Assembly (NCBI RefSeq): GCF_016433145.1
Contig: NC_058131.1
Location: 48,447,795 to 48,511,794, forward strand
DNA from: Gracilinanus agilis
Taxonomy: Eukaryota
Direction of reading: 5' to 3'
DNA length: 64,000 bases
Both the position numbers and the translations under genes were made by a program. The notes below the pieces were generated by a model. The model had not been told where the DNA came from. It saw only the letters and a list, made by a program, of their open reading frames with translations, and searched no databases. Shown here piece after piece: positions 1 to 64,000 of this stretch. Positions within the stretch are counted from its first letter, which is position 1; each line of letters opens with the position of its first letter.

Positions 1-315
1 GGGCGGGGAGCCGCCTGCGGCAGCCCCGGGCGGGCTGGGCGGGCCCAGGCCGCGGCTTGGGCTGCCGGGCAGGGAGTCCCCGCCGCCGCCGCCGCCGTTG
101 GGGAGGCCGTTGAAGGCGGCCAGCGCCGGCCCGAGCGGGGGGTCCGCCTCTGCCGCCGCGTCCCCAGTCAAGCTCAAGCTCTCGCCGCTCAGCTCAGCCA
201 CTACCCGCACCCAGCGCTCCCGCAGCAGCAGCTCCACCAGCCCCGCTTTGGTGGCCCGTGTCCACACCGCCATGGCCGGCCCGGGTCCCGCCGCCGCTGC
301 CGAGGCCAGCCTCAT
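1..315 (-). CDS. SNTB2: Beta-2-syntrophin, coding exon 1 (runs off the window start)
   Basis: The reverse strand from ATG 315 reads MRLASAAAAGPGPAMAVWTRATKAGLVELLLRERWVRVVAELSGESLSLTGDAAAEADPPLGPALAAFNGLPNGGGGGGDSLPGSPSRGLGPPSPP, open to position 1. This matches the recalled human SNTB2 N-terminus (MRVAAATAAAGAGPAMAVWTRATKAGLVELLLRERW). A second in-frame ATG lies at 273. The ORF track missed it because no stop falls inside the window. Confidence 0.95.
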   Translation of the reverse strand, partial: MRLASAAAAGPGPAMAVWTRATKAGLVELLLRERWVRVVAELSGESLSLTGDAAAEADPPLGPALAAFNGLPNGGGGGGDSLPGSPSRGLGPPSPPGAAAGGSPP

Positions 316-520
316 TCCCGAGCCGGAGTCCCGGCGCTTCCCCCTTCCCGCCTGCGGGGGCGAAGCCCCGCCCCCAGCCCCGATAATCCATTATTCATGA
401 GCGACCCCGCCCCCTTCTCTTTTCTACTGCGGAGGCGGGGCCGTTTCCGGGAAAAGGGGGGGCTGGCACTGGCTGCGGCGGGGCTTAAGGGGCTGGGTTC
501 TCTGAGCGCAAGGTCACTTA
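1..520. promoter_or_regulatory. CpG island / promoter of SNTB2
   Basis: Very GC- and CpG-rich, with GC boxes (GGGGCGGGG on the minus strand near 365-375) upstream of the SNTB2 ATG. Confidence 0.8.
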
Positions 521-1934
521 CTGGGAGCTCACCTTGATCACGGAGTGGCGCTCGGGAAACTTTTAGAGTGTCCGAGCTGGGAGAGTCCTTAGAGCAGGGA
601 ATGTCATACCCGGGAGGAACCTGAGAACGTGGAATGTCCGAGCTGGGAAAGACCTTAGAACAGAGAACGGGAGAATTGGGAGAGACGTTCGAGCAGGGAA
701 GGGCAGAACTAAGAAGACCCTTAAAATTCAGAATATGAGAGCTAGAAGGGGCTTTAGTTTGGCCCCAGCATTGGAGGAAGCCAAGCCCGGGACACTGGCT
801 TAAGTCACTACTTAGATTAAATGCGAAGCTGGCTCTGGTGATTTCAAATCCAAGGCTCTACTCTCCCTGTGAAAAGAGGAGAACTGCTTTGGGCTTTTAG
901 CTGTCTCCTTAGCTCTCTACCAAAAAATCTGATTCAGTTCTGCCAGATGTCTCAACAAATGCAATTGGGCCAAGAAAGGAGAATTCCCTCTGGTAGTCTC
1001 TTTCCAAGTCTGTGAAACTGGGTTGCACGGACTGCCTGCAGGTCCTGCAAGCTCAAGAAGTTTGATCTCCAGAAGAGACAAGTAAAAGAGGTGTCAATGT
1101 GCAGAAAGATAAACTGGCCTCTTGCACCATAGGTGAGGTTCACACATTTCTCACGGGTCCCAAGAGTGCAATAAATAATTCTTGTAAAGGCGAGCTGAGC
1201 TCAATACAGGCTCTGTGCATGAAGCATGTCCATAAAGTGCAGGCAAAATTCCAAAGGATAGAGGTGCCCATGGGAAGACCAGAAGATTCTGTGATTTGGG
1301 GCTGACTTAGGGAACTCCAGGAATTTGAATTTCCTCTACCACAGAACCTTCCTGTGACTTAAGTAGACTTAGGTAAGTAGTTGCCAAAAGCACAGTGACT
1401 TGGCTAGGGTTTCCTAAATATTAAGAGGGCGAATGTGAACCTGTATCTACATGACTCCAAGGCAAGAACCCTGGCTGAGGGCAAAATAATCATAGATCCA
1501 CAGTAAGCTCCTCGGTGGCGGGTTATTTAATTTTGCCTTTGGATCCCTAGGACCTAAGCAGTGTCTTACAGTTAATACGTTTGTTGAATTAATAATACTT
1601 TATATGTATTGCGGCAGCATGTTGTAGTGGATACAAGACTGACCTCAAAGCCAAAAGGACCAGAATTTAAGTCCTTCTAACACAAAGGAGTTATGACCAT
1701 CCTCTATTCTCCCTCCCACCCCAACTCCCCAATCACTTAATCACTCAGAGCTCTAGGCAACTCTCTCTAAGACCGAAAAGTAGGAAGAGGTACTGACTGC
1801 TATGATAATGAGTTTCCTTACCTGGGAGTTCCCCAAACCAGTTAAATCACTGGTCCAATTCCCTTTACATTATCCCATTTGACTCTTATAATACCTGTAA
1901 GGTAGGTACAGCTATACTCATTTTCTAGATAAGG

Positions 1935-1980
1935 AGATATAGATAGATAGACAGGCAGATAGATAGATACAGATAATATA
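1935..1980. repeat. (GATA)n-type microsatellite
   Basis: agatatagatagatagacaggcagatagatagatacagata. Confidence 0.7.
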
Positions 1981-3477
1981 TATATGTTCTATATATCTAT
2001 ATCTCTTCAAATTCTGCCTCTAATTCATATTGGATATAAGACCCCTATAAAGGCAAGTAATTTAGCCTCTCTGTCTCTCTCTCACACACACATATTTTTG
2101 GCTTTCTTTCAACTAAGTACTATAGCCTAAAGGCCCAGTCAGTTATTTAGAAAATTATGTGATGAGCAAGAGGGTAAATTACTTAAAATTGAGATGTAGA
2201 GGGAAAATATTAGTATTTGGATGGTTTGGTATGTTTGTTCCCCTTTAAAAGTCTCTAACAGAAGTCCCTGCGAGATATCGCAAACTGTTTAGTTTTTCAC
2301 TCATTGTGTCCTCCATAATTTGAACCCAATCTTCCTTTATGGTCTCTTCTCTCCACTGTTTCCTTAAATGAACTTGCCAAACTGGTTTATTCATTATCCC
2401 TTCAAACACACCTTTCTTTTTCTGCCTCAGAGTCCCCTCTAAAATGTCTGCCTCCCTCTTATGACCCCAGAAATCCTATCCAACCTTAAAGGCTTGGCTT
2501 CGGTTCTGCCTTCTCTACTGAACTGACCTGGTCTAGTGGAATTGGAAAAGACTTAATTCTGATTAACTCACTGTGCATTGATTGATTGATTGACTTCCCC
2601 ACCCAGGGCCTCAGTTTCTTCCTAGGAACAGACTAGGAAAGTCTGTTAAATTAAATTAAAATTAAAGTAAGTGTGAGAATTACCATTAGAATTCAGGCTT
2701 CAATTTAGAGTCTAATTGGTTTTCCCACCATAAATCAGTGAGCCCCAGCTGGAATCTATCTTTCCTTTGACCTTTGAGAACATTTCCTCTGACCTCAAGG
2801 AACATTTATGAATCACCTAGCAGGTTCAAGGGCTGGTCCTTCTGGCCGGGTGCTGGAATACAGAGGAAGAAACTTAATAATCTCTGCCTTTAACCAGCTT
2901 GGATCCACTTCTTGCTTCTATCACTCATTTCCCAGTTGGCATTTATTAGGTTTCCTGATTGCCTCAGCTTGAATTTCTACTCAAATTGGAATCTCATTTC
3001 CCACCTGGCTGCACTCCTTTGGGACTCTTCTCTCCTTTCCACCATGCCCTTGGAACCTTGTCATTGGGAAGAGTCATCATTCTGTAAAATAATATCTATC
3101 TTGCTACTTACTACTTTCTGTCCGTCGGATTGGATGGTGGAACCATGACTCCCCAAACTTCCAGTTAAAGAGGGGGCTCAGGACATATGTATCTCATTTC
3201 CCTCCTGGATACATGACTTCAGGATTTCTGATTTTTCCACCTCACCCAAACTTTTCAGATTCCTTTTTTAAAAAACTCTTTCTTACCTTCTGTCTTAGTA
3301 TTAATTTTGAAACAGAAGAGCAATAAAAGCTAGGTACTTGGGATTAAGTGACTTGCCCAGGGTCACACAGCTAGAAAGTATCTGAGGTCAAATTTGAACT
3401 TGGGACTTTCCATCTCCAGACCTGTTTTTCTATCTAATGAGAGCTGCCCCTCTTCTGTTTCTTTCTTTTTTTTTTTT

Positions 3478-3625
3478 TTAAATCCTTACCTTCCATCTCA
3501 GAATCAATACTGTGTATTTGTTCCAAAGCAAGAGTGGTAAGGGCTAGGAAATGAGAGTTAAGTGACTTGCCCAGGGTCACACAGTTAGGAAGTGTCTGAG
3601 GTCAGATTTGAACCATTTCCAGGCC
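3478..3625 (-). mobile_element. SINE1_Mdo-like SINE, older copy (another partial copy at ~3300-3450)
   Basis: Poly-T followed by the reverse complement of the SINE1 tail and core (ccttaccttccatctcagaatcaatac...gtgacttgcccagggtcacacag...gtgtctgaggtcagatttgaacc). Confidence 0.75.
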
Positions 3626-4480
3626 TACTTCTTGATCTCTCTTTATTTCTTAATATGGGAATTCATCATAGGATCTAGCATATCATAGGATCAGAGATTT
3701 AGGTTTGGGAGAGACTTTAGGAGTCATTAAATCTAATCCTCTCATTTGATAGATGAAGAAACTGAGCCAATCAATCAATAAGTATTTATTAATTAGGCAC
3801 TGTTCAGGTACCAGGGGACCAAGAGGAATGATATAGTCTCTGCATTAAATTGAACCTTTCTAAGGTAGAAAGTGGCAATGCTGGAATTTGAATCTAGATC
3901 CTTTCAACTCTTGAATTTGACCCTCTTTTTCCACTTAGCCAAAATATTTGTTGGTGGAATGAAATTCAGTATTTATTAGCTAATTTTATAATATCTCTGA
4001 AGTGGTTTGGGACCATGAAATGTGAAAATAATCTTCAAAGACTGGTACTCTGGAGAAAGCACCTTTATTGGTAGTTGGACTTGGTCATGATAATGAAATC
4101 TGAAATGAAAAATATATATAAACATCTGTTTTTCTCCTTTCTTAGGAATAAAAAAGTAGCTTAAATAATCTTTGGTTCAGGGCCATTTTTTCATCCATCT
4201 GTCTCTGAAAAAGAAATGTCTGGATATAATTCTAATAACCTATCATTTATGTCAATATCTACCCTACTGTGAACATACTAGTTCTTCATAATTTCTTATG
4301 GTTACTCAGGAACATAAGAGAGTCATTCTGTTAAATAAGGAAGATTAGAAAAGAACCATTTCATGGATCTAAAATTCCCTGATCTACTTAATGAGTTATA
4401 TAAGTTCCTTGAGGGTAAGGATGGTATTTTTTTTTTTGCCTTCCTCTAAATGCTGCACACAAATTCATGAGACAATTGAG

Positions 4481-4494
4481 TGTGTGTGTATATG

Positions 4495-4531
<37 letters not shown>

Positions 4532-4534
4532 GTA
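4481..4534. repeat. (TG)n(TA)n microsatellite
   Basis: tgtgtgtgtatatgtatatatatatatatatatg... Confidence 0.9.
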
Positions 4535-5749
4535 TTCATATTATTAAACACATTCTGTCTTAGTAAGACAGAAGGGCAAGAACTAGGCAAATGAGGTGAA
4601 GTGGCTTGTGTCTGGGGTCACATTTAAACCCAGATCTTTATTATAAATAGAGTCTTGGATTTGGGAAAACTAGGAAGACCTCTCATTCAAGTCCTGCTTG
4701 GTCAGCTATGAGACCACAGACAGATGATTTAACCTCTTGGACAAATCACTAAGATAAGTTATGTAGATGGAAGACATTACAAGTCCCTGAGGTACTGAGG
4801 ACTGGACTTGGCTGGGCTTTACCACCATCACTAAAATACAGAATCTTGCTTTTTTATCCTCCCTAGGCCTGCATTTTTCTAGGAATGAGCCTTTGCCATA
4901 AGAACACCAGCCATTTGATCCTATAGGTAGATGGCAAACAGCCAAATTAATTTTGGTGACAAACAGCTCTTGTATGAGGCTACACTTTAGTTGAAATGCC
5001 TTTTGTGCTGCCAAAAACCTGTCAAAAAAAGGATTTGGGGCTGGATCCAAGGTTTGAGTGTTATGCAATTCCTTAAGGAAGGAGGGCCCCAGGCAAAATT
5101 GCAACCCTGAGCAAGCCTGAAGGTCACTGCCATGGAGGAGGCCTGCTACAAAGGGAGAACAAAAAGCAAGCCAGAATAATCATTGCTAAAGATGCCAAAG
5201 GAGGAAACATGGTTTATGAGATAACACTGCAACAGCCAACTGTAGCTATGGAAGAAGATAAACTCAGTAACACAAAGTGAGACTTAGTTACCCCTTTCAA
5301 CTGATGGTACTACAGCTTTGCCAGATAGACAGAAAATGTCCTAAAATGATTTCTTTTCCTGGTACAGCTAAACAGGTACTGCTGCCCCTTAATCAACCTA
5401 GAGACAGTACTATTTTTTTTTTTTTTTGCTTCAGCTGATGCAAGCACATTTTTGATTCACCCCATCTAAATAAATCACTGTCCATCTGAAGCCCACAAAG
5501 AAAAAAAGGATAAACCATCTCATATATTATGACCATGAAAAGCCACATCTGCTTACCACATTTCTAATGAGAAACAGCTGGTTCCAGTTAGCTTTGTAGA
5601 ACTTCGACTTTTTCTCTTGACCAAATATTAGAAACAGCAATAATAATAATAGCTAATGGTGCTTTGAGGTTTGTAAACAATTCATTGAAGATTTTCATTG
5701 ACATTTTACAGATGAAAATTTTGTCCTCTTCAGCCTATACTGTACTCAG

Positions 5750-6800
5750 TTTCACTCCTTGATCTCATTAGCTTCCATGGGCTCAATTAACATCTCTCTG
5801 TTGATAATTATCAGATCTACTTATCTACCTCTCTGCTGACCTCCATTCTCATATCTCCAACTGTCCTTTGGACTTCTCAGACTGAATGTCCTATAGGTAT
5901 CTTCAACTCAACATGTCCCAAACTGAATATTTTATCTTTCCTCCCAGTCCCAAACTCCCTTGCTAACTTTCCAGTGACTGTTGAGGATACCACTATCCTC
6001 CCAAACACCCAGGATTCCGAACCTTGGTGTCCTCCTCAACTCCTCACTCTAACTCATCCTCCGCAGACAATCTATTGCTAAAGCCTATCAGCCATAACAT
6101 CTTTCATATACACATGGCCACCACTAGTGCAGGACCTCACCTCATGCATGGACTACTACAATAGCCTATTCCTGGGTCTGCCTGCCTCCTCTCCCCTCTC
6201 AAGTCCATTACTACTTAGCCATCCAAAATGGTCTTCCCAAAGTGAAGACTTAACCATGTAGCACATGGCCATCCAAAGTGGTCTTACCAAAGTGAAGATC
6301 TAACTATGTCAGAAACATACACTCAAACCCCAGTGGCTCTCTATCACCTCCACAATCAAAAATAAAACCCTTTGTTTGGAATTCAAAGTCCTCCTAACTT
6401 GGTCCTTTCTTACCTCCCCAGTCTTCTTATACCTTATTCCCTTCACCTATTCTATGAATTAGCTCCACTTATGCAACTCTTCCTCATGACTGGGCATTTT
6501 CACAGGCTGTCTCCCATTCCTGGAATTCTATCCTTCATTTAAATTTCTTGACTCCTTCTCAAGTCCCAGCTAAACTCTCATCTTTTATAAGAAGCCTTTC
6601 CTAATCCCTCCTTAATTCTAGTGCTTTCCCTCTGTGACTACCTCATTTATCCTATAATAATATCTTAACTATACATGGTTGTTTATCTGTTGTCTCTTCC
6701 ATTAGACTGACCTCCTTAAGGAGCAGGGTGTATTTTTTTCCCATTCTTTGTATCTCCTGTGGCCTTGCAAATAGTAAGCACTTAATAAATCTTGACTAAT
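5750..6800 (+). mobile_element. L2 LINE 3' fragment (ancient)
   Basis: Pyrimidine-rich L2-like text (ctcaacatgtcccaaactgaa...) ending in the typical L2 3' terminus (tcttccattagactga...gtaagcacttaataaat). Confidence 0.65.
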
Positions 6801-9034
6801 TCATGTATGCACTAAATGGCTCCCAACCTTTTCAAATATGAAGACTTAACAGAAAAAAATTCTGATAATCCCCTCTGCCTGATACTAATTATATTATTAA
6901 CATTCATTAATCTGAGAAAGGATATTAGATATGGACCCCTTACAAAAACTCTACAGACCCCGCCCCCCCAGGAGTTTAAGGCCCATAGATTAAAAGACAC
7001 TGACTTAGTTTAATACTACAGAGGCCACTAAGTGCTACATACAGTAGATAGATGGCTGAACCAAGCCAACGTGACCTGAATTCAGATCAAGCCTCTAGTT
7101 TTTCCTAGCTGAGTGACATAAAACCTCCACCTCAATTTCCTCAATTGTAAAATGATTATATCACCTACCTTCCAGAGTTGATATGGAATCAAATATTGGT
7201 AAAGTACTTAGCACAGTGCCTGGCATATATATAGTAGGTGTTTAATATTTATTTCCTTTTTTCCTTCCAAAAGCTTTTGTTAGCTTCTCTAGTTTCAAGC
7301 CTCCTTCTTCACTTACTTATCCTACAATCAGGATTTTACTAGTTAAGCCCCCTTCTCCTTTGACCTTAAAAGAATTCCAATGGAACAAAGACCTAAAAAA
7401 TGAATACTTTGTGTTCAATTAAAAAATCACCCAGGCCCAGTAACCTGTCCACTGTATCACTTAGTTGCCTCTGTAGTATTAGACTGTCAGTGTCTTTTGA
7501 TGTATGGGCCTTTAACTCAGCCAACTATATTCATTTTTCACAGTATTATGGTTTCTTAAACCAATTTGTCTCTTCTTCTACCCTGCTCACCTCCAAACTA
7601 AACCTACTCCAATCCTTGGAAATTCCCTTGTCTTTGGCTCTTCCATGAAATTTTTCCAGATGGAACCCAATTGTTTCTACTCATCATTTCTCAAGCAAGC
7701 CATCACTATCCTAGATCCTTTCTAGTTTTCTGATTAAATAGTACATACTAAAATGCCTATTTAAAAAAAAATCCTGGTGAGGATAGAAAGAAGCCCATAG
7801 AGCTTAATACCTTGTGGATCTAAGTCAAATGCTCACTGATTGTGCCTGAAATACATTCCCAAATTGATGTTTCTAGGATGCACCTTCTTCATGGGGTATT
7901 GTATATAAAACATTATGCGTATCTCTCCCAATCTGCCTTCAAATTTAAAGTTGTGATTCATGCATGTGACTTGTGTTTCCTAAGTCAACTACAGCTTAAC
8001 TAATATTAGGGCTGTTTCTAAAAGGCCTCCTTGATGTGGATGCATGCATTAGTGAAGGAATGAGAACTGATGAAGTGCTTAATATGTATAAAGTATAATG
8101 TTAAGTGCTGGGGACAGAAAGAGAAAACTGAGGTAGCCCTCACTCGCAATGAGTTCACAATCTAATGTCTGGACATGGTATCATTCTAGAATTAAAGAAC
8201 CACTTAAAATGTAGAAGAAAAAGACAGCTTTTCAAAGCATTAAAGTTAGAAAACGGAAGGTGCCAAGAACTGAAGACTCACCAGCTTATCTCAGTGACTT
8301 ATCTTCTACACCCAGATAAACTAGCAAGAATCAAACACAAGAATAAAAGGAAATGAAAAAACAAACCACAAAAGTGCAAACTGGCCCTTAACAGCTTATC
8401 CCCTACTGAATAGAGGTTTGTCTAAGCTTCTACCTGGACACCAAAAAACCTTCTAGACTTCTTTTGTGTTCAGTTATCTCTTTAGGAAGGACTTTGAGGT
8501 CCAGAGCACCTACACCTTCAAGGTCTTACCACCTTGAAGGAAGTTATAGCTCACCAAATGGAGAGAAGATCTCAGTTGCTCAATCATTTTAAATGAACAG
8601 AGGTCTCTTGATTCCTTGCAGAGCGTTCTAAGCCTGGTTTTAGTGGGTCTTGAGCCAACTAACCCCTATGTCCTCTGCTTGTTCCCCTCTGAGTCAAGAG
8701 GGCAATATCACTCATTTCAAAGCAACCAGTTTTCTAAATAGGTAAAAGAAAGCTTTTAAACTATGGGCAGACATTTCACAGCTTCCAGAATTAGTCTGAG
8801 CTTTGTCAGTCAAAGGTAAAGCAAAATCCAAGTCACCAAATTCTATCTTAAACTCTTTTCTATAACAGAGGGTGTGGTGACAGCAGATGAATTGATACTC
8901 AAGTGATTCTTTTCCCTGCCCAGGAAACAATCACATACTATGAACATTTAGGGTCCAATCATGCAAAATAGCATAGAAAACATGTGTAAACTAAAACTAC
9001 AGCAAGCCTCCTGCCAAGGCATTTACTTTTTTTT

Positions 9035-9228
9035 TTTTAAACCCACACCGTCCACCTTAGAATCAATACTAAGTATTGGTTCCAAGGCAGAAGAGTGGTA
9101 AGGGTTAGGCGAATGGGATTTAATGATTTGTCCAGGGTCACACAACTAGGAAGTGTCTGAGGCCAAATTTAAAAGCAGGACCTCAGTCTCTGTGCCTGCC
9201 TCTCAATCTGAGCCACCTAGCTGCCCTA
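9035..9228 (-). mobile_element. SINE1_Mdo-like SINE
   Basis: Poly-T, aaaccc...gaatcaatactaagtattggttccaaggcagaagagtggtaagg..., ending ccacctagctgcccc. Confidence 0.75.
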
Positions 9229-10721
9229 ACCTCATTTACTTCTAGATTTATTATAGGATATATCAGGATAACCAAATCACTAAATCTCTGGAGCTAGAGG
9301 GCATCTCAGGGGTCATGTGGACCAAGTCATCCAAAAAGGAACCTCCGTGAAAGATCAAATGAGATATCTGGATGGTCTTTAGCATGATGTCTGGCACATA
9401 GCTGCTTAATAGCTATTCCCTTTATGATATCGCTGATGAGAGGTCCACCTTTCGCTTTAAGACCTCCAACCTCACCTGAGGCAGCCCAAAGGTTGGGAAA
9501 ACACTGTCATACTCAGTAATGGGTAATTGTCCAGCGAAAAGAAAGCTATTCTTCATGAACCATAAAGACAATAGATTTAAACAGAAACAACTACTGCTAG
9601 AAAATATAAATGGACGTGCCCAAATTTAATTGTACTTGACAACAAATAACACTCGATCTCTTTGCTCTTCCCAAACTGACATTTTCCTAGCCTCTGGATT
9701 TGTATTACTAGGCTCCAAAGATTCATCCCACTTTCGGTTCCATCCCACATGAGGTTAGTCAATGTGTTTTCTCTTTCCAGAACAGAGCCCTAGGGGCAAG
9801 AAACACATAAGCATGACCATCTAAAATTTTTTAAGCATTACTCCACCCAATGGTGTCATCGAAAAGCCTCCCCACCCCCATGGCAGAACAGACTTCCCAT
9901 ATGCTTTTCAGGAGGCACAGTACAGAAGAGAAATCTATTTGCTCAATCCAAATAACTAGGGATATTAATTTTCTAGTTAAGAGAATAAATTCAAGCAAAC
10001 AGGTTACTAGCATTCTGGGAATAACAGCCCAGAGCAAGCAGAGTGGAGAAGCAGTAAGAAATTAAATAAATGGCCTGTTTTCCCTACCTATGTCTTCCTA
10101 CTCCTCCCCCCAAATCTCTGGTCTCTGTCCAAAGTTCCTTTGAAACCCTGCCACTAAATGAATGAGGAAACACTGCTACGAAATCCAGCTTCCCAAAGTA
10201 ATATTCATTTACTGCCATTTAAGAAGTGAACAGTTGCCTATCTGAAGGGCAGAAACATTCATTTTCAGAAAAAGCACGTCAATCTGAAAACTGAAAGCCT
10301 AAAACCAAATGCACCTCTCTTCTGGTTTCACTAGTCTGGGTTAACTGATCACCAATGGGCAAAGACAACTTTTTCACTGAAGAATTCAGGGCGCATAAAA
10401 GGAAGACCACAACTTTTCAAAGGTAAAGTGGTTGGAAGTCAACAGAGACAGAATGAAAGCTGGCTCTCTGCAGTCTTGAACTTTATTTAAGGGCAGAGGC
10501 AGCTGTCACCTCTTTTCTGATGGGAAGACAAGTGTTTCGAGGCTCTTTGGTACTTCATCACGACCACAGATATCTTGTTTGGATCTCTGTTCATTTCTAC
10601 TGCACTGCAGCAAATTGACTGGTCGTGACTCAGGGTTCCAGGTGCAAGTCTTGACCCTGTCTTCAGGCAGCTAAGAAACGAGGGCAAATAACATGATGGC
10701 ATAGCCCTAAAGAATAACTGT

Positions 10722-10727
10722 TTTATT
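10722..10727 (-). terminator. Candidate UTP4 polyadenylation signal (AATAAA); a second candidate at 10482-10487
   Basis: tttatt on the plus strand, about 60 nt past the UTP4 stop. Confidence 0.5.
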
Positions 10728-10788
10728 ATCATGATTTCTAGGAAAAAAACAAGTCAGCCAGTCCAGGGAAGGAGACGCACAACTCCAA

Positions 10789-10905
10789 TTAAGTTCCAAA
10801 TTTCTTTCGTTTGATGGGTGGTGGAAGCTGAGCAATGATGTCTTCCAAAGGCCGTTCTACTGCCACCAATGTGCCTTCATCCAACAGGTCCATGAAGAGG
10901 AGAGG
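10789..10905 (-). CDS. UTP4: UTP4 coding exon 15/15 ([38 protein letters not shown])
   Basis: cag acceptor, 117 nt, TAA at 10791-10789. Confidence 0.95.
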   Translation of the reverse strand, partial: PLLFMDLLDEGTLVAVERPLEDIIAQLPPPIKRKKFGT

Positions 10906-13900
10906 CTGCAAGTCAGAGAGAGGACAGTGATCCTACTGGGAAGCTCCCACAACCACCTAGGAAGCACTGAACCCAGCCTAAAAGGAGCCTGCTTACTGGC
11001 AAACCAGATCACTTTCTAAAGTTCAATTTACTCTAAAAATAATAAAATTCATTTCTAGGACTAAAATATAGAAAGCTACCTGTAGCTCTGGGGTACATAT
11101 AGATTTCCAATATTCTGGATCAAAAAATCTTCAAATTTCTAGCATTAACTGAGGGCTTTAGGGCACATGGTCCCTCAGTATCAGACAGACCACCAGATTA
11201 CAGGTAGCTAGAACACTAGGCCTAAAGTCAGGAAGTTCTCAGTTCAAATATGACCTCAAACACTAAACTTGTGACCATGGGCTAGTCATTTAAACACTTC
11301 CTATTTCCCTGACTAAATGAGGGGATAATAATGGCACCTAACTCCCAAAGTGGTTATGAAGACCAAATGAGATGCTATTTGTAAAGGGCTTAGACCCAAT
11401 GGCTAATGCATTATAGGGGCCACATAAATGCTTCTTCCCTTCCCTTCTCATCACCACTATACACAAAAGCTAAGCTAATCAGAACCTCTGAACCTGTCTC
11501 CTAATGGCTAAAACAGAACCTAAACATTAACCAAGGCAGGGGCTGTGGAAAGTATGCTGAATGTGAATTTAAAGACTCTGGGCTGAAATCTCAGTTCTGT
11601 ACCTATGTGACTTTGGAAAAGCCAATTAACCTTTCTGGGATCCAGCGCCCCTATATGTAAAATTACAGCACTAGATGGTCTCCACGGCCCCTCCCAGCTC
11701 CATATCTAGGCTCCCAAGAGAGTTCCTGTGAATCTGTATATTGGAGGAAATTAAATTTTAACACAGAAAGAGAACACACCTTGTCAGAGCTGTAATGAGC
11801 CTTGACGGAGCTTGGAGGGCAAGTTCCCCGCTCGCTGGTGCTTAATGTACCGTCTATCTTGGGAGAGATATTCTCTTTCAGTTTTTATAGAAGTGTGGAA
11901 GCCGGCTGAGCTCCAGTCAGTCCTTGATTATATTTGTATTAAATTCTGGGCAGGGGTGCTGCTGCTTGATTCTTCAGCACGAGAGCAGTACAGAACTGAG
12001 CACTTGCCTGTGCCTGCACCCACACACCTCCTGCCCCCTCCTCCCTTTTCCTACTACTGTCTCAATGTAGGCCTCTATGAGGTTCCTTTTCTTCTATACC
12101 AGGAACCCAAACTATCAAAGGGCTTCATTAAGATTCTCAAGTCTTTTGGAGGTAAAATCTGTAGAACCTTTAACAGAGAACTTGAAAGCACGGTTTTTTT
12201 TTCCTCCTTTCATTTTTTCTTAATTACATATAAAATATTTTAACATAAAAAAATTTTTTTTTTTAAATTTTGAGCTCCAAATTCTCTCTCTCCTCTCCAC
12301 TCCATGCCTTAAGGTGAGCAATTAGATACACAGAAGGATAAGCTTAAAAACAAACAAACAAAAACCCCTTGCCACCTGTCTTAGAATAGATATTAAGTGT
12401 TCATTCAAAGACAGAATGGTGAGGGCTAGGCAATGGGGTTGACTTGCTCAGGGTCACACAGCTAGAAAATGTCTGAAGCCACATTTAAACCCAGGAACTC
12501 CCAATTCTAAGCCTGGCTCTCAATCTACTTTGCTACCTAGATACCCCAGCATAGGCCTTTAGTACCAAACAGACTTACTAAGGTACAAAGAAATCCAAAA
12601 TAAATTTCTGATCCTGCCTGAGATAGTTCAAAAGGAGAGGGTGGGGATGAACTGGATACCTTTGGAAGATTCCTTTTGCCCTAGGATTTGAAATTCACTA
12701 TGAAAATGAAATGCTAAGGCCACTGAATGGCAAGTCAGGGATTTTGTTGCCTAGACTATAGGGTCTTTATTTTCTTCATAAGAATAACACAGAACTCATT
12801 AAATCTTTAGGGCACCACCCTGAAGTCAAAAGCACTAAAAATGCTCTCACCTGAAATTTTTTAGAGATTTTGAAGGCATGGGCATGGCGTCTTCTAACAT
12901 TTTCAGATGCCTCCCTTAAGGAAAGTTGATTGAATAAGGGAGTTTTATCATCTGGAAGTGGCTAAAAGGGGAAAAAACCCAACATGACATATTTAAAATC
13001 TTCAACATTCTTGGATTTCGGTTTGTCATGTCCTGTCCAGCCCATGCATGTCAACATTTTCCTGTGGCTATGTGAGTTAATTGTCCCAATTCCCACTTTC
13101 TGCTTCTATCAGAAAGGATCAGACTCCTCTTCCCAGGCATGCATAAAGAAAAATGTGCTTGACTCTACTAGTCAGACCAAAGGCCTCCCAGGGACTGCTG
13201 GTCAGCTCTGCCTCAAAACCTTATCAAGGAGGAAACAAGCTGGCATTTGTGGAAGGTCAGCCCACATAGGCTTTGCACCTGAGATTCAGCCTGCCACAGA
13301 AGGTTTAGGCCCCAAAACATGCCACTGGCTCCTTGGGAGATGCTTTCTGGCCAAACAAATTAAATTCCACCCTCTGACTTCCTTGGGAAATAGCTAGGTC
13401 TAATGTGCAGAAGAGACAGGCCGGGAACCAACTCTCTGGAAAAATCATCTGGGCTTGCTTACAAAGAGGCAAGCAGGTGGGAGGAAGCCTTCCTGTATCA
13501 CTCATCCCTCAGAAGGCACTTGTCAGCCAGCTCTCCCACATGGAGAGCTCTCATCAGCCATATGAAGCAGGTCCCTTGTACAAACTGTAGTGAATAACTT
13601 GTTTTTAGCCATCTGCTTCCCCCGTGTTCCCCACACCCCCATGTTCACAGATACAACAAAACCACTGCTGAGTGTTATAACGTGCTTTGAGCTCATATGA
13701 CAAGTGCTATTTGTAGAACCCTGGGCTGTGGTGAAGATGTCTACCCAGGAAAGCCTACAGCATTGAAATGACTCAAAGCAGCAGTTGGATAAGCCTGAAG
13801 AACATCCCACCTAAACCCGGGGGATGCAAAAGAGCATTCTCTGAGGTAGATTTTATTTGGCTACTGCAGCCATTCACTTCTTGCTAACGATGCCTGGAGG

Positions 13901-16900
13901 TTTTCAACTCTAGGCATAAGCAGTCAAAACTCTAGCAGGGTCATCTTGGGCCAAGTGGATCACCAAGATTTCCCTAAGAAGTTGAATGCTACAGCTTAAC
14001 TAAGATGGTCTGCCTCATTAAATGGCCAGTTCAGCAAAAATGTCTAAAGGTTGCTAAAACATTTCCAACAGCCCAGTGGGGTAGGTAAGTCTTGTATCGT
14101 TGCATCTGGGAAAATTTAGTTCCCTTTTTCTTAGATTAGTCAAAGCTGTTTAGGAAAGAAGACCCTGAAGGACAAGAGGGCCTCAGGTGGTGGGGAGGCA
14201 CTTACCATGGACTTATCAATGATGCAGAACATGTAGGTGTCATGAAGGAGGATATGTGTAGGCCTCTTGGGATGAAAAGTGATGTGTGTGATTGGTGTAT
14301 CCCTTTCCAGCCAGAGGTAGTGAAGCCCATGTTTCTGTACTTTCCTGCTCCAATCTGTGTACTGTTTTTGGGGGATGCTGAATTCAAAGACCTAGTTGAG
14401 AGCATGATAACAGTATAAAAGTTACCACTGCCCTAAAGAATATCCTAAAAAGAGAAAGAACCTTCTCCAATCTCAGCTGTAAACTACTAAAAACTCAGAT
14501 ATCCATGTAAAGTAAATAAGTTTTGAGGATCTGACCAGTATTTCCCAGGACACCCTGATGATGTATACTAAACCAAAGTATTTAATAACGTGTTTACTCA
14601 ATACTAAGGAAACGTGATGACATGGGACATCTTAGCAAGGCAATGGCGACTACTCCTGGCCTTGGCCAGATGAATACAACAGTCTAGGGATTCAGGTCCC
14701 TTCACCACACTTCCCCAGGGCCACTTAGTGTTATCCTCAAGGTTGCCGTATTTCTGCCCCCTCCCCCTACTCACCTGTTGGTCTGAGTGAGCAATCACAA
14801 GGTTGTTGGTGTTGGGAGCAATGGCTAGGGCTGTTACAGGGAAGTTATAAGCAGGCACCATGCAGTGAGGCTGAGGAAGAGAGAGAGAACAAGGCAGCAG
14901 GGTAAGTGAAACCTTTGTATCCTTCCTGCTCTAGAATCACTCCTGGATTCCATTACATAGTCTGTATAATTGGGAGAGCATCCACCAAAGGGCTGTATGA
15001 AAGCTTTTACATGTCAACATATGAAAACATCAACTTGTAACCACAAAGTTTTCTTCTTCCAGGTGGTTTGAAGTGCACTAAATTCTGAACCTCAGAGGTC
15101 ACATGGGAATTGAGGATAAAGTTGGCCTCAAAGTAAGAAGACCTGGGTTCAAATCTTAGCTTTCAAAAATACTGGCTGTGTGACCTCAAGCAAGTCACTA
15201 ACCTGGTTAGAGGCCCAGGTAGCTGACCATCAAAGATTTGTAAGTTTTTACTAGCTGTCCATCTACACTGGCACAAGGAGTTTCTAATCCAATGACATCC
15301 TAGGTCTAAACAACAATGAAAAGAAGCTTGGACCCACCTTAAGATGCTTCAAATTGTAGATACTGACTCCACTGCTCATGCCAGCTGCAGCCAACCAATT
15401 CCCATCTGGGCTTACTGCCAACAGGGATATGGCCTCCAAGGTCCCTGAGAGAAGAAAAAAGCTTGATGGAATCTCTTGGTTCCCTAGAGAATTATGCACC
15501 TAACAAGGTAGTCAGGATAACGCAAAACTTATTCCTAGGAAAAATTTTATTTCTCCTTAACTTTGCAAATACACCTTCAAAGTTGGCCGGTCCACTACTT
15601 CTTATATCATCTGAGAGAGACAAGAGGAGCATTACATTCCCTATGAATGAGGCTTGCTCACTCAGTAAAACTGTGCCTTGCACAGCAGGCAGTTAATAGT
15701 TGACTGCTCTGAGGGAATTGAAGTAGCTCAGTGGAATGAGAGCCAGGCCTAGAGTCAGGAGGTCCCAAGTTCCAATCTAGCCTCAGACATTTCTTAGCTG
15801 TATGTCTCAGGGCAAGTCACTTGACCTCTATTGCCTACCCCTTACCAATCTTCTTTAGAACCAATACACAATATTGTGATCTAGGACAGAAAGTAAGGGT
15901 TTTAAGTTAAAATAAAAATAAAAAAAAATGTTGCATGCTGTGGCATTCAGAGCTCTTCACAATCTGGCAAGCCCCACACCACCCCTTTGAGCCTCCTGAC
16001 ACTTGATTTCCCATCACACATTCTCCCCACCAGCCAAAGAGGCCTTCTTCCTATTCCTCCCAATTTTGCTCAATGGCTGCTATGCTAAGCATGTGTTCCC
16101 TCCTCTTGGAATCCCTTATTTCTTTCAAAATGGCACCTTCCTCTGATTCCCACTTCCAACTAATGCATTACTCTGAACATACCTTTTATTTATTCTTGTC
16201 CCTCCCCTCCTCCTTCTGTCCCCCACTCTCTTAACAAAACTTAAGCTGCAGAAGGTCACAGACTGTTTGGTTTTGTATGCCTACTGCCTAGCACAGGGCC
16301 CATTTCATAGGAAGTGCTTACTATCTGATCAAGTTAGGAATACATAAGATCCATTTAGGAGCCAGAAAGAAACCATTCATGGATTGAGTAAATTGAAAAG
16401 GAAGTATCAGGGAACTGTGAAAGATAAGGTTGGATTGATAAAAGATTTAGTGATTGGTGGGTCCTGAATTAGATTTTTTGGGAGTGTTGGGCACATCCTA
16501 GGAACCCATATTCTTGCTTGGTTTATTGGAAGCAATGGAAGCTACTGCAGATTCATTAGCCCCATTGAAGTTCCTGAGTCCTAACATGGACAGAAAGCCT
16601 GGAAATTGGGAAGAAAAGCAAGAAATCTCAATAATCTACAACCTGGATAATCAACCACTACACTGTCCTTGTAGTAACAGCCCCCCCCTCCCCCCTCCCC
16701 GGTCTGGTTTAAACAGTAGCAATGGGGTGATCCCTCTTATAGTGGGAAGCACAGACAATGAGAATGACTCTAGGACTTCTTCATTCCCACACCCTGCCCC
16801 ACAAGGAAAATCAGACTATAGGTGGCAGGCTCCTATACTTTGCCTGGCACATTTCCTTTCCTGTTCTCTCACTGCTTAGAGTTTCAACTTTAGACCAGTA

Positions 16901-19900
16901 TACTAATATGTACTTCTAGGTGTGTGAAATAGGATGTGGGTAGAGAATGGAAGTCTACTTAAGGCATTACTTCAGGGGGTCCTCTTCAGGGTGATGGAGC
17001 CTACATAATGCTAGAGAATACAGTCATACCATATTTCAGGGGGGGAAAGAACCCTGTAAAGCAGTCAAAGAATGTCAATACTGCTTGTCATCCTAGACTT
17101 AAATTAGCTAATGAGTGTACTAGCTATGGAATAAAAATGATACACTCTGACAGTGATAAAAAGGAAGAGATTTGCATTGGCTTAACTTTCCCTCTGGCTG
17201 AATTATAGAATAAAAAAACTTAGTGAGGAACAGGTAGATGGGGAATATTTCAGAACCTGTCAGTCTTTTTTTGGCAGAAATCTCCTCCTCCTCTAAACTG
17301 TTACCATCTTGGTATGTGTTAGGGGAAACAAAGCACAGTATAGCACACAATATCTGGGACAGTGAGGACAAGTTCTGGATGCCAACACTCGAGCCAGTAG
17401 TACAATCCTCACCTGACTGTGGCTGAAAGGTGTGCAGGTGCTTCAAGGACCCCTCGAGCAGTTGAATCACATGGAGAGAACCCTGATTGGATGCCACATA
17501 CAACATTTCGGAGTCTCCAGAGAACAAAATCTGGAAAGCAGAACTCAGGAACTTGGGGACTTTAGAAACCTTATAGTATGCAAAAAGGAAGAGTTAGCAG
17601 TTCATTCTCAAGTAGAATTTCCACATCTTAAATAATACTTTGAAAGAAAAACTCTACCAGTCAAATAAAGCTAAGGCTTTAAGATTTCTGCAATATGTTT
17701 TGCCCTCAAGCAAGTGAAATTTAGAAAAAAATATTCTGAGAACTGTATTTCATTGGAATTGGTTTCCTTTTTAATCTTATATATTTTATGTATTTAAAGA
17801 CATTATTCTGAGGAATCCATAGGCTTCTCTAGGGAGCCAAAGGAGACCATGACATAAAAAGGTTAGGAATTCCTGTTGAAGAATGGCCTTGGGTCTATTG
17901 CTGCCTAGGATCATAAATACAGAGCATTTATTTATTGAAATCCTTACCTTCTGTCTTAATTAGGGATACTAAATATCATTCCCAAGGCAGAAGAGTGATA
18001 AGGCCTAGGCAATTGGGGTTAAGAGACTTGCCCAGGGTCCCACAGCTAAGACGTTTCTGAGGCCAGATGTGAATTCAGGACCTTTCTCTAGGTCTGGCTC
18101 TCTATCCACTGAGCTACCTAGCTGTTACACAATTAGCATGTATTACACAATTACTTTGTGCCAGATACCTAACCCCCTTTTGTAAAGATGAGGGAGGATT
18201 AAAGAGGCCAGGGAATTAAATGGCTGGCCCAAGGCTTCATGCGATGTAGATTCCAGAGTGGGCTTTTCCCACTGTATCACTTAGCTTCCCATAATAATAT
18301 TCCTTGCCTGACTTGTTTCACAGGGTGGTTGAAACAACAAATGAGAAAATGAGTGTGAAAATCCTTCACATAAGTTGAGGAATATTAAGATGAAGGAAAT
18401 AACCAAAAAGAAGGGGAAGATTAGGGTAGGAGGAGGAAGGTCCTTTAATACCATGGGATACCCACCAGGGCCTTTGTGTGGTGTATCAGAGATACCCTCC
18501 ACTGGAAAACACAAAAATTGAGGAGAGGAAGTTCTTTAAGAGGCACTGTGCTAGCCTGTACTTACTTACCCTTTTGATGCTCACACTGTTATTTTCATAA
18601 TTCATCCGATAGAGATAAAACCTAGAAGCTGTAGAATAGGCAATCCAGCTTCCACAGGGGGAAATACAGCTGCAGCAAATGTTCTCAGGACCCTGAGAAT
18701 TACAAAGTATGAGCAGACATTCAAATAAAAGCAACATTCAGATCGCTCACTTTACCTGAGAGGTCCTCTTAAATTGCCATCACTAGACACCAAAAAAGGG
18801 AAGCTGTCAATTGGGGTCAATGACTAAATGCTTTTTACCTGACTTCCAAACCAAACCAAAAACAAAATAACAACCAACAAAAAACCCAAACAGGCCTGAA
18901 AATGTCTACATCCCACTACCACTAGCACCTATCAAAATATATTTTCTCCCCTAATATGAAGAAAGAATAAAGGGTAGGAGATGGAGGTGAGCAGCTGGGT
19001 GTGATTCCTTTCTCACTAGAGGAATTCAGAAGACTAGTCAGGGATAATGCTTGCTTGCTAAATGAATGAATGCATTCATGTGGTAGAGGGGATTCCTGTT
19101 CAGGTTAAACTAGATGACATCTGAAATCCCTTCCAACCCTGAAATTCCATGATTTTTTTTTTTTTTGGGGGGGGGGCACTGGGAACTTAGCGGTATGGTG
19201 TTAAAGCCATTTATTTTATGTTTTGGCAGGTATAGAGACATTTAAAAGAATGATATCTTTTCTTATGACTATAATGCACTCACTGATTTGTTTCAGTAGT
19301 TCGATGTAATTAAATTCCACTCTAAAAACTAAGCATCTAGCAGGTCTTAACATGTACCAAGGCTAGTGAGGATGCTAAACTTGGAATGAGGAGGGGAGAC
19401 ACTGTGTACATAAATACAATTTAAGCAGAAATAAATACCAGGTAAATTTATTAGGGGAGTGGAATGAGTAGGAGAGGACTGACCACTGGGGACCATAAAA
19501 GGTTTTAAATAGAAGGTACAGATGAAGGACCACTTTGAGAAAAAATAAGGAACTCTACTGTCAGTTCTGGGTGAGACAAGAGGATATAAACCACACGGAG
19601 GAAAGCCAGGGCAAAGGTTTAGAAGCCAGAGATGCAGTGCTGAGGATGAGAGTGAAGGTTACTTTTGTGGGAATGTTGTGTGTGGTGGTTAGGGTAGGAA
19701 TGAACAATAATGCTAGAAAGTTAGGTTGGGCCAGGTTGTGAGAGGCACTGAAGGCCAAAAAGAAGTTCTTAACTTTCAATGTAGAATCAACATGAATCTG
19801 GAGTTCCAGAGGGGAGTGGCATGGCCAGACTTGAAGAAAATCACTTTGGCAGCTATGGAGAAGATGGATTGGAAAGGGTTGAGAAACTAGAGGTTATTGC

Positions 19901-22900
19901 AAAGGCATTTGGGCAAGAGACTGATGGGGGCTTAAACTGGGAGGATATTGTGGAGGACAAGATGGACCCAAGGATGGAGGCCCTGTGTAGCAAAGTGGTG
20001 AAGAGTCAAGGATAACACCCAGATTGAAAATCTGTATTACTGGAAAGATGAAAACAAGAAAGCTGAGCCATGATAGGTTTGGTAGAAGGGGAGCTATTTT
20101 GGACAGGCTGAGCTGATGTCCAGTCTAAAATAATTAGGATATGGCTGTAGCTGCATGACTAGAGCTCAGGAGAAGGCCTAGGACTCAATATATCAATTTG
20201 GTGAAGAGAAGATAACTAAATCTTCAGAGACTGAGGAGGGGAAGCAGAGCGCACAGAGAAAAGGGTCCAAGATGGAGCACTTGGGGTACAGTCACAGAGT
20301 GGGGTGTGCAGTATGAATGATAATCCAGCCAAAGGCAGGGAACAGGCACAGAACCAAGGGCCCTGAAAAGAGAACATTCAGGAAAATGGGATGTTCAACA
20401 GCTCAGATGTTGCAGAAAGTCCAGGAAGGATGATAATTGAGGAAAGGCAAGGAAGAGATCTTCTGTAACTCTGGAGCAGGTAGTTTAGGCTAGATGACGA
20501 GATCAGAAGCCATACTGCAAAGGACTGAGAAGTGAGGAGAGGAAGCAGAGGCTCTAGGTATACCAGGGAAGACAGATATAGCTAAGGGTGTGGAAGAGAT
20601 TACTGAGGATTTTTTTTTTCAGGATGGAGGACGATTGGGTAAATTTTCAGGCTGCTGGGAAAATACTTCTAATATTGGGGGCTTTCTGCTGGAGAAGACA
20701 AGAGATGGGGCAGATTAAGTTAAGCTATCTTCGGTGCAAAACAATGTCAAGGAAATATGGTCAATGGTTCCAGGAGTTTGTACGAGTCCTTATGCCAACA
20801 AAATTACTTGTCTATGATAAACTTGCTAATTCTATGTATATGACATTTGATAAGTATTTGATATTCAATAAGTATTCACTGGATGAACCAGTGAGTGACT
20901 AAGTGTATTACTGATGAAATAAATGAGGGGAATTCAGACTAGAGAATCAAAATACCACCCTCTATTTCAGGCTCTGTGCATTAAGATTAAGTTGTTTCTT
21001 ACCTTTTTTTTAAGCTGTAGCAAATGTTCTGCATTTCTAGAGAGTGGAAGGATGTCCTCATTCTTTCCTGGAACAAGAAAAGACTTCATTCTTAATGAAG
21101 TTATTTCCCCAAGGACAAAAGTACACTTTCCCCTCTAAAACCATATTGTTATGTGTCAGAAATACCTTGAATCCCTACCAGAGTGGGAAGAGGCCCATGA
21201 AAAACCAGGCAGCTGTTTGGCTGGCCAGCTAGCTAGCTAGCTCATAATCTCCTGAGACTGAGGGAGAGGAAAGCTGTCTGCTCTGCTCTGGCCCCTATCC
21301 TGACCAATCACTCATTTTCCACAACCTCACCCCATTTCCTTGTGTCATGAGAATTTCCCAGACCTGCCAGGAAGAGTGGAGGAGACTAAATAAGCCTGTT
21401 CTCTCACTTACTTGCCCAGAAAGGAACCTCAATGAATAAGGTTATGCCAAAACTCTTGGTTTGCAAGCACCTTCCTTGAAACAGCCTAAAGGAATTCATG
21501 CAAACTTCACTCCTGTTTACAGATGTGGAAACAGAGGCTGAGAGCTCAAGAGATTTGCCCAGGATCACCTCACTAGTGTCTGAAGACTGAACTTTCAACT
21601 TGGGCCTTTTGACCCTAGGCCTTTGCTCTAATCAATTACAAAGGGTGTTGATTCTATTAAAAAGTCTTTGAACCAGAAACATCAAGAGCCCCCTTTGCTG
21701 GCTCTCCAACACTATGAATAATAGTGTTTGCTTTACATACCACTGCACTGTGCTCTGACATAGCTCCTATACAGCAGACTGGGAGTCAGGACACAACAAG
21801 TTCACTGACCTTGAGCAAGTCAAGTCCCCTCCTTCTCCAAAGGAGGTAGCAGTTGTTTTTTTAAAAAACTCTTACCTTTCTTTTAATGACAATTCTAAGA
21901 CAAAAGGGCAAGGGCCAGATGAAGGGGGTTAAATGACTTGCCCAGGGTCACACAGTTAGAAAGTGTCTGGAGTCAGTCTTGAACCCAGGACCTCCACGCT
22001 TCTCCAGGTACTCAGTCCACTGTGCCACCTAGCTGCCCCAAGGTAACAGTTTTATCAAACAGTTTCTAAGTTCCCTTCTAGTGCTAAGCTTCTGGCTCTG
22101 GTTTGTGATGTCATCTCTCCAGGTTTTAGTTTCTTCATCTGTAAAACAGGAGAGCTAGACTAGGTGATATCTCAGTGATTCTTTCAACTTTAAAATTATG
22201 TCTATATAAACTGCAAACTACCTTGATTTAACAACAGCAGGGCCAAAATGAGGTCCAGCTAGAGCAAGTGTCTTAGGCCAGTTTCCTAGTCCTGTCCTGG
22301 GCGAAACCAGAGTTCTGAGTTTCCTGTAAAGCTATGAGCTTGAATGACAACTTGGGTCACCAGTTCTTCCTGTGGAGATGCTTTTGGGGGTTTGTGGGAG
22401 TGAAAATGGGCTACCTAAGAGCATGCATTCTGTAGAAACATAAAAAGCCGCATGTTGTTTTTCAGATCATCCCAAGAGTTCTTTTCTTTCTATGATTCTG
22501 ATTTCAGCTTCTTTCACTATAGTATCGACAGTTTATTTCCAGGAGAAGATGGCTCCCTACTTACCAGCTGCATCAGTGGCTCCCAATCGCCAAAGTTCTA
22601 GACGCTGAGGAAACTGGAAGAGGAGGAGTTGCACCTTCTTAGCACAGGAGATGAGACGCCGCTGTGGCCAAGGAATAACAATCAGCACCAGAAGTTAACT
22701 CTTTAGATTTCCCAAATACAAGGTCAAATAAAAAAAAATATCTTAGTATATTATATAAAGTTGGAACAAAATGGCTTTAATGTATCACTGTTTTTTTATT
22801 TTTGCTCAATTCAACTTTTCCTCAAAACAGAATAATGCAAACAATGAAAGGCAGAAATTGGGCTCAAGAAAACAAATATTGGTGTGTGTAATAGAGTAGA

Positions 22901-25900
22901 TAGAATGCTGGATTTGTTTTCAAGAGAGTCTGGGTTTGAATCGTGTCTCTGTGGCTTCTCGGGTGCCTGTGTGATGTTGAATATGTGACCTCCCTCCCCT
23001 CTCTGGGCCTAAATGATCTCTACTGTTCTTTCCAGCTCTATTATCCTTAACCCATAGAAAGGAGAAACCTCCTGTGCTGCTCACCTCCATGGGGGAAGGA
23101 TCATAGGAACACACTATTAATTTATCTGAAGAGAAAATCAAGTACTGATTTTAGTTAACTGATGATCAAATAAATGCTTAGTAATAAAAAGGGCCCACAG
23201 ACTCAAGACAAAAGGAGAAATGATCTTTGCTGTCATTATAAAAATCAATCTTATTTTTTTTAACATAGTCATAACAACAGGAATATATCTCAAAGAGGGG
23301 AAGAAGCTAAACATTCTGAGAGATGGTACCCCCGCCCCTTTTTTTTAAGAATGGCAATTACCAACGCATATGCCTAATTTTTAACATCTAAAAGGTCTTT
23401 AAAGGAATAGACTTAGCCAGACTGTTTGCACTGAAAAAAGCTGAAAGGAACAAGAAGGCTTTATAAAACTTTTTTTTGTAGTAGAAACATTTCCACTGTC
23501 ACCCAAATGATAGAGGTGTATGGAGCACAAAGTCCCACTATTTTTTTTTTTAAACCCTTGTACTTCGGTTTATTGTCTCATAGGTGGAAGATTGGTAAGG
23601 GTGGGCAATGGGGGTCAAGTGACTTGCCCAGGGTCACACAGCTGGGAAGTGTCTGAGGCTGGGTTTGAACCTAGGACCTCCTGTCTCTAGGCCTCACTCT
23701 CACTCCACTGAGCTACCCAGCTGCCCCCTAAAGTCCCACTATTTTTATCATTTACTCATTTTAAAATATGGTATTTGATTTTATTAAAACAAAACACAGG
23801 GGGCAGCTAGGTAGCTCAGTGGATTGAGAGCCAGGCCTAGAGACAGGAGGTCATAGGTTCAAATCCGGCCTCAGACACTTCCCAGCTGTGTGACCCTGGG
23901 CAAGTCACTTGACCCCCATTGCCTACCCTTACCACTCTTCCACCTATAAGTCAATACACAGAAATTAAGGGTTTAAAATTAAAAAATAAAAATAAAAATA
24001 TAAACAAAACAAAACACAGCCTTATAAGATTTTTTCCAAGAGGGTGTCTTCTATATATATGTAAGGTCCTAAAAGATTCCTTAAAAGATGGACAACTTTG
24101 ATCAACAATTCATTATTTTATCATAAATTAGTTATGGCCAAAAAATGTGACAGGTGTGATGTCAAATTTCTCCATATCCTATTAGAAGTCTGAATGGAAG
24201 AGCAAGTCCCTAAAGTTATTATATTAGCCCAGTTTTTCAAATGCCCCAACAGGAGATAGTATGTTAGTAAGTCTCAAAATCAGAAGCACCCTAGGGCCTC
24301 CTGAAAGAGATCTCTAAAGAAAAATTCCAAGTGAATGAAGAATGCCTTTTAGATAGATCATGACAAAGAGTTTAATGGACAGAACATAGAGTTAGAGGTC
24401 CAAATTTAAAAAGAGTAGAAGGGGCTGAATTTCATTTGGAAAACTGCTCAGTACTTTCAATTCCCAAGATGACCACCTGATACAAAAGCCCAATATTTCC
24501 TTGGTAATGCTATATGTCTGCAAATCATGGAACACCAGCATCACTCAATTAATAACCACTTGTGTGTAAAGAATCAAAACTGGAAGTGGTATACTAAGCA
24601 ATGGAGCATATTCTATCAAACATGGTTGATGTGCTGATTAGTTTAGTTGAACTAATTTTTCCTCCCTCTTTCCTATTTTTTGGCAAGGGATGGTTCTGTG
24701 AGTGGAAGGAGGGGAGGAGAATATGGTTAGAAATTAAGGTGATATAAAATCAAGCTACTGATTATCAATTTTTAAAAAATCCATAACAATGGAAAGATGC
24801 ATGTTAGGTATTAGTCACTGACTTTAAAGACAGGAGTTACACAGTGGTGGCATAGACAATATCACTAAGGGACTCTTGTTTCTAGAAGAGGTGGTTTGGT
24901 CATATACCCAAACTGAAAGCTAGGAAATAACCCAAGTAGGGGGCAGCTGGGTGGCTCAGTGCATTGAGTCAGGCCTGGAGATGGGAGATCCTAGGTTCAA
25001 ATTTGGCCTCAGAGACTTCCACTATGTGGCCCTGGGCAAGTCATTTAATTCCCATTGTCTAGCTCTTATCACTTTTCTGCCTTGGAACCAATACATAGTA
25101 TTGATTTTAAGGTGGAAAGTAAGGGTTTAAAAAAAAACAAAAAACCCAAGTGTAGCATTTTCCACAAAACATTTCAAGTTCTATAGGAAAGCCTTGAGCA
25201 TAATAGACAAGTCTTCTATGAACGGTCTAGGAAAGGATATGGATGAAGATTGCTTGAAGAAGGTTCAATGGGTAATGAGCTCTACCAATAGAGCACAGAC
25301 CCAACTATGTAGTATGCAAGTATAAAAACAGGAACAAAATCCAAATGAAAACACCATCACCTCCACCCCCCACAAAAGGCAGAAATTAGAAAAAGACAGA
25401 AAAAAAGGGCCTCTTACGTGTGGGAAGGTGATTTTCCGTAACGCGGCATCATAGTTCTTGACTTCTACCTTTTCCATGAGTGGTCGAATCACTAAGTGGG
25501 CATCCACACCTCCAGAAATCAGTGCTGTTGGACTGTGAGCCACTGAGCGAACATCATGGGTGTGATGCTGGAAGGGCTTTGTTCTCACCCACTGGCTCTG
25601 CTTGCCATCAGACCTTGAAGGGATCAGTTGGAAATGGAATATGGTCCCCTCGGCTGTGCCCACCACCATGCTATCTTCTTTCTGGGAGATGAAATCATCA
25701 GTGAGAAAGAAAGATAGAGTTAAGGAGGTCAGTATTGGCTCGAGAAAGCTCCCCATGAACTGGTTCCTTTTTGTTGTGACCTCCTAGCTTAGGATTTTGT
25801 TTATATTGTCTGTCTTTGGTTCTTACTCATTTGTTGGAACACATCTGCTGATGGAAATTAAAATTTATGAATCAAAAACATTTCTTTTTTGAAGAGTAGA

Positions 25901-28900
25901 GATTCTTGTCTCTGGGCCTAAAGACCTACATGGTTTCTAGGTATCATGGTTAGGGGCATCACTGGACATGTGTCTCAAGACTTTGTTATGCGGAATTAGG
26001 TTAGGGGTGGAGGAGGAGGGAAAGGGAGAGGAGGGCAGCAGCAACAAGTTTACAAGGTCCATGAAGCCAGAAGTGTATGGAGTGTATTCTGCAATAGACA
26101 AGGTGTCACTGCACCCCCTACTGGCCAACCACACTCAATGCCCCACCCAACAGCTGGTAATGTGACCTCAGCAGCTGTCCGAAGATGCCCCTCCTCGATG
26201 TACCCCAGGTCCTGGTAGAGGAGCTTCCAGGAGGAGCCCTGTGTTTTCTGAAGCAATGCACTCCCCCCAACTTGGCTCTGTAACCTGTCAGGAGCCTCTT
26301 CTCCATCTCTGAGGTCAACTGTGCCCACCAGTGTCTCTTGAACACTGCCCCCACTCCTGCTCTGACCCTCTTCCACCTGACAGCTCTCACACCAACCCGG
26401 GTGGGTCATTCTTTTCTCTTGGCCTTGAAGAAGTAGGCCAGCGATTCCCGGCAAAACAAGGTGAATGTAACTAGCAAATTCACAAAGCAAAATTAAGTAT
26501 GATTCACTGAAGTTTTTAAGAATGAGTATGCTGGGGGTCCATGTAAATCATGGAAGCAGGACTAGATTTGAAGCCAGGAAGCAGGTTTGAAGCAGGTTCT
26601 GTTATTCAGCCTCAGTTTCCTCATCTAGAAAATGAGGTGGTACACTAGATGAACCCCGAGGTGCTACCTTAGGAAAGGGAAAAGGAAGCTTAGGGCAATA
26701 AAAAGTTTAGAAATCCTGAGGGTAACAAGAAAATTCAATAGCCTCAACAAGCCAAGCTGGACCATGTCATCTGCAGGAGTACAAATGGCAAACACGAGCC
26801 TGCTGGTGAGTAGGAATATTTCCTACACAAACAGTGTAGGGTGGAAGTGATTTCAGTCCTTATTTTCATTTATTTTTACTGCTCTAAATTCACCACCTGC
26901 TACTTGAAAGAGACTGACTGTTTCTTCTCTTTACTTGGTTGAAGAGCTGAAAAAGCTGGATCCTCCTGGCTCTCTTAGCCCCTCATTTGTCTAGGGTACA
27001 ATAGAGGGAACACCAGGCTCCAAGCATAACTTGGATACTTGCTATATGACTTCAGGTAGCTCATCTCACCTCCCTAAGCCTGTTTCCTCATCTGTCAAAT
27101 GAGAATAATCATTCTTGCCACACAAAATTGTGGTGAGGATTAAGTGATGTAATACCAAACAAAGCACAGGAGAAACCAGAAAAAAAAAAACCTCTTTACA
27201 AAGGTCAGTTACTATCACAGAGAGAGAAGAAAACCTTGTGCATGTGCTGAGTCTTTGAAAAGCTTATTTGCTTCCCTGAAAAGATGCAGAACCTTACAAA
27301 ATCAGAAGAAAGGGAAAAGGGAGCTGGACAAGGTGACAAACTTAGGTAGGTTTATTCCTTGCTCTTTGTGCTTTTAAATCCTCAGCATCTAGTAATAAGC
27401 AACTATGAAACTGATAAGAAGGCAAGTAATCTGGCTAGCTGACAAGCAAGTTACCATTTCTGCATGAAAGCCAAACCATCAGAGATTTGGAAGAAACGGA
27501 TCATTACTCCCTCTCTCTCTGGCAACTTGTCTAGCTTTAAACCTTAACTAAAATCCCACCTTTTACAAGAAGCTGTCCCTAACCCCTCTTAATTCTAGGG
27601 CTGTCTCTCTTTTAATTGTACCCTATTTCTCCTGGATATAGCTAGCTTTGTATATATTTGCTTGCATGTTATCTCCACCATTATGGCATTTTAAGGGTCT
27701 TTGTCTCTTTCAGTATCTCCAGTGCTTAATGTGCAGGTTAATAATAAGTAATGTTTAATAAATGTTGAATGACTGTCTCTTCGAACTGGAACAACAAAGG
27801 GCCTGAAAAGCAAAAGCTTTGAAAAAACTTTGTGAAATTCCAAGGGAAGAAGTTTAAAAGTGAGAAAATTAGCAAATACAGATGGTATGAAGGCAAGTTA
27901 CATACCAACAATACCACATAATTACAAAGGTCAGAAGATCTTTAAAGATGATTTAATCTACACCTCTCATTCTGTGAATAAAGAGAAAGGCCCAGATAAA
28001 GGTACTGACTCAAACTGCTTTCCTAACCAATCTGCTCAAATCCAATTTGAACATGAGAAGGAAGAAGACACAAGAGGTCATCACTTCATGACGAAGATGG
28101 GAAGTGAGAAGGATTCAGACCTCAGGGAAATCTCAAGAATTCTGGACCTTCTTCCATGAACAGTATAGATCTGCTCACCACTGCAGGGTCTGGAGAGAAT
28201 TCCTTTGTTGATGAACCAACCAGCCCACTGAAGAGTGAGAGAGCACAGGGGGCTGACATCAGTCCTGGATATATTTCCCTAGTCCTGCTTGATCAATACT
28301 TATGCTGAGAGAGACTCAGTAACACCACTTTCTCTAACACACTGTCTGGTTTTCTTTCTGTAAGCCTAAATAGCAAGTGTGTTAACAAACCAATTTTGTA
28401 TGCATTATTGCACATATACTGACTATGAAAACGGCATCAGGCTAAGTGCTGGCGATCCTTGTCTTTGTGAATCTTACAATCTAACAAGGAGGATAAGAAA
28501 TGCACTTCCATAGACAATATTTAATATATGATAGATATCAAGTGAGAAAAACGTCAATGTCCCACCAACATTGTGAGGCCAATAATAGATACTATTATGT
28601 AATCTTGTAGATGAAGAACTTGAGGCTCTGAGAAGTTAAAAGACTTGCCCAAGGTCATGCAACAGTAAGTGGCCAAGTCAGAACTTGAGCTCGGGTCTTC
28701 TGACCCCAAGTCAGAATGCCTTCCATGATGCTATCCTGACCCCACCATCAAATAGTTGAGTCTCTATCCAAAGGTTTTATGCACAAGTTATACACGTTAG
28801 CATGTACTCACCTCTGCCACAGCTATGGATAGCACATCAGAACTGGTGAGGGGATGTGTCTGCACCAGGGTGCCAGTCTCAGAGTCCCAGAACTGCACCA

Positions 28901-31900
28901 TCCCAGCTGAGTCTGTGCTCACCACGGTCCCATCAGAGAGGAACGCCACCCCCCACACCACACACCGGCGCCTTTGGGATCCCGGGTGCCTCTTGTCCAT
29001 TAACATCTTCTGGGTAGTGTTACCTGAGAAACAAGCACACCACAAGGGTCACATGCAGATGGAGGAGGGAAAGCAAAACCTGGAGTCCTCTGCCCCTCTC
29101 CAGCTCCTGTACCCTAGCCAAGTCTAACTCACAGAGAGTTTCATGGAAAGATTTCCAAAAGTGATGTGACCATTTGTGATATGGAAAGGTTATTGGTAAA
29201 TTGTGTCTTCCACCTTTTTGTAGAGAGAGTAGGGCTGCATATGGCTTTCACAAGAGCCATGTATGATGGTAAGACAAGTAAGAGTCATTAACTCCATTTC
29301 ACAGATGAAGACAGTGAGGCTCAGCGAGCTAAAAGGACCTATCTCTGGTCCCCAGTTAGAAGGCTGCAGAGTCAAAGGTAATGCTCATGAACCAATTAGT
29401 TCTCTGGGTACAGTTAGGGAAGTGAATGTGCCCCTGTACAAACCTAAGAAGACTGGTAACCAAAATTAAAATTATCACGAAATTAATTATAAAAGAGAGC
29501 TCACAAAGCAGCTGCTAAAAGAATCAAGGAAGACTGAGCTATAAAGGTTCTCAAAGGGATTTATTACAAGGACTATTTGCTAATGCAAATCCTACAAAAT
29601 TTTTGTTTGTTTTGCTGCTTAAAGAAAACATCCTTTTCTTCTTTTAAAAATCCCACTGATTCCCCATAGAAAACCAGTCAGTGCATATCATGTTTGAAAG
29701 ATTTGCTTCATTCAACACCTCCAAGCCCTGCTCTCTCTACCAAAAGGTGGAAGACACACTTTACCAACAATCCTTTCATATCACAAATGGTCACAGCACT
29801 CATGAGAGTTTGGAAATCTTTCCATGAAACTTCCCCAAAACTAACCCATCCCTATGAGCTGCCCTCTCTGAACTGAAAACAACAGTACCTGATTTGACAT
29901 CAAGGACAGCAATGTAGTCTATAGATCCAGCTGCAATGTAGGTACCAGATGGATGCCAGCTTAATGAGAGAATTCGACCTGGGGATAACAAAATAAAAAA
30001 GAAAATGATTTAAAATAAAATGCAGAGTACCATAGAGTTCTTTACAGCTTGTGAGTATTATGTCATCTTATCTCTATTTCCCTACATTCCAGCACATTAC
30101 ATAATTCCATATGTAATATAACTCTGCTCTGTGATCATACTAGGCACTTAGAACATGCCAAGTCCTAAGTGGTGAGCATTTAATGCTACTGACTGAGAAA
30201 TACTGTAGAGAATGCAACACATTCCAGTCCTTATCTATTCAGAGATGTCATTTTGAAGTAGCAAGTGTTGTGAGGAAGATTAATTTAGTATTAGTGTTGG
30301 ACCTAGCAGGAAAGGCTGGAGGATTCCAAGATGGAATGAAGGAGCAGGAAGTGGGGCTTGTGCTCTGAGAGAGACTCCATTAGTGGTTGGGAACCCTGGG
30401 AACTGTTGCTAACCCTGGGAGATCTCAGAGTTAGGGAAAAACTGCATCCAGATTCCCTGGGATCCTGAGAGGTGGAGGCTTTTAACAGTGGACAACAGAC
30501 CTGCAGAGCAGCACCAAGTGGGTAAGTGGTTTGTGATCTGGTGGACAGTTTTGCAAACTCACTCTCCCTACATGGGTACCTTGGATCACCCGGTGGAGTG
30601 GGCTCTTAGCATCCTGTGACCATCCTTGGATTTACCGTGAGACCCTAATTGAAAGCCATCCTCAGGCCCTTTAGCTGAGCTGACCAAACCTGGCTGGAAC
30701 CAGGTTTGGAGGAGCTTTCCCTGTGACTTCAGTACTGCTTCCTTCGGGCTCTTCCTGGCTTAGGTCAATAGAATACTGTAGTCAAGTCCTTCCTTTGCCC
30801 CTGTGGTTTGCCCTTAGGTTGTAAGTATAGAATCCCTTATTCCCATCCTTCATTATTATTTCCCTCAATTAAACTGTATAAACGTTTACCTTTTGCCTGC
30901 TGGTTCCATAGACCCTAGCCTAGGAGGGCTGAGTGACTGTTGGGCCTAACTGCCATTCCTGTGACAGTTAACAGCTTGGCAGTAAACCCTGGTCTCCCTA
31001 TCCTGGTTGGTCCTGTCTCTCCTTCAACCCAATGTGAACCCACAAACCATTTAGTTTACATTTTAATAATAATAGTTAACATCCCTGGTGCCCCACCATT
31101 ACACAAGTCACATATCTACATGTTACACACTAAAATACTGTTTAGTTTTTTATGAGTAATCTTGGGTTTTTTTGTTTTGGATTTGTTTTCCCAGATAGGG
31201 CAACTTGGCATGAATGGGTGGGAACATGTAGGGGACAAGACATAGACCCTTTCAGATTCTAGATAACACAACTCTCATAACAAGCACAAACTAGCACAAC
31301 TTTCTGGAAAGGCCATTTATCATACTGACTCCTAAAATGTCCCTTACCTTTCTGTCGTTCTAAAGTCCGTTCAAGCTGAATTTTGTCTGGGGAGACTTGG
31401 AATAGCTTCACAGAGCCATCCTCACAGCCTATCTGTCAGAAGGAAGGAAGAAACCAGAAAAGATAAACAAAAATGCTAAAAAAATTTTTAAAAAGAAAAA
31501 CATTTGAGAAAAGAATTCTGGAATCAAGAAACTATACCCTATATAACCTGGCGCTCAATCATGGTCTAATTCCTGGGTCTAAAGAGACAATTTATAGCAA
31601 TGAGAATAGGCCACATCACAGCTCTGCTAGAAACCTATTCTCCAATTGAGTAAAAAACTGAATGAATATTAAGATCAAAACACATCAGATATATACTAAT
31701 TGAATTTAAAACACTGATCTTAAGGGTCAGAAGAAACTTGGGTTCAAATCCTGGCCCCGAAACTCACTAGCTCCATGCACCAGAGCTCCAAATCCCTTAA
31801 CCCCTCATTTCCTAATTTATCACAAGGAAAGAGGAAATGAAACTACTAACAACCATATGAATGAATGTTCCACTCCTAGGAATTATAGGAAAAAAGCTTA

Positions 31901-34900
31901 TGAAAACACCTTTGAGGCTTTACCTTAACCCCTTAAAAAACAAAAGACCAAAATGGTCAGACCCCAGAGGGGCTGGTACCAAAGTGGCAGCTATCAAGAG
32001 GAAGCCAAGCACTCTAAAGCCCCACGGCAGAACTGTAACTTGGTCCATAAAGATATATATGACATAACACTAAAAGTCAATAAATTAGATATACTCTATG
32101 ACCCTGTTGATGTCACAACTGGGAATGATACCAAAGAGGTCAAAGATAGCTAGAGAGGTCCTATATAGTGGCACTTTTTATGGTAGCAAAGACAAGGAAG
32201 AAAATGGGCATCTACTAATTGGGGAATGGCCAAACAAACTGATGGAAGAATTCAGAGAAACTTAGAAGAATCTCATATGAACGGAACTAGAGAGAAGTGA
32301 GCAGAATCAGGAGAACAATACACTAACAGACAACAAAACTGATCAATATAGCAACTAATTAAGATTTTAAGGATCCACTGGTGGATTCCTCTCCCCTCTT
32401 AGAGGTTATGGGGGAGCACTATAGTTAATTGTATAATATATATAATGAATATGTATATATCATATAGCATGTTACATGTTTTCTATATAATATACTATCA
32501 TATATGGTCAATGTGCTCATTTATTATGTTTAGCTATACTTGTTTTACAGGAGGATTGTAGGAAGAGAAGTCATTAGGAAATAAAACTGATGCAAATAAG
32601 CATCAATAAAAACTTAAAATTGTTTAAAAAGATAATGTGGGAAAAATAAATGAATGCAAACAGGATAAAAACAAAGTACAAATAATCCCAATGTGAGCTC
32701 CCATCCCATCATTAGGATAGAGTAAAAATCCAAACTGCAATATTCTAAAAGATAATTTTTTGCCTAATCTTCCACTGTTGTGTAGAAAAGAAACCTATAT
32801 CTGAATTAACAGACTACATTCCCCTTATCATCAAGCCCTACTCCACGCTCCCCAACACTAACCGCAAGGTATGAGCCACTTGGGTCAGCAGCCATGCTCC
32901 AAATGGGACCACCAAAGCCATCAACAGAATATTTGACACTCAGCTTTTCCAAGTCATACTCAATAATGTCACCATTGAGTCCAGCACTGAAGAGTCGCTG
33001 TCCTTTTGCCCAGCATAGAGCTTCTGTGGCCCGACCCTCATGACCTGGGAAAAACTAAACAAAAACAGTAATACTTTATTCAGTTGTCAAGTCATCATCA
33101 TCATTAATTAACAACTACTGAATAGTCAAAGACTACATGGAATTTGTATCATAACCCAAAATAAAAGGAATAGTTTACTTCTGAAAATAGATTGAGGTTT
33201 TGAATTCTATTCTTAACAGAACATACAGACCTTGACATAGGAAGCCCTGGGTTAAATTTTTTGCTAAGATATCTTGGTTCTGTGATTCTCAGGAACTCAC
33301 AAAACCTTTTAAAAGGCCCAAAGCAACTCACCTTTTGGATGACTTTAAAGTGGCAAAGCAAGTGCTCACAGGTCTAATTTTACCTCCATTCGAAAAAGGG
33401 TTAGCTCTGATTCAAAGAGGTTCACTGAGTATTTGAAAAGAGTAAATCAGCAAAAAATAATTCAATAAATACTTGGGATTATTTGGAAGTCTAAAAATTA
33501 GTACAATTAGCTTTTTTCTTTTAAATCCATACTTTCTTAGAATTGTTATTAAGTATTAGTTCTAAGGCAGAAAGAGTGGTAAGGGCTAGGCAATTGGAGT
33601 TAAATGACTTGCCTACAATCACACACTGAGGAGTGTCTGAGGCCAAATTTGAACCCCAAATCTCTGGTCTGGCACTCTATCCACTGAGCCATTAAGTTGC
33701 TCCTATAATTAGTATCAATGTTTGGGTCAAAGGTTTAAGTCAAATCAGCGACATAAGTAGCATCTTATTAAAAACTAAAAATATAATCCAAAATTAAATC
33801 CAAGAAGATATTAATAAAATTGAAAAGAAAACCATTGGTCAATCTGACAAAAAAGAAAAAAGAGAACCAAATTACCAAAATAAAAAATGAAAAGGGTGAA
33901 TTCATCACAAATGAAGATGAAATTAAAGCAATCATTAGGTGCTATCTTGCCAATTACATGCCAATAAATCTGACAATCTAAGTGAAATGGATAATTATTT
34001 ACAAATAAACAATTGCCCAGATTAACAAAAAATAGGATACTTAAAAAAAAAACCCTATCTTAGAAAAAGAAATTGAACAAACCATTAATAAGCTCCCTAA
34101 GAAAAAATTCCCAGGACCAGATGGATTTACAAATGAATTCTAACAAACATGTAGAAAACAATTAATTCCAATACTATATAAACTATTTGGAAAAACAGGC
34201 AAAGAAAACCTTTTACAATATAAATATGGTGCTGATACCTAAACCAGGAAGAGAAAAAACAGAGAAAGAAAATTATAGACTAATTTCTCCAGGGAATAGT
34301 GATGTAAAAATTTTAAATAAAATACTAACTAGATAGCAGCAATATCCCAAAGATTACTCACTATGACCAGCTGGGATTTATACCAAGAATGCAGAGGTGG
34401 CTCAATATTAGGAAAACTATCAGTATAACTGACTACATCAATAACAAAACCAACAGAAATTATATGATTATCAATAGATATAGAAAAAAACTGTGGACAA
34501 AATATAATACTCATTTCTATTATAAAGCATAGGAATAAATGGAGCTTTCTTTAAAATGCTAAGTAATATCTATCTAAAAAAATTAGAAGCATTATCTCTA
34601 ATGGGAATAAGCCAGGAGTCTTCCCAGTAAGATCAGGTGTGAAGAGAGATGCCCATTATCACCACTACTATTCAGTATTGATCTAGAAATGCTAGCTAGG
34701 GCATTGAGACAAGAAATAAAATTGAAAGAATTAGAATAGGCAATGAGGAAATAAAACTATCACTCTTTACAGTCAATATGATGGTATACTTAGAGAATCT
34801 TAAGACAATCAACTAAAAAAAAGAAAATAAACAACAAGTTCAGCAAAATTGCAAGACATAAAACCCATATAAATCACCAGCATTTCTAAATATAATCAAT

Positions 34901-35613
34901 AAAATCCAAAAGGAAGAGATAGGAGAAATTCTAGTTAAAATAACTTGCAAAAAATATAAAATACTTGGGAGACTATCTGCCAAGACAAACTGAGGAATTG
35001 TATGAACAAAATTATAATATTCGTTCCTCCCCAAAGTCAGGTCTAAACAATAGGAGAAATATTGATTGCTCATTGGCAGGCTGAGTCAATATAATAAAAA
35101 TGACAATTCTACCTAAATTAATTTAACTTACTCAGTGCCACACAAATCTAATTACCAAAAAAACTTATTTAATATAGCTAGAATCAAGAGGAAAAAAAAA
35201 AAAAAAGATGGTATAGGTATAACAGAGCTCAAACTATATTACAAAGTGGTAATCATCAAAACAATATGTTACTGGCTAAGAAATAGAGTGGTGGATCAGT
35301 GGACTAGATTAAGTAAGCAATACACAGTAGTAAATGACCACAATAATCTGGCAGATCTTTTCTTAGTGGTAAAAAATTGGAAACTAAGGAGTGCCCTTCT
35401 ACTAGAGAATGGCTAAACACATTTTGGTACATGAATGTAATGGAGGGGCAGCTGGGTAGCTCAGTGGATTGAGAGGCCTAGAGATGGGAGGTCGTAGGTT
35501 CAAATCCAGCCTCAGACACTTCCCAGCTGTGTGACCCTGGGCAGGTCACTTGACCCCCATTGCCTAACCCTTACCACTCTTCCACCTAGGAGCCAATACA
35601 CAGAAGTTAAGGG

Positions 35614-35645
<32 letters not shown>

Positions 35646-38600
35646 TACTTGCATGAATGTAATGGAATATCATTGTGTCATAAGAAGTGATGAAATTGAC
35701 AACTTTAGATAAAACATTTTATAAACTAAGAGTAAAATGAACAGAACTTGGAGAAAAAATGTATACAATGATAACATTACAAAATAAAACAACTCTAAAA
35801 GACTTTAGAACTTTGATCAACACAATAATAAGCGAAGAGACCAAAAGAATGAAACAAGCTATTCACCTCTTGACAGAGGTAATGGTAGCTTAAAATGCAA
35901 AAAAAAGACATTTTTCTGATCTGGCTAATGTGGACATTTGTTTTGCCAGAATTGAAGGCTTTAGGAATTTGTTGTAGAGGGTAAGGGGAGTTATTTTTTT
36001 TCTGGGAGGTGAGAGAGAAATCTAGAAAGGTAAGGTGAATTTTTAAAAATACTTAATTGAAACAATTAAAAATAAAAAATAAGTTAGGTAGGAAAAGGAA
36101 AGGTAAGAGCAGAGGAGGAGGAAAAACATGGAGAAAAATATATGAAAGGTCTCTTCGATGCTAATTCAGTTGAATTCAATCTTTTAAACACTTACCAACT
36201 ACTGAGCTGCCAGCCTCTCCATTAAACTATACTGTTTCCTTAATTTTTACATTACATCAGGGGTCTTTAACCTTTTCTGTGTGATGGCCCTTGTGGTAGT
36301 TTGGGGCAGACTTCTTCTCAGAATCATGTTATTAAGTGCATAAAATAACATATGTAAGATTACAAAGGAAACCCATTCTATTGAAATAAAGTAGCAAGAT
36401 ATTTTTTTAAAAGATCACTGAGCTCCGAACCTCTGTCTTATAGGTTCTTTCAATGCAGAATAATAATCAATATAGTTTCAACTCCCTTATTTCAGAGATG
36501 AGAAAGCTGAAGCCTAGACAAAGGCTAAATCAGCAGCTGGTCAATGACAAAGTAAGGAAAAAAGCTCAAACCTCTAGATCCCATGCCCATTACTCCTTTC
36601 CATTACCCAATGCCTCCCAGCATGGCCAGAAATTAACCAGTCCAGATGGGGTATGGGGAATTCCTTCTAGTAGTGAGAATGCAAACAGTCCATGCCTTCT
36701 ATCTTGAATGATTCTTATCAATAACCTTTGAGACACACTCAATAAAAAATCCAGAGAATGAACTAAAGGTCTTCCTTTCAAAATTATTTGACAAATATCA
36801 GAATAGCATTCAGTTCTCCATCTGTCTTCACTTACTTGTCATAAAGGAACTGTGCCAAGTCCACAAGCATTTCTTAAATGTTTAACCATGTGTCAGGAAT
36901 TGTGCCACCTCAAGTTCCACTCTCTGCAATGTCCCGGTTTTTTTTCTTTCATCTGATCTACCTCCTCTTCATTCTCTAGTATGTTCATGCTTTCCTATAT
37001 TCCCAATTCTTTAGCTTTGTTCCAGACTCCCTTTTACCCTTACTGTCATCCTTATGTCACCTTCTACCCTTTATTCTCTTATCCTTCTGCCCTTCAAGTC
37101 TGCCCACATTCACCCTAACATGAATCTTGAGCTGTAAATACCACAAGGGGAAATCCCACCACTGTGCCAATTGGGTTCAATATGAATTTTTTATTATTAT
37201 TATTTTTTATTTTAAACCCTTAACTTCTGTGTATTGACTTATAGGTGGAAGAGTGGTAAGGGTAGGCAATGGGGGTCAAGTGACTTGCCCAGGGTCACAC
37301 AGCTGGGAAGTGTCTGAGGCCGGATTTGAACCTAGGACCTCCTGTCTCTAGGCCTGGCTCTCAATCCACTGAGCTACCCAGCTGTCCCCTCAATATGAAT
37401 TTACTATCTAATCTCACCTGAGCCCTCACTGCTGCATGGAATCCTTTTATTCTTCTTTGAGTCTCCATCCCAGTCTGAAGCAGCTATTCCAAACCTAATC
37501 TCCTCCAACCTCACAGAGGCCCTGACTCCTACTTTACAGAAAAAAATTAGGGACACCTTTTGTGGGCTTCTTCATCGTCCCTATTCCAAACCCTAAAACT
37601 TCTATACTTTCTATAGACCCTCTCTACCCATCTGAGGAAATAGTGGCCTTCTAGCCCATGCAAGGCCTAACAAACTATCCTCTTCCAGTAGTTTCCCATC
37701 TGTTACTTCCATCTGTAACTCTAGACTCACCCAGCTCCCATTCTAGTTTAGACCATTATGATCTCTCCCCCAGACTATAGAAAGAGATTCCTAATTAGTC
37801 CTCCTATTTCCAGCCTCTTCCCCTCTTAACATCTGCTACAGAGGGCAAAAGAAGTAACCTGAAGCATAAATCTGACATTAGTTCAGTTACCATTTGCCCT
37901 GATTCTTCCAGTTTGGGTTCCTCCTTCCTTAATTTTCCTTGTACCATACTGATATGGGGGAAGTTAGCCCTCTATCCCCACCCCCAGGAGAATCTAACTT
38001 AAGCTCCTAAGGGTAGGGACTGCTTCAATTTGGTCTCAGCACCCCTCAAAGTCAAGAACAACACTCTGCAAATAAGTAGGTGCTTAGGAAACATTTGTTG
38101 AATTCAGTTGTATCCTGTCCCTACTGTCAAACATAGCCACTTCTTACTCACTATAAATCATGGGTAATACATCTTGGCTGTTTATATCCCCTAAATGTTC
38201 TACTCTTCCCCAACCCTCTCTTTTAGTCCCCGGCCTTTTTATTCTTCTTCTGAGGTCCTCATAGTGCTCCATTTCAAGAAAACAGTCCTGTCATGATGCT
38301 CAAGCTGAAAAGGTAGGCTTTGTCAGCAGGGTGCAACATGGATCATGCCTGTCTCCCTAATACTCAGTTCTGTGCCCACATCTTTGTTCCTCCAAGATAA
38401 CTGAGGACTTCAATGGGCTGCTTATACAATTTCAACCTAGGGGCAGTAGTCATTGCTAACAAGTGCTAAGACAAAAAAGAGAAATGGCACTTTTCTCCCT
38501 AATGTCCTTATAGGGACACAGGGATTTGGCCCACACAAAATTCTTCTGTAACCCGGACCTCCAAAATACATAGCCATAGGACACTTCCCACTGTATGGCA

Positions 38601-39016
38601 GTAGATGAAGACCTCCTTGTTGGGCCAAATAGCCCAAAGTAAGGAGCTTGGGAAAGGTTTGGGCCTCTTTAGTTCAAAGAGACCATGTGCTTGCACCAGG
38701 GAAGGTGATATCTAATGGGAATGAAAGAGCAGAGGCTCCTTCTCTTGCTCCTTTAACAGCAGACACCAGGTGGGGGAGGGGTAGCCCTGGCTTTGCTCTC
38801 TCCTCCACAATGTAGGATGTTAGCCCAGATGACCCCAGTAGCCCACAGCAGACAGACCTTTTCCTGAAAACTATTGGCTGCCAGGTTGTAGATCTCGACT
38901 GTGCCATCCACTCGGGAGACAGCCAGTCTGTTGGATTGGTGATTATATGCCACACATCGGATTCCCACGGGGACATAGTTGAAGAAACGAACTCGATGAA
39001 CCTTAAATTCACCCAT
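10789..39016 (-). CDS. UTP4: U3 small nucleolar RNA-associated protein 4 (cirhin; WD40 t-UTP subunit), whole spliced CDS, 686 aa
   Basis: 15 coding exons with GT-AG boundaries: 39016-38858, 33054-32863, 31432-31348, 29978-29889, 29023-28812, 25681-25418, 22661-22565, 21067-21003, 18692-18570, 17569-17413, 15444-15338, 14870-14775, 14391-14206, 12961-12851, 10905-10789. They sum to 2061 nt in one frame, from [16 protein letters not shown] to [12 protein letters not shown], the same length as recalled human UTP4. Confidence 0.97.
12355..12545 (-). mobile_element. SINE1_Mdo-like SINE, older copy
   Basis: aaaacccc...agaatggtgagggctaggcaatggggttgacttgctcagggtcacacagctag... Confidence 0.7.
12851..12961 (-). 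CDS. UTP4: UTP4 coding exon 14/15 ([12 protein letters not shown]...[12 protein letters not shown])
   Basis: tag acceptor, CAG|gtgag donor, 111 nt. Confidence 0.93.
14206..14391 (-). CDS. UTP4: UTP4 coding exon 13/15 ([22 protein letters not shown]...IIDKSM)
   Basis: tag acceptor, gtaag donor, 186 nt. Retains the DWSR arginine equivalent to human R565. Confidence 0.95.
14775..14870 (-). CDS. UTP4: UTP4 coding exon 12/15 ([32 protein letters not shown])
   Basis: cag acceptor, gtgagt donor, 96 nt. Confidence 0.95.
15338..15444 (-). CDS. UTP4: UTP4 coding exon 11/15 ([21 protein letters not shown]...HLK)
   Basis: cag acceptor, AAG|gtggg donor, 107 nt. Confidence 0.95.
15715..15925 (+). mobile_element. 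SINE1_Mdo-like SINE
   Basis: gtagctcagtggaatgagagccaggcctagagtcaggaggtccc..., ending in an A-rich tail. Confidence 0.75.
17413..17569 (-). CDS. UTP4: UTP4 coding exon 10/15 ([33 protein letters not shown]...FQPQS)
   Basis: AAG acceptor after a good pyrimidine tract, gtgagg donor, 157 nt. Confidence 0.93.
17935..18125 (-). mobile_element. SINE1_Mdo-like SINE, older copy
   Basis: tccttaccttctgtc...ggcaattggggttaagagacttgcccagggtcccacagct...ccactgagctacctagctg. Confidence 0.7.
18570..18692 (-). CDS. UTP4: UTP4 coding exon 9/15 ([25 protein letters not shown]...IKR)
   Basis: cag acceptor, gtaag donor, 123 nt. Confidence 0.95.
19300..20650 (-). mobile_element. L2 LINE fragment(s), antiparallel
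   Basis: Purine-rich, decayed L2-like text (gaggatgagagtg, gatggattgg, gatgtccagt); no intact ORF. Confidence 0.5.
21003..21067 (-). CDS. UTP4: UTP4 coding exon 8/15 ([21 protein letters not shown])
   Basis: cag acceptor, AAG|gtaag donor, 65 nt. Confidence 0.93.
21860..22040 (-). mobile_element. SINE1_Mdo-like SINE, older copy
   Basis: Poly-T...ttaaatgacttgcccagggtcacacagttag...ccacctagctgcccc. Confidence 0.7.
22565..22661 (-). CDS. UTP4: UTP4 coding exon 7/15 ([32 protein letters not shown])
   Basis: cag acceptor, gtaag donor, 97 nt. Confidence 0.95.
23541..23728 (-). mobile_element. Young SINE1_Mdo with target-site duplication
   Basis: Full length. TSD aaagtcccacta at 23529-23540 and 23730-23741. 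Confidence 0.9.
23800..24005 (+). mobile_element. Young SINE1_Mdo with target-site duplication
   Basis: Full length with A-rich tail. TSD aaaacaaaacacag at 23786-23799 and 24006-24019. Confidence 0.9.
24940..25140 (+). mobile_element. SINE1_Mdo-like SINE
   Basis: gggggcagctgggtggctcagtgcattgagtcaggcctggagatggg...gtaagggtttaaaaaaaa. Confidence 0.8.
25418..25681 (-). CDS. UTP4: UTP4 coding exon 6/15 ([12 protein letters not shown]...[14 protein letters not shown]...KITFPH), 264 nt
   Basis: cag acceptor, CAC|gtaag donor. Continuous reading frame across what I recall as two human exons. Confidence 0.93.
28812..29023 (-). CDS. UTP4: UTP4 coding exon 5/15 ([12 protein letters not shown]...[11 protein letters not shown]...SIAVAE)
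   Basis: cag acceptor, gtgagt donor, 212 nt. Confidence 0.95.
29889..29978 (-). CDS. UTP4: UTP4 coding exon 4/15 ([29 protein letters not shown])
   Basis: cag acceptor, gtact donor, 90 nt. Confidence 0.95.
30266..31044 (+). mobile_element. Possible solo LTR
   Basis: About 780 bp, GC-richer than its flanks, starts TG and ends CA, with ATTAAA at 30868-30873. No TSD found, so boundaries are uncertain. Confidence 0.3.
31348..31432 (-). CDS. UTP4: UTP4 coding exon 3/15 ([28 protein letters not shown])
   Basis: cag acceptor, gtaag donor, 85 nt. Confidence 0.95.
31860..32615 (+). mobile_element. Decayed L1 3' fragment
   Basis: L1 ORF2-end/3'UTR-like text (gtggcactttttatggtagcaaag...ggggaatggccaaacaaac) ending in aataaaaacttaaaa. 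Confidence 0.5.
32863..33054 (-). CDS. UTP4: UTP4 coding exon 2/15 ([35 protein letters not shown]...[16 protein letters not shown])
   Basis: tag acceptor, gttagt donor, 192 nt. Confidence 0.95.
33750..36080 (+). mobile_element. Truncated, degenerate L1 (ORF2 reverse-transcriptase region plus 3' end), antisense to UTP4, interrupted by a SINE
   Basis: Decayed ORF2 motifs: PGPDGFT (ccaggaccagatggatttaca, 34111), an NYR-IS motif (~34271), a DQLGFIP motif (~34365) and a GCPLS-like stretch (~34650). Many stops and frameshifts. Confidence 0.85.
35445..35646 (+). mobile_element. Young SINE1_Mdo nested in the L1 3' region
   Basis: Full length with long poly-A. TSD catgaatgtaatgga at 35430-35444 and 35652-35666. 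Confidence 0.9.
36930..38110 (+). mobile_element. L2 fragment(s), interrupted by a SINE
   Basis: Pyrimidine-rich decayed text with an L2-type 3' end (aagctcctaagggtaggga...gtaggtgcttaggaaacatttgttgaat). Confidence 0.5.
37190..37389 (-). mobile_element. Very young SINE1_Mdo with target-site duplication
   Basis: Full length. TSD tcaatatgaattt at 37177-37189 and 37390-37402. Only about 4 differences from the 23800 copy by manual alignment. Confidence 0.9.
38858..39016 (-). CDS. UTP4: UTP4 coding exon 1/15 ([53 protein letters not shown])
   Basis: Acceptor cag|GA-ATG (exon starts at 39018), AAG|gtctgt donor, 159 coding nt. Confidence 0.96.
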
Positions 39017-39739
39017 TCCTGTGGACAGAAATAAAACTCATTATTAAGCACTTACTTCATGGAGGGAACAAAGGCAGCCTTTATTCCATTAATAATGCCT
39101 CCTAACATTGGGGGAAGGAGTTTTTATTTCTGAAAATTTAACTAGCAATAATATTCTGTCCTATGTAACTCAGAGCTCCTTAGAGCAAAGACAGTCCTCT
39201 ACCTTTCCTTCATGCTTAGTATAGTATTTGAGACATGGGAGGTACTGGGTCTGAAGGACTAACAAAACAGGAGTCAAAGGAAAAATCAGAACCACATTCA
39301 TTCAGCAAGTAATTATAAGTACCTATTGTGTGCCAGGGGCTGTGCCATGTACCAAGGAGAAAGACAAAAAGTAGCTTACATTAAACTAGGAGAAGAGAAG
39401 GAGGAGACCAATGTGCAACATGAATGCAGAAAAATAATATATCAAACTTACCAAGTGAATACAAAGTAGCCTGGGGAGTGGGGGGTGGGGAAAATGAGGA
39501 TAGACCTCCTGTAGGAAATCAGGGGTTCCACTAATTGAAGGCGAGGATACAGAGAATTCCAGATTTGTGCTCAATTTAAAGATAAAGAAACAAAGGGTCA
39601 GAGGTTAAATGACTGGCCCAGAGTGGAACAGCTAGCAAGGTAGAATTGTTCTGCTCCTGAGGTTGTTAGGCTGTTCATCAATGGTAGGAAGATACCAGAG
39701 ACCAAACAATAAAAAGCAAATTCTCAGAAGTCTGAATCC

Positions 39740-39920
39740 CCAAATTTGAATCCTACCCCTGACATTCTTGAGTTTGTCACCAGAGGTAAAATCACTTTAA
39801 GTCCTCTGAGCTTCAATATCCTCATCTGAAAATAAGGATAATGATACTTGCAGGACTTTGCTAACAGGGTTCTTGTGAAGAAAGCACTCTGTAAACCTTA
39901 AAACAGTGTAAACCTAAGTT
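39740..39920 (+). mobile_element. MIR/CORE-SINE fragment (similar fragments at ~7060-7250, 46170-46320, 58340-58570, 60300-60530)
   Basis: CORE motif ctctgagcttcaatatcctcatctgaaaataaggataat. Confidence 0.6.
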
Positions 39921-40961
39921 ATCACTCGCGAAGGATTTTAGAAAATAGCCAAGGAAAGAGAAGTCCTAAGTAGGAATATCCAGCCCAATGTAGTGACTTT
40001 TTGTTATAGCTCAGGAGTTGGGAGCTGCCTAGGAGAGGTACAAAAGACACTTCAAATTCTATTTCCACAAACGTTTATTAATGCCTCCTAGTAGGCACAG
40101 GGCTCCACAATGACAGATGAGAAGACAATCTTATATTCTTATAGAATTCAGCAAGGGCTCACCCGCTCTTCTTGCCAATTCAACACATTTTCAGCAAAAT
40201 GCAACAATGTACTAAAGAGATGCATATTTAAGTGCCGGGCACTGGGACATGGAGATAGAAAGATGGAAAATGGCATTAGTTCACTGATTAAGTTGGTCAC
40301 TATACCTTTCAGCTCTAAATTCAAGGATCCATCTCATTCTTGACTTAGTCTACTAAGGGGTAAGGACGATGGTATAAATGGGGAAAAAACGATGGATTCA
40401 AAGACCTCTGACTTTAGGTGAGACCACTCAGTCGCTTCTCAGAACCTCCGTTTACCCATTTGTCATATGAAAGGGGATACTAAAATCATGCCTTGTATCC
40501 TCTGACAGGTACACAAATCCGTCCATAATTCACAAGCAACCAGGTGACTGATTGGATGAAGTCTGGGACTGGGAGTCAGAAGTCCTGAGTTGGAATTCAA
40601 TCTCAGGAGCTTCTTGGCCTTGATGGTGGATAAGTCAGTTTGCCTGTCTGTAGAATGGGGGTAATAACGGCGCGCGCACGCGCACACACACCACACAAAC
40701 ACTACTGCTTTTACAACTCTGAATTTCCCACTTAAATAATGGGCAGCACCGGCTCTTATTGTACATCAGCCAACACTTAGTAAGCGCCTGCTGTATGCAT
40801 GCCGGGCTCTGGGAACGAAAAGACCCTCTAGCCGCCCCCCGACAATTTAGAGGGGGTGTCTCTCAGAGCCGGCTACCACGCGGGGTGGAGATCCTTCTCC
40901 CCCAAAAGGAGGCAGGGGTAGTTCCCTCTCCCAATCCATCCCCTCAGACACTGGCACTTAC

Positions 40962-41060
40962 CTCCGCCGGTCTCCGGGCTCCGGCCTCCAGCCCAGCGTC
41001 TCGGACGACTAGCGCTCCCCTCCCCACCCGGCCTCGACCTCGCACCACGTGCGCGCGCTT
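40962..41060 (-). other. UTP4: UTP4 non-coding exon 1 (5' end approximate)
   Basis: Consensus donor GGAG|GTAAGT at 40962/40961 inside the CpG island. The next exon begins 2 nt before the ATG, so an upstream non-coding exon is required. Confidence 0.7.
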
Positions 41061-41100
41061 TGACCCCGGAAGTAGTCGTCAGCCCCACGGAGCCGGAAGT

Positions 41101-41196
41101 GCGCAGACAGTGTTAGCGGCGGCGGACGGCGGCGGCGGGAGGTTCGGTTGTCGCCCGTTGGCCGCGAGGCGCCGCGTTCGGCGGCCGCCATTGCAG
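41101..41196 (+). other. CHTF8: CHTF8/DERPC non-coding exon 1 (5' end approximate)
   Basis: Donor TTGCAG|GTCAGG at 41196/41197, downstream of the tandem CCGGAAGT sites. Confidence 0.6.
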
Positions 41197-44100
41197 GTCA
41201 GGCCCCGGGCGGGAGTGCGGGAGGGGGAGCGGAAGGGGCCCGGGAGGCGAGGGCCGGGAATCGGCGGGAGGGCGAGAAGGAGGGAGCTGACGGCCCAGGG
41301 AGGAAGGACGGCGCGGGAAGAAGAATGGCGGGCTCGGGGAGGGCGGCGGGAGGGGTTGGGCCTGAGAGGAGGGAGCGGGAGCGAGCGCGGGCGGTCGGGC
41401 GGGGGAGGGAGAAGGGAGCGAGAGCGAGCGCGGGCGGGCGGCCGGAGGCGAGATAGCGGAGCCGGAGTTGGGGCGGGAGTGGAGTAGGGCGGACTCCAGT
41501 CCTTGGGAGCGAGAAGGGGATCGGAGGCGGTAGCACGCGGGGCCGGGCATTTGTGGGCCGAGGCAGGCGCATGGAGGGGACCGAGGCCGCGGCAGAGGCA
41601 AAGGTTGGCCCGGGGGCTGACGCTGGGCGGGCGAGAGAGCGGCACGTGGGTCGGGGGAAGATGAGTATGTGGGGGCAGGGGCGGACTGGAGTGGAAGCCC
41701 GGCGGTGTGGTCGAGGAGGAGGAAGGAATATGGTAGGGACTGGGAACCTGGATGGAGAAGGGATCCAGGAAGTGGAAGGGGACCATTTGGAGGGATCCCA
41801 GGAAGAGGAAGAAGAGAGGGAGGAGAGTGGACTCAGGAAGTGGAGGGAAAGGGAGGAGACGGGGGCGGAGACGGGGGCGGGGGAGCAGCGGGCTGGTGGA
41901 GCGGGAACCTCTAGGTTAGAGTGGGGTGCGGGGCCGGGATCCAATATGGAGGGGGAGGGGTGGAGAGAAGGTAGGCCAGAGAGGGTGGACCCTAGGAGGG
42001 TGAATAGGGACTCGTTAGAGAAGAAATCCTTCTCCGAGGAGACTTAAGGGTTGGGGAGTAATGCAGGAAAGGAACCTTGAGAGAGGAAAAGAGGGCCAAG
42101 GACTCAGGGTTTGTCTGAGTAGTAGAGGATTTGGACAAATGCTGGAGTAAACTCAGATCGACAGAAGCAAGTTTGCCAGCAAGCATCTATCTGCAAATGC
42201 CAGTAGTTGATCGAGTGGAGGAGCGGGATCCTAAATATCCCTGAAGTGTGCTGTGAAAGTAACACGTGTATACATAGTTTCCATACACATTTTTGAAACC
42301 ATCCCTCCCTGATGAAAAGTTCAGAAACATTCAGTTCTACATGCACATCACAGCCCTTAATGGGGGGAGGGGGGACAGGGTCTGTCCATCCATACAAGAA
42401 GCATGGCTAGAACTCCCATATAAGCCTGTCAGTAGACAGGATGCCTTTTGATCCTCAGGCAGCCTGGTTCCAGTCACCATACCATGAAAACACTTAATAA
42501 AAATATTTCATCTCCTTTTCATCTGTATTTTTAAAATCACATTAATTGTTCGTTTTTGGAGGAAAACACAGAAAATTTCACATTCAGAATAGAAATTGTC
42601 CATCCCACCCTTATTTTGTGAAGCAAACTGGTGGTAAACCAATTTTCTTTTGCTCCTGTCACTTCTTAGGGGCCATCTAATCTCTAACCCCTTCATTTTA
42701 CTACTGAGGAAGCTGAGACACATCCCACCTACCCCCAAATTAAGTAACTTTTACAAGGTTACGTGGGTAGGAAGATGAAAAGGTGGGATTAAAGCCTAAA
42801 CCCTCTGACTAAATCCAGCACTCTTCCGTCCATTTGTATCATGTTCGGAAGCTACTTTGAACATGGTACCCATTAAAATGAAATAATTGTAAAGCTGTCA
42901 GCAAAGTGCCTTGCATATAGTAAGCACTAATTGTTAGCTATTCTTATTTTAAGGAAATTTCTAGAGTAGTACAGAAAGCTATTAAGACTAATTTAACCTG
43001 GTTAAATGTTAATTCTTTCCATACTATAAAACTGGCACTAGATACATTCTCAGCCAAGGTTTTGTATCATGAACTTTGTAGGGAATGTTTTGGGAAGAGT
43101 TAAAAAAATTAACTTTTAAAAATTAAATAATTGAGATTTAAAGCTGGTATTAAGAAAAGGGAAGCCTAAAATCACAGTGAATTGAAGGATCATTTGAATG
43201 AGTGAAATATCTACAAACTTTCTTTTTTTAATTTTTGGCTTTTGACAGTTACATAAAACCATTGACTAGGAGTTAAGTAGTTCTTCAGGCTTTATGGATA
43301 GTACCTTTTTCTCCAGAGAATTCTTATTAAGTAAGTATATAATAATCTTTTTGACATGAGCTTCATTTTATTTTTTAGTACTCATCGTCAAAATTAGAGG
43401 TCTGAAGTTTAGTGAGACTAAGTTACTTGCCTAAAATTAAAGGTAACCAATAAACCAGTCTCATTCATTATTTAAGTCTTATCTTGTCCTAAGAAAGAAA
43501 AGCATGTATTTTAGATTGAAAGTTTCAGTCTTTGGGAATATGCTAGTGTGAAACCAGTTTCTAGGATAGCCCCTTTCCTAAAGATTTTTTTAATGAAATA
43601 TGCAGTTTTTCAGGATCTAAAGTACCAAGAAGGGTTCAGTATTTTAGCAGTTAGGAACTACAGCTAGGTCCTGATTAGTGTAAAGAATGAATCTCCTAAA
43701 GTGATAGCATATATTCAAATTCACAGTATTTGAAATTATTATGTAAAATATTGTGTAGGATTTTTTCCTCAGCCAACTGAAATCCTTGTGAAAATTGGTT
43801 AATCCTAATTGGAAATTAATTCCTCACAGTCACATTCTTGCAAACTTTTTTGTTCCTTTCCCACAACATAGTATCTTGTCTTCCCTGCAGTGCCTTAGGT
43901 GCTCAATCAGTAGTTTATGAATGAATATCATTAGGATAAAGTTGTTTATAAAGCATATTGATATTTAAATATTAGAAGTAAAGTTACAGAGAAATAAAAA
44001 AGTATCATTTTCTTCAAAGTATAAATCCAATCATTAACCTTACCCAATACTCCCCAAACCTTTTTTCCTTTTTAAAACGGCAGTTTTTCCAACTACCTCT

Positions 44101-44217
44101 TGTTATTCAATACACTTTCATCTCACCAGAGCTGGATTACTTTTGTGGATTTGAATATTTTTCTTGAAGGCTCAAGGTCTAAAATTAAGTCATAGTCTTA
44201 TAAAAATTTAATTATCT

Positions 44218-44385
44218 AGGGCAGCTCAGTGGTTCAGTGGATAGAGTCAGGCCTGAAACTTGGGAGGACCTGGCCTCAAACACTTCCTATCTCTGTGACC
44301 CTGGGCAAGTCATGTAACCTCAATTGCCTAGCTTTTGCTCTTCTGTCTTAGAGTTCTTAAGATAGAAAGTAGGTTTTAAACAAAA
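44218..44385 (+). mobile_element. SINE1_Mdo-like SINE, older copy (another at ~47383-47550)
   Basis: ggggcagctcagtggttcagtggatagagtcaggcctg...gtgaccctgggcaagtca. Confidence 0.7.
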
Positions 44386-47300
44386 GCAAATTGAATTGCC
44401 ACTTCTAAATGACATTAGATTAGTGCTTCCTAGTTGACTTGTAGGAAAAAACTGAAGTGAATTTGAGGACCATTTCCATTGACCTGCTTTTAATTCATTT
44501 TCCGTAACAATGGATCTATATAGTTTGTAATTCAAAATCTACCTTTGAAATGTTGTTACCTCAGAGTATTATCAAATTTTTATCAAAGGCTTGGCTCAGG
44601 TATTTTCCCAGATTGTATAATGCTTGAATTATAAGTAGTTTGGGGCTTAGAAGTCTTTTTGTCATAGTTTTCATTGTGAATGCTTTTTGTTTTAACAAGA
44701 TTTGGTCTAATTTCTGTGCCTTTTTTAGCAAAAAAAAAATGCCTTAATATCACATTCCCTTTAAACTCACTTTCTAGAGAGGCATAGATTGGAACCCTTT
44801 AAGCCCTAATCTTTTGGCCTACCCAAACTAAAAAATAAAGGCACCTGAAGTAGCAGTAATAGACATCAAGAAGCAAGAAAGGATAGATAGCATACAATTT
44901 TATGATAAGAGATTTCTGTATTCTGAGGCAGAGTCAAGATATTTCTTTGCCAGTTAACTGTAAACTTATATGGCCTATTATTCTGGGGAATAGACCATAT
45001 GCCCGAAATATTCCCAAATCAGGTTTTTGTTATTCAGTAGCTTCTGATCTTTTCTAGAATAACACCTGACAGATGCTTAAATACCCAAGCTGAGTGTAAG
45101 CTTTTAATAGTATTAATTTTACACAGGAGCATGTGCTAAGAAGATATGTGTGTTTCAGACATCTTGTGACAGTGGGACAGAGAATGGGGACTTTGAGGTT
45201 TATGCCCAGATGCACCCATCTCTCGGTACCTCTTAATATTTTAGGTCATGAGGTAATAAGGGCTAAACCTGGCTATGGTCTTGGAGAGAAAAATTAAAAT
45301 GTAATTGGGAAAATAACACTATTATAATCTATTTGTATAACCCTGGGCAAATCATTAAATCTTTGTGAACCTCAAGTTCTTCTGTACAAGGAAAAGATTA
45401 ATTTGGATCATCAAAATGCTCTTTTCTGGACCCAAATCCCATGATTCCTTTTGCTTTCGGATACAAATATAATGTGTGAAATTAGCCTTTCAGAACAGAT
45501 GTCTGAATTATTTCTGTGTTCTAGTCTCAGTTTATGCTTGCTAGCCAATAGTTTGAAGTTCTTGTCTCCTTTCCACCCCATTCCATTTAGTGACTACTGA
45601 GGAAATCCACATCTCCCCTAAAAAGCAATTGTTATAAATTATTCTTGGGTTGCTATTCTTTGCCAGGAAGCTGGTAGGAGGATAAGACATTATATATCTT
45701 ATTCATAATCTTCTTAAATATGCACATTTGCCTTTGGGGCTGATTTTTGTTCCATTAGGACCCCATTGATTCCTTAATTAGAAACCAACCCCTTTCTCAT
45801 TGATTTTCTAACATTACTGGTGACCATATCTTCTGAGCCCAAAATCTAGTCTTGTAGTATAAAGACTTTTTTTTTATCATTGTCAAGCAATTGACTTTGA
45901 AATCAGTACATGCCCCAAATCTGAGACATATAGCTACCTTATTTGGCCACAAAGAGCAAAATGTTAGATGCTGCTTTTTGAGTTGAAAAAGCTTAGTAGA
46001 ATGTTAAGACAAACAGTACTTTTTGCTTCACCTCCTGAGTACTCTGCTGCTTCTCTAGCCATCTTTCTTAGACTATGACATACTCATCTAGGTAGAAAAA
46101 TCACATCCTCAGTCATAAGGTTTTTAGCCACTAGGGGGCGAAGTGGATAGAATGCTAGTCTAAAGCCATTTAACTTCAGATTAAAATTAATTTTCTCATT
46201 TGTAAAATGGAGATAATAGAACCTACCACTCAGGTTTGTTGTGAGGATCAAATAACATAGTATTTGTAAAGCTCTTTGCAAACATAGCAAGTGCTATATA
46301 GATGCCAGCTATTAACTACCTCTTCTAAGTCTAGACCCAAAAACTTTAGACCCGACTCCCCACCTCTGGTTTTTAACTTTTAGTCTTTCCAGCTTTTTAG
46401 TCTGCTTTTAATTTGTAACTAAATTTTTCCTATTTCCACAATTCTAAGTGTTACAATTCTTTTTAATTTATAGAAGTGGAGTTTTTCTGTGGAAATAGCG
46501 AATTGCTTTTCAAACCCAGAAATCTTTTTTTTCTTTTTAGGACTTTTACTGATACCTTCATGTCTGATTAGCTGCCTTGTAGCTTCTTGGGTTGGATTAC
46601 ATCTTATTCCCCAGAAACTCTAGTTTTAAGTTCCAATCAGATTCTCTAATGTGGTAGAATAAAGAAAGACTGGAATTAGAGAGCCGGGTTTTAATTTGAA
46701 CACTTAAAATTTAAAAAATGTAACCTCTTAATCTAAATTTTCTAATATGTTAAATGAGGACAATGCTTACATGGTCTATCTACAGGATTTTTAGAAACCA
46801 TGCAGCATTATATTCTTGTTATTTTTTCCCATTGTACTTTTGCCTGGCTCTTATTTGTGTTCAGTATCTTGCCATTAATAATTCCTTTGCATGGTCCTTT
46901 TTTTCTCTTGATGTTTTTAACTTAGAAGTATAGTGAAATTTTATGAATACTTAAGTTTTGTGTACTTTCTCATGAGTTTTGTAAACATGTTTTAAGGTCT
47001 TAGAAGTTCATACTTTAAAGTGTTGTGGTTTTTTGTGGGGTTTTTTTGTTGTTTTTTAATCTCCAAAGAAACAAGCCTAGTAAGGTAAATAAATCCTCCG
47101 TGTGTTATTATCAGGACATCCATTTCAAAAAAATGTAATTTAGTCTTAATCTCACTTAACCTTCCTCTTGAACAGTACTTGAATTTGCCACAAGATGACA
47201 CTATTGTATAAGACAAATCTCAGTACAGTCTATATGGTTTTTCCCTTGTCTGGGATACAATATGTACTTTAGATGGAATGAATACCTAAAACATTTGCCA

Positions 47301-47740
47301 GAATGTTTAGAATGAGGTTATGGGCATTTTCTTGTCATAGCTTTTGTTGGAGATATTTTGTTTTTTAAAATAATCCATGGGTGGGAGCAGCTGGGTAGCT
47401 CAGTGGATTAAGCCAGACCTAGAGACCAGAGGTCATAGGGTGCAAATCTGACCTCAGACAGTTACTAGCTATGTGGCCCTAGGGAAGTCACTTAACCCCA
47501 ATTGTCTAGCTCTTAGGCAGTATTGATTCTAAGACTGAAGGTACGGGTGGGTGTATGTGTTTGGGAAAGAATTAATGGAGCTTATATCATATCCCCTGAA
47601 AAAAGCTATCTCAAAGTTGTTATTTAAAAAAAAATTCTTCCTGTTTAGCAAAGAAGAAACCATTGAGCTGACCTTATATAATTGTTTTTCCTTTCTCTTC
47701 TTAGCTTGTCTTCAGTTTGCTTTTCTAATCGAAAAAGCTG

Positions 47741-48760
47741 ATGGTGCAAATTGTCGTTTCCAGGTGAGTGAATACATCTTGGTACCTTTTTTTCATTGTA
47801 GGGTGAATAGTTGGGGTTGGATAGGTTTGATGTTTTTCTGAAAGAGCTAAGATCCCAGAGTGCATCTGTGCAGATCCTTGCATTTCAACCTTTAGTTCAG
47901 TGCCTAACACTACCCACTTTCCAATAAACTTGATCAAAATGAATGGCTGAGCCTTTTATGGGTGGTATACTGCCCATCCTTCACCCCTCAAAAATATTGT
48001 AACCACCAGCCCTTTGCTTGCAGTGCTGGGGCTGGAGGCTTGGCAGAATGGGTGCTGATGGAGCTACAGGGGGAGATCGAGGCTCGCTACAGCACTGGAT
48101 TAGCTGGAAACCTCCTGGGAGACCTACATTACACCACCGAGGTGAGGGGGCTTTCCTTACCTGCCTAACGCCTCAGAAAACAAGCCACAGTAAGGTGGCC
48201 CTCCCAGAACCCGGAGTGGGGACTGCCCTAAGGTTTGTTATGTGAGGTCTGACTAATGTCCTCAGGAATCCAGTCATGCTCCTCCCCTACCTCTGAAACA
48301 TCAGAGAAGTTTTACTTTGGGGTAACTGGAGAGGTTGTATTTCTAAAGATGGAAATTGTATTTTTCTTGGTGACTGGGAAATGCACAGGGGGAGGGTTAG
48401 CAAATCTCAGTCATGATGCAGTGAGAAATGCCACGGAGTAAGGTGAAAGACCTGAACAGATTGATGGGGATGCCTGAGAGTTTTATATTGCTCTGAGCCT
48501 CAGGTATCTTGTTTTTGTTTTTGTTTTCCTTAAAGGGAATTCCTGTGCTGATTGTGGGGCATCATATCCTTTATGGGAAAATTATCCGTTTGGAGAAGCC
48601 ATTTGCTGTCCTGGTAAAAAGTGGTTCTGGGGAACAGGAATGTGATGAAAGTGGCAGACAGACAGGAACTCGGTACCTAGTGAAAGCACTAATAAAGAAC
48701 AAGATTCTCTTCAAAACTCGCCCAAAACCCATTATCACCAACGTTCCCAAGAAAGTATGA
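47741..48760 (+). CDS. CHTF8: Chromosome transmission fidelity protein 8 (Ctf18-RFC subunit), spliced CDS, 121 aa
   Basis: Coding exons 47741-47763 (MVQIVVS; AG|gtgagt), 48024-48141 ([40 protein letters not shown]; cag, gtgagg) and 48536-48760 ([15 protein letters not shown]...[19 protein letters not shown]). Total 366 nt, matching the recalled human length of 121 aa. The exon-2 acceptor is probably at 47704/47705. Confidence 0.96.
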
Positions 48761-50769
48761 AAGAACCAAGGATTTTTTCTAGAGAGCGGCCAACTCCTTG
48801 GACTCGTGCCCCATTCCCACCCCGAGGACGGATAGACGGTACTCTTGGTTCACCAATGGCTCCTGTTTTGAATGCAGGCAACACAATGGGGGTAAACCCT
48901 GATCCTTTTCTAATAGCCAGTGTTCTTGGTGGAAATCTGACTCGGTTCCCAACTGGCCCCCTTGCCAGAAATCCAGCTCCTTTTCCAAAGCCATCTGGCT
49001 CATTGGCCTCATGTCCGCCTTCCTTCCCAGCTGGTGCCCGTGACTCAAACATGGTTCCTTTTCCAAGGGGGATGAATCCGCCGAGCGCAAACTCAGTTCC
49101 TTTCCCAAGGTCAGGTGGCCCACTTGGCTCAGGTCTAAATCCTAGAGCAGGTATTGGCACTGGAACTGGTCCTATGTCTAACCCTAGACCAAGTGGGCTC
49201 ACCAACACAGGTCCTATGCCTAATCCTAGGCCAGGTGGGCTCCCCAATGCAGGCCCTATGTCTAACCCTAGGGCAAGTGGTCTTTTGGGTGCAGGTCTTG
49301 ATCCCAGAGCAGGTGGTCTGGGCTCAGGTCCTGGTCCTGACCTGAGGACAGCAGGTTCACTAGGCACAGGTCTTGGCCCAAACCTAAGGACTGGTGGCAT
49401 TATGGGCACAGGCTCTGGTCCTGACCCTAGAGGAAGTGGGTTCTTGAATAATACTGGCCCTGGTCCCAATTCTAGAATGGGTGGCCTGGGTGCAGGCGGC
49501 CTGGGAACAGGTGGCCTGGGCATGAGTGGTCTGGGAGCAGGCAGTGTTGGCGCAGGCGGTATTGGCACAGGCGGTCTGGGCTCAGGCGGCTTGGGCGCAG
49601 GTGGCCTTGGAGCAGGTGGCCTGGGTGCAGGTGGCCTTGGAGCGGGTGGCCTGGGTGCAGGACCAGGTCTCAACCTAAGGACCAGTGGTCTCTCAAACAC
49701 AGGGCATGTCCCTGATCCCAGGGCAAGTGGATTTCTGGGCACAGGCCTTGGTCCTAACTCTAGAGTTGGTGGCCTAGGTGCTGGTACAGGTCCTGGTCTT
49801 GGTCCTAACCCAAGAGCCGGTGTCCCAGGACCAGGCCCTGGTCTTAACCCAAGAGTAGGCCTGGGAACAGGCCAGGGCCCTAATTTGGATCCCAGGGCAA
49901 GTGCTCTCTTGGGATCAGGGGCTGGTCCCAATTTGCGAGCTGCTGGTCTCATGGGCACAGGATCTGGGCTTGATTTGAGAACATCTGGATCTCTAGGTAT
50001 GGATCTTGCTCCCATTTTAAGAGCAGCTGGCCTTCTTGGAGCAAATTCAGCCCCTTTCTCACAATCATCTGGAAATATGGGTCCAAATCCATCTTCCATT
50101 ACAAGAGCAACAGGCCCTATAGGCCCCAACCCAGGTCCTGGCTCTAGAATAGTTGGCCTTCCAGGTCCAAATTCCTCTCCTATGCCAAGGGCTACTGGTC
50201 CCTTAGGTCCTAATTCAGCTCCTTTCTCAAGGCCAACTGGTCCCATAGGTGTAAACTCTGCTCCCTTTCCAAGGGGGACAAATCCTGCAGGCTTGAACCC
50301 AGCTACGTTTTCCCAGGCCACCAGCTCACTCAATTCAAACCCACCTACCTTTCCACGTTCTACTGGTCTTCAGGCTACCAGTACAGCAATTTTTCCAAGG
50401 TCATCTGGCCCCTTGGGCCCAAACTCAGCTAACTTCCCAAGATCAGTTGGACTGCAAGGCCCAAGTCCAGCTACTTTCCCAAGATCCACTGGCCCACTAG
50501 GTCCTAGTCAAGTCCCATTCCCCAGGTCTGCTGCTGGTTCGCTAGGTCCCACACCAGCAAGTGCTCCAGGCATAAACCCAGCTCCTTTTCCAAGGCCATC
50601 TGGTCCCCTGGGTATAAACCCATCTTTTCCTAGGGTCAATGGCCCCATATTAAAGACTGTGGTACCATTTCCTAGGAGTGGAAGCCTTTCCGGCCCCAGC
50701 CCAACTGCTTTTCCTAGACCAGGAGGCCCATTGGCCGCAATGTACTCAAATGGAATGCTGCCACCCTAG
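48757..50769 (+). CDS. DERPC: DERPC proline- and glycine-rich nuclear protein, 670 aa, intronless ORF in the CHTF8 last exon
   Basis: 2013-nt ORF from [19 protein letters not shown] to [15 protein letters not shown]. Both termini and the internal [17 protein letters not shown] match recalled human DERPC. The ATG (48757-59) overlaps the CHTF8 TGA (48758-60). Confidence 0.92.
49480..49659 (+). repeat. Coding minisatellite, 12 x 15 nt, encoding (GGLGA)-type pentapeptides
   Basis: ggtggcctgggtgca-like units; translation [35 protein letters not shown] then (GGLGA)5. Confidence 0.95.
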
Positions 50770-51527
50770 AGATTGCCACCCTCCCGCCTAGGCTACATTG
50801 GCTATAAGGTACCATGGCTCTGGGCAAGATGGAAAGAGCAGTGACCTGAAGGCCAGACTGTGGCTTGACTTGATGGCCAGCCATTTCTTTCCACGGCTCA
50901 TTTCTCCAATGAAGATGGAATCTTCGTTTTGCTTGTGAGACAAGGACTCTGGCAGGCAAGCAAGCCCAAAGCCTAAGGATGGGGAGAAGACTCCCAGTGT
51001 CCTCGAGCCTGTGGTGCTTTCTCACTGCTTTGTGCCGAGTTCTCTCTTTCTTACTCATTTCTTGGATTGTTCTCCTGGACTTTTCCTCAGGGATGCATAG
51101 GCCTGCCAGTCCCAGCTCATTCTATACTACCATCTTTTCCCTACCAGAGAAACCCAGGTAGCTGCTTTTGTTAATTGTGTTCCAGTTTCAAACATTACTC
51201 AGTAACTTTGTAAAGAGCAGCTCTGACTGAATAGTCCTTTCCAGTTCTAAGTAAAGCTTATTTCTTTATGCCACAAACTGGACATCGGCCACCTCTGGAA
51301 TTCATGGGAGGCTAAAGTTGTGAAGCAGCCTCTCGCCTGCCCTTCTTGCTACTGTTACTCCCAATCAAAGAACCTCAAGATTTTGAATTGATGTTGGCTC
51401 TGGGACCTGGGGGTGGGGGGATGGGAGGTAAAGGGGAGGGGGAGGGGAATAATCACTGCTTTTCAGCCTGCTATGAAGGCATTGTTGGTGTTTCATTCTA
51501 CAATATATCATTTCTTACTGTTTCTTT

Positions 51528-51533
51528 AATAAA
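51528..51533 (+). terminator. Likely CHTF8/DERPC polyadenylation signal
   Basis: First AATAAA I can find downstream of the CHTF8 stop, followed by GT/T-rich sequence. Confidence 0.65.
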
Positions 51534-52194
51534 TGGGATGGGAGGTTGCTGATTTTGAGCATTTTGTTACCTGGCCCGGGGGGAAGGAACCTCACCCGTG
51601 AGTTTTTGTTTTAGCTGAAGTTGGCCATAAGCCTACATGTTCTTCTGTAAGCTTGTCTAGCTGCTTTTGCTACTGCAGGTATAAGAAAGCTTAAGCTTGT
51701 GTTCCCAGCTAGAGCTTTCTTCTCTGCCTGATCATTCACCAAGGATTTTGACCCAAATCACATGATTTAGGATCCCACATGTACATAACATCTTTAATGT
51801 TGTCCAGAGCTAAATGCATAATCACCTTGGACAGTTTTTCTCACTTAAATTGAGTTTCTGTTGGAAATTACCTGGGAAAGTGGTTGGATGGCAAATAAAC
51901 CAGAGAGAGATGGAAATTACATTTCAATTCTTATTCACTTTAAGAGTCAAGCAGTGTTGAGTGTAGCAAACTACTTGGGGAAACCTTATTTATTGGTGCT
52001 TTTTAAGAGATGATGGTCATGCTCTGTGATATTGAGTGGTATATTATCTGATATACCTGTGGCTTGGAGACCTATCTCAGCTTTGGGGTTTGGCATTCCC
52101 AGGTGGACACCTAAGTTTTCACATCAAATAGCAAGAAGGGGATGCTTGAGAGCCCTGAGAAACACCAAAACTACTGATCTTGTGTGCAAATTTC

Positions 52195-52200
52195 TTTATT
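52195..52200 (-). terminator. Likely HAS3 polyadenylation signal (alternative at 51989-51994)
   Basis: AATAAA on the minus strand at the end of a very U-rich block about 2.3 kb past the HAS3 stop. Confidence 0.55.
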
Positions 52201-54495
52201 TTGACAAATACATCATAGTATAAAAAATTTGGCCTTTCTCAAAAGTGAAAAAAATGCAAGTAAAAAATAAATACATTTACAAATCATCATAGAAATAAGT
52301 AAATACAAAAGATCAGAAAAACCCTAAATTCCTCATTAAAATGGGATTTAAGAGAAAAACCAAATGTTTTCATTAATATAAAGTCTCTTCCCTTGTATGA
52401 AATAGGGATAAAGCAGAAGATGTTTGGTTTTGTGTTTTACAGAAAATATAAAAAAATAACTTATAAAAACCAGTCGAGGTTGAAAGTTGTAAGCTCACTT
52501 ATCTGCCTGGCTCCCTTTCCACCTGGGAGAGTGATGACAGTAGCAAGATTAGAGGAACTCTGATACCAGGACAGCTAGGAAAGACCTATTCCTTCCTAAC
52601 CATCTCTTAAGTAAATTTGAGAAAAGTAAGCCCTTAGTTAAGTCTGAACCCTAAAGCTCTCGCCTCTGGCCTCTTCCTCATCTTTGATGAGCTGGCCTGA
52701 TGTTAGCAGCTCCTGCCAGGAAGTGTAGGGTCTCCAATGGAGCCACTGCTGGCAGCACCCAGAAGACACAAACTCATTTGGAAAGCACCATAAGTTGACC
52801 CAGTTGCCATTTGGAACACATCTCATTCCCTTGCAGGAAGCAACAGATGGTATAGAAGCTTTTTCCTAACCATCTTCCTTTTGATTGTGTTGGCTCAGTA
52901 GTGAAGAGTTAAGTTCAGATGGATACTCAAGCCAGAGATGAAGTAAAGGTCCTTGTTAAACCCAAGAATTGAGAATAGACTGCTGATGGAGATTTTGCCA
53001 ATGAGATGGACTAGAACCGAAGAAACTGGAAACACCCCATTTCCTAGTTTTGTATTGCCTAGAAATAAGCAAAACTAATATAAGACTGAAGGTTTTCAAA
53101 CTTCGCTATGAGAAAGCCAAAAAAAAAAAATAGTTGGGGGAATAGGATGGAGAAACCTATTAATAGAGGTGTAATTGACATCTAAGAGAAGATTTGGACC
53201 TGTAAATTAATCTATTGATTTGTGGAATCCAGAGATAGGTTATGGAGAACAAGAGTCTGGAGTTCATGTAATAAGCAATAGCTTGTTGAAATCAACCTGA
53301 AATTCGAGTCTAAGCAGCTTCGTAAACATTACTACCTGTCCCTAGTCACCCCCTAACCGTTAACAACCTGTCTTGGGCAGACTCACCTGCCATCTGAAAA
53401 CTCTGGCAACAGTGTTAAAGGAGAGAGAAGTGGTTCATTTAGAAAGTTGTGACCCGCCACAGATCTAGATGACTTCTAAACCCTAGCCTTTAAATGGTTG
53501 TGTTATAATTTCTGAAGTTCTTGCACTTGGGGGGAAAAAGCAAAAAATGGAAATTTTTATAGCTCAGGGCTTGAGTAAAGGGAGTTGAGGTGCCTAAATC
53601 ACCAGTTCCTTTCCAAGTTTGTTTGGCTACTGGCCAAAGCCTCATCTCAGAGATTGTAGGTTGACCAATAAGAGCCAGCAATGACCTAGACATCAAAAAA
53701 CAATGGGTCACACATCAACTAAAGTTGGACCAGCCCTAATCTCAAACTCTTAACTTTCCATCCATTCCATCCCTAGGATTTGCTATGGGCTGTAGCATAT
53801 TAAAACAATATAGGTGATCTACATACATACCCTCTTCTCTCTGGTATAAATTCTCCTTTAACTGCTACTGGAAGCTTTTAATCCCTGCCGGTTTGGTTCA
53901 CTCCTTGGGTGTTAAGGAACACTTAAGGGTCTTCAAACTAAAGCACCATCCTCAGACCCTGTTTCCCGATGCCTGGCCACTCTACATCTTCAGGACAATC
54001 TTATTGCTGTGGTGGTGAAGCTGAGCTGACCCAACTCTTCCATTCACCCATGACTGGTTTACCTTCAGGCAGAGCTAGCTTACTCACCAAGAAGTTAGTA
54101 CTAAATGGAAGCTATCCTCAAATATGCATAGCATACTTTGCCCTGGTTTACACTTGGGCCTCAAGAAAGGAAACAGCCTTCCCCAGAGTCCACTGTTGGC
54201 ATGCAAAGGCAGGAAACATGGTCACTGAGCCTCAGTGTCCAAGGAACCTGATAACTGTTTCGTTGGAATCTGTGGTCTGTGTCATTGGATGGCTGCTCCA
54301 AGCCACACTGCAGGTCAAACTCCTTTGCACTGAAACTTGTCCTTTGGACAACAGTTAAGAAAACAAGGACACAGCACTCCCTCCCTCCCGCCCACCCCAC
54401 TTCCTTTTCTCAAACTGGTAGGAGTCAAGTTTACCCCTTCCCTTCCCTTGCCCATTGCACTTATCCCACATTGCCCAAAGAGCTACCCTTGCCAG

Positions 54496-55419
54496 TCACA
54501 CCTCAGCAAATGCCAAGCTGTATTGCTCAGGCTTTCGTCCACAACGTCGGGCAATGATGGCCAAGTATAGCATAAGGAGCGCTACCCAATAGCAGGCATA
54601 TAAGATGGCCCCAGAGACTAGGAAAGCCAGCTCTGTCTCACTGAATAGGTCCTGGCAATAAGCTGTGTAGGCCAGTCCTCCCAAAAGGACCGCGACCCAA
54701 ATGGACACGGGGATGAGGCCAATAAAATTCACCACGATAGTTTTTCTGCCTGAAGTGCCCCACCCAGACTTGTTGATGGTAGCAATGGCAAAGATCTTGG
54801 CTGGCAGGAGACTGGACATGTAAAGGAGAGAGTAAAGGGACATGAATATCATTTCTGCATTACCTCGAAGGAAGCAAGCGTAAGTAGCCTTGATGATGCC
54901 CACAAGCTGCACTGTTAGCAAAAAGAGGAGGATGTTCCAGACACGGCCCCGATAGAACAACTGGATAACAGTAGCAATAAGAAAGAAGGGAAAGAAACCT
55001 GTCACCACAGACTCGTACGTCATCCAGAGGTGGTGCTTATGGAACCATAGGGAATTGTAGAGCCACTCCCGGAAGTAAGACTTGCTCCAACGGGTCTGTT
55101 GGTTGAGCCAACGGAGGTACTTTGTAGGGGTCTCTGTGAGGCACTTTGAACGTGCAGTATACTTAGTCTGGTAGCCAAGGCTCAAAACTCGATTGGTAAG
55201 ATGCCGGTCATCCCCAAAGCTACACTTGCTGCCCAGAAATTTCTGGTGGTACCAATCTTCTAGAAACTGCTGAAGAAGGGTATTCCGATACATGCCTAAG
55301 GGCCCACTTATGCACTGAACACAGCCAAAATAGGACTGGCAGGCCCTTTCCACATTGAAGGCCATCCAGTACCGAACACTACTCAAGAAAGAGATCCAGG
55401 AGTCATATTTGTTGAGAAT
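54496..55419 (-). CDS. HAS3: HAS3 last coding exon ([28 protein letters not shown]...AFAEV*)
   Basis: tag acceptor at 55420-55422, TGA at 54498-54496. Confidence 0.97.
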
Positions 55420-58400
55420 CTAAAAAGAAATCAGACAACACTGTTAGCTTCATCAACACACTCTCCATTTCTCTGCCAACTTGAGACAACACACAAAAGC
55501 ATCTGGATCTTTCTGTTATTCAGGGGTTCTCTAATCTAAAGCATCTTTTAAGTCTGTCACATGGAACAGCATAAGGAAAAAAGAAAACTGAACAGCATAT
55601 TGCTAAAGGGCTACTTTGGTTAAGGAGAATTTCTAGCAGCCAGTTTTGGATTGGCAAGTGAAGGAAAATTTGAGTTTAGCAGGAAATAATCAAGTTCCTA
55701 GGCACCCAATTCCAATTTTGCACTGCTGTTTGCCGCCATTTGCTAACTTAAACTGTGATTCAACACCTGAATCTTATGATAGTAAATCGTGGTTGTAACA
55801 GACTAGAAAAGAAAGACTATTCCTTGTGCCTAGAATGTTCTCCCTCCTGGCTTCCTTCAAGTTCTAAATTTTTTTTTTTTACTAACCCTCCTTAATGCTA
55901 GTGTCTTCCCTCTTGATTATCTCATTTATCCTGTCTACATCTTATTTGCACATCATTGTTTACATGTCTCTCCTATTAGATGGTGAGCTTCTATTTTATT
56001 ATGCGTTAAATCCCCAGTACTTCAGTTCAGTACTTGGCACACAATAGGTGTTTAATAAATGTTAATCGCCACACCTCTGCCCAAGAAAGAAGCTTCTCTC
56101 AGCTTTTCATCTCTTGGAAGAGAATCTAAATCCCTAATCCCGTTAACTGAATGGTGGATCCCACAGAGTTTTTTAGTCCCCAAAGAGAATTCTGAATTTC
56201 TTGAAGAGTTAGGACAAGAGAATCCCCCTCTTAAAAAGTAGCCACTAACATTGGAAGACCTGATAGCTTGTCAGGTGGTGCAAATTTTCCCCACTAGAGT
56301 CTTAAGTTCTCCCTATCCAGAGCTTCCAAATCCCATTCTTTTCTCTCCAAAGCAACCCACAAGACACACAGGGGAAGAGGGAAAACTGTTCTCCCTCTTA
56401 GCAATCCCAAGGCTTTACTCTAGGAAGCCACAAAGCCACGCAGCTCACTTTCTGACCACATCAAACTAAAAAGAAGAAATGCCAATAGGCCAGCCCTGGG
56501 AAACCCCTAACTGTATCTTACTTGGACATCTCCCCCGACTCCACCCACTTGAGGATCCTCTTCCAGGACTCGAAGCATCTCCACAGTACATGCTGGATCC
56601 AGCACTGTGTCGGAGTCACACACCTGCCGGAGTAAAGCACACAGTCAGTACCGCTTAGACCTAGACTCCAACTCCAAGAAGACCCTTGGACCATCTACTA
56701 CTTTCTCTCTGCTGTACCATTTTACATTTGGGTGAAGGAGATAGTTTAGGTAAAAGTTATTGGCAATATCTAGTTTCAAATAATTTACCTGATACCATGA
56801 GCAATGGGTAGAGTTGGGGAGCCTCTACCTAGAGAAAGGAGGTAGGGTTTGGGTTCTCGGTTTCACACCAAACTGAGGATGGGAAGAGCCAACTAGCTCC
56901 TAATCAGGAGCCATCTCCAAGGTTATTGGATGGAAGCCTTGAAGAGGGGAGATAAACCCAATATGAGAGCTAGTTTTAGCTCCTGTAATCCAGCCCCAAT
57001 ATAGTTAAAAATTTCACTTATTTGGGGGAACAGGGGTCCAGGAACAAGTCATGTGACAGGTGACTGATCTGCCCAATTAACATCTCAGAACCCAAGGAAA
57101 CTGTCTCGTAACCTCCATTCAGAGTCCAACATTTGAACACATAAAGAGGTTAGAAGGAAAGTCCAATAAATTTGGCAATGCAGGTAAATCATTGAGCATA
57201 GTGCAACCTGAGCAGGACAACAAAGATTTATAGCTACCAAAGTCAATTGCCAAGCTAAAACATCTATATGCAGGGTGAAGCTTAGAGGTTCTAAGGAATT
57301 AAGAACTTTTACTAAGCAAAATTCCAGAGAGAGGCAAAGGTTATCAGGTGGAGGAGTTTCGTAGTAGCTACAGAAGTCCTTAGTAGCTGAGAGACTTGAA
57401 TGTTCTTTTAGATTTTTCCAGAAAAGGTAGCTGTGTAATCTCATGGGAATAATCCGATGATGGCAAAGGGGAAATAAGACCAAGATCAAGAGATTATTTC
57501 TACTCTATCCCAACTTTTTTGCCTTTTATTCTTGGGTTCTACTACTGTGAGAGGGGGACTAGCCAGAGCCACTGAAGAGCAGCTGTCAGAGCCTTCCCTT
57601 GTTATTTCTAAACTGTGCCTGTGACCGAAAGCCACAAACTTCATCTCTAGACATTAAATTTAGTATTCTCAGAATCAATGAAGGAAAAGCATTTATTAAA
57701 TGTTAACTTTGTACAAAGCATAACCTAAGGCACTGGGGATATTAAGAGAGAAGTGGAGTCCCTGCTCTCTGGAAGCTCCCATACTAATGGGAGGTTTCAC
57801 CTGTAAATGAAGAGATGAGGAGAAAGGACCACTTAGGTTACATGAGAGGGCCAGGATCAGGCAAGGGCCAACTAGTCTGGTTCATTTTACCAGTGAGGGA
57901 ATGAGACCAAGGTCCAGGTTAAGTAGGAGCTTACGTGATTTGCTCAAGGTCAAATAGCTCCCTAGAATTCCAAGTTAGATCTATGGTCTAAAAAAACCAT
58001 CATCCTCTACATTTAGGTTCTTAATAAAAAAAACCTATTTATTAGTCTGCCACTTCTGCCTCCTCCCAGCTTTCATTGGGTTCATGTCCTCAGGACCAAA
58101 GACTGAGACTTGCTCAGTCAACAATCCAGTTGCTGACTTGAAACCTAGTCTCTTCAGAAACAAAATGACACACATAGCCCACTCAGTTTCAAATAAGAAA
58201 GCAGGTTAGGCATGAATAGTTCACTGACACTTGCTTAAAGTTTCAAGTCATTCCTTCCAAAATTGGGGGAAAACAACCAAAAAACAGACCTAGAGATAAA
58301 TTTGTAAAATTCCATTTCTGCCAATTCCTAAAAACTTTTATAATACTAGTTAGCATTTATATTTGCTTTTTGTGACAGGCACGGTGCTAAGAGCTTCAGA

Positions 58401-61291
58401 GTCATCTCATGTAATCCTCATTATAACCCTTGAAGTGGGTACTGTTGTTATCCCCATCTTAAAGATGGGGAAACTGAGGCAAACAGGTTAAATGACTTGC
58501 CCTAGGTCATGCATCTAGAGTCAAAGGTCAGATCTCATCTCAGGTCTTCCTGATTCTGGGCCCAATGCTCTACCCAGAAGTATAAGTGCTTACCCTTTTA
58601 TTCTTTGTGTTTCAGTTTGATAGACACACCAATAAAGCATAAGATAGCCAATGAGTGGGTTGTGGGAGCTATATTCCATCTATAGTTTACTTAAAATAAA
58701 AGGAGTCCAGGGTAATCTACACATGGGATAGTCTAGAGCAAGCTAACATCAAGCCCCAAATTCCAGGGGAATCTCCCAAACTAAGATGAGATTCCCAGAA
58801 TCCTCTTCCCTGAACTTTTAGGATATCTTACCCAGGATTCATTCATTCATTCCTACTTTTCCTTATTCTTCAACTTCAAATGATTTCTCTCTGTGTTCCT
58901 ACTGTCGACTTTTCTAAAGGGATTCATTCTTGAATGAATCAGGATATGGATGTAAAAAGCCATTTCTCTGAACTGGATTGTTCTAGAGCTTGTCATGTGG
59001 TTTTCTCTCCCTCTGGGAAGAGACATGAATTGAAATCTTAGGTCAGGCTTAAAAGATGCACCTGCTTCAAGTCTACTTACAAACATCACATCCACAATCC
59101 ATCAGCACCATTTATCCTTTGCTAATTCTGTCTTTAGGTAGTTATCCCACAGCAATAAAATGGAAGGACAACAGACACCTGGACCGGAGCCTCATTGACC
59201 AAAAAAACAAACAGGAAGTGAGATTTCTTTTTAACTACTTTTCTTTAGGGATTGTAGGTTTCAAAGACGGGAGTGACTTTTGTGGACAATAACAACATTG
59301 ACCAATATGTCCTTCTAAAGAAACTTTCAACCAGAGCAACACTATTATTTTTGAAATTCTGGGTTCCTGAGCAAAATAAAAAACAGTTTGCTATAAAGGG
59401 CACCATGATATACCACAATTGTGAACTTTTCCAAACCCAACTTCTCTCCCTGAAATGCAAGGTTTGAGCCCATGAACAGAGAAATTTGAGATTTATGAGA
59501 CAAATATATGTGAAATCCCTACTATGTACCAAAGTCTGTTAGATGAGATCTCCATACCTAATGGACCTTAGATGGCATAGCTTAAGTAACTAATTTATAA
59601 AGAGTAAAGGGTTCTTGATAGAGCCTTCCTTTGGTGATTATTTGCATTATCTAAAACTCTGCATGAGCAAAACCTTGACTATAAATAGTCCATCAAAGGA
59701 GCCAGGACCCTAACATGACTTCTAGCTTATTCTCCAGAGCTCTTCAGCTCCAAATTCCCCAAACTTTATAGGGTCTTTTGCTAGGCTATTTCTATGTGTG
59801 TCACCTTACAGGAAGAGAGTAAGGAACAGTGTTAGATGGTTATGAAAGGCTCTTCTCCCCATTTAATAGGGAAACCCTGGATATTTATCCACTATTCCTT
59901 GAGGTAGGGAGACCTTATGGGCAGTAAGAGACAGGGGAAGAATGTTGGATCTGGATTTAAATTATCATCTTTGCAAATTATTAGCATTTACTAGGTTCCT
60001 GCTGTGTGTTGGACCCTGGGAAGCACTTAACCTGTACGAGAGCCTTAGTTTATCATTATTAGGAGGGAGCTAGACCAGATATTCTCTAAGCTCCCCTCCA
60101 GCTCTAACTTGTTTGATCTTCTGGCCAAGCTACTAGGTGGCACAGGAATAGAGCACTGGACTTGGAGTCAGATGAGTTCAAATCTTCATTCCCATATTTA
60201 CTGGCCATGTGCCCCTAGGCAGGAGATGGAGCCTCAGAATGATAAGGGTTTAAGTAGATATTAGATGATTGTGTGTTGGGGAATAGATAGGATTCATAAT
60301 CTGAGGCAGCTAGGTGGTATAGCTGATAAATCGCTGGCTCTAGAAGACTTGGGTTCAAACCTAATCTTCCCTTAGCTTAGGCAAATCACCAAACCTTTCT
60401 GCCTCAATTTCTTCAACTGTAAAATGAGGACAATAAGAACACCTACTTTCTAGGGTTATGAGACTCAAATGAAAGTCCTTGTAAAGCTCTTAGCACAATG
60501 GCTGGCATATAGCAGGTACTATATAAATGCTTGTTTCTCCTTCCCCTTTCATCCTTCATTTGTTGTCAGACAACAGGGTTAGTCCTCCAGGTTTCCCTAT
60601 ACATCCTTTCCCATCTTCCCCTAATCACCCAAACTGGCTTTTAGGGTTTGCCTCCTTAGTGCTCCCATACCTGAATATAATCCACGGAGTCCCCAAGGGC
60701 TTTGAAGGCCGTGTACATCACTTCCCGTTTGCCACCCCACTTCTGCATGATACAGGAAAAGGTGCTGCCTCGAACCACTTGGTGGACACGGCCCATACCC
60801 TCTTTTAAACTGTCCTCTGACTCGCCCTCTCCCACATCGTGGAAGTTGCTCTGCCAGATGTAGCAGCCTGTGTGTTCTGAACCGAGCACCTCATGGAAGA
60901 TGTCCAGCATGTAAGTGTCCTCCTGCCTGTTGCCGTCCACCACCATCACCACCTTCAGGTTGGGGAAGGAGATGCGCTGTGCAGACCGGAGACACTTGCG
61001 CAGGTAATCAGGGTCCTCCTGGTAGGCAGCAATGCACAGAGCAACCGATGGGGCCAGCTTCAGGGGTCGCCCTCCTCGGCGCATGCGCCGGTGCTCCAAG
61101 AAGGCAAAAAGGCTCTGAATGAGGAGGTGCAGGCCCAGGATGGCGCCATACAGGCCAAAGGAGAGGTAGTGCTTCTCTGTGTGGATGAACTGATAGCCAG
61201 TCACGTATGCAGCCAGGATTCCTCCTAGGACCGCCAGGGCAAAGAGGCTGGTGCCCACTACACGTAGGGCTGTGCTCAAGTGGACTGGCAT
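54496..61291 (-). CDS. HAS3: Hyaluronan synthase 3, whole spliced CDS, 548 aa
   Basis: Coding exons 61291-60671 (621 nt), 56623-56522 (102 nt) and 55419-54496 (924 nt), all phase 0 with GT-AG ends. Contains the DSD and QQTRW glycosyltransferase-2 motifs, and the C-terminus ...YSLAFAEV is HAS3-type. Confidence 0.97.
56522..56623 (-). CDS. HAS3: HAS3 middle coding exon ([34 protein letters not shown])
   Basis: cag acceptor, CAA|gtaag donor, 102 nt. Too short for the ORF track. Confidence 0.96.
60671..61291 (-). CDS. HAS3: HAS3 first coding exon ([24 protein letters not shown]...GDSVDYIQ)
   Basis: Acceptor cag directly precedes the ATG at 61291; CAG|gtatgg donor. The upstream non-coding exon was not located. 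Confidence 0.96.
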
Positions 61292-61322
61292 CTGTTCAAA
61301 GAGAAAATCGGAATAAAAGTCA

Positions 61323-61350
61323 ATATATATATATATATTTTTTTTTTTTT
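61323..61350. repeat. (TA)n plus poly-T microsatellite
   Basis: atatatatatatatattttttttttttt, about 30 nt upstream of the HAS3 ATG-exon acceptor. Confidence 0.9.
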
Positions 61351-61877
61351 CTTTTCCCCTCTTTAACCTGGAGCTTCCCATTTTGCTCAGGCTGAAAGTG
61401 CAACAACCACTCACAGACCAGCTTTTGGTACCGATTGGCACAGGAGCTTTGCTCTGCTGTTTTCAATCAGAGTAGTTTCACCCTTCCTTAGGGAACCTGA
61501 TGGCCCCCATTCCAAGGGGTCTACCATACTGGTGCCAGACTTGATTTGGCCCCTGAAGATCAGAACTCCCCATATGAAACAATCCACCAGCCTCAGCCTC
61601 CCCCAGCAGCAGAGATTACAGATGTGGCCCTGGGTAGACTACAATAAACATTTATTAAGTATTCACTGTGTACCAGGCATTGTGCATAACTCTGGGGGTA
61701 TGAAGTTTCTGCCCTGGAAAGGTTCACAGTCTAACGATGGAGACAAAAGGCAGATATACACAGGGTGTGTGAAAGGTGATCTCAGAAGGAAGGCGCTAGC
61801 AGGGGAAGACGAAGGACAAGGAAAGGCCTCCTGGCAAGTGATAAAAGCATCTCCTGTGTGGGAAGCCCTTTGCTGAC

Positions 61878-62135
61878 CAGTGTTGTTCAGTTGCTTTAGT
61901 GGAGTCAGACTCTTTGTGACCCCACTGGGGGTTTCCTTGGCAAAGATCCTGGAGTGGTTTGCCATTTCCTTCTCTAGCTCATTTGACATATGAGGAAACT
62001 GAGGCCAAACAGGGCTTAGTGGCTTTCCCAGGGTCACCCAGTTTAGGAAGTGTCTGAGGCCAGATTCAAAGTTAGAAAGATGAGTCTTCCTGTCTCCAGG
62101 CCCAGCCCTCTATCCCCTGAGCCACCTTAGCTGCC
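61878..62135 (-). mobile_element. MAR1-type marsupial SINE (RTE-related tail plus CORE)
   Basis: RTE-type tail text gactctttgtgacccca...gagtggtttgccatttccttctc joined to the CORE gaggaaactgaggc...cagggtcacccag, ending ccaccttagctgccc. Confidence 0.7.
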
Positions 62136-64000
62136 CAAAAAGTAGTTGAGAGCATGAACAGGACATGCAAACATGGGCGCTTTGGCAGCCTTCTGCAGTT
62201 AACTGGTCTGCTCCAGCACTTTGGGATGGAAAGAAATAGCTTGGAGGAGACCAAAGTGAAGAAGCTTCTCCACACTTGGCAGTGGAGAGAGGAGGAGGGA
62301 TAAGGAGAAGAGTGAAGTGCTGTGGCCCAGGGAAGTCTTCCTGCCAATAAAGGGTGAGCACCCTCTACGTGCTGGGCACTGGGCTAAGCGATGGGGGTAC
62401 AAAGGCAGGAAAAAGAAGGTCCCTGGCCTCCACACTCAGTCTGGCATGCAAACAGCCCTGGACAAAGTAAGCAGGAGTTAATCCCCAGAGGAAGGTCTTA
62501 GAATGAAGAGGAGTCAGGAAAGTCTTCCCGCAGAGGGAGGGATTTTAGCTGGGATCCTTTGTATGAGCAAAGGACGGAGACTCCATCTCTCACAGCCAGC
62601 TTCAGAGGAGAGAATGCTGGGTACAAAGAATAGCTCCTAATGGGGAGGGGATCTGGGAAGTGGTAGGGGGCAAACTGGCATACGGCTGAGGGAGGAGGGG
62701 AGAGAAAAGCACCCAAGGGTAACAAAGGACAAAAATTAAAATGAAGAGAAAGTTTCCCTGCGCCCTTTCACCCTTCCTTTTCCTGAGCAGGGGGTTGAGA
62801 CCAGGCGGGAAAGTAAACAGGAAAACAGTGCAAGGGAGGGGGGAGGAAATGGATGCTGAGGGCAGGGAGAAGGTGAGCTGTGTGGGAAGCCCTCAAGGAA
62901 GCCCTGCGGCCAGGGGAACTGCAAGGACACAAGGGCTGCTGCTCCGGTGCCTCTGAGGAGGCTGCTGCCACTGCAGCGAACATGGGTCTGCCCAGTCCTG
63001 GGGCTGGCCCTCTGCTGTTCACAGTCTTGCCATTCACTCCCTCTCTCCTGGAGGAACTGAAGTGGCTCTAGCTTCCAGCCTGCTGCATGTAGGCAGCCAC
63101 AGAGGAACCCGAATTACCCAGCACAATGCCATCCCTACCCCAGGAGCTTCCGACCCCCCAATAATTATGTGGAGGCCACCAAGCAGCAAAGAGACGACTG
63201 TTGTTCAGTTTGACCCCATTGGGGCCTTTCTTGTGAGAGAAACTGGACTAGTTGGCCAATTCATTTTCCTGCTCATTTGACAGATAAAGAAACTGAGACA
63301 AGTGAATAAGTGCCTTGTGCAGATTCACGCAGCTAGTAAGGGTCTTTGGTCACATTTGAACTCAGGACTTCCTGACTCCAGACCCTGCAGGCTATCCACT
63401 TCAAGCCTGGCAGTCCTAACCAATAGACCATAGACCAACGCCAGGACGGTCCATTTCTCACTTGACTTGATCAAATCGGGGCCCTCCCCCCCCAAATCTT
63501 CAGCTCCCATACCCACCTACCCAGGAGAGGAGAAGCGGTCCCAGAAGCTACTTGCCCGGTTAATCGGGGCAGTCCAACTCATCCATCAGGGTAGCCCCTT
63601 CTAGGAAGGGCAAGACACCGATTCTTGCTTCCCCTGTCCCCTCCTCCACCCTCCAATCCATTCTCATCCTTCAAGAAATACTTCATCAAAGGAACTCTGA
63701 GAGTGTCTAGGCTTCTTTTATACTAGTGAAGGGGCATCTCTGAGACGTCTCCATTCCCGTCATCCCAAGGAGCACAATTCCTGTACTTTTCCCTCCACTC
63801 CAAATCTCGACAAGAAAGCAAGGTCTCTGCCACCCCTAACACTCTCCTTCAGCCTGTGCGGCCAGGGGCGGGCTCTTATCTGCAGCAGAGAAACTCCTCA
63901 ACACCATTGAACCTCAGCTCTAGAATACATGAAATTCGAGGTCCACAGTCCTACCTATCGGGTCACCACACTGAAAAGGGATTATTCAGGACACCTGAAA

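Follow-up and report, generated by a model that had tools for sequence, protein, structure and literature searches.

The CHTF8 and DERPC genes overlap by four nucleotides, and this raises the question of how the second protein is made: by ribosomes that end translation of Ctf8 and restart at the overlapping AUG, or from mRNAs in which splicing has broken the CHTF8 reading frame. This bicistronic question was posed in 2015, and we found no experimental answer to it in the openly accessible literature. We analysed the locus in a 64,000-nucleotide stretch of the Gracilinanus agilis genome, referred to as the window, together with protein records from other species. The features of the two genes in the window are as follows.

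41100-41196, plus strand: exon 1, non-coding, common to both genes, within a CpG island; donor GTCAGG at 41197; 5' end placed approximately
47705-47763, plus strand: exon 2, carrying the CHTF8 AUG at 47741; absent from the 1-4 and 1-3-4 isoform records
48024-48141, plus strand: exon 3, 118 nt, the putative switch exon, placed by exon models and protein records
48536-51550, plus strand: exon 4, the shared last exon, with the C-terminal 74 codons of CHTF8 (Pfam Ctf8), the entire DERPC ORF and the 3'UTR, whose end is placed approximately
48757-50769, plus strand: DERPC ORF, 670 aa, Gly/Pro-rich, from ORF computation and record comparison
51528-51533, plus strand: first AATAAA after the CHTF8 stop, likely the shared poly(A) signal, a candidate from sequence

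The CHTF8/DERPC junction

The spliced CHTF8 ORF encodes 121 amino acids and ends at the TGA at 48758-48760 (plus strand), while the DERPC ATG is at 48757-48759 (plus strand), ATGA at 48757-48760 being common to both; ORF computation on the window places the DERPC frame at -1 relative to CHTF8, with an overlap of 4 nt. The preliminary description of this DNA had reported the overlap, a 670-codon ORF running to 50769 and an A at Kozak -3, all of which we confirm. The DERPC AUG has A at both -3 and +4, and the context of the CHTF8 AUG is weak, with C at -3 and G at +4. The exon-4 part of CHTF8 scores 35.6 bits against Ctf8 (PF09696; curated cutoff 22), and among the matches listed the best named Ctf8 is a marsupial protein with 93% identity over this part. 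Exon 1 has a translation that resembles the N-termini of the mouse record P0072 and the ape record P0188, and no ATG occurs in 41060-41196.

Exon 1 is also strongly conserved, 21 of 22 conceptual codons agreeing with P0072, and its 3' end contains GCCGCCATT, which resembles a YY1 site. Tail-to-tail with CHTF8, on the minus strand at 54496-61462, lies what is presumably a hyaluronan synthase gene (HAS3-like); the gene order is likewise utp4-chtf8-has3 in medaka.

The same description had held that CHTF8 mRNA is structurally bicistronic and that no AATAAA lies between the CHTF8 stop and 51528, and the hexamer map bears out the latter. An ATTAAA that had been overlooked is present at 50649, inside the DERPC ORF, and variant hexamers are found at 48749 (AAGAAA), 50571 (CATAAA), 50613 (TATAAA), 50908 (AATGAA), 51250 (AGTAAA) and 51502 (AATATA), but these leave the overall picture unchanged. 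An AATAAA at 48691-48696 lies inside the CHTF8 CDS and, if used, would cut within it. From these positions the last exon of a full CHTF8 mRNA is expected to include the DERPC ORF, and this predicted bicistronic structure is supported by two published sources in their accessible parts: the TOGA2 preprint, in which the CHTF8 end overlaps the DERPC start (Suppl. Fig. 31C,D legend), and Michel 2015, which states for human and mouse RefSeq that both ORFs are on one mRNA (PMC4832365). The AAGAAA at 48749-48754 is a weak variant directly before the CHTF8 stop, and its use could yield a CHTF8-only mRNA.

Conservation of the stop and of the overlap

By itself, the four-letter pattern ATGA is not rare. 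In the window, 27% of TGA triplets on one strand and 25% on the other are preceded by A; across four local CDS pieces the final codon letter is A in 22% of cases, and an ATG lies within 20 nt of 49% of positions. In human, 4368 transcripts of 2214 genes are reported to have a second, overlapping ORF no shorter than 150 nt (accessible text of Gould 2014). The non-random feature is the long, conserved reading frame opening at this site. Junction conservation was judged from protein records rather than from orthologous DNA. At the junction, the decayed copies P0001 and P0005 both give the peptide ...RKYER, and because they have it in common with the third frame of the window the overlap appears to be shared with eutherians; named eutherian DERPC records start with MKEPR. 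These records lend indirect support to the earlier proposal that the junction is kept across therians.

We then considered the CHTF8 side of the junction in 240 Ctf8 homologues (the best 120 of 415 and the best 120 of 202). The stop falls 12 residues after the start of the PKP motif in 237 of these 240 listed homologues, including those of sharks and a sea cucumber; the terminus is PKKV in 204 of them, fish and sharks included, and PKRL in the sea cucumber, and C or W occurs in the last 30 residues of only 13 of 236. Judged from these sequences, the position of the CHTF8 stop is fixed far outside mammals. An AUG in the -1 frame requires a TG-N codon in the Ctf8 frame, and exon 4 has two, Cys36 and the stop; the open DERPC frame begins at 48649, and since there are no other TG-N codons, the stop is the sole site for a DERPC AUG in the open stretch from 48649 that leaves Ctf8 unaltered. 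Conservation of the overlap thus follows from conservation of each protein's end, with no coupling needed, and the ATGA overlap is likely a by-product of the protein-fixed stop of Ctf8.

The Ctf8 C-terminus itself (window 48725-48760) hardly varies in sequence or in length between sea cucumber and mammals (P0063-P0182, P0187-P0306), which suggests that it may be a free-C-terminus binding motif or a degron. A PDB sequence search with mouse Ctf8 returned no match, so the fixed terminus is left here without a structural explanation.

Exon-skipped isoforms

We built four exon models from the window and compared eight protein records with them by alignment, with the following assignments.

P0001, decayed, primate-like copy: best model 1-2-4, score 130 vs 91
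P0191, bat RefSeq: best model 2-4, score 147 vs 103
P0072, mouse: best model 1-4, score 200 vs 131
P0188, ape: best model 1-3-4, score 209 vs 116
P0128, frog: best model 1-4, weak, score 120 vs 81
P0192: best model 1-2-3-4
P0002, seal: best model exons 3-4
P0190: no model fits well

A clear best model was obtained for seven of the eight records and five of these seven skip an exon, the skip records being annotations or, in one case, a decayed copy and not counted reads. The N-terminus of a further ape record, P0307, is of the same 1-4 type as the other 1-4 records. Exon 3 is 118 nt long, not a multiple of three, and skipping it therefore frameshifts CHTF8; the 1-2-4 and 1-4 records, which come from other mammals and whose effects were computed on the window, break the Ctf8 ORF and keep the DERPC ORF whole. 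P0001 contains frameshifts, has Alu-like flanks and runs gapless across the 2-4 junction in a non-Ctf8 frame and on through the entire DERPC region, and because of these properties we infer that it is a retrocopy of an exon-3-skipped mRNA. A search for retrocopies in the animal's own genome, with junction DNA and the exon-4 peptide as queries, matched only the locus itself. The seal record P0002, with exons 3-4 and DERPC-like sequence, was considered as proof of a full-length bicistronic mRNA and was not counted, because its intronless state could not be shown.

Long reads from human cells bear on the same point. In Iso-Seq of WTC11 iPSC, a transcript group carrying DERPC peptides amounts to 117.31 CPM and the CHTF8 group to 111.89 CPM, the transcripts being grouped by computational best ORF in a table that does not give the exon structure of the DERPC group (PMC11544703 Table S1, accessible part). 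We assigned this second group to DERPC by eye, comparing its two peptides with DERPC-like records; one of these two peptides, and two of the three of the Ctf8 group, are MS-detected in that study (PMC11544703), and 5'-truncated reads could inflate the DERPC group. CHTF8 is also listed, in the available part of another study, as alternatively spliced upon knockdown of SPF45, SR140 or CHERP (PMC8594467). The skip-isoform records and the DERPC-only group (117 vs 112 CPM in human cells) argue against a two-ORF form that dominates, with no single-ORF isoform to explain ORF2.

We propose that alternative splicing probably decides which protein is made from each mRNA, CHTF8 and DERPC sharing their first and last exons. 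An mRNA with exons 1-2-3-4 would give Ctf8, with the DERPC ORF as a presumably mostly silent 3'UTR. Skipping of exon 3 (1-2-4) would reduce the CHTF8 AUG to the start of a 12-codon uORF, and skipping of both exons 2 and 3 (1-4) would remove it. Ordinary scanning would then bring the 40S subunit to the DERPC AUG, with three or four short uORFs on the way that it would pass by leakage or by reinitiation; all of these are computed to end at least 76 nt upstream of that AUG. That exons are skipped in this animal as well we infer from the records of other mammals.

Upstream open reading frames and the scanning path

The short uORFs on the path to the DERPC AUG are the following.

48536-48551, plus strand: end of the 12-codon uORF opened by the CHTF8 AUG when exon 3 is skipped, computed on the exon model
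48573-48617, plus strand: uORF of 14 codons, ending 139 nt before the DERPC AUG
48640-48645, plus strand: start-stop uORF, ending 111 nt before the DERPC AUG
48645-48680, plus strand: uORF of 11 codons, ending 76 nt before the DERPC AUG

On the 1-2-4 mRNA the end of the 12-codon uORF lies 16 nt inside the last exon, which leaves 205 nt up to the DERPC AUG; a stop codon in the last exon would escape junction-dependent decay. None of the three short uORFs of exon 4 overlaps the DERPC start. The skipped mRNAs retain three or four upstream AUGs, two of them with G at -3, so scanning on these mRNAs is not free; uORFs of 10-30 codons are described as common and as bypassed via leaky scanning or reinitiation (PMC10275272, accessible part).

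In exon 3, the AUG at 48048 (A at -3, G at +4) opens a 67-codon ORF, 48048-48645 when spliced, in the frame of DERPC, which stops 111 nt before DERPC on exon-3-containing mRNA.

Leaky scanning on the full-length mRNA, with subunits bypassing the weak CHTF8 AUG and reaching DERPC independently of termination, seems very unlikely to us. The C at -3 of the CHTF8 AUG would favour it, but the 2-3-4 mRNA has six AUGs upstream of DERPC, and the one at 48048 is in a strong context and opens a 67-codon ORF, so that leaking subunits would be captured.

Search for elements of translational coupling

The overlap had been proposed to be kept for translational coupling. Under coupled termination-reinitiation, ribosomes ending Ctf8 would restart at the overlapping AUG and account for a meaningful part of the DERPC made, either in addition to the skipped isoforms or in their place. 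The geometry fits, since the AUGA is exactly that of caliciviruses, with stop and start within about 20 nt and out of frame; the DERPC AUG has a favourable A at -3, Ctf8 is just 121 codons long and the junction is retained in eutherian copies. In viruses, the TURBS contains a UGGGA motif, complementary to 18S, about 40-90 nt upstream. The preliminary description had noted none at this distance, and rightly: 48401-48800 holds a single TGGGA, at 48574-48578 (plus strand), which precedes the AUG by 183 nt and is not backed by structure. The 80 nt before the DERPC AUG are almost unstructured (-1.4 kcal/mol), which is in favour of coupling, but in 18 windows of 80 nt the z-score ranged from -1.16 to +1.95, none below -1.2, and no structured element was detected. 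The last 35 residues of Ctf8 are without Asp and thus provide no Asp-rich tail. Third-position identity to P0001 showed no significant excess near the junction, at 7/9 vs 29/50 upstream (p = 0.23), in a synonymous-site test that rests on one decayed copy with partly ambiguous residues.

Published data weigh on both sides, as far as the accessible parts of the sources go. Ribosomes on the CHTF8 3'UTR ORF are reported in human and mouse (Michel 2015, PMC4832365), and in the Mouilleron review altCHTF8 appears with both initiating ribosomes and peptides (PMC4705651), but Ribo-seq is unable to separate the isoforms (Michel 2015), and the footprints need not mean a bicistronic mRNA, because the CDS of separate Ensembl transcripts matches them in human and mouse (Michel 2015, PMC4832365). 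Five cellular mRNAs are reported to be coupled without a TURBS, and reporters for 24 cellular overlaps with the AUG at the terminating ribosome yielded some ORF2 product in 22 cases (Gould 2014); on the other hand, reinitiation after long ORFs usually requires special elements and reaches 3-20% even in viruses (PMC10275272). Around half of the human locus transcripts put the DERPC AUG exactly at the terminating ribosome, and the abundant DERPC-only transcript group in human iPSC long reads, although it counts against coupling, does not prove the full-length mRNA silent. No stop-displacement or cDNA test of DERPC was found in the openly accessible literature. With exon-skipped records, a DERPC-only group, a fixed stop and no coupling element, the proposal that the overlap is kept for coupling is neither supported nor refuted, and we consider coupled supply of DERPC unlikely. 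A more far-reaching version, less likely again, would have therian-wide TURBS-free termination-reinitiation, in the 3'UTR of a cohesion-factor mRNA, yield a nuclear protein of 500-670 aa, with the AUGA as the birth site of a de novo DERPC and skipping as a later, uncoupled second supply.

A dedicated DERPC mRNA, arising from a cryptic 3' splice site or an internal start immediately upstream of the AUG, or a Ctf8-DERPC fusion made by -1 frameshifting, is the least probable of the readings considered. There is an AG at 48750-51, with 67% pyrimidines in the 18 nt upstream vs 78% at the true acceptor, and the DERPC frame is open from 48649; against this, intact DERPC records begin at MKEPR, none of the 240 listed Ctf8 homologues (0/240) runs on into DERPC and no stimulatory structure was found downstream.

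DERPC and its relatives

The DERPC ORF matches no Pfam family. It is 52% identical to the fragment P0004 over 247 aligned columns and has the hallmarks of DERPC, namely the MKEPR N-terminus, the MYxNGMLPP C-terminus and a Gly/Pro-rich body. No full-length DERPC came from the protein collections, mammals included: of 269 candidates for a full-length or non-mammalian DERPC, one was a match, and of the 61 phmmer matches those resembling DERPC were fragmentary or decayed, while the others looked low-complexity. Two chordate clusters came from the Atlas, at 0.89 and not divided into finer taxa. In medaka, chtf8 is annotated at just 1.9-2.3 kb in total, a weak hint against a downstream ORF there.

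A GGLGA-type repeat tract at 49480-49665 extends DERPC to 670 aa relative to eutherian records, the human protein being about 524 aa. DERPC contains 12 FPR, 6 NPR, 4 DPR and 9 PxxxPR motifs. In the accessible part of a CARM1 study, 'CHTF8' is listed with more than 10 methyl-arginines (PMC7069091); the entry likely refers to DERPC, which shares that gene name. An antisense ORF of 503 codons (48735-50246, minus strand) lies opposite DERPC and is likely a shadow of its Gly/Pro codons. Annotations for a monkey and several cetaceans include a 132-aa DERPC isoform with another C-terminus (P0006 cluster, P0183-P0185), which implies an additional intron within the DERPC exon.

Discussion

The locus is orthologous to human and mouse CHTF8/DERPC (altCHTF8) and, as far as the accessible sources describe these, has the same exon layout, shared last exon, overlap and translated 3' ORF; it differs in its 670-aa DERPC with an expanded GGLGA tract, and no difference was found at the junction. 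The overlap, the locus, the ribosomes on the ORF and the bicistronic question are all already in print (Michel 2015; TOGA2 preprint; accessible parts). What is new here is support from several species for exon skipping, together with a simple explanation of why the AUG sits at the stop.

Genes of the LBHD1/C11orf98 type likewise make two unrelated proteins from one locus through splice isoforms with shared 3' exons, whereas the CHTF8 and DERPC ORFs overlap by 4 nt only and a single 118-nt cassette exon would be the switch. Calicivirus VP1/VP2 and influenza B M1/BM2, which use a TURBS, have the same out-of-frame AUGA stop-start geometry, but CHTF8/DERPC has no TURBS motif or structure and has a spliced route to ORF2; in this it is closer to influenza A, which splices for its downstream ORF. 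In CASQ2-type coupling (accessible text of Gould 2014), the AUG of ORF2 is likewise at the stop of ORF1 on a cellular mRNA, but that mechanism requires an Asp-rich ORF1 tail and the Ctf8 tail is basic and Asp-free. MIURF-MIEF1, PYURF-PIGY, ASDURF-ASNSD1 and STREMI-SLC35A4 also combine a small upstream with a long downstream ORF on one mRNA, but are expressed mainly in the two-ORF form. CHTF8/DERPC is not in the main text of the STREMI screen; in the searched part of its 11 supplementary files CHTF8 occurs only in an expression table, and the main text of Vanderperre 2013 has no CHTF8.

Taken together, a splice switch is the most likely explanation and is favoured over translational coupling because of the skip records, the DERPC-only group and separate Ensembl transcripts, the fixed stop, the TG-N codons and the lack of a coupling signature. 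Were coupling true, this would be a rare conserved case in which cells reinitiate downstream of a protein-coding ORF and make a second product of large size. If the splice switch is true, one 118-nt cassette exon would trade a subunit of a cohesion/PCNA loader against an unrelated nuclear protein, and gene-level RNA counts, knockdowns and proteomics labelled 'CHTF8' would mix two genes.
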